A DNA stretch of 64,000 bases from Octopus vulgaris (lineage: Eukaryota): positions 23,436,001-23,500,000 of the forward strand of contig OX597819.1 in the NCBI GenBank assembly GCA_951406725.2. The letters run 5' to 3'. Of the stretch, positions 1 to 64,000 are shown one piece after another. The notes beneath the pieces are model-generated. The model was not told the DNA's origin. It made no database searches and worked only from the letters and a program-made list of their open reading frames with translations. The translations under genes were made by a program, and so were the position numbers. Within the stretch, counting starts at the first letter, position 1; every line of letters begins with the position of its first letter.

Positions 1-296
1 ACCTCTTAATGAAAGCTACAATTAATTTACAATAGAGCATGAATTACACATGACATTTTAAAAACATCATTAATTAACATTGCCGCTTTTTCTCGTTTCC
101 CAAAATTAATTTTCATGCATGGCTTTGCAGTATTTGTTCCACTCTCTCCACGACCGTATCTGATTTCCTTGTTTCAATAGTATAATTAAACTGTATAGAG
201 AGATCTCACAGAATCCTGTAGCTATCATTCACAACCAAGGTCTCTGGTTCGTTTTCATGTCACTTTCCCATCTCTTCAAACGCACAGGCTTAGTTT

Positions 297-563
297 TGGA
301 GGCATTTAACTTAGTGTTTATTGTGTTTGACTCATGATTCTAAGATTGTGGTTTCGATTCCTGGACCCGGCGATGCGTTGTAATCTTGTGTAAAACGCTT
401 CATTTCACATTGCCCCAGTTCACTCAGCTGTTAAAAATGAGTAACCCTACCACGGACTGGCGTCCCATTCAGGTGAAGAATTTATAGGCCACAGAAACCG
501 GGAGACCGGTCCCGGCCCCTATGAGCCGCCATAACTCGAGAAGGAAACTTTACCTCACCTTTC
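297..563 (+). mobile_element. tRNA-derived SINE (family D head, CORE-like middle)
   Basis: Degenerate A box, B box GTTTCGATTCC, then CTTGTGTAAAACGCTT and CACTCAGCTG..AATGAGTA. Related heads at 13920-14160, 19340-19570 and 48165-48490. Confidence 0.7.
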
Positions 564-711
564 TACAGGTATGTTTAACATTCCAAAGCAGTTTGTTACA
601 GATACACTCATGCCTGTGTTTATGTCGTATTTTGTGCAAGCCCACTGCACTTACTTAGAAGGTAGTTAATGCTTACGTCCCCTTTTCCTCACATGTTGCG
701 CTTGCAGTATA

Positions 712-888
712 CGAGGGGGTATTGGTTGGAGGTCCAACCTCTCGAGTTCTTTTACAGGGCTTAGAAAAACTGAAGAACCGCTGCAATAAATGTGTGAATC
801 TGAGAGGGGAATATTTTGAATAAAATCATAAACTTATTCTCTTGTATTTTCTTTTGCCCAAAGCCAGGAACCTTTCAGCACCCCCTCG
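712..888 (+). mobile_element. mariner-derived MITE, copy 1
   Basis: TA followed by CGAGGGGGT; ends AAAGCCAGGAACCTTTCAGCACCCCCTCG. Retains the transposase C-terminus (..GLEKLKNRCNKCVNLRGEYFE*). Confidence 0.75.
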
Positions 889-891
889 CGC

Positions 892-944
<53 letters not shown>

Positions 945-962
945 CGTGTGTGTACAGAAATA

Positions 963-1179
963 CGTATGGGTACTGAACACTTTCTGGCTTTAAGGATGTT
1001 GCAAAAGGCTTGGTTGGAGGCCCAAACTTTCGAGTTCTTTTACAGGGTTTAGAAAATCTGAAGGACACCTGCAATAAATGTGTGAATCTGAGGGGGGAAT
1101 ATGTTGAATAAAATTCTAATCAACTGATTCTCTTATGTTTTCTTTTGCCCAAAGCCAGGAACCTTTCAGCACCCCTTCG
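963..1179 (+). mobile_element. mariner-derived MITE, copy 2
   Basis: Direct paralog of 712-888 with imperfect TIRs and TA flanks. Confidence 0.75.
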
Positions 1180-1189
1180 TAACCGAGTT

Positions 1190-1860
1190 TTATTAATAAT
1201 TATCTTTATCAAATTCATACTGATGTCTTAAAGACAATTATTTGCATGTCATTAATTAGCGAGTCTTGTTGGTATTTTTCTGACAAAACCATCGTTATTC
1301 ACTTCCAGCATTCTTAGTTTGTTGCGTGAATTGGTTATGGAGTTCCTTCTTTTTCCAGCCATTTGCCCTATCTTTCTTCTTTCTATTCCTGAAATTTTTC
1401 ACAATCTCAGTTACCTCTATATTCCTCACAATATACAACGTAGTTTTTCAAATCCAAAATCGCAGTATTAGTTTTTCCTGCATAATATTAAACTTCTATT
1501 TCCTTCCCATTATGGTAAATAGATCTTGTCGATATTATTATGAAAGTGGCGAGCATAATGTATTGAGGGTGACTTTCTTGATTTTTGCCTATTTCTTGTA
1601 GCTCTTTATTCAGTGTAGAAAAAGGGCAGAGTACCTCAACATTGGCAGAGTCCACGTAGTCGTGGTTTTAATGATATAACCAATTATTTTTGTATCAACC
1701 ATCTTTTCAACCCCTTTTTTTTGTACTCTTTAGAGACTTTCTCATTTCCCTTTCCATTACATCACTCCCAGGTACTTCAGTCTCTTCTTCCAATGATCTA
1801 ATGATATCATCTTGTGGTATTTTATCTCATCAGATTTCATCCTTCGAACTCTCATCACGA
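1190..1860 (-). pseudogene. degraded R4/Dong-clade LINE, region downstream of the RT core
   Basis: Frameshifted minus-strand motifs LKYLGV, TWTLPMLRYSA, NIDKIYLP*WEGNRSL (cf. DIDRLYLPRxxGGRGL) and WKKKELHNQF. Confidence 0.7.
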
Positions 1861-2022
1861 TTCATAAAGCACACTTTTGCTCACCCACTCACACACACAC
1901 ACACACACACACACACAAGAAAAATACCGCATATCAATATCCTAGCTAAATATTCTTACAGCTTGTAAAAGAAAATCCAGGTAGAGGAAGTTTCAGTATT
2001 GGCGTATAGAATAATCCTTTCT

Positions 2023-2231
2023 TATTTCTTTATTGCCCACAAAGGGCTAAACACAAAGGGATTAAGCCGATTACATCCACCCCAGTGCGTAACTGGTACT
2101 TGATTTATCGACCTCGAAAGGATGAAAGGCAAAGTCAACTTCGGCTGAATTTGAACTCAGGACATAACGGCAGAAAAAATACCGCTAAGCATTACGCCCA
2201 GCGTGCTAACGTTTCTGCCAGCTCGCCGCCT
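2023..2231 (-). mobile_element. SINE family A (tail 1), inserted in the tail of the adjacent copy
   Basis: Head GGCGGCGAGCTGGCAG, B box GAGTTCAAATTC, central GCCTTTCATCCTTTCG..GATAAA..AGTACCAG. Duplication GAATAATCCTTTCT on both sides. Confidence 0.85.
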
Positions 2232-2239
2232 TGTGGAAT

Positions 2240-2456
2240 AATCCTTTCTACTATAATGCACAAGGCCTGAAATTTCTGGGGAGGAAGCCAGTCGATTAGA
2301 TCGACCGCAGTACGGAACTGGTACTTAATTTATCGACCCCGAAAGGATGAAAGGTAAAGTCGACCTCGGCGGAATTTGAACTCAGAACGTAGCAATGGGC
2401 GAAACACCGCAAAGCATTTTGTCCAGCATGCTAACGATTCTGCCAACTCGCCGCCT
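2240..2456 (-). mobile_element. SINE family A (tail 2)
   Basis: Same head and centre, tail ..CAGGCCTTGTG..ATAGTAGAAAGGATT. TSD-like GTATAGAATAAT at about 2004 and 2465. Confidence 0.85.
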
Positions 2457-2555
2457 TTTTTTGTGTATAGAATAATGTCAACAATATATAGTATTTGATG
2501 CATTTCCCCTCTTCTTACCAAATTGTAAACATGTCTTGCTTCTTTTTATACACAA

Positions 2556-2947
2556 CTAGCAGTATCGCCCGGCGTTGCTCGGGTTTGTAAGGGAAATAAT
2601 TATATAAGCATTTTTAGAGATGTAAAGTATAATAGCTATCTCAATATGGCTAACCACAAAGGGGGAGGGGTGTTACTGTAGCTTTTTACGTTCTGAGATT
2701 TAATAATAAATTTTAGAGAGTTACTTCCCTTATATATGTCAAAAATGGATTAAAAATGGGAAAAATTGATGGTAATTTTTTTTTAAATCGTAGACTCATC
2801 GTAGATGCGCGCTAATACCCAGACGGTCTCGATATGAATCACGACTATAAGATACCCGGTTTTGGTTAAACTGCACCGCAAAATGTGGGAGTAGTTAGGA
2901 ATCTAAATCGTAGGAGACAGACACACAACCTCACTTTTATATATAAA
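2556..2947 (-). mobile_element. non-autonomous Helitron
   Basis: Minus-strand 3' end CCCGAGCAACGCCGGG hairpin followed by CTAG|T. Paralogs at 19576 and 40439. Confidence 0.8.
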
Positions 2948-3012
2948 TATTTCCTCTATTTACATAATATTGAGGTCTCTTTCTTTCTTTTGTTATCTTA
3001 CTGTTTTTACCA

Positions 3013-3061
<49 letters not shown>

Positions 3062-3390
3062 TATATATAGTTACAGAGATGTACTTGCATAGCAAGTGAC
3101 TTGATCTGAGATCGTGTGCTGGAACGAAAACAGTTGCAGCGTTGAAGGTGTTTATAAGCCATTTAAGAAACACACAAAAACCGTTAGATTCACTTCAACA
3201 TTTAAATTTAATTTGTCAAAATATTTTCGTCGCTTTGAGACCGCGACCTGTTAGCACGATATTTTGGCAGTGAACAGGTCGCGGTCTCAAAGCGAGGAAA
3301 ATATTTTGGCAAATTAAATTTAAATGTTGAAGTGAATCTAACGGTTTTTGTGTGTTTCTTAAATGGCTTACAAACACCTTCCACGCTGCA
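2948..3390. mobile_element. Penelope-like terminal-repeat fragment with inverted duplication
   Basis: About 118-bp inverted arms at 3135-3252 and 3273-3390 containing a hammerhead-like motif. Older copies at about 24020-24210 and 24850-25040. Confidence 0.6.
3262..3313 (+). ncRNA. minimal type-I hammerhead-like motif with G3-C8 core
   Basis: UUUGGCA GUGAACA G GUCGC-loop-GCGAG GAAA AUAUU U UGGCAAA. Confidence 0.55.
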
Positions 3391-3469
3391 ATATATATAC
3401 ACACACATATATATATATGTATGTATGTATGTATGTGTGTATATGTGTATGCATGTATGTGTGTGTGTG

Positions 3470-3690
3470 CGTGTCTGTGCTTGTGATTGTCCTCCACCAC
3501 TGCTTGACAACGAATGTTGGTTTGTTTACATCCCTGTCACCTAGTGGTTTGACAAAGGAAACAGATAGAATAAGTACAATGCTTACAAAAATAAAACTGG
3601 AGTTGATTCATTAAACTACAATTCTTCAAGGCATTGCCCCAGCATGGCCACAGACCAATGGCTGGAAAAAGCAGAAGAATAAAAGAATAC
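3470..3690 (+). mobile_element. SINE family B, 3' half
   Basis: GCTTGACAAC..GATAGAATAAGTAC..CAGCATGGCC tail. Confidence 0.75.
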
Positions 3691-3754
3691 ATTCTCTGCT
3701 TTGGTCTTATGTTCAAGGCATGAGAAAGCTTGAGTTTACATGAGAAGGCCTAAC

Positions 3755-4047
3755 AGACCTGGTAGAAACAGCAGCCAGATCTCCCTCAAATCACACCTTA
3801 CTGTCTTATGTATGTATATATATATGAGCCAATGAGGGGGACCTCTACATGGTAGCTAGACCTGGTAGAAATAGCAGCCAAATTTCCCCCAAATCACACC
3901 TTACTGTCTTATCTATGTATATATGTATGTATGAGCCTATGAGGGAGACCCCTACATGGCAGCTAGACATGGTAGAAATAGCAGCCAAATCTCCCTCAAA
4001 TCACACCTTACTGTATTATGTATGTATATATATATATATACAAGCCA
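3755..4047 (+). repeat. tandem repeat, about 105-bp unit x about 2.8
   Basis: Units start at 3755, 3858 and 3965 (AGACCTGGTAGAAATAGCAGCCAAATCTCCCTCAAATCACACCTTACTGT). Confidence 0.9.
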
Positions 4048-4191
4048 CTACGGTTATTTAATGTAAAGTCTTCCTCAAATCACTCTCGCTATTTACTCTC
4101 TTCCAAGAACATTTTCACTCACTCTTATCTCTTAGCTTGCCATACATTTTACTCATGTATCTATCAGCGTGATAGACAGAAACAAATATTA

Positions 4192-4233
4192 CATCGCCAT
4201 CGCCATCGCCATCGCCATCGCCATCGCCATCGC
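4192..4233 (+). repeat. (CATCGC)7 hexanucleotide microsatellite
   Basis: Read directly. Confidence 0.95.
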
Positions 4234-4401
4234 ATTATATTGTCTACCTGTCAACACACACACAGTGAATTACTTTCATTTTATTTGTTGCACACTGTGT
4301 GTGTGCGTGTGGTGTAAACCACATTAAGAAAAGCATTTGACATACACACCAGAATGTGAGTTTTCTGTAAATTTGGCTTAATTGGAGTTTAAATTTTAAA
4401 A

Positions 4402-4534
4402 ACTGGACCTGGCATGACCCGATGCATTCTATTCTTAAAAATGCTAGGTAAATTGTAATTGAAGAAATCCTATATTGTAGATTTCTATAACTGACAAAGG
4501 GAGGCAGATAAAATCTACCTTTTATAATAAGAGA
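4402..4534 (-). mobile_element. possible short non-autonomous Helitron
   Basis: Minus strand begins TCTCTTATTATAAAAGG (Helitron-like TC start); 3' end is degenerate. Confidence 0.35.
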
Positions 4535-5221
4535 TATCTTGTCAAAAAATTCTGTCGTCTTTTCACACCAATCCGTTCGTGCTCGTTCAATCTGCTTGAA
4601 AAAGCTACGAAATCTTCTACATGTTGTATCCTACTACCTTTTAAAAAATGAGTGAAACATCAAATACCTATGAAAAGATTATTTCGGAACAGCATGAACA
4701 CATTTGATTGTAGATCTTGTGGATCATCACTGACTTGGGAGTCGGACAATAACAAAACTAATGAGTTTTCAGCAAGAACAATAAATTTTACGTTTCACTG
4801 AAGAGGTCTAATAAAATGCGAGCATGTATTGAGTTGCCTCCCGTACTTACTTAAGGGATTAAAAATTAAAATAAGATTAGAGTTTATATTGTCTCTCCTT
4901 CACTGCATACGTACTCTTTGAATTTCATTTCATTAAATATATTTACATTATCTTAACTATTGCTTTTATGGAGTCCCTGAAAAATCTACGTCAGTGATAT
5001 ATTTTTTAAATATATTGTCACTGACTCAAAGGCTCTAGATTAAAAAGGCTTGTTTTTTGCAGAAGATTGTTGCCTTCGCTACATTCCAGAGAATGCTTAT
5101 CTTTTACTCCCCTCTGGGTGCAAACATTTACAAGTGACCATTGTCTAGTCTAGCTGATGCATAATGAAGCTAATGTACCCCTTTTATTTCCAGCACATAA
5201 CGTTTCGTGCTCCCCGAATAT

Positions 5222-5420
5222 TGGCACGTGGTCAGCAATTCCAAGAGTGGAGTCAAGTCGATTAGATTAACCCCAGTATTCAACTGGTACTTATTTTATC
5301 GATCCCGAAAGGATGTAAGGCAAAGCCGACCTCGGCAGAATTTGAACTCAGAACGTAAAGAGGGACGAAATGCCGCTAAGCATTTGGCCCGACGTTCTTA
5401 CGATTCTGTCAGCTCACCAT
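5222..5420 (-). mobile_element. SINE family A
   Basis: Matches the family A consensus. Confidence 0.8.
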
Positions 5421-6568
5421 CTTATGTTGCGCGAATACTGGTGCTTCATATCAGTTAATAGATCGGAACACTGCTATTTCTGTGATAAATACACCTAGCA
5501 GCAAATACACTTCAGCTTTGATCTTGCAAAGATTTAAGTGGATATCTGATGACATTCTCCTAGGTGTATCCTCCACAGCGTCCGCACAGCCAAAGCTCAT
5601 AATCCGAAATGTGGCTCGTTCATATCTATGCTACAACAAGCAGCGCAGATAAGCTACACCTACAACCGCACTCGGAGTTATCATCCTCCACCAACAACTA
5701 AACAGTGTTGTATCTCCAATGCATTGTGTTAATGACGACCATAAGAAAATCAAAGACTGTATCTGTGCATTGCGTACCCTCCTTGCTTTCTCCTCCAAAG
5801 TCATAGAATCATCTCAGTTCTTTCCTAGACTCTTCCTACTTATTACTCCTTGATCAACATCGAGCTGTAGATAGCACACCTATTGTTAAAGATATCACAT
5901 GTGATGGGCCGTTCATTTTTTTTTTCCTATCCATGTGTACAACAAAATTCAACACAAACTCTCTTTTTTGCCTTCACATAGAGCCAGGTGTTAATATCTA
6001 TTTGGCAACGGGCCAACGAGTTGAGTCTCTCGTTGAGTCTAATGAAATAGCAGCCGATTTTCCCTCATATCACTTCTACCATCTGAAGAATGAATAGCTC
6101 AATGGATAACGATCTAATTCTTCACTTAGAAGCCTGGAAAAGACGGATATTATCCGCAAGAAACCTAAACACTTCAAACCAGACATCCACTCAAGTAGAA
6201 AACATTCCCCAATTGGAGAAATGCAACGTACTTTTGTCCAAAGCATATTGATACAACCACGCACATATCAAGGAAATAATTTTCAAGATACATTCACTCT
6301 CTATGTACAAGACACAAAGCTATCAATGTTGCTTAAATTCCAAACCTCGTAAAAGAAAGCAGCAAGAATATAAAGTTTCATCTGTGGATGAATAAAAGCA
6401 ATATTTAGGCAGGCATTTAAATAACAAAGGAGATCATAAAAGTGATTCAGACTGGATATAAAAGTTGCGAGTACGATTTCAAATCTCAACAAAATAAAGC
6501 CACATAGATTTACGCAAACACATACGAATATGCACACATGCACATACCAATGAACGCGCACTCACAAA

Positions 6569-6611
<43 letters not shown>

Positions 6612-7276
6612 TCTTTCTCTCTTCCCCACTCACATGCATTCTTTCACATCCATACAACAACATTAATACAGAACTAAAAACAAAAACAGCTGCACCTGAA
6701 GCTGTCTATCTTAGAGTGAAAAGAGGGCGTGCCATTGATGATGTCGCGAATGCCGAAGAAAGGACTTCGACAGACATAACTGATTGATTAATTGCATGAT
6801 TAACCAAACACTCAATTAGATAATTTAGCTAAATAGTTAACCAATTGATGAATAATAAAGAAGGGGAAGAGAACCAATGGGTGTGTTTATTATTGGCATA
6901 ATGACCCTCTCAAGATACAATAAAATATTAAAGAGAGTTAAGAGTATACCAAATTAAAATGTCACAGAGCCAGATCTACTTCTGGCTTAAAATCTTTGTG
7001 ACTATGAACTAACACTTACCAAAATACATTGCTAAAGCTTTTAATGAAATTTTAATTTCATAAGAGACAAAAAACGTAGTTGTTATGGAAACAGAGAAGG
7101 CAAAAGGAATCGGAGTTTTGCTGCTTCTGTGAAAATTACTTGCAGGTTGATAGCTTCTTCGATATACTAAGGAACAGAATAAAGAATAGAAGCGATGTTA
7201 TAGATTAACAAAATAATATTTCAAAACTGGGTGAATAGGAAATCGAACCGACCAACGGAATTAAAGAACAAAAAAA

Positions 7277-8176
7277 ACCAAGAGCGCTCAGAGAACGCAA
7301 ACCTCCGTCAAGGCAACACCAACGTCCAGTGGTGGTGCAATGGCCCAGTGGTTAGGGCAGCGCACTCGCGGTCGTAAGAACGCAGTTTCGATTGCCAGAC
7401 CAGGCAATGTGAGTGTTTATTGAGCAAAAACACCTAAGCTCCACGAGTTTCCGGCAGGGGGCCGGTGGTGAACCCCTCTGTACTCTTTCACCACAACTTT
7501 CTTCCACTCTTACTTCCTACTTCTGCTACAAAGCAGAAGAACTATGGTGTGGTAAACTTTCAGACCCTAGTCTAGATTACGAATTCTCTGTACCCCAGGA
7601 TGGTTCAGCTCTCCACCCGTTACAAGCCACCGTTTACGAAATGAGGATAACAACGTAGCTTTCGCGCCCGTGCAACCGCCAGTCTATCGCGTGTGGCGGG
7701 TAGATTTTCAAGTTGCCACACGCATTCTTAGTAGCTTATAGTAGGATCGAATTAGAGATTACTCTTTATGGCTAATGGGCGTGAGTCCTGATTGGAAGAA
7801 GAAGAAGAAGAAGAAGAAGAAGAAGAAGAAGAAGAAGAAGAAGACACCAACGTCCTCTCAACGATTAGCTGGAGATGATTTTTTAAAATGAGAATATCTG
7901 AAATAAACTCGATTACTCTCACAAACGAGAATATTAAAAATGAACCCGACCGCTCTCAAAAGTTAAGTAAAAAAAAAACTGAAAAATAATCCAGAATCCT
8001 TTTCCGGTACTGGATCGATACCAAAATTTAATCAGCTCGTGCCAGTCCCGAGTCCAAAGATCCCTGAAAGTTTAATCCGAATCCATCCAGCGGTTCTTGA
8101 GATATCTTATCCACGGACAGACAAACAAACAAACACGACTGAAAATAATACCCCGCCTTAGCGAAGGCGGTGGTAA
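7277..8176. mobile_element. Helentron/HINE-like non-autonomous element, interrupted at 7328-7843
   Basis: Subterminal inverted motifs ACCTCCGTCAAGG / AAGGCGGTGGT, terminal hairpin CCGCCTT-AGCG-AAGGCGG, internal (ACAA)n, A-run flanks. Confidence 0.6.
7328..7843 (+). mobile_element. chimeric SINE: family C head plus unrelated tail ending in (GAA)n
   Basis: 12-bp TSD ACACCAACGTCC at 7316-7327 and 7844-7855; (GAA)n at 7795-7843. Confidence 0.8.
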
Positions 8177-8303
8177 AAAAAAAAAACGAAAGGCTTATGA
8201 CGACTCGTTTTTAGATTCTGTGAGAATACCTGGAAATATTTTGGCACCCATAATGAAATACAAATGTTCCTTTATACGTAAGAACAGTTGTTGACGTACC
8301 ACA

Positions 8304-8352
<49 letters not shown>

Positions 8353-8403
8353 CGTGGTAGTGGTGGTGGTGGTGGTGGTGGTGGTGGTGGTGGTTTTGGT
8401 GGT

Positions 8404-8462
<59 letters not shown>

Positions 8463-8600
8463 GGTGGTGGTGGTGATGGTGGTGGTGGTGGTGGTTTTGG
8501 TGGTGGTGGAAGCAGTAGCAGCAGCAGCAGTAGTAGTAATAGTAGTAGTAGTAGTAACAGCAGCAGCAGCAATAGGGCGGCGGCGGCGGCGGCTACGGCG
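8304..8600. repeat. compound triplet microsatellite (TAG)n/(TGG)n/(CAG)n/(CGG)n
   Basis: Read directly. Confidence 0.95.
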
Positions 8601-9023
8601 ACCTCTATAGTTAAAAATCAATAGCACCGTAGTATCATTTTAAATTTATTAAAAAGAAACTATGATAAATGTAGTTGTATTGTTAGCTCCAAAGTTAATG
8701 GGCTCGAAGCAGTGGCCAAAAACTGTCTTCATTCGACTCCGTAAGTTATTGATTTTTTTTTTCTCCTCTCAAAATCATTTAATTCCAAAGCGTAGAAAAA
8801 TAATGCAATTTTAATGAAGTATTTGTTTTCGTCTGAATTGAAAAACAGTTTGAATAGAAAACCAACAGTTGACTTCTGAGTCGATAAAGAGTTGACCAAC
8901 GAGTTTAGGGAGTCAGTCTCCAACACTGGCTCATTATTTTCTCCATAGCTAAAATAAGGTAATATTGCTCTCTGCAATACAATACTATGAAGTGAGTTAC
9001 AAGCAGTGAATTACAATGTATAA

Positions 9024-9231
9024 ATCTTTTCTACTCTAGGCACAAGGCCCGAAATTTCTGGGGAGGATGCCAGTCGATTAGATCGACCTCAGTATGCAAC
9101 TGGTACTTAATTTATCGACCCCGAAAGGATGAAAGGCAAAGTCGACCTCGGCGGAATTTGAACTCAGAACGTAAAGACAGACGAAATACCGCTAAGCATC
9201 TCGCCCGGCGTGCTAACGATTCTGCCAGCTC
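9024..9231 (-). mobile_element. SINE family A (tail 2)
   Basis: Matches the family A consensus. Confidence 0.85.
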
Positions 9232-9361
9232 AAATGACGTGTATCACATTGGTTTGTAGTTTACTTGGAATATTAGACCGAAGGAAGAGTTTATTGAAGT
9301 GAGGAATATTTATTATCAATTTTTCAAGGAGTTTCTCTAGGAATTAACAAATAATCGACTC

Positions 9362-9568
9362 GCTTTTGGTTTTCACTTGTTTTAGTCATTGGATTGCGGC
9401 CATGCTGGTGCACCGCGTTAGAGGATTTAGTCGAACAATTCGACACAGTACTTATTCTTTAAAGTTTGGTGCTTTCCTATCGATCTCTTTCGCCGAAACG
9501 CTAGATTCCCGGGACGTAAACAAACGAACACAGGTTGTCAAGCGCTTGCGGGATACAGACACAAATAC

Positions 9569-9570
<2 letters not shown>
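9362..9570 (-). mobile_element. SINE family B, 3' half
   Basis: Matches the family B tail. Confidence 0.75.
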
Positions 9571-9620
<50 letters not shown>

Positions 9621-9634
9621 GCGTGCGCTTGTGA

Positions 9635-10150
9635 TAGAACAAACAATAGAGAGGGAAACAACAGGTGTCTGTTGAGATTATGACACATTTATACAGTATA
9701 TAAGGAGTATAAATAGCAGGAAGTTCTTAATAGTTGGAAGTTCTTAATAGTTGAATATAGTTAGGTAGATTATTTAAACTGAAAGAAACTGCGTATATTC
9801 ACCCTAACAGCTGTTTCAAGATTAGTTGCGTAATCGTTTTCTTCTATTATAAATAATTCAGTTTGACCAGTACAACACCTATAGTGTGTCTTCATTTAAG
9901 CAACTATCACGTCTAGGCATTTAAAGTTGGAGTTTAGGCACAAATCCGACTTGAACACTAACGGCATGTACCTATTAACTTACGTCATTTTCGCGTCGTA
10001 TTACCCACAATGCAGTAATGTGTTACCCTAATGATCCATTGCTGTTAGGCATACAAATACATTTGGAGGATCCAAAGTTGAGTTCCAAACAGCTGCAATC
10101 GTGAAATTTACGTAGGAATTGAATATTTGTACTGGGGGTTATCTTAATCT
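9635..10150. mobile_element. probable Penelope-like fragment
   Basis: Minus-strand GAAACAGCTGTTAGGG (palindromic helix-III half of a hammerhead) and a PTLN-like ORF-end motif. Confidence 0.35.
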
Positions 10151-10238
10151 TCTAATATATTATTTTATTATTTTATCTAGTTTCAGCTCACGAGCTGTGG
10201 CCATGCTGGGGCACCGCCATTTTATATATATATATACT

Positions 10239-10299
<61 letters not shown>

Positions 10300-10301
<2 letters not shown>

Positions 10302-10704
10302 TCTTTTACTCTTTTACTTGTTTCAGTCATTTGACTGCGGTCATGCTGGAGCACCGCCTTTAATCGAGCAAATCGACTCCAGGACTTATTCTTTGTAAGC
10401 CTAGTACTTATTCTATCGGTCTCTTTTGCCGAACCGCTGAGTTACGGGGACGTAAACACACCAGCATCGGTTGTCAAGCGATGTCGGGGGGACAAACACA
10501 GACACACAAACATATACATACACATATATACATACATATATACGACGGGCTTCTTTCTGTTTCCGTCTACCAAATCCACTCACAAGGCTTTAGTCGGCCC
10601 GAGGCTATAGTAGAAGACACTTGCCCAAGGTCCCACACAGTGGGACTGGACCCAGAACCATGTATTTGGTAAGCAAGCTACTTACCACATAGCCACTCCT
10701 GCGC

Positions 10705-10705
<1 letters not shown>
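10300..10705 (-). mobile_element. SINE family B, full length (tRNA head, CORE-like CCTTGGGCAAG, microsatellite linker, tail)
   Basis: Starts GGCGCAGGAGTGGCT and ends AAGTAAAAGAGTAAAAGAGTA. Confidence 0.9.
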
Positions 10706-10781
<76 letters not shown>

Positions 10782-11834
10782 ACGCATTTCCACACAGTGT
10801 CCATCAACCATACTCAATTACAATGCATTGGTCCGTTCGGGCTATAGTAGAAATAGTAGAGGACACTTTCCCAAAGTGCTGGGTAGTCGAACAGAACTGG
10901 AAGCCACATGACGGCTAATCGAGTTTCTATCCTGATGAATGAAATGTTGAAATGTTCACATTCATCCACAGTGTCCAGGTAGCTTGAGTACAGATGAATA
11001 TTATAATAGGAAGAAATAAGACTTTTGTCATTGTCTTCTGCTTTTCAAACGCATGCAGTATAAGGTCATCCGTATACTTTGTAATTGTTTTCAGTAGCAG
11101 TTGTCACTATTTCCGGTTTAGTTTCGAATTGAAAATCTTTATAAAATATTCTTTGGCTTTTCCTAATTTTTCATTTACTCCTTTATTTTGGAGAAAAGGA
11201 ATAATTTTTTTTTATTTTCTCGTCACACGGATCTCTTCATGGAATATGTACAGACTTGTGTACAAAATGGGTCGAGAGACGAGATGTAGTCGTAACATAT
11301 GTAAACAGTTACTTATAAGGAAGTATATAGTAGTAAGTATGAAACTGTTTAAGTCAAAGAAAATTGATTTCAACTCAGTGAATATTTGATACACGTATCA
11401 GATCGTAAAAGATAGTGAGTACATACAGAAAATACCGTTGAAGCCGTAACAGTGGTGAAAGGATCAAAACGATGATATGAACAGATAGTACAGGCATCGT
11501 AAAAGGATGGGCGAGGAAGAAGAAATGGGCGAGGAGATAAAAGTCAGTATAGATGCGGAAAGCTCATAAAATATCATTCGAAGTGATAATAGAGTCAACA
11601 CCTCGCGGAATAACCAGCAAAACGAATTATAACACGTAAAGCGATAAACTCTATTAATAAAGTATGCGACTGGTTATCTTAGTGCTTTATTGAAAGAGCG
11701 CTCTATCGAAAGTGGTCTCCTTTGTACTTAATACACACACGCAGCACACACACATACACACACAACAAACATATACATGTAAATGTGTGTATATAATCAG
11801 TGATTATATATGTATATACGTGTATGTATATATA

Positions 11835-11873
<39 letters not shown>

Positions 11874-11935
11874 TGTACGTATGTATGTATGAGCTGTCAG
11901 GTTATCCCTTTGTATTCTGTATTTTTATATATATA

Positions 11936-13231
11936 TATCAGGTCATCCCATAAGTTCTGACCGAAGTATTTTGAATAAAGAAAACAAGTGATCAAATGTT
12001 ATATTTAATTGAAATTTAATCATCAATGTACTTTCCCTGATTATCTATGACTTACTTCCATCTATTTACAAGCTTTTTAATCCCATCAATGTAAAACTCT
12101 TTTGGTTTCAAAGCTAAGAACTCTGAAATGTCAGTTTCGACCTCCTCCGGGCTCGCGAAAGTTATGTCCCCCAAATGATTCTGTAAACTACGAAACAAAT
12201 GGTAGTCTGAAGGAGCAAGGTCGGGAGAATAAGGTGGATGAGAAATTTTTTCCCAACCAATTTCTTCGATCTTCTGTGATGTGATCTTTGCAGTGTGGGG
12301 TCGCGCATTGTCGTGATGAAACACGATTCATTTAAGCGGGTCATTTTACTTCCAAGCTTGGTTCAAATGCTCTTTTTGCTGACAGTAGACTTGAGCATTG
12401 ATTGTTGCATTAGGTGGTAACAATTCAAAGTGAATTACTCCTTTACAATCCCACCAGATAGAGAGAAGAACCTTTTTCCCATAAAGTCCCTTATCGGTTG
12501 TGGTTGAGATTTTTCCCTTTTACCAAACCACTGATTACGACGTTTAACATCTCGATAGAAGATCCATTTTTCGTCACCAGTCACAAGTCTATCCAAAAAG
12601 GGTGAAATGAGTTCCCGAGAATGGAGGAAAGAGTAGATATCAACCCGGTATTTGCAGTTGCTTTTAGACAATTTATGAGGCAGCCATTTTCCAAGTTTAG
12701 GAACCTTTCCAAGTTGTTGAAGATGACGATGAACAGTTGCATGGTTTGAACTAAGCTTTATTGCCAATTCTTCAACTGATAACGCAGGATTTTCTTCAAG
12801 CAATGCCTCAAGGAGCTTATCATCAAACTCAACTGGATGTCCTGTTCAATCTTCATCTTCAAGGATGAAATCTCCACTTCTGAATTTTGCAAACTATCTT
12901 CTGCAAGTTCTTCCATTCAAGCCATTCTTTCCCATAAACTGAGCGTATGTTTCGAGACGCTTCGGCTGCAGAGTTTCCTTTTTTTTTTTTTTTTTTGTAC
13001 TCATTAAGCGTTATATGCCTCAAATGCCCTTTGGATACTTCCATGTTAGAAAGGGGTTTTAATCAAAGAAATTTTAATTCTATTATTCTCTAAAATGATA
13101 TTTAATTAGTTTAAATGTACACAAATGCATAAAAATAATTTTTAATTCAATTAGACATTCTTAAATACTATTAAATTTCATTGAATTTTAAAAAAGGTAA
13201 AATCGGACAGAACTTATGGGATGAAATGATA
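11936..13231 (-). mobile_element. full-length mariner (DD34D) with pseudogenised transposase
   Basis: About 29-bp TIRs (TATCAGGTCATCCCATAAGTTCTG..), TA flanks, ATG at 13044. Motifs WLPHKL, VTGDEKW, HHDNARPH and HPPYSPDLAPSDYHLF are split by frameshifts. Confidence 0.95.
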
Positions 13232-13553
13232 TACCCTTTAATTCTTTTATTTGTTTCAGTCATTTGACTGCTACCATGCTGGAGCACCACCTTTAATAAA
13301 TATATAAACGATGAATAGCCTTCGCGTAAATCATTGGTTCGTTTTGTTCTCTTACTTTATTATCATCTTATAATCATCTCATAATAATGACCTTTATGAC
13401 TCGTATTATTACCTCAGTCAATCTAAATGTATATATTTGTCACTACCTGTCATAAACAGCCTTTTTCTATTTGCAATATGCATTTTCGTTGATTTTTCAT
13501 ATTTTACCCTTACATTTCCACGTGTATTTTCTTTCCTTTTCATAACATATTTC

Positions 13554-13603
<50 letters not shown>

Positions 13604-13919
13604 TATGTATGTATGTATACGTATATGTGTTTGTCTTTCTGAATATATGCAAGTATGTGTGTGAGTGTGTGTGTGTGTGTCAAATCTAATTGCGTTTATC
13701 TGCATTAATACCGCCATATCAGCTCCTCTTGAATTTCTCTTACAGCCACTCATGACGCTGAGTGACTTGTCCTGGATGATCAAATCATTTGAGCACTACT
13801 ACGTGTTTTCTGTACTGAGCATATCTGGCTCCCACCTACTGTCAGTACGTGTGTGTGTGTGCGTGTGTGTTCATGTATGTATGTATGTATGTATGTATGT
13901 ATGTATGTATGTATGTATG

Positions 13920-14160
13920 GTGGGATCACCCCTTGAAAACTGTCGATAGTGATCGAATGAATGCGATGTACATTGGTCACTCCTGCCATCATATCGACAT
14001 TGCCTGTACGGGTACATAAATGTGCCACACGTCAGGTGTCGAAATGATCGCAGAACAGCGTGAAATGAAGTGTTTTGCTCAAGAATACAATGCAACGCCT
14101 GGTCCGAGAATTGAACACACGATCTAGTAAGCATGAGTGCAAAACCCTAAGTAACCATGA
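13920..14160 (-). mobile_element. SINE, family D head with a different tail
   Basis: Minus strand GTTCAATTCTCGGACC..TCTTGAGCAAAACACTT, followed by (CATA)n. Confidence 0.6.
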
Positions 14161-14169
14161 GTGCAAAAC

Positions 14170-14739
14170 AAATGTAAGCTTGATAAGATATTGTTGTTTG
14201 GGACAGAGGGACAAATGTATATACCATCATAGAGGTTAGCTGCCCTGCAGATATAAATATCTCTTTGAAAATCAAAGAAAAGTGGGATATCTATGGACAA
14301 CTGCTTCGAAACCTCCAGCTTCTATATCCAGAATATAAATTCATATTCATACCAATAATAATTTGAACACTAGGCTTTGTTAGTAAATGCTTAAATGAGA
14401 ATTTGGGTAAACTGGGATTTTCAGAAAGAGGAATTGACCGTCTAATTCGTACATTACAAGTTCAATCTGTGAGTGGAACAGTAAAAATATGCAATACTTT
14501 CCTCAATTTCCACATGTGAATTTTTCGGTGTTAATTACATCCCAAAGATGAAGCCTGGTATCTTTGTTGTAAACCGGCTCCCTCTTCAGTGGAAGATCTA
14601 TAATAATAATAAAAAATGGAAGAGACATACTTACATACATGATGTTGAAATTCTAATGAATCTTCGATCAAGATTAGAAACCGGCTCGTTCTCTATTGGC
14701 AAAAAATCTTGAAATAAAACTGAACACTCACATACATAC
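14170..14739 (+). mobile_element. 5'-truncated RLE-type non-LTR retrotransposon 3' end with (CATA)n terminus
   Basis: DIVVWD..IIEVSCPADINISLKIKEK..YGQLLRNLQLLYPEYKF..SVSGTVKICNTFL, stop at 14517-14519. 3' UTR shared with 61350-61820. Confidence 0.8.
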
Positions 14740-14770
14740 GTATGTGTCTATGTATGCATGTATATACATG

Positions 14771-15152
14771 GTGGAGGCGCAATAGCCCAGTGGTTAGGGC
14801 AGCGGACTCGCGGTCGTAGGATCGCGGTTTCGATTCCCAGACCGGGCGTTGTGAGTGTTTATTGAGCGAAAACACCTAAAAGTTCCACGAGGCTCCGGCA
14901 GGGGATGGTGGTGATCCCTGCTGTACTCTTTCACCACAACTTTCTCTCACTCTTACTTCCTGTTTCTGTTGTGCCTGTTTTTCAAAGGGCCGGCCTTGTC
15001 TCTTTCTGTGTCACGCTGAATATCCCCGAGAACTACGTTAAGGGTACACGTGTCTGTGGACTGCTCAGCCACTTACACGTTAATTTCACGAGCAGGCTGT
15101 TCCGTTGATTCGGATCAACCGGAACCCTCGTCGTCGTAACCGACGGAGTGCT
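14771..15152 (+). mobile_element. SINE family C, full length
   Basis: tRNA-like head GGAGGCGCAATAGCCCAGTGGTTAGGGCAGCG..GTTTCGATTCCC; near identical to 46465-46795. Confidence 0.9.
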
Positions 15153-15871
15153 TCCATCCATTATATACATACATCCTGACTGTGCGTGCATCGGTCTTGT
15201 AGCCCTTTTGTTTCATTATCTTTCCTTAAGTAATCAGATCTTTTCGCCTTTAATTATTCAACAAAAAATATATTAAGATACACCAAAATATTGATTTATG
15301 TCTCTAAGCAATCTCATTAGATCTTTCTTTTGCCATCTCCTTATACCAATTATCTCGTAGGGCAGGATGACATCTGATGTGTTTGTTTGGGTCGAGGAAA
15401 CTTAGATTAATATTTATTCATCTCAGCGGGAATACACTAGTTATTTATAAGGAATGTATTAAGTACGCAACTGATAGTATTTATAGCATAGCATTATATA
15501 AATTTCTCATGTACACACACTGATACAGATAACACGCACATATACATTTATGTATACATATTCATGTAAATGTACACGTGCGTGTGTGTGTGCGTACGCA
15601 TATGTGTAGTCGTGTATAAATGCGTGTGCGCGTTTGTGTCTTGTGTGTATGCGAAACCATATTGTTAGCAGGGTGTCGGCCGATCAGTGTAAGAGCCGAC
15701 AATTTGTATTCTGTCTCCATAGCAAATGGTTCTGAACGTCCGCTTCAAAAGCTATCATAAACTCCTAACAAAGGACACCTACTGGTGCACTTGGTGCGTC
15801 GTTAGTCGTTCGGAAAGTGAAGCTATCGTTGTAATACTTTACTATGGGATATTTCAAATATATATATAATG

Positions 15872-15948
<77 letters not shown>

Positions 15949-16004
15949 TTATAGGTTTGATGATGCAAGCAGGAAAGATAGAATTCAAAATATGATTATA
16001 TATA

Positions 16005-17009
16005 CGCGGTGTAGTCAAATAGTATCCGACCTTGATTGTTTTGTTTTGTTTTTTTGCATAAAATAATAATGCGTGGGCAAAATCCGCATGGCTGTTAGAT
16101 TGCTGTGTCCTTCCTGAGCATGCGCAAAAAGTTTCGTGTCTGTAAGTGAAGAATGTGTTTGTGTTGTGTGATTTTTCTTGGTGAGTCAAGACGACCGAGC
16201 GCACTACTCAAAGATACTGTATCAAATTCTGCCAAAAACTTGGTGACACGCAAGCCCAGACTATCGAGAAGAATCAGAAGGCCTTTGGAGACGATGCTAT
16301 GGGAAAGACACAAATAAACGAGTGGTACAACCGGTTCAAAGATGGCCGTACCTCAGTGGACAGTGAGCCGCATTGTGACAGACCATTGACTAGCAGAAAC
16401 GACGAAATGATTGGGAAGACTCGAGGAATAGTCTATGAAGACAGTCGTCAGACTATTTTTATTTCTTTATTGCCCACATGGACTAAACATAGAGGGGACA
16501 AACAAGGACAGACAAATTGATTAAGTCGATTACATCGACTCCAGTGCGTAACTGGTACTTATTTAATCGACACCGAAAGGATGAAAGGCAAAGTCGACCT
16601 CGGTGACTATTGCGAAGTTGGAATCAGCCATGGATCAGATCAGTTTGTTCATTCCCCCCACGTTGCCCAAACATTCCTCGTCAAGCAAATCACACCACTT
16701 GTTCATCAGGCTTCCTATTCACGAGATTTGACACCGTGTGACTTTTGGCTATTCCCAAAGCTAAAAATAAACACACTCAAAGGGAGAAGATTTGAGTCAA
16801 CAGACGATATTAAGCTAAATTCGACGCCACAGCTCCACAGCATCCCAAAAATTGATGTCCAAAAATGTTTCCAGAAGTGGTAGGAATACTGGCAGAAGTG
16901 TGTAGACTCCCAAAGCTAATCTTTTGAAGGAAACTAAATCAAAATAGTGACTTTTTTAAATATTACTTGTTTTTTGGCCAATGGTCGGATACTTTTTTAC
17001 TACACCTCG
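16005..17009 (+). mobile_element. internally deleted mariner (irritans-like)
   Basis: TIRs CGCGGTGTAGTCAAATAGTATCCGACC / GGTCGGATAC..ACTACACCTCG with TA flanks. Motifs QRYCIKFC..WYNRFKDGR and YSRDLTPCDFWLFPKLK. Confidence 0.9.
16458..16604 (-). mobile_element. 5'-truncated SINE family A inside the mariner
   Basis: TSD GACTATT at 16451-16457 and 16605-16611. Confidence 0.85.
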
Positions 17010-17310
17010 TATATATATTTAGCAGAAGCAGCAGAGTGACTCAATGGCCGAGAGGTTATCGAACTAATTATAAATCCTAGTAACTAGTTTGATACGAACC
17101 AACGCACGAAACTTTAGGCCCTTGAGTCGCTTCATTGCTTCTGCTAAATATTTATCAGACTAGTTTCTAGGATTTGAAGCCGGTAGTTTGTCTCATGACT
17201 CGAGTTTCGTGCTACAGCGATCTTCAAGCTAGTTTTACTTTAAGATCGCAGTGATGCAAAATACGAGTCGGAAAATACGAGTGGAAGATTTATAATAAGT
17301 AAAAAGTAGA

Positions 17311-17360
<50 letters not shown>

Positions 17361-17362
<2 letters not shown>

Positions 17363-17737
17363 GTTTAAATATTTGTTGTGCAAGATTTTTTATGTGAAGT
17401 CGTGTGTTGAAACAGATATTGTTATATTTCGGAATGGTCATATTGCCAGTTTAGCAAATTTTATTTAATTTGCTTTGCAGGAAGGACTGTTTTAACGAAG
17501 TCGCATCTTTCCTTGCCTTCGAAAACGTGGAGTAGATGAAACAGGGACAACTGAAGAAGGGGAATATTCTTTATGCTGTATGTCTCGTTTCTCTGTTCCT
17601 TTTTTCGAGTGTGACGAAAGAACTTTGGCCGAAATAAGATTAAGATTAATGTAAAAAATAAATATCACTGAAGCAAAATAACACCAAATATATAGTGCGT
17701 GTGTTTTATTGGCTAAACTGGCAATATGACCATTCCG

Positions 17738-17781
<44 letters not shown>

Positions 17782-18075
17782 TTTCACCCTCCGCAAAAAT
17801 TATTTTGTTCCATATTGTAGTGCATATCCCTTAACGGTTTATATATGTAGCCACTTCACCAAATTTTATTTAATTTGCTTTGCAGGAAGGACTGTTTTAA
17901 CGAAGTCGCATCTTTCCTTGCCTTCGAAAACGTGGAGTAGATGAAACAGGGACAACTGAAGAAGGGGAATATTATTTATGCTGTATGTCTCGTTTCTCTG
18001 TTCCTTTTTTCGTTGTTCGAAAAAAAAGCTCGTTTCTATGTTTTTGTTTTTGTTTTCGTTTCTTATTGTGTTCAA
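17361..18075. repeat. PLE-like rearranged repeat: 153-bp direct repeat plus 32-bp inverted repeat
   Basis: Direct copies 17455-17607 and 17860-18012; inverted 17424-17455 and 17712-17743. Same family at 27687-27843 and 61292-61350. Confidence 0.75.
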
Positions 18076-18162
18076 CGTTTTTTTTTATGTCCTGTGCCTA
18101 TATATGCATGTATATATACATATATATGTTGGTATGTACATATATGTATGTATATATGCATA

Positions 18163-18235
<73 letters not shown>

Positions 18236-19339
18236 GTATGTGTATCTGTATGTGTAAGCCTAAAGTGTTCTTAAATGGCATTGTATTAAATTAGCACATC
18301 ACGTAAAACAATTTCAATGTATATAAAAACAAAGTGCACTACATTCTACTCGACCAACCCGATACGGGGGCCCTAAATATTTGCGTTGTTCAGTACCACG
18401 TTTCTTTCAAGAATATTCTCATACTTAAGTTTGCACTGAGAACACAAAACACATTTTTTAAAGAATATATCGCTTTTTTGTTGGGGTTTTTTTTTGTCTC
18501 TGTAATAGTCACAAAGTTTACTCGTTCTTTAAATTATAATCGAATGTTTAGATTTTGTTCGTTATAAAAGCTTGTCAGATAAACTGATTTAGACCATATG
18601 AAGGACTGAGAAAATTACATCGAATGACTTGAAAATGAACAGACAGGAGAAAAAAAAATCATGTTTGTGCGATACAACAATGTCTTGGTAAATCTCTTTA
18701 GAAGGAAATAGCGTGATCTGACAGACATTCTGTGGCCATTCCTAAACAGAACTACAACTAGACCACAACAGAATCAAGCCGACAATTTTGCTTCCTGAAT
18801 CTAAGTAAATTGACTTAGTGATGGTTGAATCTATTTCCTTTTTTATTATTCCTGAAAATTTGGACAAAAACCTATTTTTGTAGCCAAGTAAAAATATTTC
18901 TGATATCCTCCTTCTCTCTGCATCTCCTTTCATCTCTCTCTTCCTGTCTCTCTCCCTCTTTTCATCTCTCTTTTTCATTTCTCTTCTCTTCTACCACTCT
19001 TCTTCTCTCTCCCTCTCTTCTTCTTTCTCTCTCTCTCTCTCTCTTCATTTCTCTCAATTCCTCTCTCTCTCTCTTCTGCTTCTGTCTTTTTCTCTCTGTT
19101 TCCTTTTCCTCTAGTCACTCTATTTCTTAGACATCTTTATCAATCTTTAAACTTACCTAATTATATTTCCCCTTTCTTCTCTCCTTCTCACCCACTCTCA
19201 CTTTCTTTCGTCTTATCTTTCTCCTTTTCTAACCAACTCTCATATTATTTTTCTTTCTTCCCCCACCACTTCATTATTTTTCTCGTCTGTTTCCCTTTCT
19301 CTTACTTCAAAAATTCAGGTTTCTAATAAAATAATTAAC

Positions 19340-19570
19340 GAAGGCGTATGACCTAGTGGTAAGTAGGTTCAGATCATGATCGTATGTTCAATTCTCTGAC
19401 CGGGCGACACGCTGTGACCTTAGACTTTATATCACACTGCCCCAGTCTACTCAGCTGTAAATGAGTACCAGCTGGGTGTTGGCGAAACCCTCTCAACCTC
19501 TAACTGTCATTTTCTGAATGTTTCGCTGACCGATGCGTAATGGAGCGGAAAGGATATCTATGACTGCTTA
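19340..19570 (+). mobile_element. SINE family D
   Basis: GAAGGCGTATGACCTAGTGG head, GTTCAATTCT B box, CTACTCAGCTGTAAATGAGTACC. Confidence 0.65.
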
Positions 19571-19575
19571 CTATA

Positions 19576-19969
19576 TCTTTATATATAAAACTGTAGTTGT
19601 GTGAGTGTCTGTCCCCTTCGATTTAGATTCCTAACTACTCCCACATTGTGCGGTGCAGTTTAACCAAAACCAGGTATCTTATAGTCGTGATTCATATCGA
19701 ACCCTTCTGGGTATTAGCGCGCGTCTACGATGAGTCTACGATTTTAAAAATAATTTACTATAATTTTTTTCCATTTTCATGCATATTTTTTTAAAGGGAA
19801 GTAACTCTCTAAAAATGTCTACGATGAGTCAACGATTTAAAAAAAATTTACCATCATATTTTTTTCCATTTTTAATGCATTGTTTTGCTATTTTTTGGCT
19901 ATAACTCTCTAAAAATGCTGTATAGTTATTTCCCTTACAAACCCGAGCAACGCCGGGCGATACTGCTAG
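19576..19969 (+). mobile_element. non-autonomous Helitron
   Basis: A|TC start, terminal hairpin CCCGAGCAACGCCGGG, CTAG|T end, no TSD. Confidence 0.88.
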
Positions 19970-21169
19970 TTACATATACATTTCAGACAATTACCAAAAG
20001 CATGATAAAGTTATCGAGTCATACTTGCTCGTGAGTGAAGATGGTTCGTATTAAATAAAGTACGAAGTCAATTAATTACAAAATATTCTCCTGCAACAGG
20101 TGTGGGAAGGCGAAAGATTTCATGTTTAGAAACTATAAACAATCGAATGCATTTGTCTTGGTTATCTGTCAAATAAATATTTACTACTTCTATTGTAAAA
20201 CTGTACAACTAAAGCTTAATCCAATATTATTCCTATTAAAAATCTTATACATGATTATTCAGAAATACTTATATGACAAGTTAAAGAACTGCTTTGTTCC
20301 ATTTGCATTCTTATTAAAACTGAATATGATACCGTGTAATAATGGACCTGTTATTTTTATATAAGCCACTATGTACATGATAAAACTTACTATGAACAAA
20401 CATACAATATAAAGCTAACATATTTCCGCAGAATCTGATCTACCCCTTGCTACAACAAAAGAATTACCATCATTCTTCTTTACTCAAAGCTCGTTATTGA
20501 AAGAAAGCATTGATCTTTTTAGATATATCATTATTTTGCAATAATAATCACGGATTAAGATGCAATTCTTGACGCAAAGTAATGCTTTTTGGAGCAAAAA
20601 TTTAGTTATCGAAAGATTAAATTCAATGATCAGTTGCTGCTTATGACTAATACAATTGAAACAATTAGTAACAGAGATATTGTTATTCCATAATAGTAAA
20701 TCGGCTACTAGCATACTTCGAAGTATAATGGTGTCTACGTTCTTTTTATTCCTTATATATGTTACTCACTTTTGATTATATTTATCAACCTACAAGCTAG
20801 GTTATTAGTAAAATTCTCTTTTGTGGACCTTAGATGTAATATAAAATCTTTGTAAAGCTAGACGTTCGGTCTCGTCATTTATTTCTAACACGCTAGTTAT
20901 TTACTTAGCCTTTATATTAATGGAACTGGGTGCACTAACACATTTTATATTGGTATTATTACTACTAATACTATTCAGCAATAGCTTATTGTAAGTGCCA
21001 CTGTAATATTTCAAAATGTCTACCGAGTGAACGTAGGACAGCCTTGTATAATACAGTTACAATCAAAACGATTTCTATTGTTAATATACAGAATCAAAGA
21101 CTTTTATCTTGTATATAATAAATATACGACCATTTGAGTAATTTCTTTCATTACTTGAGATTCGATAAA

Positions 21170-22200
21170 ATGTGTTTAGGGAAGAATGAAAGATCGTGTC
21201 GTCTGCATTAGTATGGGCTTTGTTAGATGTGATGGCAAATACATCATCGATGTGTAGATGGAAGAAAATGGGAGGCAAAACCGAAGCCCGGGGTACATTA
21301 GAGTTGATTGTGAATGGAGCAGAAACAGCCCCGTCAACACATGCCATGATCTCGCACTCAAACAGAAAGTTTACAGAAAATTGCTGCTTCAGGTAAGCTG
21401 AAAGTGTTGATAGGAGATATGCAGGCTAAATATGGTATGAGGCTTTGCTGATATCTAGACTAAGAGTATATTATCGCTCTCATCATACTTCTCGGAAGCA
21501 AAAGCCTAGTGGTGAGTAACATAAGAGAGTAGATGCACGGATAGAGAGAGAGAGAGAGAGAGAGAGATTCAAGGTTTTGGAAAATTTTTATTTGTGGTTG
21601 TTCTATTATCTCAGTGATGTTAGATGCGAGGACAATAGGGTGGTAGTTGGCTGGATCAAAAGTAGGAGATATTGGGGAGAGCTGTCAGGGTATATCCTTC
21701 TAGAAAATGAGAAATTAAAGATTCGGTGGGTATAGAAGCAAGTTCTGGAGTGGATTGTTTAAGTGTAATTGAAGGGACATTACCAGGGCCGGTGGTCTTG
21801 TTTATTTGAAACAACTGTATGTAGTTCTGCATTTTTCATGTGTGTATGCGAAGCGGGCATCTTAGAGAATATGGAACGGATTGACTAAGGGTAAATAGTA
21901 TGGAGTTAGACGCACATCAGACAACGTCGGTGAAGAATTTCTGCATGCGAATGCTGCATATACAGTTATCATTGATCAGAAGAGAAGACAAAGAAGACTC
22001 AAAAAAATTGTGGAGATTCTATTGGCAAAAAAGAAAAGATTTTGTTGCAATATGGCAGTCGAAAGAACTTGGCGGCTGTGGGTTGCATGAAGGCATCCGT
22101 TTCTCATCCAAGTGACTGTTTTTCATTGTCGCAGATGCATGTGATACTTTGAGCGGTGTAAAGACAACGAGTACCCCTGAAGTCAAAAGTTCCATGACCT
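21170..22200 (-). pseudogene. degraded LINE reverse transcriptase (Jockey/CR1 group)
   Basis: KTTGPGNVP..PELA, DPANYHPI, SLDISKA, INSNVPRASVLPP (cf. GVPQGSVLSP) and TNADD (cf. YADD). Confidence 0.8.
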
Positions 22201-24536
22201 ACGCTGCAAGAAAAGATAATTGCACAACATATAATCATATATATTAATGTTGTAACTACAGTAGCACTGAGGGTTCGCATTTCCCTGAATCGTTATATGC
22301 GTTATAAAGAAGAAAAACCCAGTTGCGATTTTTAGTCAAAGCAGGTAGAACATCCTACCAATTTCTGAAAGTTACTGGAAATTTGGTATATTGGAAATAA
22401 CCTTAAAGATGAGCACCACACCTTGTTTTGTTTTTTTGGGGGGATGGTTTATTTTTCTTTCTTTTTGTCCCGTAACCTTCATCTTCTTAGACTCATTCAT
22501 AATGCATATAGGGCGCTTCCACTATAGCAAGAATTCCTAATCTACCCCGCTCTTGGACAGTTGTTCTCACAAAAATTAAGAGACCATCATTCCAAAAATA
22601 GTCTTACAGGTTCGCTCATTTTATATCTTCGTAGCCTTATCGCATTTTTAGAATTTGTCTGTCATCATATCTTCCAGTATTAGCATAGATGATGTGTATT
22701 CTTTAGCATCCATACAATAAGTATAATAGATACAACCTCCCAGCAGTTGACTGTCTAGTTGAGGATTGTTTTGCTAACCAACACTTCCGTTTCTCAATAT
22801 ATTTCATGAATCTTTGAACAGATGATCACCAAACATACTTTAAGATAGTGGAATATCAAAACAACCTTTTCTTATTTAATTATATGGTTTCGTATTTTTT
22901 TTACTCTTTATTAGTATTATTAGGTTTCTTTCAACCAGAGGCACTGATTGCTTTCATCGATTTTTTTTTCATCGTACATCTATAAACGATATTATATCAT
23001 AAATGGTAATCGCTACAATCAATTTTTCAAAATATTTCTTTTTCCGTCATGAATATATATAATATTTTTTTAATAGAAAGTCATTTTTTTGTTTGTTTGT
23101 GTAAATATTAGTGATTTGATTTTCTTTTCTTTTTACCGAAGATAACTTAAAGTAAATAGGACCGGTTTCATTTTACAGACATAAAGCTTACTTGGCCAAT
23201 CAGACATATTTCTAAACTGAATATGTGGTTACAATGAATCTTGGCGAACAATTGCAAAGATAACAAGAAAGTAAAACGTAAAGCTTCTTAAGAAATAAAT
23301 TATTAATCTTAGTTCTTTATATAAATGATGTTTTATAAATGTAAGCTGTTGATATGTCGAGGGAAATAAAGATAATCTATTGATTGGAAGGAGAATAAGA
23401 AAAATATTATATTTTATATTCCAATTTAGATTTATTACTCAAATCATACTTTCCTTACTTTTGTTAAAATTATTTGAAAAGCCTATTAAATATTTGCAGA
23501 ATTTCAAATATATATATCGAAGAAATTGTAAGGAAGAGAGGATCTAGAATAAATAAATAAATACATAAATAAAACAACACTTGTAAAAAGAATAGCATTT
23601 GTTTGTTGTCGTTTGTTCTTCTTTTGCTTAAGAAGATTTTGAATATTAATGAACACACATTTAACCACACATTGACAACAATAGCTGTAGAGACTACCTT
23701 AAAGTAATATTATATATTTATAAACATACTGAGTCATTCTGCAAACTCTTTAAGCAATAATACAAATTCATATAGAAAACTGATATGTAGCCATGAATTT
23801 TTGCATTCAACTTTTTCTAGCCTTCGTTTTCTTACGTACGATGTGACCACTATCATCTGTCTTCCCTCACATCAGATATGGCCATATGCTCCTTCTTCAC
23901 ATGTGCTTTCTCTTCGATATGTTCATTTTATACACATATGTTTTAGCTAATGTCACATGTTCCCTCTTCAAATCTGCTTCTTTTTATCTTTACATCCATA
24001 TCATACAAAATTATATAATACGAAATTGTACTTGATTTGATCTGAGGCAGTGTGTTGAAACGAGAGCAATTACAGTATGGAAGATATGTATCAACCTTTC
24101 AAAAATACACAAAAACTATTAACTTCAATTAAATATTTACCATTTGGTCTCAAATTTTTTTTTATCTTCGTCGTACTACCTGCCATCTTGGCATTGAGTC
24201 AGTTCTACCACAGGGAAACTTTTTCAGCGACCAAGTTGCAAATAGTACAACGAAAATGTTGAGAGTAAATAAATTATTAAATGATTTTAACATGCTTTTG
24301 TGTGTGGGACTTTGGCTAGTATACGATTCCTGAGCTTTAGAACTCTATAATTTGTATAAAAACCTTATTTATGTACAAACTCTATCGTGAAAAAAACATC
24401 TTCACCTGAAAATTTTTACCAGCAATACAAAAATTTATTGATGCAAATGATTGTAGAAAATTATTAACTATCAGCAAACCTTGATATTCTTCATTATTCT
24501 TCAGGCATTAATAATTTTTTAATAACTTTAATAACA

Positions 24537-24593
24537 CTAGCTGTGCCAACTTCAAATTTATCTCTAGCTGTGCCAACTTCAAATTTATCTCTA
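24537..24593 (+). repeat. 27-bp perfect tandem duplication
   Basis: CTAGCTGTGCCAACTTCAAATTTATCT x2. Confidence 0.95.
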
Positions 24594-25100
24594 ATTGGCT
24601 TAATTCCAAAAAATCAAATACTGTATAAAATATTACAGTTGTCAGTGGGCAAATGGAAATGAATTCTTAATTTCTGCTAAATGCAAAACAATATTCCCGG
24701 AACAATTTTTTCAATATTTTTTATATCCTTAACAAAAGTCAACGGGATATTTATGTGGCATTAAGCCAAATAGTTAGAACGTGTGTGAAGGGTGGAGTGT
24801 ACTTCAGAAATAATCGATTCTGAGTTTGAGGAAGAGCACAATTTCTGAGATGTACTTGACTGATAAGTGATTTTTATCTGAGGCTGTGCATTGAAACTAA
24901 AACAATTACAGCGTAGAAAACGCATATTAGTCGTTCAAAAACACATAAAGACTGTTAACTTCACATAAACAATTATTTTTGGTGTCCAAATTTTCGTCCA
25001 GATGATCCATGTCAGTGACCGGGTTGCAACTTGTTCGACAAAAAATATTACACTAATTAATAACCAGTTAATAGTTTTGTGTATTTGTCAGTGACTATCA

Positions 25101-25270
25101 ACATTTCGTCCGTCTTTACGTTCTGGGTTCAAATTCCCCTAAGATCAACCTTGCCTTTCATCCTTTTGCAGTCGATAAAATAAGTACCAGTTGAGCAGTG
25201 ATGTCCATTGACATAACCCCCTCCCCACTGCAAAAAGTTGTCGTTTTGTGCCAAAATTTGACACCAATAT
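25101..25270 (+). mobile_element. SINE family A, partial and diverged
   Basis: GGGTTCAAATTCC..TTGCCTTTCATCC..GATAAAATAAGTACCAG. Confidence 0.75.
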
Positions 25271-26036
25271 CTGTCTCCCTCGCTATACTTGAAGAACACA
25301 GAGTGAAAACAGTTCTCTCCTAATATCTATTGAGATTAGTTAAGTTATCAAAGCTGAGTTAAGATATGTGTATCCCATTCACTCGGGAGTGTTTCATATT
25401 GATTGTGTTGTTCTAGTATATTGCGAGATCAATGCTTAGTATTGAATTATGGATTGACGAATTCTTGAAGGTTCATCTGGCGTGGCTTACTAGAAAGTAA
25501 TTCATTTAAATATTTTTTAATAGATTTGCAATGCGCTTTGTCTAAATTTTTCAACAGGCTGTTGCACAGTTGTGAGCTTTTAGATGCCAAACTGCAGCAG
25601 TATAACGATGTCTTTGAAAAAAATATATTTGAATGATGCTAGTTGCTAGCATGAAAATTTGTATTTACTCCCACGGTTTTTTATTTATCTAAAATTGAAT
25701 TTATATAAAAACGGTGTATCTTTTTTTTATTATATTTTTAAAATATCCTGAAAGATCATGAAGCTGATACAAAACCAAGATGAAAAAAAAGGAAATTTTG
25801 CAAATGCAAGCAACAGAAAAATACACATTCATTAAACTTGTATGTATTGCCTCAAAATAACCTTTGTACTCTACAGTAAATGTCAGATATATTTTTGACA
25901 GAGAAGCATTAACTATTCCTCTGTGAATCAATTTTATTCAATTATAATGTAGGGATGGATTTTTTATGAAGAGTTCACCTGAATATTTTAATTCAATTGT
26001 TATTTTAATTTAGCTGTTATTATTCATGATAATATG

Positions 26037-26096
<60 letters not shown>

Positions 26097-26493
26097 CTTT
26101 TTGTTATTTTCATGCTTCTCTATTTCTTGTTAACATTGCTAGTGAATCAATTGGTAGTTTTATGTCTCCAGTCATAATAAGGTTACCAAAGAAATACTGT
26201 ATCGTGTGACAAAATCATTAATAAAACAAAATAAAACAAGAGAACGAAAAATAAGACATTAAACAAAAAATTTAAGATATGGAGACATTAAAAAGATATT
26301 AAGAACAATGGAGTGAATCAATAAATCGATAATTTCGGTATGTGATTATGTTGTGATTATGTGGAAAATTTTGAACAGAAAGGAGGAATAGTGTGAATAA
26401 CGTTACAAGCACCGAGCAATTTCCAAAAATCCTTGTCGGACATTTATACGTGAATTGGTCAAATTATGTATTAATTTGCTTAAAACGTTTCTC

Positions 26494-26553
<60 letters not shown>

Positions 26554-26597
26554 ATATGTATATATGTATACATATACATATATATGTATATGTTATA

Positions 26598-26659
<62 letters not shown>

Positions 26660-26686
26660 GTGTGTGTGTGTATATATATATGAATG

Positions 26687-26726
<40 letters not shown>

Positions 26727-26789
26727 GAGAGAGAGATACAATAAAGCAGCGCAGATAAACACGATTAAGACACATACATACATATATTT

Positions 26790-26970
26790 CAGTTCTATAT
26801 TTAAGAGATGAGGAATTATGTACATTATTTACTTTATTTACATTTGTCCTCATCTTGTTTGTTGTTAATACAACGTTTCAGCTATATACCCTCCGCCCTT
26901 CACCAGGAGTCTTGGGGAAATTTCGAACCTGGGTTCTCATTCCTAAAGTATTTTTCGATGTTGTTGTTGT
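26790..26970 (-). mobile_element. hammerhead-bearing PLE-type repeat adjoining (TAA)n
   Basis: Minus strand GACTC CTGGTGA AGGGCG..AGCT GAAAC GTT GTATT at 26867-26911. Paralogs at 28541 and 45996. Confidence 0.7.
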
Positions 26971-26973
26971 TAA

Positions 26974-27079
<106 letters not shown>

Positions 27080-27598
27080 GAGTGAGAGAGTAGTGCATGC
27101 CATCAAAGTGACACTGGGGTAAAATATGCAAAGCACAGTATACCCATCATGACTACCCGTCTGATAAGGGTACACCAGGCACATGCATCACAACCATAAG
27201 TGCACGACATTGTGATCTCATAGCAAGATAAACAGCGCATGAACTTGCAGGTGGGGCCCAGTTAGAATTTTCTTCTGGTCGGGTAACCCATTCTGCTCAA
27301 AAAGTCCCTGAATAAGGGTTGTTTAAGGATGTTGAACGAACCACCTATGTTTCCAGAGATGAATTATTCAAACCCCAAAGAATTCCTCTCAGCACATGGC
27401 TATGATGCTTCCCCACTATTTCTGCTGGTGGTCAGAGATGCACATATCGTCAGTCACTAAGGGGCATGCTCAACTGGTTAAGGTTAAACAACTGACAAGC
27501 AAATCTGTGGTATTGAGCAGAATATTTGCTTTATCCCATCTTTTATACCAAGACAAAACAATGTACATGATAACACTTCCAATAAGTTAAGATCAGAA
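27080..27598 (-). mobile_element. non-coding retroposon embedded in (TAA)n, copy 1
   Basis: Flanked on both sides by (ATT)n; shares a fixed end with copy 2. Confidence 0.75.
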
Positions 27599-27601
27599 TT
27601 A

Positions 27602-27669
<68 letters not shown>

Positions 27670-27686
27670 TTATTTTTTTATTTTTA

Positions 27687-27782
27687 TTGTATTTAGGAAT
27701 GGTCATTTTGCCAGTTTGGCCAATAAAAACACTAACTATATATTATTGGCTAAACTGGCAAAATGACCATTCCTAAATACAA
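27687..27782. repeat. 40-bp-arm inverted repeat (PLE-like family)
   Basis: Arms at 27687-27726 and 27743-27782, one mismatch, 16-nt spacer. Confidence 0.9.
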
Positions 27783-27861
27783 CAACATCTGTTTCAACAC
27801 ACGATTTCACATCAAGAATCTTGCAAAACAAATATATAAACGTATTATTAATATTATTATG

Positions 27862-27918
<57 letters not shown>

Positions 27919-28455
27919 GAGTGAGCGAGCAGAGCATGCCATCAAAGTGACACTGGGGTAAAATATACGAAGCCCAGTATACCCATCATGACTACCCGTC
28001 TGATAAGGGTACACCAGGCACATGCATCACAACCATATGTGCGCGACATGGTGATCTCATATCAAGATAAACAGCACATGACCTTGCAGGTGGAGCCCAG
28101 TTAGAATTTTCTTCAGATCGAGTAACCCATCCCGCTCGAAAGGTCCCTGAATAAGGGTTGTTTAAGGACGTTGAACGAAACACCCATGTTTACAGAGGTG
28201 AATTATTCAAACCCCAAAGAATCCTTCTCAACACATGGCTATGATGCTCCCCCACTACTTCTGCTCGTGATCAGAGATGCACATATCGTCAGCCACTAAG
28301 GGACATGCTCAACTGGTTAAGGTCAAACAACTGACAAGTAAATATGTGGTATTGAGCAGAATATTTGTTGTAGCCCATCTTTTATACCAAGACAAAACAA
28401 TGTACATGATAACACTTCCAATCAGTTAAGATCAGAAGCCATGAGAGCCACTGCC

Positions 28456-28456
<1 letters not shown>
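27919..28456 (-). mobile_element. non-coding retroposon embedded in (TAA)n, copy 2
   Basis: Closely similar direct copy of 27080-27598, slightly longer at the variable end. Confidence 0.75.
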
Positions 28457-28509
<53 letters not shown>

Positions 28510-28540
28510 CATTATTATTATTATTATTATTCATGTCACT

Positions 28541-28640
28541 GCCTGATGAAGACTGGAGGGTCTATCAGCCGAAACGTTATGTTAACAACAAACAAGATGA
28601 GAACAAATATCCGTCAAATGTAAATAATGTAAATAATATT
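28541..28640 (+). mobile_element. hammerhead-bearing PLE-type repeat, truncated within helix I
   Basis: CTGATGA (28543-28549) A GACTG..CAGCC GAAAC GTT ATGTT. Confidence 0.7.
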
Positions 28641-28919
28641 CATATATTTGTCAATATATATAAACGTTTAAATGCATTACATAAATGTTTATCTTCTGTA
28701 TATTTTAACTTTTTGCATATCCCTATATATATATATATACTCACATGTGTATATTCATAAATGTATATTTGTATATTTGTATATATATCAAGCTAAATCA
28801 TATTTATCTGCTACACTATCTCTGAATCAACTCACCTGGATTCTTCTTATCGCGGACTACTACATACTTTCTGTATTAGCCATCTCTAGATCTCATTTAT
28901 TGATTGTGTATATATATAT

Positions 28920-29306
28920 TTTTATTCTATTATTTGTTTCAACCATTTGACTGCGGCCATGCTAGAGCACCGCCATTTCGTCGAACGAATCGACTCCAGG
29001 ACTCATTTTTTGTAAGCCTAGTACTTATTCTATCGCTACCTCTTTTACCGAAACGCTAAGTTACAGAGATGTAAACACACCAACATCAGTTATCAAGGGA
29101 CTGTGGGGGGAACAAAGACAGGCACACAAAAATATACATACATACATACATATATATATACATACGACGGGCTTCTTTCGGTTTCTGTCTACCAAATCCA
29201 TTCATAAGCCTTGGGTTGACTCGAGGCTATAGTAGAAGGTGCCAAGCAGTGGGACTGAATCCGGAACCATATGGTTGGTAAGCAAGCTTCTTACCACACA
29301 GCCACA
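28920..29306 (-). mobile_element. SINE family B
   Basis: Matches the family B consensus. Confidence 0.85.
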
Positions 29307-29318
29307 TCTATCTATCTA

Positions 29319-29368
<50 letters not shown>

Positions 29369-29784
29369 TTTGTTTCTGTACAGGAACAGATATCAACAAA
29401 ATGTCTTATAATTATTGTTAATCTTTTACTGTGTCTATGATTGCATTTTTATAACCTAGGGCATAAATGCATATGTGTATGTGTGTGTGTATGTGTGTGT
29501 GTATGTTTGTGCGTGTGTGTGTGCTTGTGTGTGTGTGGGTGTGTGGTATGACAGGTGAATATATTTATTTAACTACTTGTCATCCTTAAGGTTACAGCTG
29601 TTTCGCAAACTCCGTTGTGTAATAATAACTTCAGTGAATAATAAATTAAGTCTACATGTCTATTAATATGCATGCTACGCATTATACAGTACGATTGTAT
29701 ATTTAGAAATCAGTGCAGATAAAGAAAGCTGGATCATCAGATAACCAAAACATCATGGTTACACCAATGATTTAACTCTAACTA

Positions 29785-30997
29785 TTAGCTTGGAAAGAAA
29801 GTAATTTTGTTTTACGCAAATAGAGAGTTACGATTTTTTAAAAATAACTTTTGTCACCGTTATGATTTTTTTTCCTTTTGACATTTGATAGCCGTTACTT
29901 TCAGTACTTTTGTCTTGCTTTAGAAGCAAATTGCGCGTAATTTTGTTTACAGCTGTTAGCTCAGTGTCAATTTTAACATGGAGTACAAAAACGAACATTT
30001 TCGCCATATTTTGGTTTTTCATTTTCGTAAAGGCAAGAAAGCTGCTGAGTCTCACAAAGATATATGTGTAATTTATGGTTTTGATTGCTTAACAGAACGC
30101 ACACATCAAAAATGGTCTTAAAAATTCCGTTCTGAAGATTTTTCATTCAAAGACAACCAACGTTCTGGTCGACCTACTGAAGATGATGATCACCGAATCA
30201 AAGCCATAATTGAATCTAATTATCATATAATAGTGCGAGAGATTGTAGAGAGGTTAAATATATCACACACAACAATTGAAAATCACTTAAACTGTCGTGG
30301 ACTCGTTAAGAAGCTTGATGTTTGGGTTCCACAAATTGAAAGAGATTCACTTAACATAAAGAATCAATATTTGCGATATGCATCTCAAACACAATGAAAT
30401 CAACCTTTTTCGAAACTAATCATCATTGGTGGTGAAAAATGGATTGTCTACAATAGCATCAATCGAAATGAATTATGGTCTAAGTGTAATGAACCAGCAC
30501 AAACCACATCGAAAGCTGAATTTCATCAAAAAAAGGTCATGCTGTCAATTTGGTGGGATTACAAAGGTGTTGTGTATTTTGAGATGCTTCCAATTGACCT
30601 AACGATCAATTTAGATGTTTACTGGAGGAGGCAATCAAAGAAAAACAGCCAGAATTAGCAAATCGTAAAGGAATTGTGTTCCTGTGAGGTGATGTTACAT
30701 TCATCATATAGCCCTGACCTTGCATCATCAGATTACAATTTATTTCGAAGTTTTCAAAAGTCTTCGAATGGTAAAACTTTCAATAACGACGATAACCTGA
30801 AATCGCACTTGCTTCAGTTTGGGGCTGATAAGGACCAGAGGTTCGATGATCGCGGAATCATGAAGTTGTCAGAAAGATGGCAAAAGGCCATCGAACATAA
30901 TGGAAAATGTATAATTGGTTGAAGTTCATTCTTTGTATGAAAAAAAATTAATTTTATTTCTCACTGAAAACCGAAATTACTTACTTGCCAACCCAAT
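29785..30997 (+). mobile_element. degraded mariner (mellifera-like)
   Basis: Imperfect TIRs ..AATTACTTACTTGCCAACCCAAT|TA. ATG at 29978: MEYKNEHFRHIL..RSGRP..WVPQ, GGEKW, YSPDLASSDYNLF. Confidence 0.9.
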
Positions 30998-31054
30998 TAA
31001 AAATATGCTTCTTTGCTAATGCACTGATTATAGGTTGCATTGTCCCTGAATTTG

Positions 31055-31280
31055 TAGAGGGAAAAATTCTGAAGTTAAGTTGTTCGTTAGTAGCGCAAAT
31101 ATCGATGTGCTCGCTTAATCCTGTTTTTCTGTATTCCCGTATTTTAATCTGGCATCTATGTACCATCATCCTTTAGCGTAGACCGTTTTTAGTTTGACCA
31201 ATATATTGTTCTCGACACCCTGAGCAAAGTAATACATATATTAGGTTTTCCGAAGCACATGTGAAGTAGTTTTTCACTGA
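31055..31280 (-). pseudogene. Penelope-like GIY-YIG endonuclease fragment
   Basis: FTCASENLIYVLLCSGCREQYIGQT..LR*RMMVHR. Confidence 0.85.
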
Positions 31281-31934
31281 GTTTATTGTGGAGTGTGCAT
31301 ATGAGCCTGTATGTGTTTTACACACACGCGAACAAACACATACACACACATGCGCACACACAACACCCTAACAAATATTAATTACACACATACACACACA
31401 AACGTGCACACATATACACGCACCATCCTACCAAATATAAAACACACACAGACCCATATACACACGCCACAATAAACTCTGGAATCAATCAAAAACAGCC
31501 CACACACAAACACATGTATATACACACACACATAGAGACGTGAACAGAGACAAACACCTTCACACCATTCTGACCTGTAAGACCAGTCCCAAAAACCACT
31601 GAAGCATGACAGACTAGCCCAGAAACAAAAAAATCATTTTAATTCCATATTGCTCCTCCTTCCCCCCATCCCAACCAACCTCTCACACTGTCCCTTAAAA
31701 TAGCAAACATTTATAAATTCTTGAATATATCTCCTTCTATTTATATATATACTACCAAACAAACTTGATTTTTATTGAACTCCTAATACTTTTTGTTGAA
31801 TATTTTCTTAAATACTTACTTGTGAACTGTTTTTAACATTTGCTTATTATAATAAAAGAAAGCATATATGCATTTTAATACTTTTGTGATAACCAGTACT
31901 TAACACAACAAAGCTTATACAAAGCTTACATTTT

Positions 31935-31977
31935 ACTTTTGACAATCTTTTTTCTAAAAAAGTGAAACCGGTCAAGT
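31935..31977 (+). ncRNA. minimal type-I hammerhead motif with U3-A8 core
   Basis: ACUU UUGACAA U CUUUUU-UCUA-AAAAAG U GAAA CCG GUC AAGU. Confidence 0.6.
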
Positions 31978-32395
31978 TGATAAACAGCTTTAAAATTGCA
32001 TTTTCAAACCTTTTTTCATATATATTTCCACTCGTGCGGTGTCTTACAACTTTACTTTGTTATATATATATATATGTGTATGTGTGTGTGTGTGTGTGCG
32101 TGTATGTATGTATGTGTGTATATATGTATGTATGTATGCATTTGTATATTATGTAAGTATGTATATGTATATATGCATATGTATATATCTACCGCTTGAC
32201 AACCGGTGGTGGTGTGTTTACATCCACGTGACATACCGGTTCGACAAAAGAGACCGATAGAATATGTACTAGGCTTCAAAATAACTGACCGATTGCACCA
32301 TAAATAGAAACGTTGGATCCCCCCCCCATCACCGCCGCTGTTTCTCTTGACTGCTGTCTGAGGAATTATTACAAGATTTGCCACACTGAACTTCG

Positions 32396-32434
<39 letters not shown>

Positions 32435-32564
32435 CGCACATACACACACCCATGTACACAACCACACATGATTTCAAAATTAACTGTTCACCAGTAATTC
32501 CCATCTCCACCTTCCAATTTCTCCACTGCTGCGTCTCCACCCAAATTCCAATCCCAACTCCCAC

Positions 32565-32775
32565 TTTGGAACAATGTTTCTAGGTTATCTCAAACTCATC
32601 TTCAGGATGTGGACTGTAAGAGCGTAGGAGTCCTATGTCAGGAAATTTTGATGCGCACATTCAGTTAACCTTTCATAAAAATTTAAGATAGAGTTGTGTT
32701 TTCAATATGTTGTAAAGTGGGTTCCTCCCACTGGTGTAATGTGTGACTGTTGTTGTACTGTAGTTTCAGGTTTTG
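32565..32775 (-). mobile_element. possible PLE 3' fragment with hammerhead relic
   Basis: Minus strand CTGAAGA..GAAACATTGTT downstream of a KHNSILN-like ORF end; helix I does not form. Confidence 0.35.
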
Positions 32776-33480
32776 CTAGTAACCACAATAGTTACTAGTC
32801 ATCGGATACCGTTGTATTTCTTCAATTCCATAAGACACCGACTAGAACTGTCGACTCCCAACTGTTCGACTCTGGACCCTCTTTTGACGACCGGCTACTG
32901 GTTTATTTATAATGGCTCACTCCGACCACTTTTTACCGGAAGGAGTATACAGTTTCACTATATAACAATATAATATAATTTTTAAAAGCTGCTCCCTATG
33001 CAACCACATACACACAAACTCACATACATACATACATACATACATACATACATACATACATACATACGTACGTCATTACATACATATAGATATATATATG
33101 TATCTGTATGAATGTAGATAATTATATAGGAACATGTTTTGTTGAATGCACAATTATTTTCTAGTTTTATTTTTTTATAGTGTGTTTTTTTTTTTCATAT
33201 TTTGGTATGAGTTCCTTGCAGTTTCTTCAGAACAACGAATTTATCGATAGCATTTCCTAAATCTATCGATAGCATTTCGAAACAATTAAGGGAACTCGTA
33301 CGCAAATCCGCAAATAAACATTAGATTTTTTTTAAAAGCTACAAAACTAGAACACAGTAGAATTATGTATTCAATGCCACACGTCTCAAAGAAATACATG
33401 GAGCTTCCTATATCTATCTGCCTATCTATCTTTTTTCTGATCCTCTCTCTCCCTCTCTCTTTCTGTCTCATGCTCTTTCT

Positions 33481-33515
<35 letters not shown>

Positions 33516-33637
33516 CGTTTGTGTGTATGAACATATACACGTATATACGCATAAATATATACATAGATATAATATTATATGTATATATATATGTATGTAT
33601 GCATGTGAGTGCGTGTGTGTGTGTGTATGTGTGTGTG

Positions 33638-33701
<64 letters not shown>

Positions 33702-33708
33702 TGTGTGT

Positions 33709-34921
33709 GTAGTGATATCTCGCAGTACGAGTTTAAATCGTTCCATGATTTTGCGATTTACTCGTTTTACAAATCAATTTTCTCCATTGAAATTAACTAA
33801 AATATAATTAATCCGTTCCAGCCACCGCAAAACCGCCCAAAATAATTTTTTATGGAGCTTAAAATAGAAAAGGTGTAGTTACAAGTAAAATGACAATTAT
33901 AAAGAAGCGAATGCAAAAGAAATATGTAAATTGGTTTATTAACTTAAAGATGGAACGATTTGTGCGCGAGGAAGGCGATAGAGCAGGAAGGAGGAGGGGT
34001 ATTGTTCGGATTTCTGGCGTTTTATGTCTCATTTTGATAAATTTAAGCATCTTGGACACACGTTCTTCCCTTTTTACTCTTGCAGGTCGTTTCATTAAAA
34101 ACATATCAAGATAAGTCTGTTTTTCCCTGCCTTTCAAAACGTTACGAAAATGCGCCAGAGCATTGTCATTAAATAAAGCAGCTGCACGAATTGTAGTTAT
34201 TTTCTCAGGATGATATTTATCAACAAATTCAGAGATATACTGCCACTTTGCCAACACGGCCTATGTCACTCGTAGAGATAGCATTTTCCGCTACACTGTC
34301 CTCCTTCTGGGAAACAGTCTCTTCCACCGCATCCAAATGCTACTGCTCCTGAAGCTGCAGGAGTTTATGTCTTCAGCTTCTCTGAGTGTTCCTCGATGAG
34401 ATCGTTAATGTCCCCCATCAACCTCGACGCCCATGAACTTCCTATGAGAAACTATCTCCTCAACTACAGGTATCTCAGACTCAAACCCCTCGAAGACTTT
34501 TTCAGATACGCAGTTACACCACAGTTTCCTCCATGCAGAATTCACTGTTCTCGCTACACCCTGCCAGGCTATATTGATGACTTTTCAGGCCGTTTACAAC
34601 GTTGTAGTGCTCCTTTCAAAACTCACAAAGGGTTAGATTTGTATCTTCGGTGACTTCAAAGCACCGACGAAACAATTCTTTAGTGCACAATTTCTTAAAA
34701 TTAAAAGTCACCTGTTGATCCATGGGCTGCAAGATAGGGGTGGTGTTGCGTGAAAGGTATAAAACTTTTATAAATTTAAATTTATCCAGGATATCACCTT
34801 TGAAGTTAGGAAGGTGAACAGAAACACTGTCTGTCGAGTATGAGGAGGGCCTTGAGAGAAAGATTGTCCTCCAGAAGGTACGTTTTTACTGCTGGTCCGA
34901 AGACAAGGTTGACCCACTCGG
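33709..34921 (-). mobile_element. Tigger/pogo (TIGD1-like) transposon, 3' half
   Basis: EWVNLVFGPAVK, KALLILD, KVLYLSRNTTPILQPMDQQV and KYHPEK..HFRNVLKGREKQT. Tigger-type end TAGTGATATCTCGCAGTACGAG. Confidence 0.88.
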
Positions 34922-34924
34922 AGA

Positions 34925-37717
34925 AGATTGAGACCATATGCCACTTGTTTTTTTTTTTCTCTTTTTAATATTTGTTTGCTTCAGCGACGGACCTGGACTG
35001 TCCAAGCGAGTCGTTCCACTTGGTTCTTCTCTTGATGCACCAAAATAAACGTCAATGTCTAAACCTTCCACATCGTGCTGTAATGATGTTTCCGCTTCCA
35101 CTCTACCTTCCATTGTTGATTCTGCTGGTGTCTCGAACCTGTTCCTTTTCTCCTCCATCTCAATCTCCTTTATCCTTTTCTGGCTCTCTGGTGGAGAGCT
35201 CACCCGCTCTTTCCTTTTCCTCCTATTCATGACTGTGAATGACTCCTCCACTTTATCTTTCTCTCCTTCCGGCACCACCACTTCGGTACTCTGTTCTTCA
35301 CTCTGTTGTTTCTGCTCCTCCTCTTTGTTTTCTTTCTATGGACACCTCGCCTTTATGTGCCCCTTTTGACCACATAAGTAACATGTTGGTGGTCTGCTTT
35401 CTACCACTACTCTTAGTCTGACATCTGGGAGAATGATCTCCTCTATAATCTCGTACAAATCTTTTAGGCTCACTTCTATGGCCATCTTGAGGCCATACCC
35501 CCATCAATTAACCTTTTTGGTTCTCGTAATCCTTAAGATTTTTACTTCATCCTCTATTCTGTGCATGACTACTGCCGCCAGCCATACTTCCTTAATCTCG
35601 GGGGATACTCTGCCAGTTCTTACTCTGGTGACGCGTTTGCCACAGTTAATCGGCATAAATCTTGACTTGACTTGACTTGAGACAGCATTCACCCGGGATA
35701 GGTTGAGCTGGCTTCATTCATCCTCAATGCTGCATCTCTCACAAACGCCGACCAGACCTGGCGATTTGAGGCTAACGACCGCATGATCTCCAACCACTCC
35801 TTATTCCAGCGGCGAACGCCGTAGATATGGGGACCTAGGTTGGGTTCCAGATCAGCTTTGTCTGTCATCAGCCAAGTTTTTCGTTGTCCACCACATCGCT
35901 TTCGCTAACCTTGAAGGGGAGCTGGGGCAATTGCTTCGTAGACTAAATCTCCTGGTTGACGACGGAGGGCATGACCCAGCCAACGCAGACGTCTCGTTAG
36001 GATGACTTATCGGAGGGAGGTGATTCTGCAGTGGTGTCGCACCGAATTGTTGGAGACAAAGTGATGCCATCGGACACGAAGGATGCGGTGTAGACAGAGG
36101 TGATCTAAGGATTCTAGTCGCTTAATATCTTCCACCCTCATTGGCCATGATTCTCTGCCGTAAAGGAGAATCGTTCACACTAGTGCTTGGTAGATCCGTA
36201 CTTTGGTGGTGCGTCGGATCTCAGATCTTGTCCAGAGTCGTGCATTGAGTCGGTTGAAGGCTTGGCGAGCGAGGTCGATTCGTGTTTTAATGTCAGCCTC
36301 ACCTTGACCTGTAGCTGTAATGATGACGCCAAGGTATTTGAAACCCTCAACCTCTTCAAGAATATCACCATTGAGGACAGTGGGTGTTTTGTCTGGTGGG
36401 GCAAAGCCGGCTGTGGGGATTTTGGTCTTCGAGGCATTGACTGTCATACCAATCTGCGATGCAACACTCTGGAGCTCATTGATAGGAAACTGGACGTCGG
36501 CAAATGTTTCGCCAAGTATCGTAATGTCATCTGCGTAGTCTAGATCCTTGACGGAAAAGTTGTGACCAACAGTGATACCGGTGAACTCCCTTAATGCATT
36601 TGTGGTGATCCAGTCGATGGCGTAATTGAAAAGAGTTGGCGAACGCCAGACCGTATTTCGAAGGGTTCCGACACTTCACCGTACACGCGTACGCGGATCT
36701 TGTTGAGTGGTAATAAGCTTTGATAAGATTGAGAAGTTTAGGTGGGATACCATCTGCCTGCATGACCTTCCAGAGGTTGTCACAATCGACGGAGTCGAAT
36801 GCAGCAGCAAAATCAACAAAACAGATGACTGTTTTTTGCTGAAAGCACCAATGGTGTTCGAAGATTCGTCTTAGGGTGAAGATTTGATCGGTGCAGCCTC
36901 GACTTGGACGGAAACCACACTGGTTTGGTCTTGTTCTAGAGTCACGTTCTGATTAGAATCGTCTCAGAAGAATAGATGCAAATATTTTGGCAGAAACGTC
37001 AATCAGACTGATGCCACGGTAGTTGCTGCAGCAGCGTTTATTGCCTTTCTTAAAGAAAGGTACCAGTGTTGCGTCGCTCCAGTCTTGGGGGAGGGTTTCC
37101 GTGTCCCAACCCGGGTGATAACTTGATGAATCGCGGGCCCCGGTGTATTTGCACTATGCTTGAGGATCTCAGCAGGAAAGTTGGCATGAGTATCCTTTCC
37201 TGTATCCTTATCGGCACAATGGAGTGGTTTATTGCGTATTCTTCGTTGCCAAACCTTACTTCCACTGTGCCGGACTTCTTTCCACGTGTATAAAATGTGG
37301 GAAGCCTCTTCACGCTCTCGAGGCATTCCTATATTGCCCCTATTTGGGCAAACCCTATCTTTTTAGAAGACGGTGGATAGCGTTCTGTACACCACTGTCC
37401 TCTTCGCTACATTGTTAGTCAATTCTTCCGGGAGAGTCAGCCTCAAACTGGCTCCTTCTCTTTCTATTAATTTACTGCCCTCCTTCCCCTTTCTGAGCTC
37501 TACCTTAATTTCTCGTACTTCCAGTGCGTTGATAGATACTTCTTTAATCGTAGCTGCTGCGTAACTTCCAGCTGGCTCATGTCCCATCTTTCCTCTCTTC
37601 ACCACTTCGCCCATGATTGGGGAAGAAAACAAATATCAAAACAGGTAAAAACAGCAACAATAGTTCAAAAAATCAACAAATTTAACGGATGCTAGGTTCA
37701 CCCACATGAGGGAGACC
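34925..37717 (-). pseudogene. L1/Tx1-like ORF1 relic split by an RTE insertion (parts about 37176-37717 and 34925-35660)
   Basis: CCHC knuckle RPPTCYLCGQKGHIKARCP. The reading continues across the insertion (..RILMPT / MPINCGKR..). Confidence 0.65.
35661..37175 (-). mobile_element. 5'-truncated RTE-clade LINE
   Basis: NYRGISL, QCGFRPSRGCTDQIF, CFVDFAAAFDSVD, DLDYADD and FKYLG; 3' tail (TCAAG)4 at 35661-35680. Confidence 0.92.
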
Positions 37718-37809
37718 TTCAAAAAGTATAAGAAACAAACGTCTTTCTCCAGAATTCCAAGTGATTTACTACCAATGCTATAAAAATACTACCAAAGCTA
37801 TAAAAAAAT

Positions 37810-38385
37810 GCCTCGATGACTGACCCTGCTTGCTGTGTCTGTCCACTATTTATCAGTAGTAGAACAGCCCACTTCTCACGTGGAGGTGTCCGCCACAACA
37901 CCCCCACCCCTTTGAGAATTTTTTCTTTCGCACAACATTATTATTTTTCTCTTCAGAATGCCGCATGTAGTACCAGTATACATTGTTTACTGGTAGCGCT
38001 ACTAACATATAACGACCTGACAGAAATACTACAAATAGATTTATATTATTTTCACTGCGTGTAGTCCAGCTTTGTGTTAGAGTTCCAGTTTTATCAGACA
38101 ACTTTTTCTTCAGAATCTATTTTCACTAGAATTTATATATTTTTCACTTTGTCCCTATTACTTTTCACTGTGTGTAGTTCAGTTCTGTGTTTGTCTTATC
38201 TGCCACTGCGTGTAGTTCGAATCCTCGCAGCCACTGATATGTCCCGCATTGTGACGACATACTTCCTCATCTGCTTGACTAACCCGTACGGCATACCTCA
38301 CCGAATGACCCTGCTTGCTGCGTCTGTTCATTATTTATCAGTAGGGGAACAGCCCACTTCTCACTTGGGGGTGTCCGTCACAACA
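37810..38385 (-). mobile_element. TRIM-like non-autonomous LTR element
   Basis: Direct repeats 37821-37900 and 38306-38385; putative 5' LTR 38235-38385 (TG..CA); PBS-like TGGCTGCGAGGATTCGAAC; PPT AAAGGGGTGGGGG at 37901-37913. Confidence 0.6.
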
Positions 38386-38397
38386 ATGCACATATAT

Positions 38398-38565
38398 AGG
38401 CGCAGGGGTGGTTGCATGGCAAGAAACTTGCTTCCCAACCACATGGTTCCGGGTTTACTCCCACAGCGTAGCACCTTGGGCAAGTATCTTTTATTATAGC
38501 CTCAGGTCGACCAAAGTCTTCTCAGTGGCTTTGGTAGACAGAAACTTGAAAGAAGCCCGCGTCGT
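38398..38565 (+). mobile_element. SINE family B, 5' half
   Basis: Matches the family B head. Confidence 0.8.
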
Positions 38566-38601
38566 GTATGTATATAGACAGACAGACATATATATATATA
38601 T

Positions 38602-38729
<128 letters not shown>

Positions 38730-39381
38730 TGACAGAAATGAAGGACTGTTTGCAGCGTTAATAATGAAACCCAACCGAATCGATTGAAATGATAATAATA
38801 ATCGCTAATAAATATATACACACACAGAGAAAATATGCTAGAGATTTAGCTCAGGCAATTATAATGTTTAACACTAGAATTATCTCGATGATGGGTGGTA
38901 AATCATAGCCGAAGGCTACAAGATTCATCTTTATTCTGAGGCAATTGAGACGGACTTTGAAAACATAAGTTCTTTGATTGTTCTATAAAAACGGCAAAAG
39001 TGTTTTCAAGTGATTTGTCTTCCATCATAAGGTGCTACAGATGTTACCGTTTTGTACAGAAAGTGTAAAATTTCTCTTTAAATTTTCTCATACTGTTCGC
39101 ACTTACGCATACGTTTGCTTTAATGGAACTCTCAAGTCCAGAAAAATCGATGCCTTATTGTAAAAACTTCTACTACGCCTTAAACTTCCGCCATGTAAGA
39201 TTTTTCAATAGGTTGCCATCTTAGTATACATGCCTGAACTTATTTTCTTATTATTTTAATATTTTTTTTACATCAACACACTTGATTCTATCTATAAATA
39301 TATAAGCATACACAACTATGCGTATGTCTATATATTTATATATATATATGTGTGTGTGTGTGTGTTTATATAGATAGATAG

Positions 39382-39462
<81 letters not shown>

Positions 39463-39740
39463 AGTACATAAATGCACAAACACAATTCTATATGTAGAAA
39501 TGTATGCACACTCATATATGTAAATATATATATGTAAATGCGTGTGTACATGTGATGTGTGTGTGTACACAGTTACATGCATACACTCATACATACATTT
39601 ATATAATTACATGTACAGGCATATATGCATACAATTGCATATATTTGTGTTTGCATCGGTTTTGATTGGATAGTATGTGTTCTAAATATATTCAAGATTC
39701 CATTAAAGCATACGGTAAGATATTTATATATAAACTTCCG

Positions 39741-39802
<62 letters not shown>

Positions 39803-40050
39803 ATACATACATGCTGAGACGTACATACAATACCACATACACACACATACATATGTTCATATACACACACACAGACGCGAATACTGATGCACTATAGATA
39901 ATCCATTTTATTCTTTGAATCGATAATAATTGCTAAAAATTTTTGAAAGTGTAACTACGTTCACACGTTTGGTTACACCCACTTTCGTTTATAACCAGCG
40001 TACGTGCCGTACATAGACTAACACATCGCGCATTGGATAGATATATAGAT

Positions 40051-40129
<79 letters not shown>

Positions 40130-40438
40130 GTCATGTGCGTGTAAAGAAATTGTAACAAAATTATTTTCGCACAGACACGTACATAATACATGTGTGTGTG
40201 TGTGTGTCTTAATTTGTTCTCTTGACAACCGGTGTTGGGTGTTTACGTCCCCGTAACATAGCGGTTACGCAAAAGAGACCGATAGAGTAAGTACCAGTTC
40301 GTCTGATTCTTTAAGGCGGTGCCCCAGCTGACCGCTCATAAGTGACTGCGTGTGTGCGCTTGCATGTGCGTGCGTACCCGTGTCAGTTGAACGAACAGCC
40401 GAAATTTTATCGCGGACAACGACGACGAATCTCCTATA

Positions 40439-40825
40439 TCTTTATATATAAAAGTGAAGTTGTGTGTCTGTCCCCTACGATTTAGATTCCTAACTACTCC
40501 CACATTTTGCGGTGCAGTTTAACCAAAACCGGGAATCTTATAGTCGTGATTCATATCGAGCCCTTCTGGGTATTAGCGCGCGTCTACAATGAATCTACGA
40601 TTTTTTAAAATATTTACCATCATTTTTTTTGCATTTTAATGCATTTTTTCGCTATTATATAGGGGAAGTAACTCTCTAAAAATGTCTACGATGAGTCAAC
40701 GATTTTTAAAAAAATTTACCATCATGTTTATTCCATTTTTAATAACTCTTGGCTATAACTCTCTAAAAAATGCTTATATAGTTATTTCCCTTACAAACCC
40801 GAGCAACGCCGGGCGATACTGTTAG
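40439..40825 (+). mobile_element. non-autonomous Helitron
   Basis: A|TC start, terminal hairpin, TTAG|T end (CTAG variant); paralog of 19576-19969. Confidence 0.85.
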
Positions 40826-40993
40826 TATATTAATATATTTTTAATGTGTATTAGTAATGGAAAATATGTGTTTTGTTGGAACAATAAATACGTATAAAGA
40901 ACTCTATTTCCTTTCAATAATAATTTATGTTTGTGGCTGATATCTCTTTTTAAAACGCTGAAGAGGGAATTGGTTGAAATCTGCGCGTGTGTG

Positions 40994-41026
<33 letters not shown>

Positions 41027-43179
41027 CAATATTACAGGTTGAACGAACGCAGTTTGTCTTTTCAGTTTAATTTCCTGTTTATTTAATTTAATCTGCTGAA
41101 AAATGAGGAATAATGTCTTTTTTTTATGTTTTAATCGTGTGGAATCGCTCATACTGGCGCTAGCATATTAAAGGAGAAGTTTTAGTCATGTGCAGCTAGG
41201 CATATCTCCTTTATGTATACTGGTAACTAATTCTAGTGAAATGATTTTGCAAGCCCAAGAGCATAAACAGTTATATATATTACTGCTATTATTACAGCAC
41301 ATATTGGTAAAGGGATATTCAATAGCTTAATGTATTTTTATCACCTTCTATTCTAAGAAAATTGCTATCAGTATAACTCACTTTAAAACGTGCTGTAAAA
41401 TACATATTTGAGTAGGAACTGTTATACTGTATGGTTTACTAGCTGATAAATATTGCGTTAAACAAAATTAAACAGCCGAATAAAATATCTTGAACATTTA
41501 AATTGAATGAGGAACAGTTCCCAGCTGTAAACTTTGAATAAAACAAGAAATAGAAGGCTTTAATACAATATGTTCTCAAAGAAACTTAGATGATGTACAT
41601 ATTTTAATGTGTAGCAGTATTATTCGCAATTGATATGTTCATGACAATTAAAGCCAATTAAAAAGGAAATAAAATAAGAATATAATTAAAATAAAATCAC
41701 AGAGAAAAGTAACGATTGCAAGTGTTTAAATAAATCTATAAAATAGCAAAAATACACCAAGAAGGAAGTTTACAAAATATGATTTCCTGTAATTTCTTAA
41801 ATCTCTAAAAATGGCAAACCGGAACTTTACCGCAAAGTAATTGTCAGTTCTATATAATCATCTAATAAACGATGGATTCTATGCTTTATAATTAATACAA
41901 TCCGCCAATATTTCTGGTCGATAGCCAAAAGGATCTCTACTAGGTTTACGCTAGCATTCTTTTCTCTCCAAGACTCAACCATGATGACTTTCAAGGGAGA
42001 ACATCCGCACTTACTGCTCTCTCTCTCTCTCTCGTTGCACACACACCCGCGCACACACATCATTGCACACACATTCCATTATTCTGTTGTATATTTGTGC
42101 TTATGATCATATCATGATCACTGCTGTTAACTTGTTTCCATTTGAAGATGTAATATTTTCTGCTTTCAGAACAAGGTTCTATGAAGGAGATAATGCCATA
42201 GAGTTTGGAGGCCTTCTTAGATTGGAGACGTCGCTGTAGTTGTTTCGTATGAATGTCTTCAGATTAAACACGGACTAGGAAGGAGATTCAGTTTTAGAGA
42301 CAAAAAGTGTTGACAAAGTGCTCAATGCTAGGTTTAAAGAGAAAAATTAAGGTTGGAGAGAAGAGTAAAGGGGAGGAAGTAAAGGAGAAGCATGTGTGAA
42401 GGAGAAGGAAATTGTGGAAGAGAAGAAGGTGGTGGAGGATTGAATATATAAGAGTAACTTGTGTTGTGGAAATATATAGTCAGTACAAGGTGTTGATGTG
42501 GCTGCATGTATGTTGTTACAATAGTTTATAAAGAGATAAAGAATATATTCAAGACCTATATATTTACTACATAAAAATATATTTTATTTACTGGTCGGTG
42601 ATGATACAAAGAATCAAAATGTAGAATCTAGTTGAATGAAGTAATCTATACAAGAAAGTTCAGTGATAGGAAATGTAGAAATAACAGCTAAGAGGTGGTT
42701 TTCAGTCATGTGACGTAGAGAAATAGACGGACATAACAATGATGTAAATGGTTCTAAGTCTAATCGACTAAGAAGCGAAAAGCTGGGTTAGCAAGCAGTT
42801 TTTATCAATGGAACGCTAGACATTCTAGAAACTTCCAAGAGAAACGTTAAGCTTCCTGAATTAAGAATCACGTTTCATGACACAGATGCTTCGAGAAACA
42901 TGGTAAAGGGAGGTTACTCTATAATCTTTCTTGCAAGGGAGATCATTCAACTATTTAGCTACGCAGACCACTACACTTATCAGCGAGTCTTAAAACGCTG
43001 TAGTCCGCAGCCATTTTTTACCTATGAACCCCTATGATTCTCATTTTACTTGTGTGGACCCATAAAGCTATTCAATGTTTTATAGTTAGATATTATTAGG
43101 AAATGCATTTAAAAAAAAACTGTCGAAATATTTTGCGCATCGTACAAGTATAACCAATTTATTGCAGACAGAATATTAA

Positions 43180-43397
43180 TAATCCTTTCTACTATAGGCA
43201 CAAGGCCTGAAATTTGGGGGGAGGGGCCTAGTCGTTTACATCGATCCCAGTGCGTAACTGGTACATATTTCGTCGACCCCGAAAGGATAAAAGGCAAAGT
43301 TGACCTCTGCGGAATTTGAACTCAGATCGTAAGGACGGACGAAATGCTGCTAAGCAGTTTGCCCGACGCGCTAACGATTCTGCCAGTTCGCCGCCTT
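43180..43397 (-). mobile_element. SINE family A (tail 2)
   Basis: Matches the family A consensus. Confidence 0.85.
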
Positions 43398-43413
43398 GAA
43401 GATCGAATTTTAA

Positions 43414-43793
43414 TAATCCATTCTGCCGGAAGCACAAGGCCTCAGATTTGGGGGAAGGGATTAAGTCGATTACATCGACCCCAGTGCGTAACTGGTACTT
43501 ACTTAATAAGGCGGCGAGCTGGCAGAAACGTTAGCACGCCGGGCGAAATGCTTAGCGGTATTTCGTCTGCGTTACGTTGTGAGTTCAAATTCCGCCGAGG
43601 TCGACTTTGCCTTTCATCCTTTCGGGGTCGATAAATTAAGTACCAGTTACGCACTGGGGTCGATGTAATCGACTTAATACCTATGTCTGTCCTTGTTTGT
43701 CCCCTCTGTGTTTAGCCCCTTGTGGGTAATAAAAAAATAGGTACTTACTTAACCGACCCCGAAAGGATGAAAGGCATAGTCGACCTCGGCGGA
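43414..43793 (-). mobile_element. truncated SINE family A hosting a nested copy
   Basis: Sequence resumes after the insertion at 43740. Confidence 0.8.
43507..43739 (+). mobile_element. SINE family A (tail 1), nested in antisense
   Basis: 13-bp TSD GGTACTTACTTAA at 43494-43506 and 43740-43752. Confidence 0.9.
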
Positions 43794-44962
43794 AGATAGA
43801 ATTTTGATAATGAAATTATGTACGGATCCCAATTGTGAACCATTGTCGGAGAGTGTTGGTAGTTCAGAGGGACAGGAAGGTTATAGAAACTATGATAGTG
43901 AAGGCTTAACGGGTAATTAGTAAGTCGCTGAAGTTCCTTGGCAAGTGAAGATTTATTGGTCGGTCAGACTGCCCTCGTTGTAAATGCGATCTAAAAACGT
44001 GTGCGTGTGTAAATTCAACGCCTTCCAGTCTAGTTTTATGCTATTTTTTCCCCATCCAACAGAGAGAGACTTCAATTTTCTTGTCGTTCAACTACTAATG
44101 TGATTTGATGCAGTCATATCCATTACAGAGAAAAATTTAGAACTGAAAATACAACGTACAGGATATACATGAACATAAAACACGCTGAAAATAATTTTAA
44201 AAATACATTGTATTAGAACTAAGATCAGACCAAGAAAACTAAACGAAAAAGGAAGAAAGAAGTAACGCGTATTTGTTTATTTTTGTTTTTTGTTTTTGTT
44301 TTTGTTTTTTTCTTATTGTTTTTTGTTTCTTTTTCTTTTTGTTGTTGCTTTTTTTTTTTTTCATGATATTGGAAAAATATTCGAAACATAAAATGGAAAT
44401 AAGGCGAAAAATTTATCTGTTGCACCATGACCTTTTCCGATGAGGAGTTTTTCGGGTGTGGTTGGTATACCTTTTTTTTTTTTTTTTTTTTTTTGTTTTT
44501 ACATCACATGAGCTAAATTACATGTATTGATTTATTTTTTTCGTTTTAAATTTCGTTTTTTTTTTTTTTTTTTAGCTTCAATTATTCAATAGTTTCGTCG
44601 GAATGAAGCGCAGAGTGAACATGAACCTCTGTGACAGTAAATAAGTCTATTTTTGTCCTAAATACCAAGATCAACGTTGCAATTCTTCACATTTATCAGA
44701 CTGTTCAATCTCAGTCTAGCTTCCATCACTAGAAACACTATTTTTATTCTCTTTAACGTGGTTAACTCATTTTTTTTTTCTTCTTTTAGGTTTTTATCTT
44801 TATTCGGATATTACTAGCCTGCGCTTATCAGACTGTCAGTGTGTGTGTGTGTTCGTTTATGTTAGTATCTGTAAATACACATTTATATTTGAATGTGTAT
44901 TTTTGTGAGTTTATGCCTGAATAACCCTCTCGTTCTTCTCTCTCTCCTCCTTTCTCCTCTCC

Positions 44963-44994
<32 letters not shown>

Positions 44995-45007
44995 TTTTCA
45001 CTCTATA

Positions 45008-45990
45008 CGAGATGATATCAAAAGGTTCCCGGACTGGTTATATTTAATAAAAGATAACTTATTTACCCAAATTTTAACATCATCTCTTTCGAAATAGTCA
45101 CCTTGCGCAGCACTGCACCGGTTCGGTTCCAGCGTCCCTGCCACTTTTGGAATCCAGGCCTGGGAGTCATTTACCGTAAGTGAGTCGAAGACCTTCTGCG
45201 ATTCTCTCTTGATCTCGACAGCGGTAACTCCATTTCATTTTGAGGAAGAGCTGGAAACCCACCAGGTGCTAAATCTGGCGAAAAGAGCGAGTATGGAAGC
45301 GACACCATGATGTTTTTGACGAAAAACTCACGAGTTTAGGCGCAGGAGTGGCTGTGTGGTAAGTAGCTTGCTAACCAACCACATGGTTCCGAGTTCAGTC
45401 CCACTGCGTGGCATCTTGGGCAAGTGTCTTCTGCTATTGCCCCGGGCCGACCAATGCCTTGTGAGTGGATTTGGTAGACGGAAACTGAAAGAAGCCTGTC
45501 GTATATATGTATATATATAAGTGTGTGTGTATATATGTTTGTGTGTCTGTGTTTGTCCCCCTAGCATTGCTTGACAACCGATGCTGGTGTGTTTACGTCC
45601 CCGTCACTTAGCGGTTCGGCAAAAAGAGACCGATAGAATAAGTACTGAGCTTACAAAAGAATAAGTCCCGGAGTCGATTTGCTCGACTAAAAGGCGGTGC
45701 TCCAGCATGGCCGCAGTCAAATGACTGAAACAAGTAAAAGAGTAAAGAGTGAGGAGAACTCAGTTACAGGGTCCATTGTCGTCGTGAAGAATCCAAATTT
45801 TTGCACTCCACGGATCCGGTCGCTCTCGTCGAATCTCCTCCTTCAAATGCTTCTAAACATCGTTGATTATCCTCCGACGATCTTCACGCACAAGCTGATG
45901 AATTTTATCCACAGTTCCGGTAGGTGGCGCTCGTGGCAGATCTTCTAGATCGCTCATCGTCTTCCAGGAACGTTCTTCCGCTTTTGAAGT
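45008..45990 (-). mobile_element. mariner relic interrupted by SINE B
   Basis: TA|CGAGATGATATCAAAAGGTTCCCGGAC end; FKSGRTFLEDDERS and QGDYFE motifs. Confidence 0.7.
45338..45750 (+). mobile_element. SINE family B, full length
   Basis: Matches the family B consensus. Confidence 0.9.
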
Positions 45991-45995
45991 TGTCT

Positions 45996-46081
45996 ACAGC
46001 GTTTCGGCTGACTCCAGCATTCATCAGATGTCTTGGGAAAATTTTGAACCTGGGTTCTCATTCCTAAGTTATTTTTCGATG

Positions 46082-46085
<4 letters not shown>
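45996..46085 (-). mobile_element. hammerhead-bearing PLE-type repeat
   Basis: Minus strand GACAT CTGATGA ATGCTG-GAGT-CAGCC GAAAC GCT; cleavage triplet mutated. Confidence 0.7.
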
Positions 46086-46151
<66 letters not shown>

Positions 46152-46153
46152 CA

Positions 46154-46209
<56 letters not shown>

Positions 46210-46210
<1 letters not shown>

Positions 46211-47272
46211 TATGTTTGACTTTTGCTTTACATTTGTACAAGTTGGCTCCAAGTCTCACCCAGAGACCTCAAGAAACAACAAGTTAGAAGTTCATGTTGG
46301 TGTTATACCTAGTGTGCCATATATTTGGTTTTGTACATAGTGTTGTTCTAGAGAATGTTTGAGAAACCATAAGAAAATTATGTGTTTGTTTTAAAATTTG
46401 AGATTACCTAGAAAGTATTTTGCGTAGGATATGGGCAGTTCCCATGAGCACTATCTTTTGAATTGGAGGCGCAATGGCCCAGTGGTTAGGGCAGCGGACT
46501 CGCAGTCATAGGATCGCGGTTTCGATTCCCAGACCGGGCGTTGTGAGTGTTTATTGAGCGAAAACACCTAAAAAAGCTCCACGAGGCTCCGGCAGGGGAT
46601 GGTGGTGATCCCTGCTGTACTCTTTCACCACAACTTTCTCTCACTCTTACTTCCTGTTTCTGTTGTACCTGTATTTTAAAGGGCCGGCCTTGTCACTCTC
46701 TGTGTCACGCTGAATATCCCCGAGAACTACGTTAAGGGTACACGTGTCTGTGGAGTGCTCAGCCACTTACACGTTAATTTCACGAGCAGGCTGTTCTTTT
46801 GAATTCCTGCCATTTTGAGGTTTCCTGGAATCAGCCCCTTTTGCTATCATTCCCAGGGCACCTATGACAACAGGTATTGTTTTAGTCTTCAGCTTCCACA
46901 TTTTGCTGATTTCTATTTCAAGATCTTTATATTTGCTCAGTTTTTGGTAGGTCTTGGCAGATACGTTTATATCGATTGGGACAGTCATATCAATTAGGAG
47001 ACATGACTTTTGTTTCAAGTCTTTCAATATGATGTCTGGCCTATTCGCATCTATCTTTCTGTCAGTTTGAATGGTGAAGTTCCAGAGGAGTGAGATGTGA
47101 ACTTTTTCAATCACTGGAAGTGGTTTGTGTTCCCACCAGTTTTTATCATATGGCAAGTCCAGGTTTTTGCAAATTACCCAGTGGATATATTGTGAAGCTC
47201 TATCATGACTGTTAAGGTACTCTATAGGCGCAAGAAGACTGCACACGGAGACAACATGATCAATGGTTTCAT
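46210..47272 (-). mobile_element. R4/Dong-clade LINE 3' end (CCHC tail, RLE, 3' UTR) abutting (TAA)n
   Basis: ETIDHVVSVC..HD, NRPDIIL..LIDMTVP, KYKDL, PVVIGALG and IQKIVLMGTAHILRKIL, stop at 46404-46406. (ATT)n at 46086-46209. Confidence 0.9.
46465..46795 (+). mobile_element. SINE family C inserted in the R4 ORF
   Basis: TSD CTTTTGAATT at 46455-46464 and 46796-46805. Confidence 0.9.
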
Positions 47273-47398
47273 ATTAAAGTATTTAACAGCGAATCCAATA
47301 CACAATCATAGATGTGCCCTGTATTAGTTATTAATTCGACCGCCCTAGTCGACGATGACCAAGAACATCACATGGGAGAAGAGAACGGGGCGCAATAT

Positions 47399-47630
47399 GG
47401 TGGCGAGCTGGCAGAAACGTTAGCACGCCGGGTGAAATGCGTAGCCGTATTTCGTCTGTCGTTACGTTCCGAGTTCAAATTCCGCCGAGGTCGACTTTGC
47501 CTTTCATTCTCTCGGGGTTGATAAATTAAGTACCAGTTACGCACAGGGGTCGATATAATCGGCTTAATCCGTTTGTCTGTCCTTGTTTGTCCCCTCTGTG
47601 TTTAGCCCCTTGTGGGTAGTAAAGAAATAA
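47399..47630 (+). mobile_element. SINE family A (tail 1)
   Basis: Matches the family A consensus. Confidence 0.88.
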
Positions 47631-47699
47631 ATATGCGCGGCTGTGGCCGATCAGCTCTGCTGTAGGTTGGGCACTGGTGTTCTACTGGGACCGAAGGCA

Positions 47700-48030
47700 A
47701 GGAGTTGGTTCCGAACGGCAAATAAGCAATTAAGCATCTGCAGATTGGAATGGCACCATGTGAAGCAGAGCGTCAGCGAGAATCTGGACAGCAAGTTGAG
47801 CCAACTCGATGTTGGTGCAAAAGGAGCAGAAGAGGATTGTGTGGTGTTCAGAGACGTAATGTACAACACTGCACTTACTCATATGGGCCAGAACACGCGT
47901 AAACACCAAGACTGGTTTGACGACAACGTTCAGGAAATTGAGAAGCTGCGCCGTAAAAAGCATGAAGCCTACATATTCTCTGAGCGAGACAGAAGCTCGG
48001 TTTCCCACAATGTGGCCTGTAATGCCTGCA
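47700..48030 (+). pseudogene. RTE/BovB-like LINE linker fragment
   Basis: FRDVMYNTA..RKHQDWFDDN..EIEKL..K. Confidence 0.75.
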
Positions 48031-48164
48031 TGTATATCTTACTCCATGGTTACAACACGTGTCCACTGTGCTAGAGAACAAACATGAACCGAGGGCTAAG
48101 CCGCCGCCAGAGAATACACTGCGATTGAAAAACGCTGTAAGCCAGCATTGAAATACAATAGAGT

Positions 48165-48490
48165 ACTGGCATTCCGTCGGCTGCGACGATGAATGTTCCA
48201 GTTGATCCGATCAACGGAACAGCCTGCTGGGGAAATTAACGTGCAAGTGGCTGAGTACTCCACAGACAAGCGTACCCTTAACGTTGTTCTCGGGGAACTT
48301 CAGGTGACACAGAATGTAACTAGGCTGACCCCTTTGAATTGCAGAAACTACTCATTTCTGCTGGCTGAGTGGACCGGAGCAACGTGAGATAAAGTGCTTT
48401 GCTCAAAGGCACAATGCACAGCCGGGTGTCGAACGCATGACTTGACGATCGTGACCCAAGAACCCTAACCACTGAGCCACGCGCCTTCAC
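48165..48490 (-). mobile_element. SINE: family D-type head and core with a family C tail
   Basis: GAAGGCGCGTGGCTCAGTGG head, CCTTTGAGCAAAGCACTT, then CCCCGAGAACAACGTTAAGGGTAC..CCGACGGAATGCC. Confidence 0.8.
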
Positions 48491-48634
48491 AGAATCACGT
48501 GCTTCCACAAAGCCACGTGTCTTTCTCCGCTTTAAACAAGATCAGTTCTATTGCCGAACAGTCGTAGGAGAATCAAAAGACACGTTTAACCTTTTAACAT
48601 TCAGATTACTCTGTGAACTGTGAGGTTTGTTTTC

Positions 48635-48849
48635 ACTCTTTTACTTGTTTCTGTCATGTGACTGCGGCCATGCTGGAGCACCGCCTTTAGTCGAACAAAT
48701 CGACTCCAGGACTTATTCTTTATAAGCCTGGTACTTATTCTATCGCTCTCTTTTGCCGAATCACTAAGTTACGGGGGTGTAAACACACCAGCATCAGTTG
48801 TCAAGCGATGGTGGGAAGACAAACACAGACACACAAACATATACATATA
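48635..48849 (-). mobile_element. SINE family B, 3' half
   Basis: Matches the family B tail. Confidence 0.85.
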
Positions 48850-48851
48850 TA

Positions 48852-49723
48852 CGTGGTATGATCAATAAGTATCCGGACTCTTGCCATAGTAACAAAGCTA
48901 AAGCACACAGAGTGAAGTCGCTTGGCATAGATTGACCTTAAAATCTGCTGTGTATGCTCACTAAGTTTTAACGGTCTAGCTCACTTCTATTGTTTACAGA
49001 TGTGCTTAGAAGGAACGTGTGTAGCGTGTGATCATCGCATTGAACCATGACAGAGAAAGTTGAGCAGAGAATCAGCACCAAATTTTGCCAAAAGCTTAGC
49101 GATATCTGCTCAGAAGCCTACGCAAATTTTTCAAAAGGTTTTCATCGTTTTCGACACAATCAAAGATCTTGTGCTACTGAAACCTGAGGGTCTTTTGGGT
49201 CAGCTGAAAGCAGTTTTAGCACAAACTTGGCAGACACACGTCTCATGCCCAAATCTTCAGTGATAATCGACGGAAATGAATCTGTGCATCTTCTGATAAC
49301 TCATGGATCGTAATTCGACGATTTCCCCTCACAGCTGCACGCATATCTGCGATGTTTTTCTCAGTTCTACTGGTTGCGGGTCTCCCAGAACTTTCATCAA
49401 TATCGACATTTTTTCGACCAAATTGGAAATGTCTGAACCACTCGTACACTTGTGTGCGGCTCATACACTCCTCTCCATACGCTTTCTGCAACTTTGTGTA
49501 GGTACCGCCATGACAACTTTCTCTATCATGGCCAATGCGACGATCACACCCTACACACCTACCTTCCAAGCATTGCTGTAAACAGCGAAAGTGAGCTAGA
49601 TCGTTAAAACTTAGTGCGTATGCACTGCAGAGTTCAAGGTCAATCTCTACCAAGCGGCTTTACTCTACGTTCTTTAGCTTCGTTACTATGGCAAAAGTCG
49701 GGATACTTATTAATGAGACCATG
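48852..49723. mobile_element. mariner derivative made of two inverted 5' ends
   Basis: TA flanks and long diverged inverted arms. Plus strand MTEKVEQRISTKFCQ; minus strand YGEECMSRTQVYEWF..SGRP. Confidence 0.8.
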
Positions 49724-51269
49724 TATTCCCTCCTAGCGTGCGGCATTTATGTGTAATAATGCCCTCTATATAATATAAATAAATATATTCAAGTGAAAAA
49801 ATTTACAGATTTTTTCTCTTATGAGGTTTTTCACGCTAACTACTTGATAATATCTTATGAAGATTTTATCCTATTTTTAAATTATAAATTTCACCGGAAT
49901 AATTCAATACTGAATTTTTATTCCGAATAAGCACGTTGTTACCGAAATGCAATTCGAAAAAGCCCGCCATTTATATAGATGTATATGGGGTGAACAGTTC
50001 TGTATGCTACGGTGGATACGATGGTTGTTCGTCTGGTATGTTGATTTTGTTCATTCATTATAAATCTTGAATCGCTGTACTGATGAGTAAGGGACGGAAT
50101 TTGAACTCAGAACGTAACGGCAGAAGAAATACGGAACGAGCAGGTTGTACCGCAGGTCGGATCAACTTGAACACTCATCGTCATAACAGACGGAGTACCA
50201 ATAAATATGAGGGCAAAGGAAGCTTTTTGATAAGCGAGAGTTATATTCCTGCTTTATTCCTCGTTGCAAAAGCAATTTAACAAAAACATATTAACTTTAA
50301 AACTTGTTTTTACCTTCTGACACGATGACTGTTCAGCAATGATCTTGAAATAACCCATAGCAACTATTTAATTTTGAACATCACCGCTCGATGGCCTGTG
50401 GATTCAACAACTTGAACGTGAATTGAATTTTGCAATAACAGTTATTGAAGGCTGAGCAGTGAATTAACTACTTAATCCAGGTCGTACCTGATGTGAATCA
50501 TGATTGAGTTAAAATATTTATTGGAAAGTTGATATACAAAATCAGAGTTCATCTGCCTTGTGATGTAGCGTTAAATTGTGATGTTGAAACTTAACATTGC
50601 ATTCAACTAATACATTTTATTTATTTATTTACTCCGTTCTTCTTGTTTAATTTATTCATTGAAATGAAACGTTAAAAGGAAAAGTAACAGAAATTACGTG
50701 ATCGTCGTTTAAATTGATCGTATTCAGTGAAGTTTTCTTCAAACTCCATTTTTTATCTCTCCTCATACATTTACCATTCTTTACACAGCTAATTCCGCTA
50801 TTGTTTTTCATTTTCTATCATATCTTTTAAGTTTTTTTCTTTTTCCTTCTTCAATCGACTAACGATATTTTGATGTTTGAAGCGCTTACTTCTACATGCA
50901 ACCGAGAGTGTTTTCTGAGTAGTCAATTAAAATATAACAGTTGCCTAATGACTAATAGCTTTGACTCTAATCAAAACAACGATGCAAACTGTATTTCTAC
51001 TGTATTGTTTTGTTTCTCGACCCACTTTCTCGACGTTGTCTTATCAATGATACCTGACCGCTATGGCTAAGATTGCAACAATCATTAACATGTCACACAC
51101 TTTCCATTATCAGTAATAACAAGAACACTATAACTACTACCATAGCAACAATGAGAATATACCCAGCGCCATTACTGACGCTGAGCTATTAGCATTGTAT
51201 AATGCAAAAAGTCAGAACCAAATCAAAAAAAGGTAATTTCAGTGATAATTACCACTTCAATCAACAACA

Positions 51270-51326
<57 letters not shown>

Positions 51327-51357
51327 GTCGCTTCTAAAGCTAAACTAGTAGTTTTGT

Positions 51358-51553
51358 ATTCTTTTATTCTGTTATTTGTTTCAGTCATTTGACTGCGGCC
51401 ATTTTGGAGTACCGCCTTTAGTCGAACAAATCCACCAACATCGGTTGTCAAACGATGGTGGAGGACAAACACATTCGCACACACACACGCACACACACAT
51501 ACATACATACACACACACACATACATACATACATACATACATACATACATACA

Positions 51554-51587
<34 letters not shown>

Positions 51588-51668
51588 CACACACACATAC
51601 ATACATACATACATACACACATACATACATACATACATACACACATACACACATACATACACACATAC

Positions 51669-51724
<56 letters not shown>

Positions 51725-51727
51725 ACA

Positions 51728-51759
<32 letters not shown>

Positions 51760-51926
51760 CACGACGGGCTTTCTTTCAGTTTCCGTCTACCAAATCTATT
51801 CAGAAGGCTTTGGTCAGCCCGAGGCTATAGTAGAAGACACTTGCCTAAGGTGCCACGCAGTGGGACTGAACCCGGAACCATGTGGTTGGTAAGTAAGCCA
51901 CTTACAACACGGCCAATCCTACGCCT
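51358..51926 (-). mobile_element. SINE family B with expanded (CA/CATA)n linker
   Basis: Head and tail match; linker at about 51481-51760. Confidence 0.85.
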
Positions 51927-52178
51927 ATATAACTAACTTTATCTAAACCTGCAAATTCCTGCTCTACTTTTCTTATTTATTACTCTGTTAGACTCCTTAG
52001 TAACTCTTTACACTAAACTTTCTTTCTGTTATACATCTACGGAACACTCTTTCTGTTATACATTCTATTGAATATCCTCACTTTCCGTGATTTTTATGCC
52101 TAAAACATCGACAGAAGACGATATTAGACGCCACTACCATTCTATCGTGTCAAATTAAGTATTATAATTATTCTCTAC

Positions 52179-52414
52179 GTGAAGGCGGCGAGCTGGCAGA
52201 AACGTTAGCACGCCGGGCGATATGTTTTGCGGTATTTCGTCCGCCGCTACGTTCTGAGTTCAAATTCCGCCGAGGTCGACTTCGCCTTTCATCCTTTTGG
52301 GGTCGATAAATTAAGTACCAGCTACGCACGGGGTCGATATAACCGACTTAATCCGTTTGTCTGTCCTTGTTTGTCCTCTCTGTGTTTAGCCCCTTGTGGG
52401 TAGTAAAGAAATAG
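52179..52414 (+). mobile_element. SINE family A (tail 1)
   Basis: 20-bp TSD GTATTATAATTATTCTCTAC at 52159-52178 and 52415-52434. Confidence 0.92.
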
Positions 52415-53200
52415 GTATTATAATTATTCTCTACAATTTGAACAATACAATTTTAACTCTCCTCGGCAAGTCGTCAGTCATTTAGCGCTAGCAAGATAGG
52501 CTATTCTATTAATGTCCAACATAGCAAAGTGTCCAATTTTAAGTCAGTGTCAGCAACAGAGAAATAACCGCATGCAGTGTCAGTTATGTTAAGGTGTGAA
52601 GAGTGGAATACATTTTTAATTACTAAGTCAAAAAAATAAACGTAGAGCCTTCGACACTTATGAAAAGAGGTTATCCTCAGACCCGGAACGCTGCTAGAAT
52701 ACTTACAATAAAGTGAAACTTGCTGGAAGCCCCAGAATTCAATGTGGTTCTGTTAAACCGAGTGACAGGTGATGTCTAGTAACCAAGAACAAGAACGCTC
52801 TTTCTGCAAAGCTTCCACACAGTTCCCGTTTACTGAATTTTAATTCAAAAAGTTTTCTTAGACTTAATGGTATGGTAGAAAACTCTTGTTCAAAATGCCG
52901 CGGTGGGATTGATTTCGAGGCCATATAGTTACAAAACGAATTTCTTAACCACTCGACCATATCTGTGGTGAATGATAACGTGTTAGGCTTTTGCGATGGG
53001 GCTACTTGAGATAAATCAACATGTCATCCATAGACATAATGGTATTTTCCTAATGTTATCTGAAATGTCTTTGATTCATGTTCTCAAAATTGGGGTTGCT
53101 ACTCATACGCTAGTCTCTGACATTTTATGGTTTTGTGTTTTCACTGCGCTGTGACTGCCGACCAAACATACATAGATGATACTGTCATGATCATCCCCTG

Positions 53201-53404
53201 AGGCGGCGAGCTGGTAGAATCGTTAGCACGCCGGGCAAAATGCTTAGCGGCATTTCATCCGGCTTCACATTCTGAGTTCAAATTCTACCTAGGTCACTTT
53301 GCCTTTTATCCTTTTGAGGTCGATTAGGCGCTGGGGGCCAATGTAATCAATTTCCCCCACTACCCCAAAATTGGTGGCCTTGTGCCAAAATTTAAAGCCA
53401 ATAT
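53201..53404 (+). mobile_element. SINE family A
   Basis: Matches the family A consensus. Confidence 0.8.
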
Positions 53405-54163
53405 TTTGATGCCCTTATCACCTGACTTTGCTGTCTGTTCATTTATTCAACATCCGATTCTTTATTCATAACATTTCTTTCCAATTTTCTTGTTTTCCAA
53501 CGTTATTAAAAATTCAAATCGTTCTTCATTAAGTAAAATTAAGATGAATAACCATACTTGAGAAAATGTTATGTATAATAAAACCTCCACAACATATTTT
53601 GCTTCGTTGAGAGATTTATTACAGTAAGAATGGGAAACTACAATGGTTACCGCCACCACCACCCCCTACAACACCATCCAAGCAGCTAACTCCCTGCTAC
53701 CTGAAGTACTCTATAATATCACATACAGTATAATATTACAAGCTTTTCTTCTTTTATTCATGATTATTTTGTTACAAATTGTGAGTCTTTACACTTTTTG
53801 TAAAGCAAGACATTGTCTTCTCTGCAAGGTAGCAGAATAAACTCTGACCTAATAACATTTAACTCAGGATCGATATTCGAAACTATGTTTTTCAGTTAAC
53901 CAAAAACCAGCAAACATCGACTGCGGAAAAGAAAATATGCTATTGCGTAGCGACAACAATGTTGATACGAACGGTGGCCTCGTCTGAAAGTATTTTCGCT
54001 TTTGTTTTGTTTTTACACGAGCATTGAAATTTAATATAACTGACGTATTTAAACATTATTTAATTAACAAATTGCAATTTGTTAATTAGATAACATTTTC
54101 TATAAATACGTGTTTAAAATATTTAAATGTACGATATATATTTTTTTTCATTAATTAATATCG

Positions 54164-54532
54164 AGCGGCGAGTTGGCAGAATCTTTAGTACGCCGGACGA
54201 AATGCTTTGCGGCATTTCGTCCGTCTTCAGGTTTTGAGTTCAAATTTCGTCGAGGTCGACTTTGCTTTGCATCCTTTCAGGATCGATACATTAAGTACCA
54301 GTTGCGTACTGGGGTCGATCTAATCGACTGGTCCCCTCCCCAAAAATTACGGGCCTTGTGCCTAGAGTAGAAAAGAACTTCGAACAGCGAGTTGGCAGAA
54401 ACGTTAGCAGGTTTGAGTTCAAATTTCTCCAAGGTTGACTTTGCCTTTCATCCTTTCAGAGTCGATAATTTAAGTACCAGTCAAGTACTGGGGTGGAAAT
54501 TGCTGGCCTTGTGCCAAAATTTGAAATCATTA
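54164..54532 (+). mobile_element. two tandem SINE family A copies (54164-54378 and 54385-54532)
   Basis: Two heads GCGAGTTGGCAGAA. Confidence 0.8.
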
Positions 54533-55220
54533 TTTATTTTATAAATATATATGTGTGAGAGAGAGAGAGTGGGTGGAGTTCATAAGCTGACCAAGATGCT
54601 CCCATGCAATGTGACCAAATTAGGTTTATTTTTCAACAAAGCCTACACACTTGTGTTAGTGCAGAAGCTTTCATCCTGTTGGTCGTTAAACAAGATGAAT
54701 TCATCATCACTGTGACATTGCTTCCCAGCCAAGCGTTTATCAATGTTGGGGATGGATGATAAACAGATGGGGACAAGTCATGAGATTAGAGAGGGTGGTC
54801 ATCCAGTTCAAAGCCACAGTCACGCACAGCAGCCATTGAAACCAAGGACTTGTGTGCTGGAGCATTGTCCTGATGAAACAAGAGCTCTTTCGTCAGTTTT
54901 CCTGGGTGTTTGGTCTCGATAGCCTTTCGTAACGGCCTCAGCAAGCTGGCATAATACTATCCATTGCTAACGTGGCCCTTTTGAAGATAATCAATAAACA
55001 TAATGCTTTTTGCATCCCAAAAAACTAGGGCCATCACCTATTCCGCAGATGAAATGACGTTTCCATTCTTTGGAGCAGGTGAGGAGAGGTGTTTCCAATA
55101 CATGGATTGTCTTTTTGTCTCTGGTTCAAAGTAACGAAGCCAACACAAATCCTTGTTTAGGAAACGTTAAAGGAAAATGTCTGGATGTGTCTGAAACAGT
55201 ATCAGATTTTCCCCATGAGT

Positions 55221-56192
55221 AGGCGTAGGAGAGGCTGTGTGGTAAGTAGCTTGCTTTCAAACCATATGGTTCCGGGTTCAGTCCCGCTATGTGGCACCTT
55301 GGGCAACTGTCTTCTAATATAGCCTCGAGCCAACTAAATCCTTGTGAGTGGATTTGGTAGACGGATACTGAAAGACGCCCGTCGTATATATGTATATATA
55401 TATCCTCTTCTCCCTCCTCCCTCCTCCCTCCTCTTTCCTTCTCCCCCTCTTCCCCTCTCCTCTCATCTCCTCCCCCTCTCCTCTCTCCTCCTACACTCTC
55501 TCTCTCACTCTCCCCCCTCATCTCCCTTCTCTACACTACACCATACGACATTACACATCACATCATACATACACACGTCCAGACCTTTCATATGCACCAC
55601 ATACTCTCTCATACACACACGCACCCTTATGTTGGGGCGAAGTCATTTGACCTTGTTATCTCCCCTATTTTTGCTCTTGCGTCTCACGTTTGATCTCTGA
55701 CTTCTGGCCAGAATCAGATCGCCATGTTCAATCGCTAGCTTCTGCACGCATTTTTTTCTCTCCTTGTTTCTCTCCGTGTTTCTTTTCTGTATATCTTTCT
55801 ATTGAAGAGCGTAGGCTCGAAACGTAAAAGACTTGTTTTATTTATATTCCTGATCACCATACTAATACAATTGTTTGTTTGTACTCCACCTGCCTTCATC
55901 TTTTGTTTATTTTCATAAAGCTTCCCGTTATATAAATATATATATATGTATGTGTGTGTATATGTTTGTGTGTCTGAGTCTGCCCCCCCCACCCACCCCA
56001 CCACCACCACCAACATCGCTTGACAACCGATGCTGGTGTGTTTACGTCCTCGTAACTTAGCGGTTCGGTCAAAAGAGAACGATAGAATAAGTACTAGGCT
56101 TACAAAGAATAAGTCATGGGGTCGATTTGCTCGACTAAAGGCGGTGCTCCAGCATGGCCGCAGTCAAAATGACTGAAACAAGTAAAAGAGTA
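55221..56192 (+). mobile_element. SINE family B, split by an insertion at about 55401-55935
   Basis: Head at 55221-55390 and tail at 55940-56192. Confidence 0.85.
55793..55832 (+). ncRNA. minimal type-I hammerhead relic in a PLE-like insert
   Basis: AUCUUU CUAUUGA A GAGC-GUAG-GCUC GAAAC GUA AAAGAC; core G5 and A6 are altered. Confidence 0.6.
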
Positions 56193-56743
56193 TGATGTGA
56201 AGACGTGGCGCCAACCATGTAGAAAGTTTCGTCATGTCAAATTCATAGTGCAGAATATTCTCAACTCTCTCACAGGATATGTCAATAACATTGGCCGTTT
56301 GATTTATAGTCAATCACCTGTCATCCATCACCATATGGTGAGCACGTTCAATGTTTTTTCTCGGTGGTGGCAATTGCAGGACATCCAGAGCTTAGGTCAA
56401 CTTCAAGATTTTCTCTTCTTCTCCTAAATCCAGCTGCCCACATTTGCACTGTTGATAAAACTGGAGCATCATCGCTTAATGTAGCAACCATGTCAGTATG
56501 AATGTCCTTGAAGACTAAACCGTTTCTCTACAAGCACTTGATAACACCACGAAACCAATTTTTGCCCATTTTCAAGAGATGTCGCTACTAGTTAATTCTG
56601 AAGTCTTCTCTGAACTGTCGGATGTCTGTTTACCTTGAAAGAAACAATGCGGTTATCAATAAGAAAAGTTGAAATTAATGCATAAAAAATTTCACACTCC
56701 TTACATCACTCCTTCATAGTCAGCCCATGAACTTTTCAGATTG

Positions 56744-56827
<84 letters not shown>

Positions 56828-56832
<5 letters not shown>

Positions 56833-56975
56833 CGACCAGCTTTTTTCAGTTTCCGTCTATCAAATTCACTTTGGTCGATCCAAGGCGATAGTAAGAGCAA
56901 CTTGCACTCGCCTAAGGTGTCACGTAGCGAGACTGAACCCGGAACTTTGTGCCTAAGAAGCCACGCCTGCGCCTA
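56828..56975 (-). mobile_element. SINE family B, 5' half
   Basis: Matches the family B head. Confidence 0.7.
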
Positions 56976-58072
56976 CAAGTGAACGACAATTACACAATGC
57001 CCCTTTTTCAAATTGAAACCACAAAGCTCCACAGCCCGGAAAAGTTACTGCAGTCTCTGAATTTCGTTGGGCTTTTCATCCCAATTTAAGTTGGTCAAAT
57101 CTAATTAACCTTCCCTGTATTTTTAATGATGATTTTTTTACGTTGGTATTTTTTATTTATATTTAATTTAAAATAACAGTCTATGTTTAGGTAACAGAGA
57201 AGCAATTAGAAAGTTGATATTAATAATTTATAATATACAACAGCCTGAAGTAGATAAATTTAATTTATCTACTTTACACACACACACACATACATACAGA
57301 GGCACAGACGCACGCAAACAGCAACAAGCAAAACGTCTCCCCACGTAATAGTTAGATACGTATTTGTTTAATGTATTTCTCGTCTTAATTTACTGTATGT
57401 ATGTACATACACGTATACACATACGAATTTATTTGTTCCTACTCTGCGCCAGCTTGTTAAAATTTGCTTCTCTATGGTAATTTTAGTGTCCGTGTAGATT
57501 GTTTATTGCCTTCATATAACTAAATTGCTGTTTCATCTCTTCTATTTCTCTTTACCTTTCATTTATTTCGCCAAATGTCAAAGAACGTGAGGTGAACTGC
57601 TGACAATAAATAAAACAGTTGGCACTGGATTATGGCCAGATGGTCAAAGCATGGCATTGATTAAGTATTTGGTAATCGTCCGAATCAGTCATTGCGTCAT
57701 TAAGAGTTTGTCAAGTAGACCCAATGGGAAATATTCGTAATGGTCAGAAGTAAACACGTCATATTCTGCTTACATTTTACTTGTTAATATTTTGTTGTTA
57801 AAAAGCAATGTTTATACTCTTGATATTTCTATACATTCTGGCCTCGTATATTACGGGTGTTTGGTTCAATGAAAAAAAAAAACCTGTTAAATTAATCAGA
57901 GATAAATGAATAAAAGCAAGCGTAGGGCAACTAGGACTCATTCCGAGACTCCGGGTTGTCCCTCTGGCATGCAAATAATAACTCCAAAAATATATTAAAC
58001 ACGCATAATGATATTGCTTCACAGTTGGAAGAAAAAGTAAGAGTAAAGTTTAATAATATATGATAAGCAAAC

Positions 58073-58112
<40 letters not shown>

Positions 58113-58115
<3 letters not shown>

Positions 58116-58314
58116 GTTTCAAATTTTGCCACAAGGGCAATAATTTTGGCGGAGGGGATGAGTCGATTACATCGACTCCAGTTCATAACTAGTACTTATT
58201 TTATCAACCCCCGACAGGATGAAAGGCAAAGTCGACTCGGTGAAATTTGAACTCAGAACGTAACGACGGGCGAAATACCGCTAAGCCTGCTAACGATTCT
58301 GCAAGCTCGCCACC
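58113..58314 (-). mobile_element. SINE family A between (TAA)n tracts
   Basis: Matches the family A consensus. Confidence 0.8.
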
Positions 58315-58370
<56 letters not shown>

Positions 58371-58870
58371 TAACAGTGAAAAAAATCTATTTTCTCTGCT
58401 CTGGTGGTAGGTTGATGGGACAATTGCGTAAATCCGCTTTTAAAATACATACACAACACGGTGATGTAAAAACAAGTCATAGTCCGTGATCCCTGGGTGG
58501 GATCACCATTGTGGGTGATCGCTGTAGCACAGTTTTGCGGTCCAAGCAGAATCGTTGACTGATTGCCGGAACGTGTTATCACAGATCAGTCCGTTATAAG
58601 AGTGACATGGTTCGCAACTGAGCGTACCGTGTTCTCCCAGATCAGTGATGAATGAATCAGTGATAAACAAAGAAAGATATATTGTATATTTTCTCTGATC
58701 CTGCCTTTCACTTCCCTCTTGTTTTTTCCTCTTATTCTTACTCTCCCTCCCTCCCTCTCTCTCTCTCTCTCTCTCTCCTGCCTCCTTTTCCGCTCTTACT
58801 CTTTCTTTCATCACGCTCTTTTCTGACTTTTTTCTCTTTTTAATTTTTTGTTGTAATGTATTTTTAATTT

Positions 58871-59180
58871 AAGGCGGCGAGCTGGTAGCCGAGCTCAAAT
58901 TCCACCGAGGTCGACTTTGCCTTTCATCTTTTCGGGATTGATAAATTAAGTAGCAGTTGCATACTGGGTTCGATCTAATCGACTGACACCCGCCCCAAAA
59001 ATTTCAGGCCTTGTGCTTAGAGTACAAAAGAATATATTGTGTCTTGTAAGGTGGCGACCTGGCAGAAACGTTAGCACGCCGGGCGAAATGCTTAGCCCCT
59101 TGTTGGTAGTAAAGAAATTGGTATTTCATCTGCCTTTACGTTCTGAGTTCAAATTCCGCCGAGGTCGGCCTTACCTTTCA
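58871..59180 (+). mobile_element. two partial SINE family A copies
   Basis: Heads at 58871 and 59049. Confidence 0.75.
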
Positions 59181-59545
59181 ACGGGATTTGACCATAAGCA
59201 AGAAAATAATGAATTACAAAATTTGTTTCAGAAACGATTTCGAAAACGCAAGGCGGCAGTAAAATAAAAGATGTATAATCACACACATAAACACACACAT
59301 GCATACATACAAATACACACACATACACAAACACGCATGCATACACACACGCGCGCACACATATTAACACAACATAATGCAAGCATACATGCGCATACAC
59401 TCAATACACATATATACAGATAAATGATACACTCCAACTGCGAAGTTTCTTTTAGCCATTGTAGTTGTCTTCCCCTGGTTCAAATATTGAATTTATATAT
59501 GTAATATAATGTAATGTGTGTGTACATATACACAATAAAAATATC

Positions 59546-59966
59546 GGATCTTTTCGGTTTGAACGGCAGTTTTTAACATAATTTCTAGGTAACTAAAAAA
59601 TTTTAAACTTCGTATACTGGTAGAATGTGTTTATAAAACATCTTTTTCTCTTTGCTTTATTGAGAAAATTCTATAGTTTGTAAGATATTTGTTGTTTTTT
59701 CTTCAATTTCTGCAATTTCAACCAATCACTGACGTCTATTGAGGTAAAAAAAAAATTCTGTGCCGTATGAATATGCCCCTCGTTTAAGAAACAGATTGGG
59801 TTTGTTTACATTTGTGAAGAAAAAAAGATACCCTTCCCCCACCCTAACCCTAACCCTAACCCTAAAACAGATTGAAATGCAATAGATCGATACTAGGGTC
59901 ATTATTATGGGGGACAATTTCATATGACACCGCTAGAAAAAACAGCCGTTCAAATCGAAAAGATCC
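59546..59966. mobile_element. Merlin-like MITE with internal (CCCTAA)n
   Basis: About 29-bp TIR GGATCTTTTCGGTTTGAACGGCAGTTTTT; 8-bp TSD AAAATATC at 59538-59545 and 59967-59974. Confidence 0.8.
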
Positions 59967-60330
59967 AAAATATCTTATCAAGAACAATGTTATCTTCATC
60001 AAATTCCATGTTTCAAACATGCCTGATACATTGTTATATCTTCTGCTTAAAGTTATCAGCCAGCCGTTACCCAAAAGGCTCCGACGTAAAGTGAACATAA
60101 TAAGCGTCTTCCACTGTCGTGTGTGTATATGTCTACTTTAATTACTCCCTATCTGTATCCTTAATTTTGCAACGGAATCTGGCGCTCGCCAACCGTGCCC
60201 GACGTCTTAAACTTACGTTCACTAACAATATGCCGTATTAAATCCGAACGGAATAGAATACATTTAACGAGATACCTCTTATTACATCAACTGACCAAAC
60301 ACTTTTGAACCGAGGGATGCACCACAACTA

Positions 60331-60486
<156 letters not shown>

Positions 60487-60590
60487 TATATATAGTTGAT
60501 GTAATATATCTCGTTATATATATCCGTTATATATAGTATACGTGGACGGCGCGCAGATTATCAAAATAGATACAGTAGGATATATATATA

Positions 60591-60640
<50 letters not shown>

Positions 60641-61152
60641 CTCCAGGTAATCGGCTTGAAATGTTAAGATATTAAGATAATTTTCTATTCATGAAACCGA
60701 TGGTAGCCTTAATACACAAATAAAAAATTTTACCCACCAATGCTGTATTGAACACATATTCTGATTGTTCCACATTTACGGTGACTGACCTTGTTTGACA
60801 AGACAGTCAGTCACCGGCTGACACTCGCTGACGATACGTCGAAGAGGCCAGGGAACAGAAGAAAGAAGAGGAAAGAAGACATGCACCCAACACCAGAGCT
60901 GAAGACACCTCCGAAAGGGGGGGCCCGCCACGTCAAAACGGTAGAGGAGTAGGGGCCGAAACCGGACGTGATTCCTCCTGGTGATGTCTTGAGCTAACTG
61001 GATCCTATAAAGGAGCTGTTGTGGTAGCAGACCACGAAACACGGTTGTAATTCCTTCCTATACATACACTCATATATATACGCAAACATATATATATACA
61101 CACACACACACATATATATATATACACACACACACATATATATGTATGTATG

Positions 61153-61291
61153 TCTATTGTGTCTGGGGAGAGTCATTTTCTTTTTGTGCCTTATTATGTA
61201 ACACACTCACCGGTAAAATTTCCACTTTTTTCTTTTTTTTTTTGTTCTAAAATTTTCGTTGCGTCTTGCGACTCTCTCCAGACACAATAGA
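61153..61291. repeat. PLE-like fragment with 22-bp inverted arms
   Basis: Arms at 61153-61174 and 61270-61291. Truncated hammerhead half GTCGC-AAGAC-GCAAC GAAAATTTT on the minus strand. Confidence 0.65.
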
Positions 61292-61349
61292 ATATGCTTC
61301 AACACACGAACTCATATAAAGAATCTTGCAAACCAAATCCTAAAACGAA

Positions 61350-61820
61350 ATGTATGTATGTCATTATTTAGTTTATTTCAAGATTTCTTGCCAATAGACA
61401 AAGAACCGGTTTCTAACCGAAATACAAGGCTCCTTCAATAACAGGGTATTTTTCTATGTATGTATTTTTTAATGTATGTATGTATGTATGTATCTGTGTA
61501 TGTATCTATGTATGTATCTATGTATGTATGCGTAGATTTGTATGTTTTATGTATGTATTTTCATGCATATTGTTGCTCATATATATTTAAATGACAAACT
61601 GGAAAGTTTTACAGATTTTTACAGTTCCAGTGATAGATTGTATCTGTAGTCTTCAAATTAGCTTTCTCCTTTCTGGCTTTGAGAAACCTAATTTTGTTAC
61701 ATATACCAGGGTTCCACTAATTACAGGTATAAACCTGTTCTTGTAATCTGGATAGAGTAACTTCAGATTTTTCAATAGTTCAGTATAGGTGTTCTCTTTT
61801 TCACTGATCTTCAGCTTTGT
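61350..61820 (-). mobile_element. 5'-truncated RLE-type LINE 3' end flanked by (CATA)n
   Basis: KLKISEKENTYTELLKNLKLLYPDYK..QSITGTVKICKTF, stop at 61587-61589. (TATG)n at 61351-61360 and 61821-61840. Confidence 0.8.
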
Positions 61821-62439
61821 GTATGTATGTATGTATGTATTTGAGACAGTGATAGATAGATATGGAAATATATATATAAAACAGCATTCTTATTGAAGAA
61901 TAATCACGGTTGATATGTATGACGTATGTACGCATGTATGAACATATGTATATATGTATATATGCTTGTATGAATGTGTGTATGTTTGTGTGTATGTGTA
62001 TGTGTGTCTGTGTATAAAGGGTGACAAACCAGAAGTTTGTAGGTCAATGATTCTGTGGTTGCGATACTGAAGAAATGCTAAAAATTACTGTAGCCAGGTC
62101 TGTGTGGTCGTAATGGCAGGAAAGGAGAAAAATATATGACTTCCACCACAACTGGTCTGAGTTACCTGATTTTTATCGAAATTTTCTTGAAAACAAAGCA
62201 AAACCTCCGCGGACTTCGAAAAGCATTTGAAAGAGGAAGAAAAAAAAACCTACGGTGGGGAAAAGTTTCACATAATGTTTGTCTGCCACCGCCGCTTGAC
62301 AACTGGTGCGGTTGTGTAAGCGTCTGCGTAAACTAGCGGTCAGGCAAAAGATATCGCTAGCACGAGACTAAAACATTAGATACTAGGGTCTTATTGCTTG
62401 ACTAAAATCCTTCAGGGTGGTGCCCAGCATGGCTGTTAT

Positions 62440-62662
62440 CCTATTTCTTTACTACCCACAAGGGACTAAACACAGAGAGGACAAACAGGGACAGACAAAC
62501 GGATTAAGTCGATTATATCGACCCGAGTGCGTAACTGGTACTTATTTAATCGATCCCGAAAGGATGAAAGGCAAAGTCGACCTCGGCAGAATTTGAACTC
62601 AGAACGTAGCGGCAGACGAAATACCGCTAGGCATTTCGCCCGGCACGCTAACGTTTCTGCCA
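62440..62662 (-). mobile_element. SINE family A (tail 1)
   Basis: Matches the family A consensus. Confidence 0.88.
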
Positions 62663-62921
62663 CATGTTGCAGTGTATATAGAGCTTACGGCTGTGGTTTT
62701 GTTTCATTCTAAAAGATTGAGTTCTTCTGAGCAATATTGATCTTAATCGTTTGAACTGAATAATAAAACACTAAAATCACAAGTAAAGATACTTTATTGT
62801 GACATTTCTTTTATGGGATGATTGGAAAGGCCAATCCATGGTATTTCGATACAACATCGAAGTGGATCACCAAATTCACCTAAAATGTTAGGAAGTCAGT
62901 TGATCACATGAAACAGACAAA

Positions 62922-63330
62922 CAGGCGTGATTGTGGTAAGAAGCTTGCTTCCTAAACACATGGTTCCGGGTTCGGTCCCACTACGTGGCACCTTGGGTAG
63001 GTGTCTTCTATATCCTCAGACCGACCAAAGCTTTGTGAATGGATTTGGTAGACGGAAATTGAGAGAAGCCCGTCGTAAATATGTACATATATATGTGTGT
63101 GCGTGTGTGTGTGTTTGTGTGTCTGTGTTTGTTCCCCCAACAACGCTTGACTACTGATAGTTGTGTGTTTACGTCACCCGTAACTTAACGGTTCGGCAAA
63201 AGAAAGACCGATAGAATAAGTACTAGGCTTACAAAGAATAAGTCCTGGGGTCGATTTACTCGACTAAAGGCGGTGCTCCAGCATAGCCGCAGTCAAAATG
63301 ACTGAAACAAGTGAAGAGAGAGTAAGAGTA
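62922..63330 (+). mobile_element. SINE family B, full length
   Basis: Matches the family B consensus. Confidence 0.88.
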
Positions 63331-63404
63331 CATCATAAAGTAAAAAAAAATGGTGAACGGATTTGGCTTTGAGTTACAACTGTTAAATTTAGAGGTTTAT
63401 GTTT

Positions 63405-63690
63405 TATGTAAGATATTTGTTGTTTTCTTTCTTCAATTTCTGCAATTTCAACCAATCACTGGCGTCTATTGAGGTAAAAAAAACATTCTGTGTCGTATGA
63501 GTATGTCCCTTGTTTAAGAAACAGATTGGGTTTATTTACATTTGTGAAGAAAAAAAGATACCCTTCCCCCCACCCCTAACCCTAACCCTAACCCTAAAAC
63601 AGATTGAAATGCAATCATCGATACTAGGGCCATAATTATGGTTGACAATTTCATATGACACCGCTAGAAAAAACTGACGTTCAAACCGAA
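63405..63690. mobile_element. partial copy of the (CCCTAA)n MITE
   Basis: Aligns to about 59678-59958. Confidence 0.85.
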
Positions 63691-63798
63691 CGTCACCTTC
63701 TCTCTCTCTCTCCCTCTCTCTCTCTATCTATCACCTTCTCTCTCTCTTTCTCTCTATCTATCTATCTATCTCTCTCTCTCTCTATCTGTCTATCTATC

Positions 63799-63835
<37 letters not shown>

Positions 63836-64000
63836 TTTCTACTTCAGCTACGATGGTTTTGTGCCAGCAACACTCATGTACTTTTTCTACCATCACCCAT
63901 GTTGTGTACTCTACCACCACCATCACCACCTTCGCCACTATCCCCACCCCCATTACCACTACCATCACCACCACTCTTACTGACTCATATTAACAACTTT

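Follow-up and report, generated by a model that had tools for sequence, protein, structure and literature searches.

Metazoan Penelope-like elements carry minimal type I hammerhead ribozymes in their terminal repeats (pLTRs), and the account of these motifs by Cervera and de la Pena (2014, PMC4209133) gives CUGANGA as the consensus core and U3-A8 as the sole named covariant. The pair between positions 3 and 8 is reported to form solely in the active fold (PMC3884650). Single mutants at either position are described as dead where the laboratory C3G/G8C variant is partly active (PMC11167929, PMC8495972, PMC3884650), and PMC11167929 and PMC8495972 describe a partial return of cleavage in the double mutant, a Penelope-type hammerhead included. 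Natural hammerheads with U3-A8 have been described by Perreault et al. (2011, PMC3088659) and from Cercyon elements (PMC4209133). The octopus family analysed here shares with the hammerheads of PMC4209133, as set out there, the type I layout, the extra letter between positions 9 and 10.1, G10.1-C11.1, a short palindromic helix III and presence in both pLTRs, but its core pair is G3-C8.

A hammerhead variant on a Helitron-like carrier

The window, a 64,000-nucleotide stretch of Octopus vulgaris DNA, contains a decayed copy of the type I motif with a G3-C8 core at 3263..3313 on the plus strand, to which all of the following parts also belong; it was delimited from the sequence, a descriptor and the family form. 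Helix I is made up of seven letters at 3263-3269 (5' strand) and of 3307-3313 (3' strand). Core positions 3-9 read GTGAACA (3270..3276, with G3 at 3270 and C8 at 3275) and are followed by an extra G (3277), by helix II and loop II (3278..3296, strands 3278-3282 with 3292-3296), by GAA (3297-3299) and by 3300..3306, which holds the six-letter helix III palindrome AATATT (3300-3305) and T as N17 (3306). From hammerhead numbering, the predicted cut would fall after 3306. An earlier note on this DNA had listed helix I with one mismatch, GUGAACA, an extra purine, helix II, GAAA, a palindrome and a UUU site, and every one of these parts was recovered at 3263-3313. The hammerhead core letters U4 G5 A6 N7 .. 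A9, G12 A13 A14 A15.1, U16.1 and H17 are present in the window copy and in the family. The canonical letters C3 and G8 are absent from both, and we therefore count the motif as a hammerhead variant.

Two pairs of the window copy are broken, by G-G in helix I and by G-G at the closing pair 10.1-11.1, where the window has G at 3296 and the family has C; complete helices I and II with G10.1-C11.1 were thus not found in this copy. Its folding energy, computed alone, was no better than that of shuffles (z 0.04). A search of window positions 1-10000 with Rfam returned 42 matches up to E 10, with no hammerhead model among them. A loose G3-C8 descriptor, composed with knowledge of the site, had 3263-3313 as its sole match within the window and found any match in 4 of 200 dinucleotide shuffles (mean 0.02).

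The motif lies in a short pLTR insertion of the Penelope-like family (3253..3391, plus strand), which is slightly truncated at its 5' end and stops at the first of two family 3' end points. In front of it lies an inverted pLTR arm (3071..3252, minus strand) that extends to the second (tail) end point. The two arms form an inverted repeat in which 3134-3252 pairs with 3273-3391 over 119 nt (97%), the motif being placed at the inner edge. The note had credited the inverted arm with a perfect helix II partner and with UGACAAA for helix I; the arm does carry the intact helix II and the letters of the helix I 3' strand, yet it belongs to the other strand and is missing the 5' portion of the core. 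A read-through RNA of 3134-3391 was computed to fold into one long hairpin of -192.9 kcal/mol, a fold that would bury helices II and III together with the 3' strand of helix I.

Non-autonomous Helitrons are marked by a 5' TC, a 3' hairpin with CTAG, and a target between A and T. Both arms are borne by a non-autonomous Helitron-like element (2556..4534, minus strand) that has a 5' TC and a 3' CTAG and lies between A and T, with a G+C-rich subterminal hairpin recognized from the sequence at 2568..2583 (minus strand). Inside it lie three tandem units of 103-107 nt each (3755..4039, plus strand), and a fragment at 3491-3589 is related to a dispersed SINE-like repeat (D6), copies of which occur in the window at 2033-2449, 5224-5415 and 9040-9231. 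The 2-kb carrier shares with non-autonomous Helitrons the 5' TC, the 3' hairpin with CTAG, the A-T target, captured fragments and tandem copies. All of the 30 best genomic matches (from 40 of 342 candidates scored) share sequence with the window from about 2555, many up to about 4535. The CTAG end was located in 28 of these 30 loci, each adjoining A on the plus strand, and the other end in 18, of which 17 adjoin T and one is tandem. Tandem copies of the element were seen at L005, L006, L018, L023 and L025, and head-to-head inverted dimers at L061:1500-5000 and L062:1700-5100. Motif pairs 2.7 kb apart, considered as full Penelope-like elements, proved to be inverted Helitron dimers and were rejected. 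Among 21 Helitron-borne copies, picked without regard to likeness to the window, the 10.1-11.1 pair was intact in 16 and carried the window's break in 4. Given its carriage by a Helitron and its burial in a long hairpin, the window copy is a decayed passenger, likely inactive, and therefore not the working unit of the family.

The G3-C8 family and its parent element

The intact motif form has 425 exact genomic copies (control 0), and the majority form of the family is fully paired in helices I and II; the repeat family with a natural G3-C8 core that the earlier note postulated does exist. A pattern with N7 and position 8 left free found 1294 copies, and the downstream anchor of the family 2910 matches, counting inverted and Helitron-borne arms. 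Family copies are 100-210 nt long and have AT-rich flanks. An inverted arm stands in front of 25 of 51 copies, and two 3' end points recur (short in 27, long in 22 of the 51). Short length, an inverted arm in front, an AT-rich flank and fixed ends are the features that PMC8557442 describes for Penelope-like insertions. One direct pair of copies lies 221 nt apart with an AT-rich flank between, and no retrozyme-type tandem array was present among the first 100 matches listed per motif search.

Constancy of the swapped pair could be judged from copies located by the downstream anchor, which is independent of the core. G3 was present in 33 and C8 in 32 of 34 such arms (63 arms minus Helitron-borne and core-truncated ones), the constancy that the note had wished to see checked. 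Copies found through an upstream anchor had the exact core in 24 of 41 cases, the remainder being scattered or unparsed. Loop II and CpG sites vary in the contigs of four organisms, whereas neither position 3 nor position 8 has a variant of at least 2%. Helix I pairing and GUGANCA, on which the note had staked its proposal, are both present in the majority form. The minimum free energy structures of parent and young copies contain helices I and II with G10.1-C11.1, with z values of -0.9 to -2.0 against shuffles.

The swap is kept in three G3-C8 subfamilies that can be told apart by loop II, by N7, by helix I and by the palindrome of helix III. G5, A6, A9, G12-A15.1 and U16.1 are invariant across the three, while loop II and N7 vary. 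The old subfamily, whose copies were first retrieved with a pattern in which G3 and C8 were mandatory, has G3-C8, C at N7, its own loop II, and G-C at helix I pair 6 where the young ones have U-A. The helix III palindrome has six letters in the young and parent forms and mostly four in the old subfamily, in which the four-letter palindrome is the commonest form yet occurs in only 9 of 22 parsed copies (of 31). A common A/G variant of helix I (23 versus 11 copies) retains pairing as U-G, and helix II is nearly invariant within the lineage. The matches to a broad G3-C8 pattern were dominated by an unrelated repeat that has no helix II; further independent G3-C8 families may therefore exist in this genome.

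The motif derives from the pLTR of a Penelope-like element, a link that the earlier note had drawn. In all 12 parent loci fetched (12 of 29 rows at >=75% identity, from the 75-87% identity group), a G3-C8 motif like that of the family but with a different loop II lies about 1 kb behind a reading frame with reverse transcriptase (RT) and GIY-YIG. At L221 the motif stands at both ends of the ORF, 4.26 kb apart. The parent ORF is a 1025-aa open frame with a C-terminal GIY-YIG domain over the Pfam cut-off (PF01541, E 1.8e-5); the Pfam model RVT_1 gave no match to it, and the RT was assigned from motifs visible in the alignment. Cysteines lie in the linker before GIY-YIG, where the Neptune criterion combines a Cys-rich linker with RT phylogeny. 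The architecture is Penelope-like, with pLTR-ORF-pLTR (L221), 5' inverted arms, a tail at one end and (TA)n targets.

The parent was reached from loose ends in RNA-like contigs, which led to an upstream motif that occurs 222 times in the genome; 40 loci of this motif were examined, and two of them led to reverse transcriptase frames. A protein search, in which 150 of 2140 candidates were scored, then yielded near-intact elements. The parent was not among the 30 loci retrieved when the genome was searched for the GIY-YIG family; that search brought up other families, with U3-A8. A guessed 5' extension of the family gave a single match only and was abandoned. Just upstream of the common 5' end, at L221:2695-2722 and L157-L196, we observed a motif resembling a branch point, a run of pyrimidines and AG, which could represent an initiator, the end of an intron, or the two at once. 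The first 660 nt of L188 hold, on the minus strand, the endonuclease frame of another Penelope-like type.

Origin of the swapped pair

A sister element with 54-58% protein identity has C3 and G8 at the homologous place (four loci); its position 9 is C, and pair 4 of its helix II is A-U instead of G-C. A metagenome scan gave two short relatives, one of which extends to its hammerhead; in the metagenome relative, at 41% protein identity, the hammerhead has the canonical C3-G8 pair and its helix III is palindromic. Because both the sister and the metagenome relative have C3-G8, the G3-C8 core was likely derived from C3-G8, and once. In sister elements C3-G8 is retained beside a nearly identical helix II, and positions 3 and 8 therefore changed together.

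A core-free search gave 340 matches, and a hand tally of the 100 listed yielded 65 C3-G8, 11 G3-C8, 3 G3-G8, 2 C3-C8 and 19 others, mostly one-step decay. The Fisher value on these counts, 2e-9, overstates the case because the rows represent two lineages. In 11 hand-picked rows the 3-8 pair was always Watson-Crick (G-C 7, C-G 4) and helix II pair 4 was G-C in 6 and A-U in 3; the covariation score was reached by 1 of 500 shuffles, and pairing was 92% against 1-50% in slid controls. Since this covariation comes down essentially to a single swap that separates two lineages, the counts are not independent. As for the covariation in helices I and II that the note had proposed to check, pairs change across families, but inside the G3-C8 lineage helix II is almost constant.

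Several related families were observed alongside. A young sister element (L233-L237, L231, L365) has an intact 1312-aa ORF with a long Asn-rich insertion, forms tandem arrays and carries C3-G8 with C9; C9 in a currently intact family suggests that the cores of these hammerheads tolerate damage. A further sister family (L357, L360, L362-L364, L366) has the canonical core and the same helix II; its helix I is imperfect beside the core, and an alternative match of six pairs lies farther upstream. Other Penelope-like families in the genome carry a U3-A8 core. Among them are abundant families (L072-L095, L096, L097) with a terminal U3-A8 hammerhead about 600-1000 nt behind the ORF and a palindromic helix III, and one U3-A8 family has many intact 781-aa RT + GIY-YIG frames and an upstream frame. 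Single hammerhead matches of further families, C3-G8 or U3-A8, were found at L077, L084 and L225.

Cleavage, copying and known systems

We consider it probable, at roughly 0.8, that the window holds a decayed, Helitron-borne copy of a Penelope pLTR hammerhead with G3-C8, that the family form likely cuts slowly as a dimer or with the help of the element's protein, and that the copy itself is likely inactive. On this reading the lineage's swap would have arisen from C3-G8, with selection on the 3-8 pair maintaining it since. Family copies end sharply about 20 nt before helix I, and 219 copies start with a G absent from the parent at that place; the element RNA may start about 20 nt before helix I, with the extra 5' G derived from a cap. 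Splicing from a first exon onto the shared 5' G was rejected, as the eight letters in front of that G are unconserved in 51 copies. Internally primed reverse transcription is described for an Anolis element (PMC11167929), and reverse transcription that is primed at the two tail sites within an uncut 5' repeat would cover no more than the first 150-210 nt of the element RNA and could yield the many copies of 100-210 nt. Copies span the predicted cut and only 1 of 63 arms, an inverted one, starts there, and the template was therefore presumably uncut RNA, as in the Anolis work. One short copy with a 5' inversion would then have been taken up by a Helitron and re-amplified.

Self-cleavage by the family form seems to us somewhat more likely than not. 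It is slightly better than an even chance that a self-cleaving natural G3-C8 lineage crossed a two-transversion valley in the core and was held by selection through several amplification waves. Cleavage, if any, would be slow and dependent on a partner or the element protein, because the swapped dimer is 2 kcal/mol worse by computed energy (-28.8 against -30.8 kcal/mol for two monomers) and the Anolis hammerhead is described as cutting only with protein present (PMC11167929). The contig rows listed showed no pile-up of loose ends at the cut; the RNA-like runs, whose type was guessed, contain the family as contigs and are silent on strand, ends and parent expression.

A possible, though less probable, alternative is that the hammerhead-derived motif no longer cleaves, its fold serving another job, such as protein binding or the shaping of the RNA 5' end, or drifting slowly, with changes that are compensated or neutral. 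The uncut template of the copies, A9C in the intact young sister family and an energy that does not favour the swapped dimer are consistent with this, as are the Anolis hammerhead mutants, which according to PMC11167929 have no effect on insertion in vitro, and the absence there of RNA-seq reads ending at the cut. A fold without cleavage accounts less readily for a restored pair that exists only in the active fold (PMC3884650), or for three subfamilies that vary in loop II and N7 yet all retain G5, A6, A9, G12-A15.1 and U16.1. Much less likely is that an overlapping signal such as a splice acceptor drove the swap. G3 closes a pyrimidine-rich CAG and C8 takes position -3 in another CAG, Drosophila Penelope introns are said in PMC4209133 to end at helix I, and a T-run and AG likewise stand at the core of a U3-A8 family of this genome; yet no joint occurs at either AG in four RNA-like runs (contigs only), none of 63 copies begins at AG behind a shared exon, and the RNA seems to start merely about 20 nt upstream. 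A chance look-alike inside an inverted repeat, with which the lack of an Rfam match to the window copy and the z values of window and family forms would agree, is highly improbable and is already contradicted by the sister alignment, in which sisters with a canonical core have the homologous position and nearly the same helix II, and by the location of the motif in pLTRs.

The G3-C8 lineage is a real natural variant of a known ribozyme in a known setting, well supported by its sister families and with predicted activity, and the window shows it in a decayed copy. A 3-8 pair that was swapped and then kept is evolutionary evidence for selection on the active fold, since the pair matters only there. 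One genome supplies matched natural constructs, with G3-C8, C3-G8, C3-G8 with A9C, and U3-A8. Descriptor searches have a blind spot: published scans, as described in PMC8557442, used a cuganga core string, in line with the expectation that CUGANGA-based searches miss the family. If the lineage is self-cleaving, it would serve as a natural experiment on whether cutting is required of Penelope hammerheads, and CUGANGA-based surveys would have missed whole ribozyme families, perhaps in some elements now called hammerhead-less.

Many pLTR hammerhead variants were reportedly collected by Lunse et al. 2017. An earlier natural G3-C8 example may stand there or in the alignments of PMC3088659; in the literature that we searched, which also covered PMC6765202, PMC8557442 and PMC13725137, G3-C8 occurred only in engineered variants (PMC11167929, PMC8495972, PMC3884650). 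With the hammerheads described in PMC4209133 the octopus family also shares thousands of solitary and inverted copies, and its helix I is longer (6-7 pairs). Non-LTR retrozymes, as described in a preprint (bioRxiv 10.64898/2026.07.22.740005), are likewise short, non-coding, pLTR-derived copies with a type I hammerhead, but form tandem arrays, whereas the octopus copies are dispersed, single or inverted. The reported natural U3-A8 hammerheads show, as the G3-C8 family does, a compensatory 3-8 change in nature; U3-A8 takes two transitions, presumably with a possible U-G wobble intermediate, whereas G3-C8 takes two transversions via a C-C or G-G mismatch. The laboratory C3G/G8C mutants have the same letters as the octopus family but were engineered, whereas the octopus family presents these letters, and a predicted activity, in a natural context.

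What the first reader, a model, noticed from the sequence alone, without database searches (positions are those of the whole stretch)
31935..31977. Nearly intact hammerhead with U3-A8 core (UUGACAA) close to a Penelope GIY-YIG relic
Seen: helix I ACUU/AAGU, core UUGACAA, helix II CUUUUU/AAAAAG with a U-U at its base, GAAA, palindromic ACCGGU helix III and a canonical GUC site. It lies about 650 bp from the GIY-YIG fragment. Established: U3-A8 is a tolerated compensatory variant. Inference: the best candidate for retained activity in this window, probably as a dimer.
Basis: partly seen in the sequence, partly recalled or inferred. Interest (0 to 1): 0.7.

Follow-up and report, generated by a model that had tools for sequence, protein, structure and literature searches.

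The report
Penelope retrotransposon's variant hammerhead ribozyme
This is one ageing, solitary copy of a likely self-cutting RNA motif (a hammerhead ribozyme) of a kind carried by thousands of Penelope-like jumping-gene copies in this animal genome; its odd letters belong to the whole family and each is known from other hammerheads, so this particular copy is ordinary and probably idle.

Summary
The motif is present as described. It is a minimal type I hammerhead in the end repeat (pLTR) of a 5'-truncated copy of a Penelope-like retroelement family (31319-32061, + strand). U3-A8 and the U.U at the base of helix II are the family sequence: 195 copies carry the same motif minus one T. A young sister subfamily (copies 97-99.6% alike, one tandem unit 5.8 kb long) keeps both features. 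Helices I and II covary across families, while the first helix II position is often unpaired. The nearby GIY-YIG relic is on the other strand and belongs to a different family with its own U3-A8 motif. Both odd features are published separately for hammerheads; I found no paper on their combination, but one key paper was not available. This copy has no same-strand partner in the window, shows no sign of selection, and is predicted to prefer a rival hairpin. None of 30 sister loci begins at the cut site. Cleavage is untested. The scan's earlier notes held no look-alike of this stretch.

The parts
31935..31977 (+). Minimal type I hammerhead motif: helix I 31935-38/31974-77, core 31939-45 with U3-A8, U.U at 31946/31963, helix II 31947-52/31957-62, GAAA 31964-67, palindrome 31967-72, predicted cut after C31973
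   Evidence: family counts; cross-family pairing
31319..32061 (+). 5'-truncated copy of Penelope-like family B: CA-rich 3' UTR, AT-rich stretch, hammerhead and tail; about 60 bp missing at 31710 relative to longer copies; ends in a (TA)n run
   Evidence: RT and GIY-YIG upstream in longer copies
31978..32061 (+). Leader after the cut site. It matches the sequence between the 5' hammerhead and the ORF start of full-length sister copies; 32026-32061 is the optional PLE tail
   Evidence: 79% identity to sister L162; alignment; copy ends cluster at 32013-32030 (25 of 53) and beyond 32050 (23 of 53)
31279..31320 (-). 42-bp inverted copy of 31438-31479, likely the 5' inversion of the family B insertion
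   Evidence: 88% identity; absent from all but one of 29 family A paralogs' alignments
31000..31279 (-). GIY-YIG endonuclease relic of a different Penelope-like family (A), with an in-frame stop; not the hammerhead's own gene
31931..31967 (+). Predicted rival 10-bp hairpin (31931-31940 with 31958-31967) that would lock U3, U4 and GAAA
   Evidence: prediction only

Best explanation
The stretch is the hammerhead motif in the end repeat of a truncated, solitary copy of a high-copy Penelope-like retroelement family, and it would likely cut only as a dimer, in the RNA of tandem master elements rather than from this probably idle copy. Shown: the motif, with U3-A8 and the U.U, is the family sequence; longer copies carry RT, a CX4CxxC linker and GIY-YIG upstream on the same strand; a young sister subfamily has the layout hammerhead, about 120 nt, ORF, UTR, hammerhead. 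Inferred: in a read-through transcript of a tandem unit, two motifs pair through their ACCGGU palindromes into a double hammerhead and cut slowly after position 17, probably helped by the element's own protein. Also inferred: new copies are reverse-transcribed from RNA that is uncut (or re-joined) at this site, starting 50-90 nt beyond it, so every insertion, this one included, inherits a whole motif. My odds: family identity 0.95; the family motif cleaves at a low rate as a dimer or with protein help about 0.6; this genomic copy cleaves in the animal about 0.05-0.1.
For: Family sequence: U3 31/31, A8 31/31, U10.1 30/31, U11.1 29/31 in copies picked by similarity; U3 11/13, A8 11/13 in copies picked by an upstream query. 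Hand count of the 100 listed of 400 flank-anchored matches: U3 97, A8 99, G8 0. 195 exact copies of the motif minus one T, control 0. Genome counts in front of GAAACCGGTH: U3-A8 8880 (control 72), C3-G8 294 (35), C3-A8 245 (39), U3-G8 194 (29); U.U plus C-G type 2544 (control 0). PLE coding parts: RVT_1 E 3.8e-9, above cut-off; GIY-YIG E 0.0025, below cut-off. Young sister: RT-EN 97.2-99.6% identical in 7 of the 9 other loci compared (2 gave no long hit), 847-aa open frame in L164, same-strand motifs 5.8 kb apart in L162. Window against sister: 54-56% upstream (shuffle level), 86% in the motif, 79% downstream. Across 16 hand-picked motif types, helix I pairs 1-3 hold in 46 of 48 and helix II pairs 2-4 in 43 of 48 cells with changing letters. 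Published: U3-A8 in Schistosoma PLE hammerheads and weak dimer-only cleavage (PMC4209133); protein-assisted cleavage and uncut RNA as insertion template in an anole PLE (PMC11167929).
Against: No cleavage data. 0 of 30 ORF-start loci of the sister subfamily begin at the cut site, so no genomic footprint of cutting. The 43-mer folds no better than shuffles (z 0.13) and its best fold is not the hammerhead. The double-hammerhead form lies 6-9 kcal/mol above the best dimer fold for all six U.U types tested without flanks, against 1-4 for the four with a paired base. The leader after the motif is nearly as conserved as the motif (79% against 86%), so some constraint may be promoter- or RT-related. 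The 16 types are hand-picked and partly related, so the permutation result (0 of 5000) overstates significance. The 4-bp helix I is shared with the commonest young sister motif, so it is not by itself a sign of decay, and family C's L120 has a larger flanked folding gap (16.8) than this copy (13.5).
Confidence: 0.8

Rival explanations
1. The motif is catalytically dead or nearly so in the whole U.U lineage and is kept as a folded part of the promoter, leader or RT-binding region.
For: 0 of 30 loci start at the cut site; weak predicted folding; leader conserved almost as well as the motif; hammerhead mutants did not hinder insertion in vitro in PMC11167929.
Against: The catalytic core letters and the 3-8 Watson-Crick pair are kept across families whose helices and flanks have turned over; mismatched 3-8 states are only 2-3% as common as U3-A8. 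A U10.1-U11.1 mismatch is the best-tolerated mispair there (PMC3088659, section 8).
Confidence: 0.14
2. This copy is an active or domesticated ribozyme that matters to the host.
For: All core letters, the palindrome and 4 bp of helix I match the family; hundreds of family transcripts could in principle supply a partner in trans.
Against: Core substitution rate is not significantly below flanks among copies (4/341 against 87/3765, p 0.25; 6/139 against 115/1498, p 0.18). The copy is 14/280 from the family majority, and an unmutated 42-mer is common (195 copies). No same-strand partner in the 64 kb. Rival hairpin favoured.
Confidence: 0.03
3. Hammerhead and GIY-YIG relic are parts of one element, in the inverted layout common in Penelope insertions.
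For: They are 656 bp apart and head to head, joined by a 42-bp inverted piece. A single chimeric insertion by template switching cannot be excluded.
Against: 0 of 29 relic paralogs have the hammerhead segment within 1.5 kb; 14 of 29 carry a different motif 265-673 bp downstream on their own strand. Family B's endonuclease is 31-49% identical to the relic and sits in a separate supported clade (96/94 against 99/98).
Confidence: 0.02
4. A canonical C3-G8 hammerhead that decayed by two chance changes in this copy, or a chance AT-rich match.
For: C to T and G to A are the common decay directions; the helices are AU-rich.
Against: G8 in 0 of 100 flank-anchored copies; U3-A8 in 25 of 26 complete motifs of the young sister; 0 of 40 shuffles give as good a hit.
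Confidence: 0.01

Closest known systems
Minimal hammerheads (min-HHR) of metazoan Penelope-like elements, including the Schistosoma mansoni U3-A8 families (Cervera and de la Pena 2014, PMC4209133; main text parts 1-3 of 4 read, supplement PDF part 2 of 3 and term hits; supplement file 1 not searchable)
   Same: Type I layout in the pLTR, short helix I, longer helix II, palindromic helix III, U3-A8 core in some families (about 1,300 hits in S. mansoni; also a Saccoglossus row), mostly solitary copies or opposite-strand pairs.
   Different: Their consensus has one extra letter after A9 and then G10.1-C11.1. Here a U faces a U and C-G follows; no such junction is in the rows I read. The palindrome is 6 nt. 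Their list holds no cephalopod by my term search (0 hits for 'octopus').
Natural hammerhead core variants (Perreault et al. 2011, PMC3088659; passages and section 8 read, supplements not read)
   Same: Reports U3-A8 covariation in nature and a stem II that starts with a U10.1-U11.1 mismatch.
   Different: Described as rare, separate variants; the passages read do not show them combined or fixed in a retroelement lineage.
PAc (Poseidon, Anolis carolinensis) hammerhead (Frangieh et al. 2024, PMC11167929; parts 1-2 of 4 read)
   Same: Hammerhead at the pLTR-ORF junction, two RT start sites giving an optional tail, AT-rich targets, no RNA ends found at the cut site.
   Different: C3-G8 core; ORF starts inside helix II, whereas here the AUG lies about 120 nt after the cut site; Poseidon rather than a linker-bearing clade.
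Neptune/Nematis clades of EN+ PLEs (Craig et al. 2021, PMC8557442; passages read)
   Same: RT, CX2-5CxxC linker, C-terminal GIY-YIG, partial tandems, inverted 5' pieces, tail, (TA)n bias.
   Different: Neptune against Nematis not resolved here; the tail is longer (about 35-50 nt).
Small dimer-cleaving PLE hammerheads (Lunse, Weinberg, Breaker, doi 10.1080/15476286.2016.1251002; not held, seen only as a reference and a citing passage in PMC6765202)
   Same: By title and citation: small PLE hammerhead variants that cleave as dimers.
   Different: Unknown. It may already describe this variant.

Membership tests
Hammerhead ribozyme, type I | Core N3UGAN N8A ... GAAA ... UH with a Watson-Crick 3-8 pair | tested here: met
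   U3-A8 accepted as natural variant in PMC3088659 and PMC4209133
Hammerhead ribozyme, type I | Helices I and II supported by compensatory change | tested here: met
   46 of 48 and 43 of 48 cells paired across 16 hand-picked, partly related types
Hammerhead ribozyme, type I | Site-specific self-cleavage | not testable with these tools
   no bench data; no genomic footprint in 30 loci
Hammerhead ribozyme, type I | Match to an Rfam hammerhead model | tested here: not met
   none at E up to 1; recalled: the models expect a closed helix III and C3-G8, so this is weak evidence
PLE min-HHR consensus (Cervera and de la Pena 2014) | Palindromic helix III too short to fold alone | tested here: met
   ACCGGU, self-duplex -8.3 kcal/mol
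PLE min-HHR consensus (Cervera and de la Pena 2014) | Located in the pLTR of an RT-EN element | tested here: met
PLE min-HHR consensus (Cervera and de la Pena 2014) | One extra letter after A9, then G10.1-C11.1 | tested here: not met
   U.U then C-G, fixed in the family; hence filed as a variant, not as a match to the strict consensus
EN+ Penelope-like elements (family B as a whole) | RT followed by C-terminal GIY-YIG on one strand | tested here: met
   RVT_1 above cut-off, GIY-YIG E 0.0025 below cut-off; order
EN+ Penelope-like elements (family B as a whole) | Tandem or inverted insertions and optional tail | tested here: met
Neptune clade | CX2-5CxxC linker before the endonuclease | tested here: met
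   CX4CxxC in L091, L094, L164; shared with Nematis
Neptune clade | RT phylogeny with named Neptune references | not tested
   no named reference sequences on hand
Non-LTR retrozymes | Short non-coding units in tandem arrays, each with a hammerhead | tested here: not met
   solitary copy of a coding element

The most novel reading that the evidence does not exclude
A whole clade of this animal's Penelope-like elements has switched to a U3-A8 core and released the 10.1-11.1 pair (U.U, A.G, A.C as well as G-C and A-U), giving a deliberately weak, protein-licensed ribozyme; because thousands of copies from different families share one ACCGGU palindrome, they could cut each other in trans as mixed dimers, making even solitary copies like this one cleavable.
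Probability: 0.12. Interest if true: 0.55.

Novelty: new variant of a known kind. Interest (0 to 1): 0.25.

Why it matters
This copy matters little. The family-level picture is modestly useful: why Penelope-like elements keep weak hammerheads is still open, and this genome offers a young tandem element with a doubly unusual ribozyme, sister families that differ at the base of helix II, and one 359-360 bp repeat family in C3-G8, U3-A8 and C3-A8 states. That is a ready natural series for testing how much cleavage these elements need. It also suggests that searches limited to CUGANGA would miss most ACCGGU-type motifs here (8880 against 294).

Tried and rejected
Rfam scan: no hammerhead model hit. 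Pfam on the two halves of the window relic: 0 families; it was identified by translation, tblastn and tree instead. Expression: no RNA holder listed; the four runs laid were contigs only and cannot show strand, ends or level, so they say nothing on expression or cleavage. Test for copies starting at the cut site: 0 of 30 loci (L172/L173 are one inverted pair, L183/L184 one tandem); a family B piece in L005 that seemed to start near the cut begins about 6-7 nt after it. Test for selection on copies' cores: not significant. Search for the rest of the family A relic: one weak hit left of the mariner in 1 of 29 loci, and only shared SINE and microsatellite hits to the right. The rival hairpin as a conserved switch: not pursued, since it is the best flanked fold only for the window copy and L105 among 11 tested. 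Rows dropped: L017 and L020 (same place as L011; near-duplicate of L019), L061, L062, L089 (repeats of loci already counted); L158 fetched from the wrong contig and unused; the fifth fold was on the wrong strand and is ignored. Literature: searches found U3-A8 only in PMC4209133 and U10.1-U11.1 only in PMC3088659 (PMC3088659 also covers U3/A8 in other wording). bioRxiv 10.64898/2026.07.22.740005: part 1 of 5 read, nothing on this variant there; its supplements are closed. Lunse et al. was not available.

Full report
Observation. It is the only hit of my minimal-hammerhead descriptor in the window; shuffles give 0.075 hits per window and 0 of 40 reach its quality. Rfam has no hammerhead match at E up to 1. 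The genome is a 2.8-Gb animal assembly; by its repeats probably a cephalopod (recalled, and earlier notes of the scan say the same).

The odd letters are the family's. A search with 31740-32040 gave 3039 first-look candidates, of which 40 were scored, at 89-93% identity. In 31 copies from 27 of those loci, U3 and A8 are invariant, U10.1 is in 30 and U11.1 in 29; in 13 copies from 27 loci picked by an upstream query, U3 and A8 are each in 11, with the one C3 and the one G8 in different copies. A pattern anchored only on the flanks found 400 copies; by hand count of the 100 listed, 97 have U3, 99 have A8 and none has G8. The motif minus one T occurs exactly 195 times. So U3-A8 was in the master element and is no accident of this copy.

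What the element is. Paralogs share 31319 to about 32061 on the plus strand and flank it with (TA)n. Longer copies continue upstream through a CA-rich UTR into GIY-YIG, a CX4CxxC linker and RT (RVT_1 E 3.8e-9, GIY-YIG E 0.0025 and below its cut-off). This is the layout of Neptune or Nematis PLEs in PMC8557442 (passages read); I did not resolve which. Copy ends fall in two groups, 25 of 53 at 32013-32030 and 23 of 53 beyond 32050 (part of the sample was picked on this region), matching the optional PLE tail. Many neighbours in the genome lists are opposite-strand pairs.

The GIY-YIG relic is a neighbour, not the parent. It lies on the minus strand at 31000-31279. None of 29 paralogs carries the hammerhead segment within 1.5 kb, and 14 of 29 have their own, different U3-A8 motif 265-673 bp downstream on the coding strand. 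In a 20-row endonuclease tree the relic groups with these paralogs (96/91) inside a 9-row clade (99/98), while family B, its young sister and family C form another clade (96/94). The 42 bp between relic and element are an inverted copy of 31438-31479, likely a 5' inversion. One chimeric insertion event cannot be excluded.

The variant was in recently mobile elements. A sister subfamily keeps U3-A8 and U.U; its RT-EN region is 97.2-99.6% identical in 7 of the 9 other loci compared, L164 has an 847-aa open frame, and L162 has two same-strand motifs 5.8 kb apart around the ORF, with the AUG about 120 nt after the first cut site. Of 30 loci holding the ORF start, 26 have a complete motif, 25 of them U3-A8 and one U3-G8. 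Between the window copy and L162, identity is at shuffle level upstream (54-56%), 86% in the motif and 79% in the next 85 nt.

Across families. In front of GAAACCGGTH the genome has 8880 U3-A8, 294 C3-G8, 245 C3-A8 and 194 U3-G8 cores (controls 72, 35, 39, 29); many listed mismatched ones are single-change copies of U3-A8 families. These counts cover only the ACCGGU type, so they do not show that U3-A8 dominates all hammerheads here. The U.U plus C-G junction occurs 2544 times (control 0), 330 of them with a letter other than T next, including families with unrelated helices. In 16 hand-picked motif types, helix I pairs 1-3 hold in 46 of 48 cells and helix II pairs 2-4 in 43 of 48, while the first helix II position pairs in only 7 of 16 (U.U 6, G-C 6, A-U, A.G, A.C, A.A one each). 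The types are partly related, so I take this as supportive, not as a probability.

How it likely works. Established: metazoan PLE hammerheads with short palindromic helix III do not cut as monomers and cut weakly as dimers (PMC4209133, main text parts 1-3 read; PMC6765202, passages); the anole PLE motif cuts only with the element's protein, and uncut RNA is the main template (PMC11167929, parts 1-2 read). Inferred: a read-through transcript of a tandem unit such as L162 lets two motifs share a 6-bp helix III (self-duplex -8.3 kcal/mol) and trim unit-length RNA. Copies end 50-90 nt past the cut site with the motif whole, so their template was uncut or re-joined there. Against a strong role: 0 of 30 loci begin at the cut site.

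This copy. It is 14 of 280 letters from the family majority, more than the median 2.5% of the similarity-picked copies and less than the 7% of the upstream-picked ones; 14 of 31 and 2 of 13 of those copies match it in core, helix I and palindrome. It has one extra T in helix II and two private changes at 31978-31979 that cut the family's 7-bp helix I to 4 bp. The commonest young motif also has only 4 continuous pairs, so that alone is not decay. With flanks, the predicted best fold is a rival 10-bp hairpin that locks U3, U4 and GAAA; the double-hammerhead form is 13.5 kcal/mol above the best dimer fold, against 5.8 for L002 and 7.8 for L162, but 16.8 for family C's L120 and 9.9 for the C3-G8 repeat L116. 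These energies ignore the tertiary core. Cores are not significantly better kept than flanks among copies (p 0.25 and 0.18). No second same-strand family motif lies in the window.

Comparison and novelty. U3-A8 is published for PLE hammerheads (PMC4209133) and U10.1-U11.1 for other hammerheads (PMC3088659, section 8). The published PLE consensus has G10.1-C11.1, which this lineage lacks; I saw no U.U junction in the supplement rows I read (part 2 of 3). Seven literature searches did not show the combination, but Lunse et al. was not available and the supplements of PMC3088659 were not read; either may hold it. The scan's notes had no look-alike of this stretch. Verdict: a real motif, a minor variant of a known kind, in an ordinary relic copy. 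Interest 0.25.

Noticed in passing
L199 (G000:C4:80857199-80857949), L198, L114, L116: One 359-360 bp repeat family occurs with C3-G8 (tandem, L116), U3-A8 (L114, 87-92% identical to L116) and a mismatched C3-A8 core repeated in three tandem units (L199). A natural series for the 3-8 pair.
   Followed up: partly
window 28543-28580: Decayed C3-G8 minimal hammerhead of another repeat (CUGAUGA ... GAAACGUUA); helix II is broken near its base; a paralog lies in L012:2034-2126.
   Followed up: partly
window 23160-23203 (-), 17158-17199 (-), 61404-61438 (-): Three further hammerhead-like relics with damaged cores in front of GAAAC-palindrome-UH; none passes the descriptor.
   Followed up: no
window about 29785-30996: Mariner-like transposase relic with TIR-like ends (family name recalled, not tested) abutting the GIY-YIG relic and probably cutting it off from its own hammerhead.
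   Followed up: partly
L162; L183/L184 (G000:C2:55956821 and 55962651): Full-length tandem units of the young sister subfamily, 5.8 kb period, with an ORF of over 1,000 codons split by frameshifts in L162.
   Followed up: partly
L146, L147, L155: A second young U3-A8 family (helix II GGUC/GACC) with open frames up to 784 aa, mostly in inverted pairs 3-4 kb apart; sister to the window relic's family.
   Followed up: partly
L096 5482-2529 (minus strand as oriented): A different Penelope-like element with RT and GIY-YIG, and an Asn-rich linker, sits head to head with a family B copy, separated by family B's tail and a short (TA)n.
   Followed up: no
window 32810-32965: Short non-repetitive stretch ending in TATAACA next to (TA)-rich sequence; may be the end of an LTR-type or other element (by eye).
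   Followed up: no
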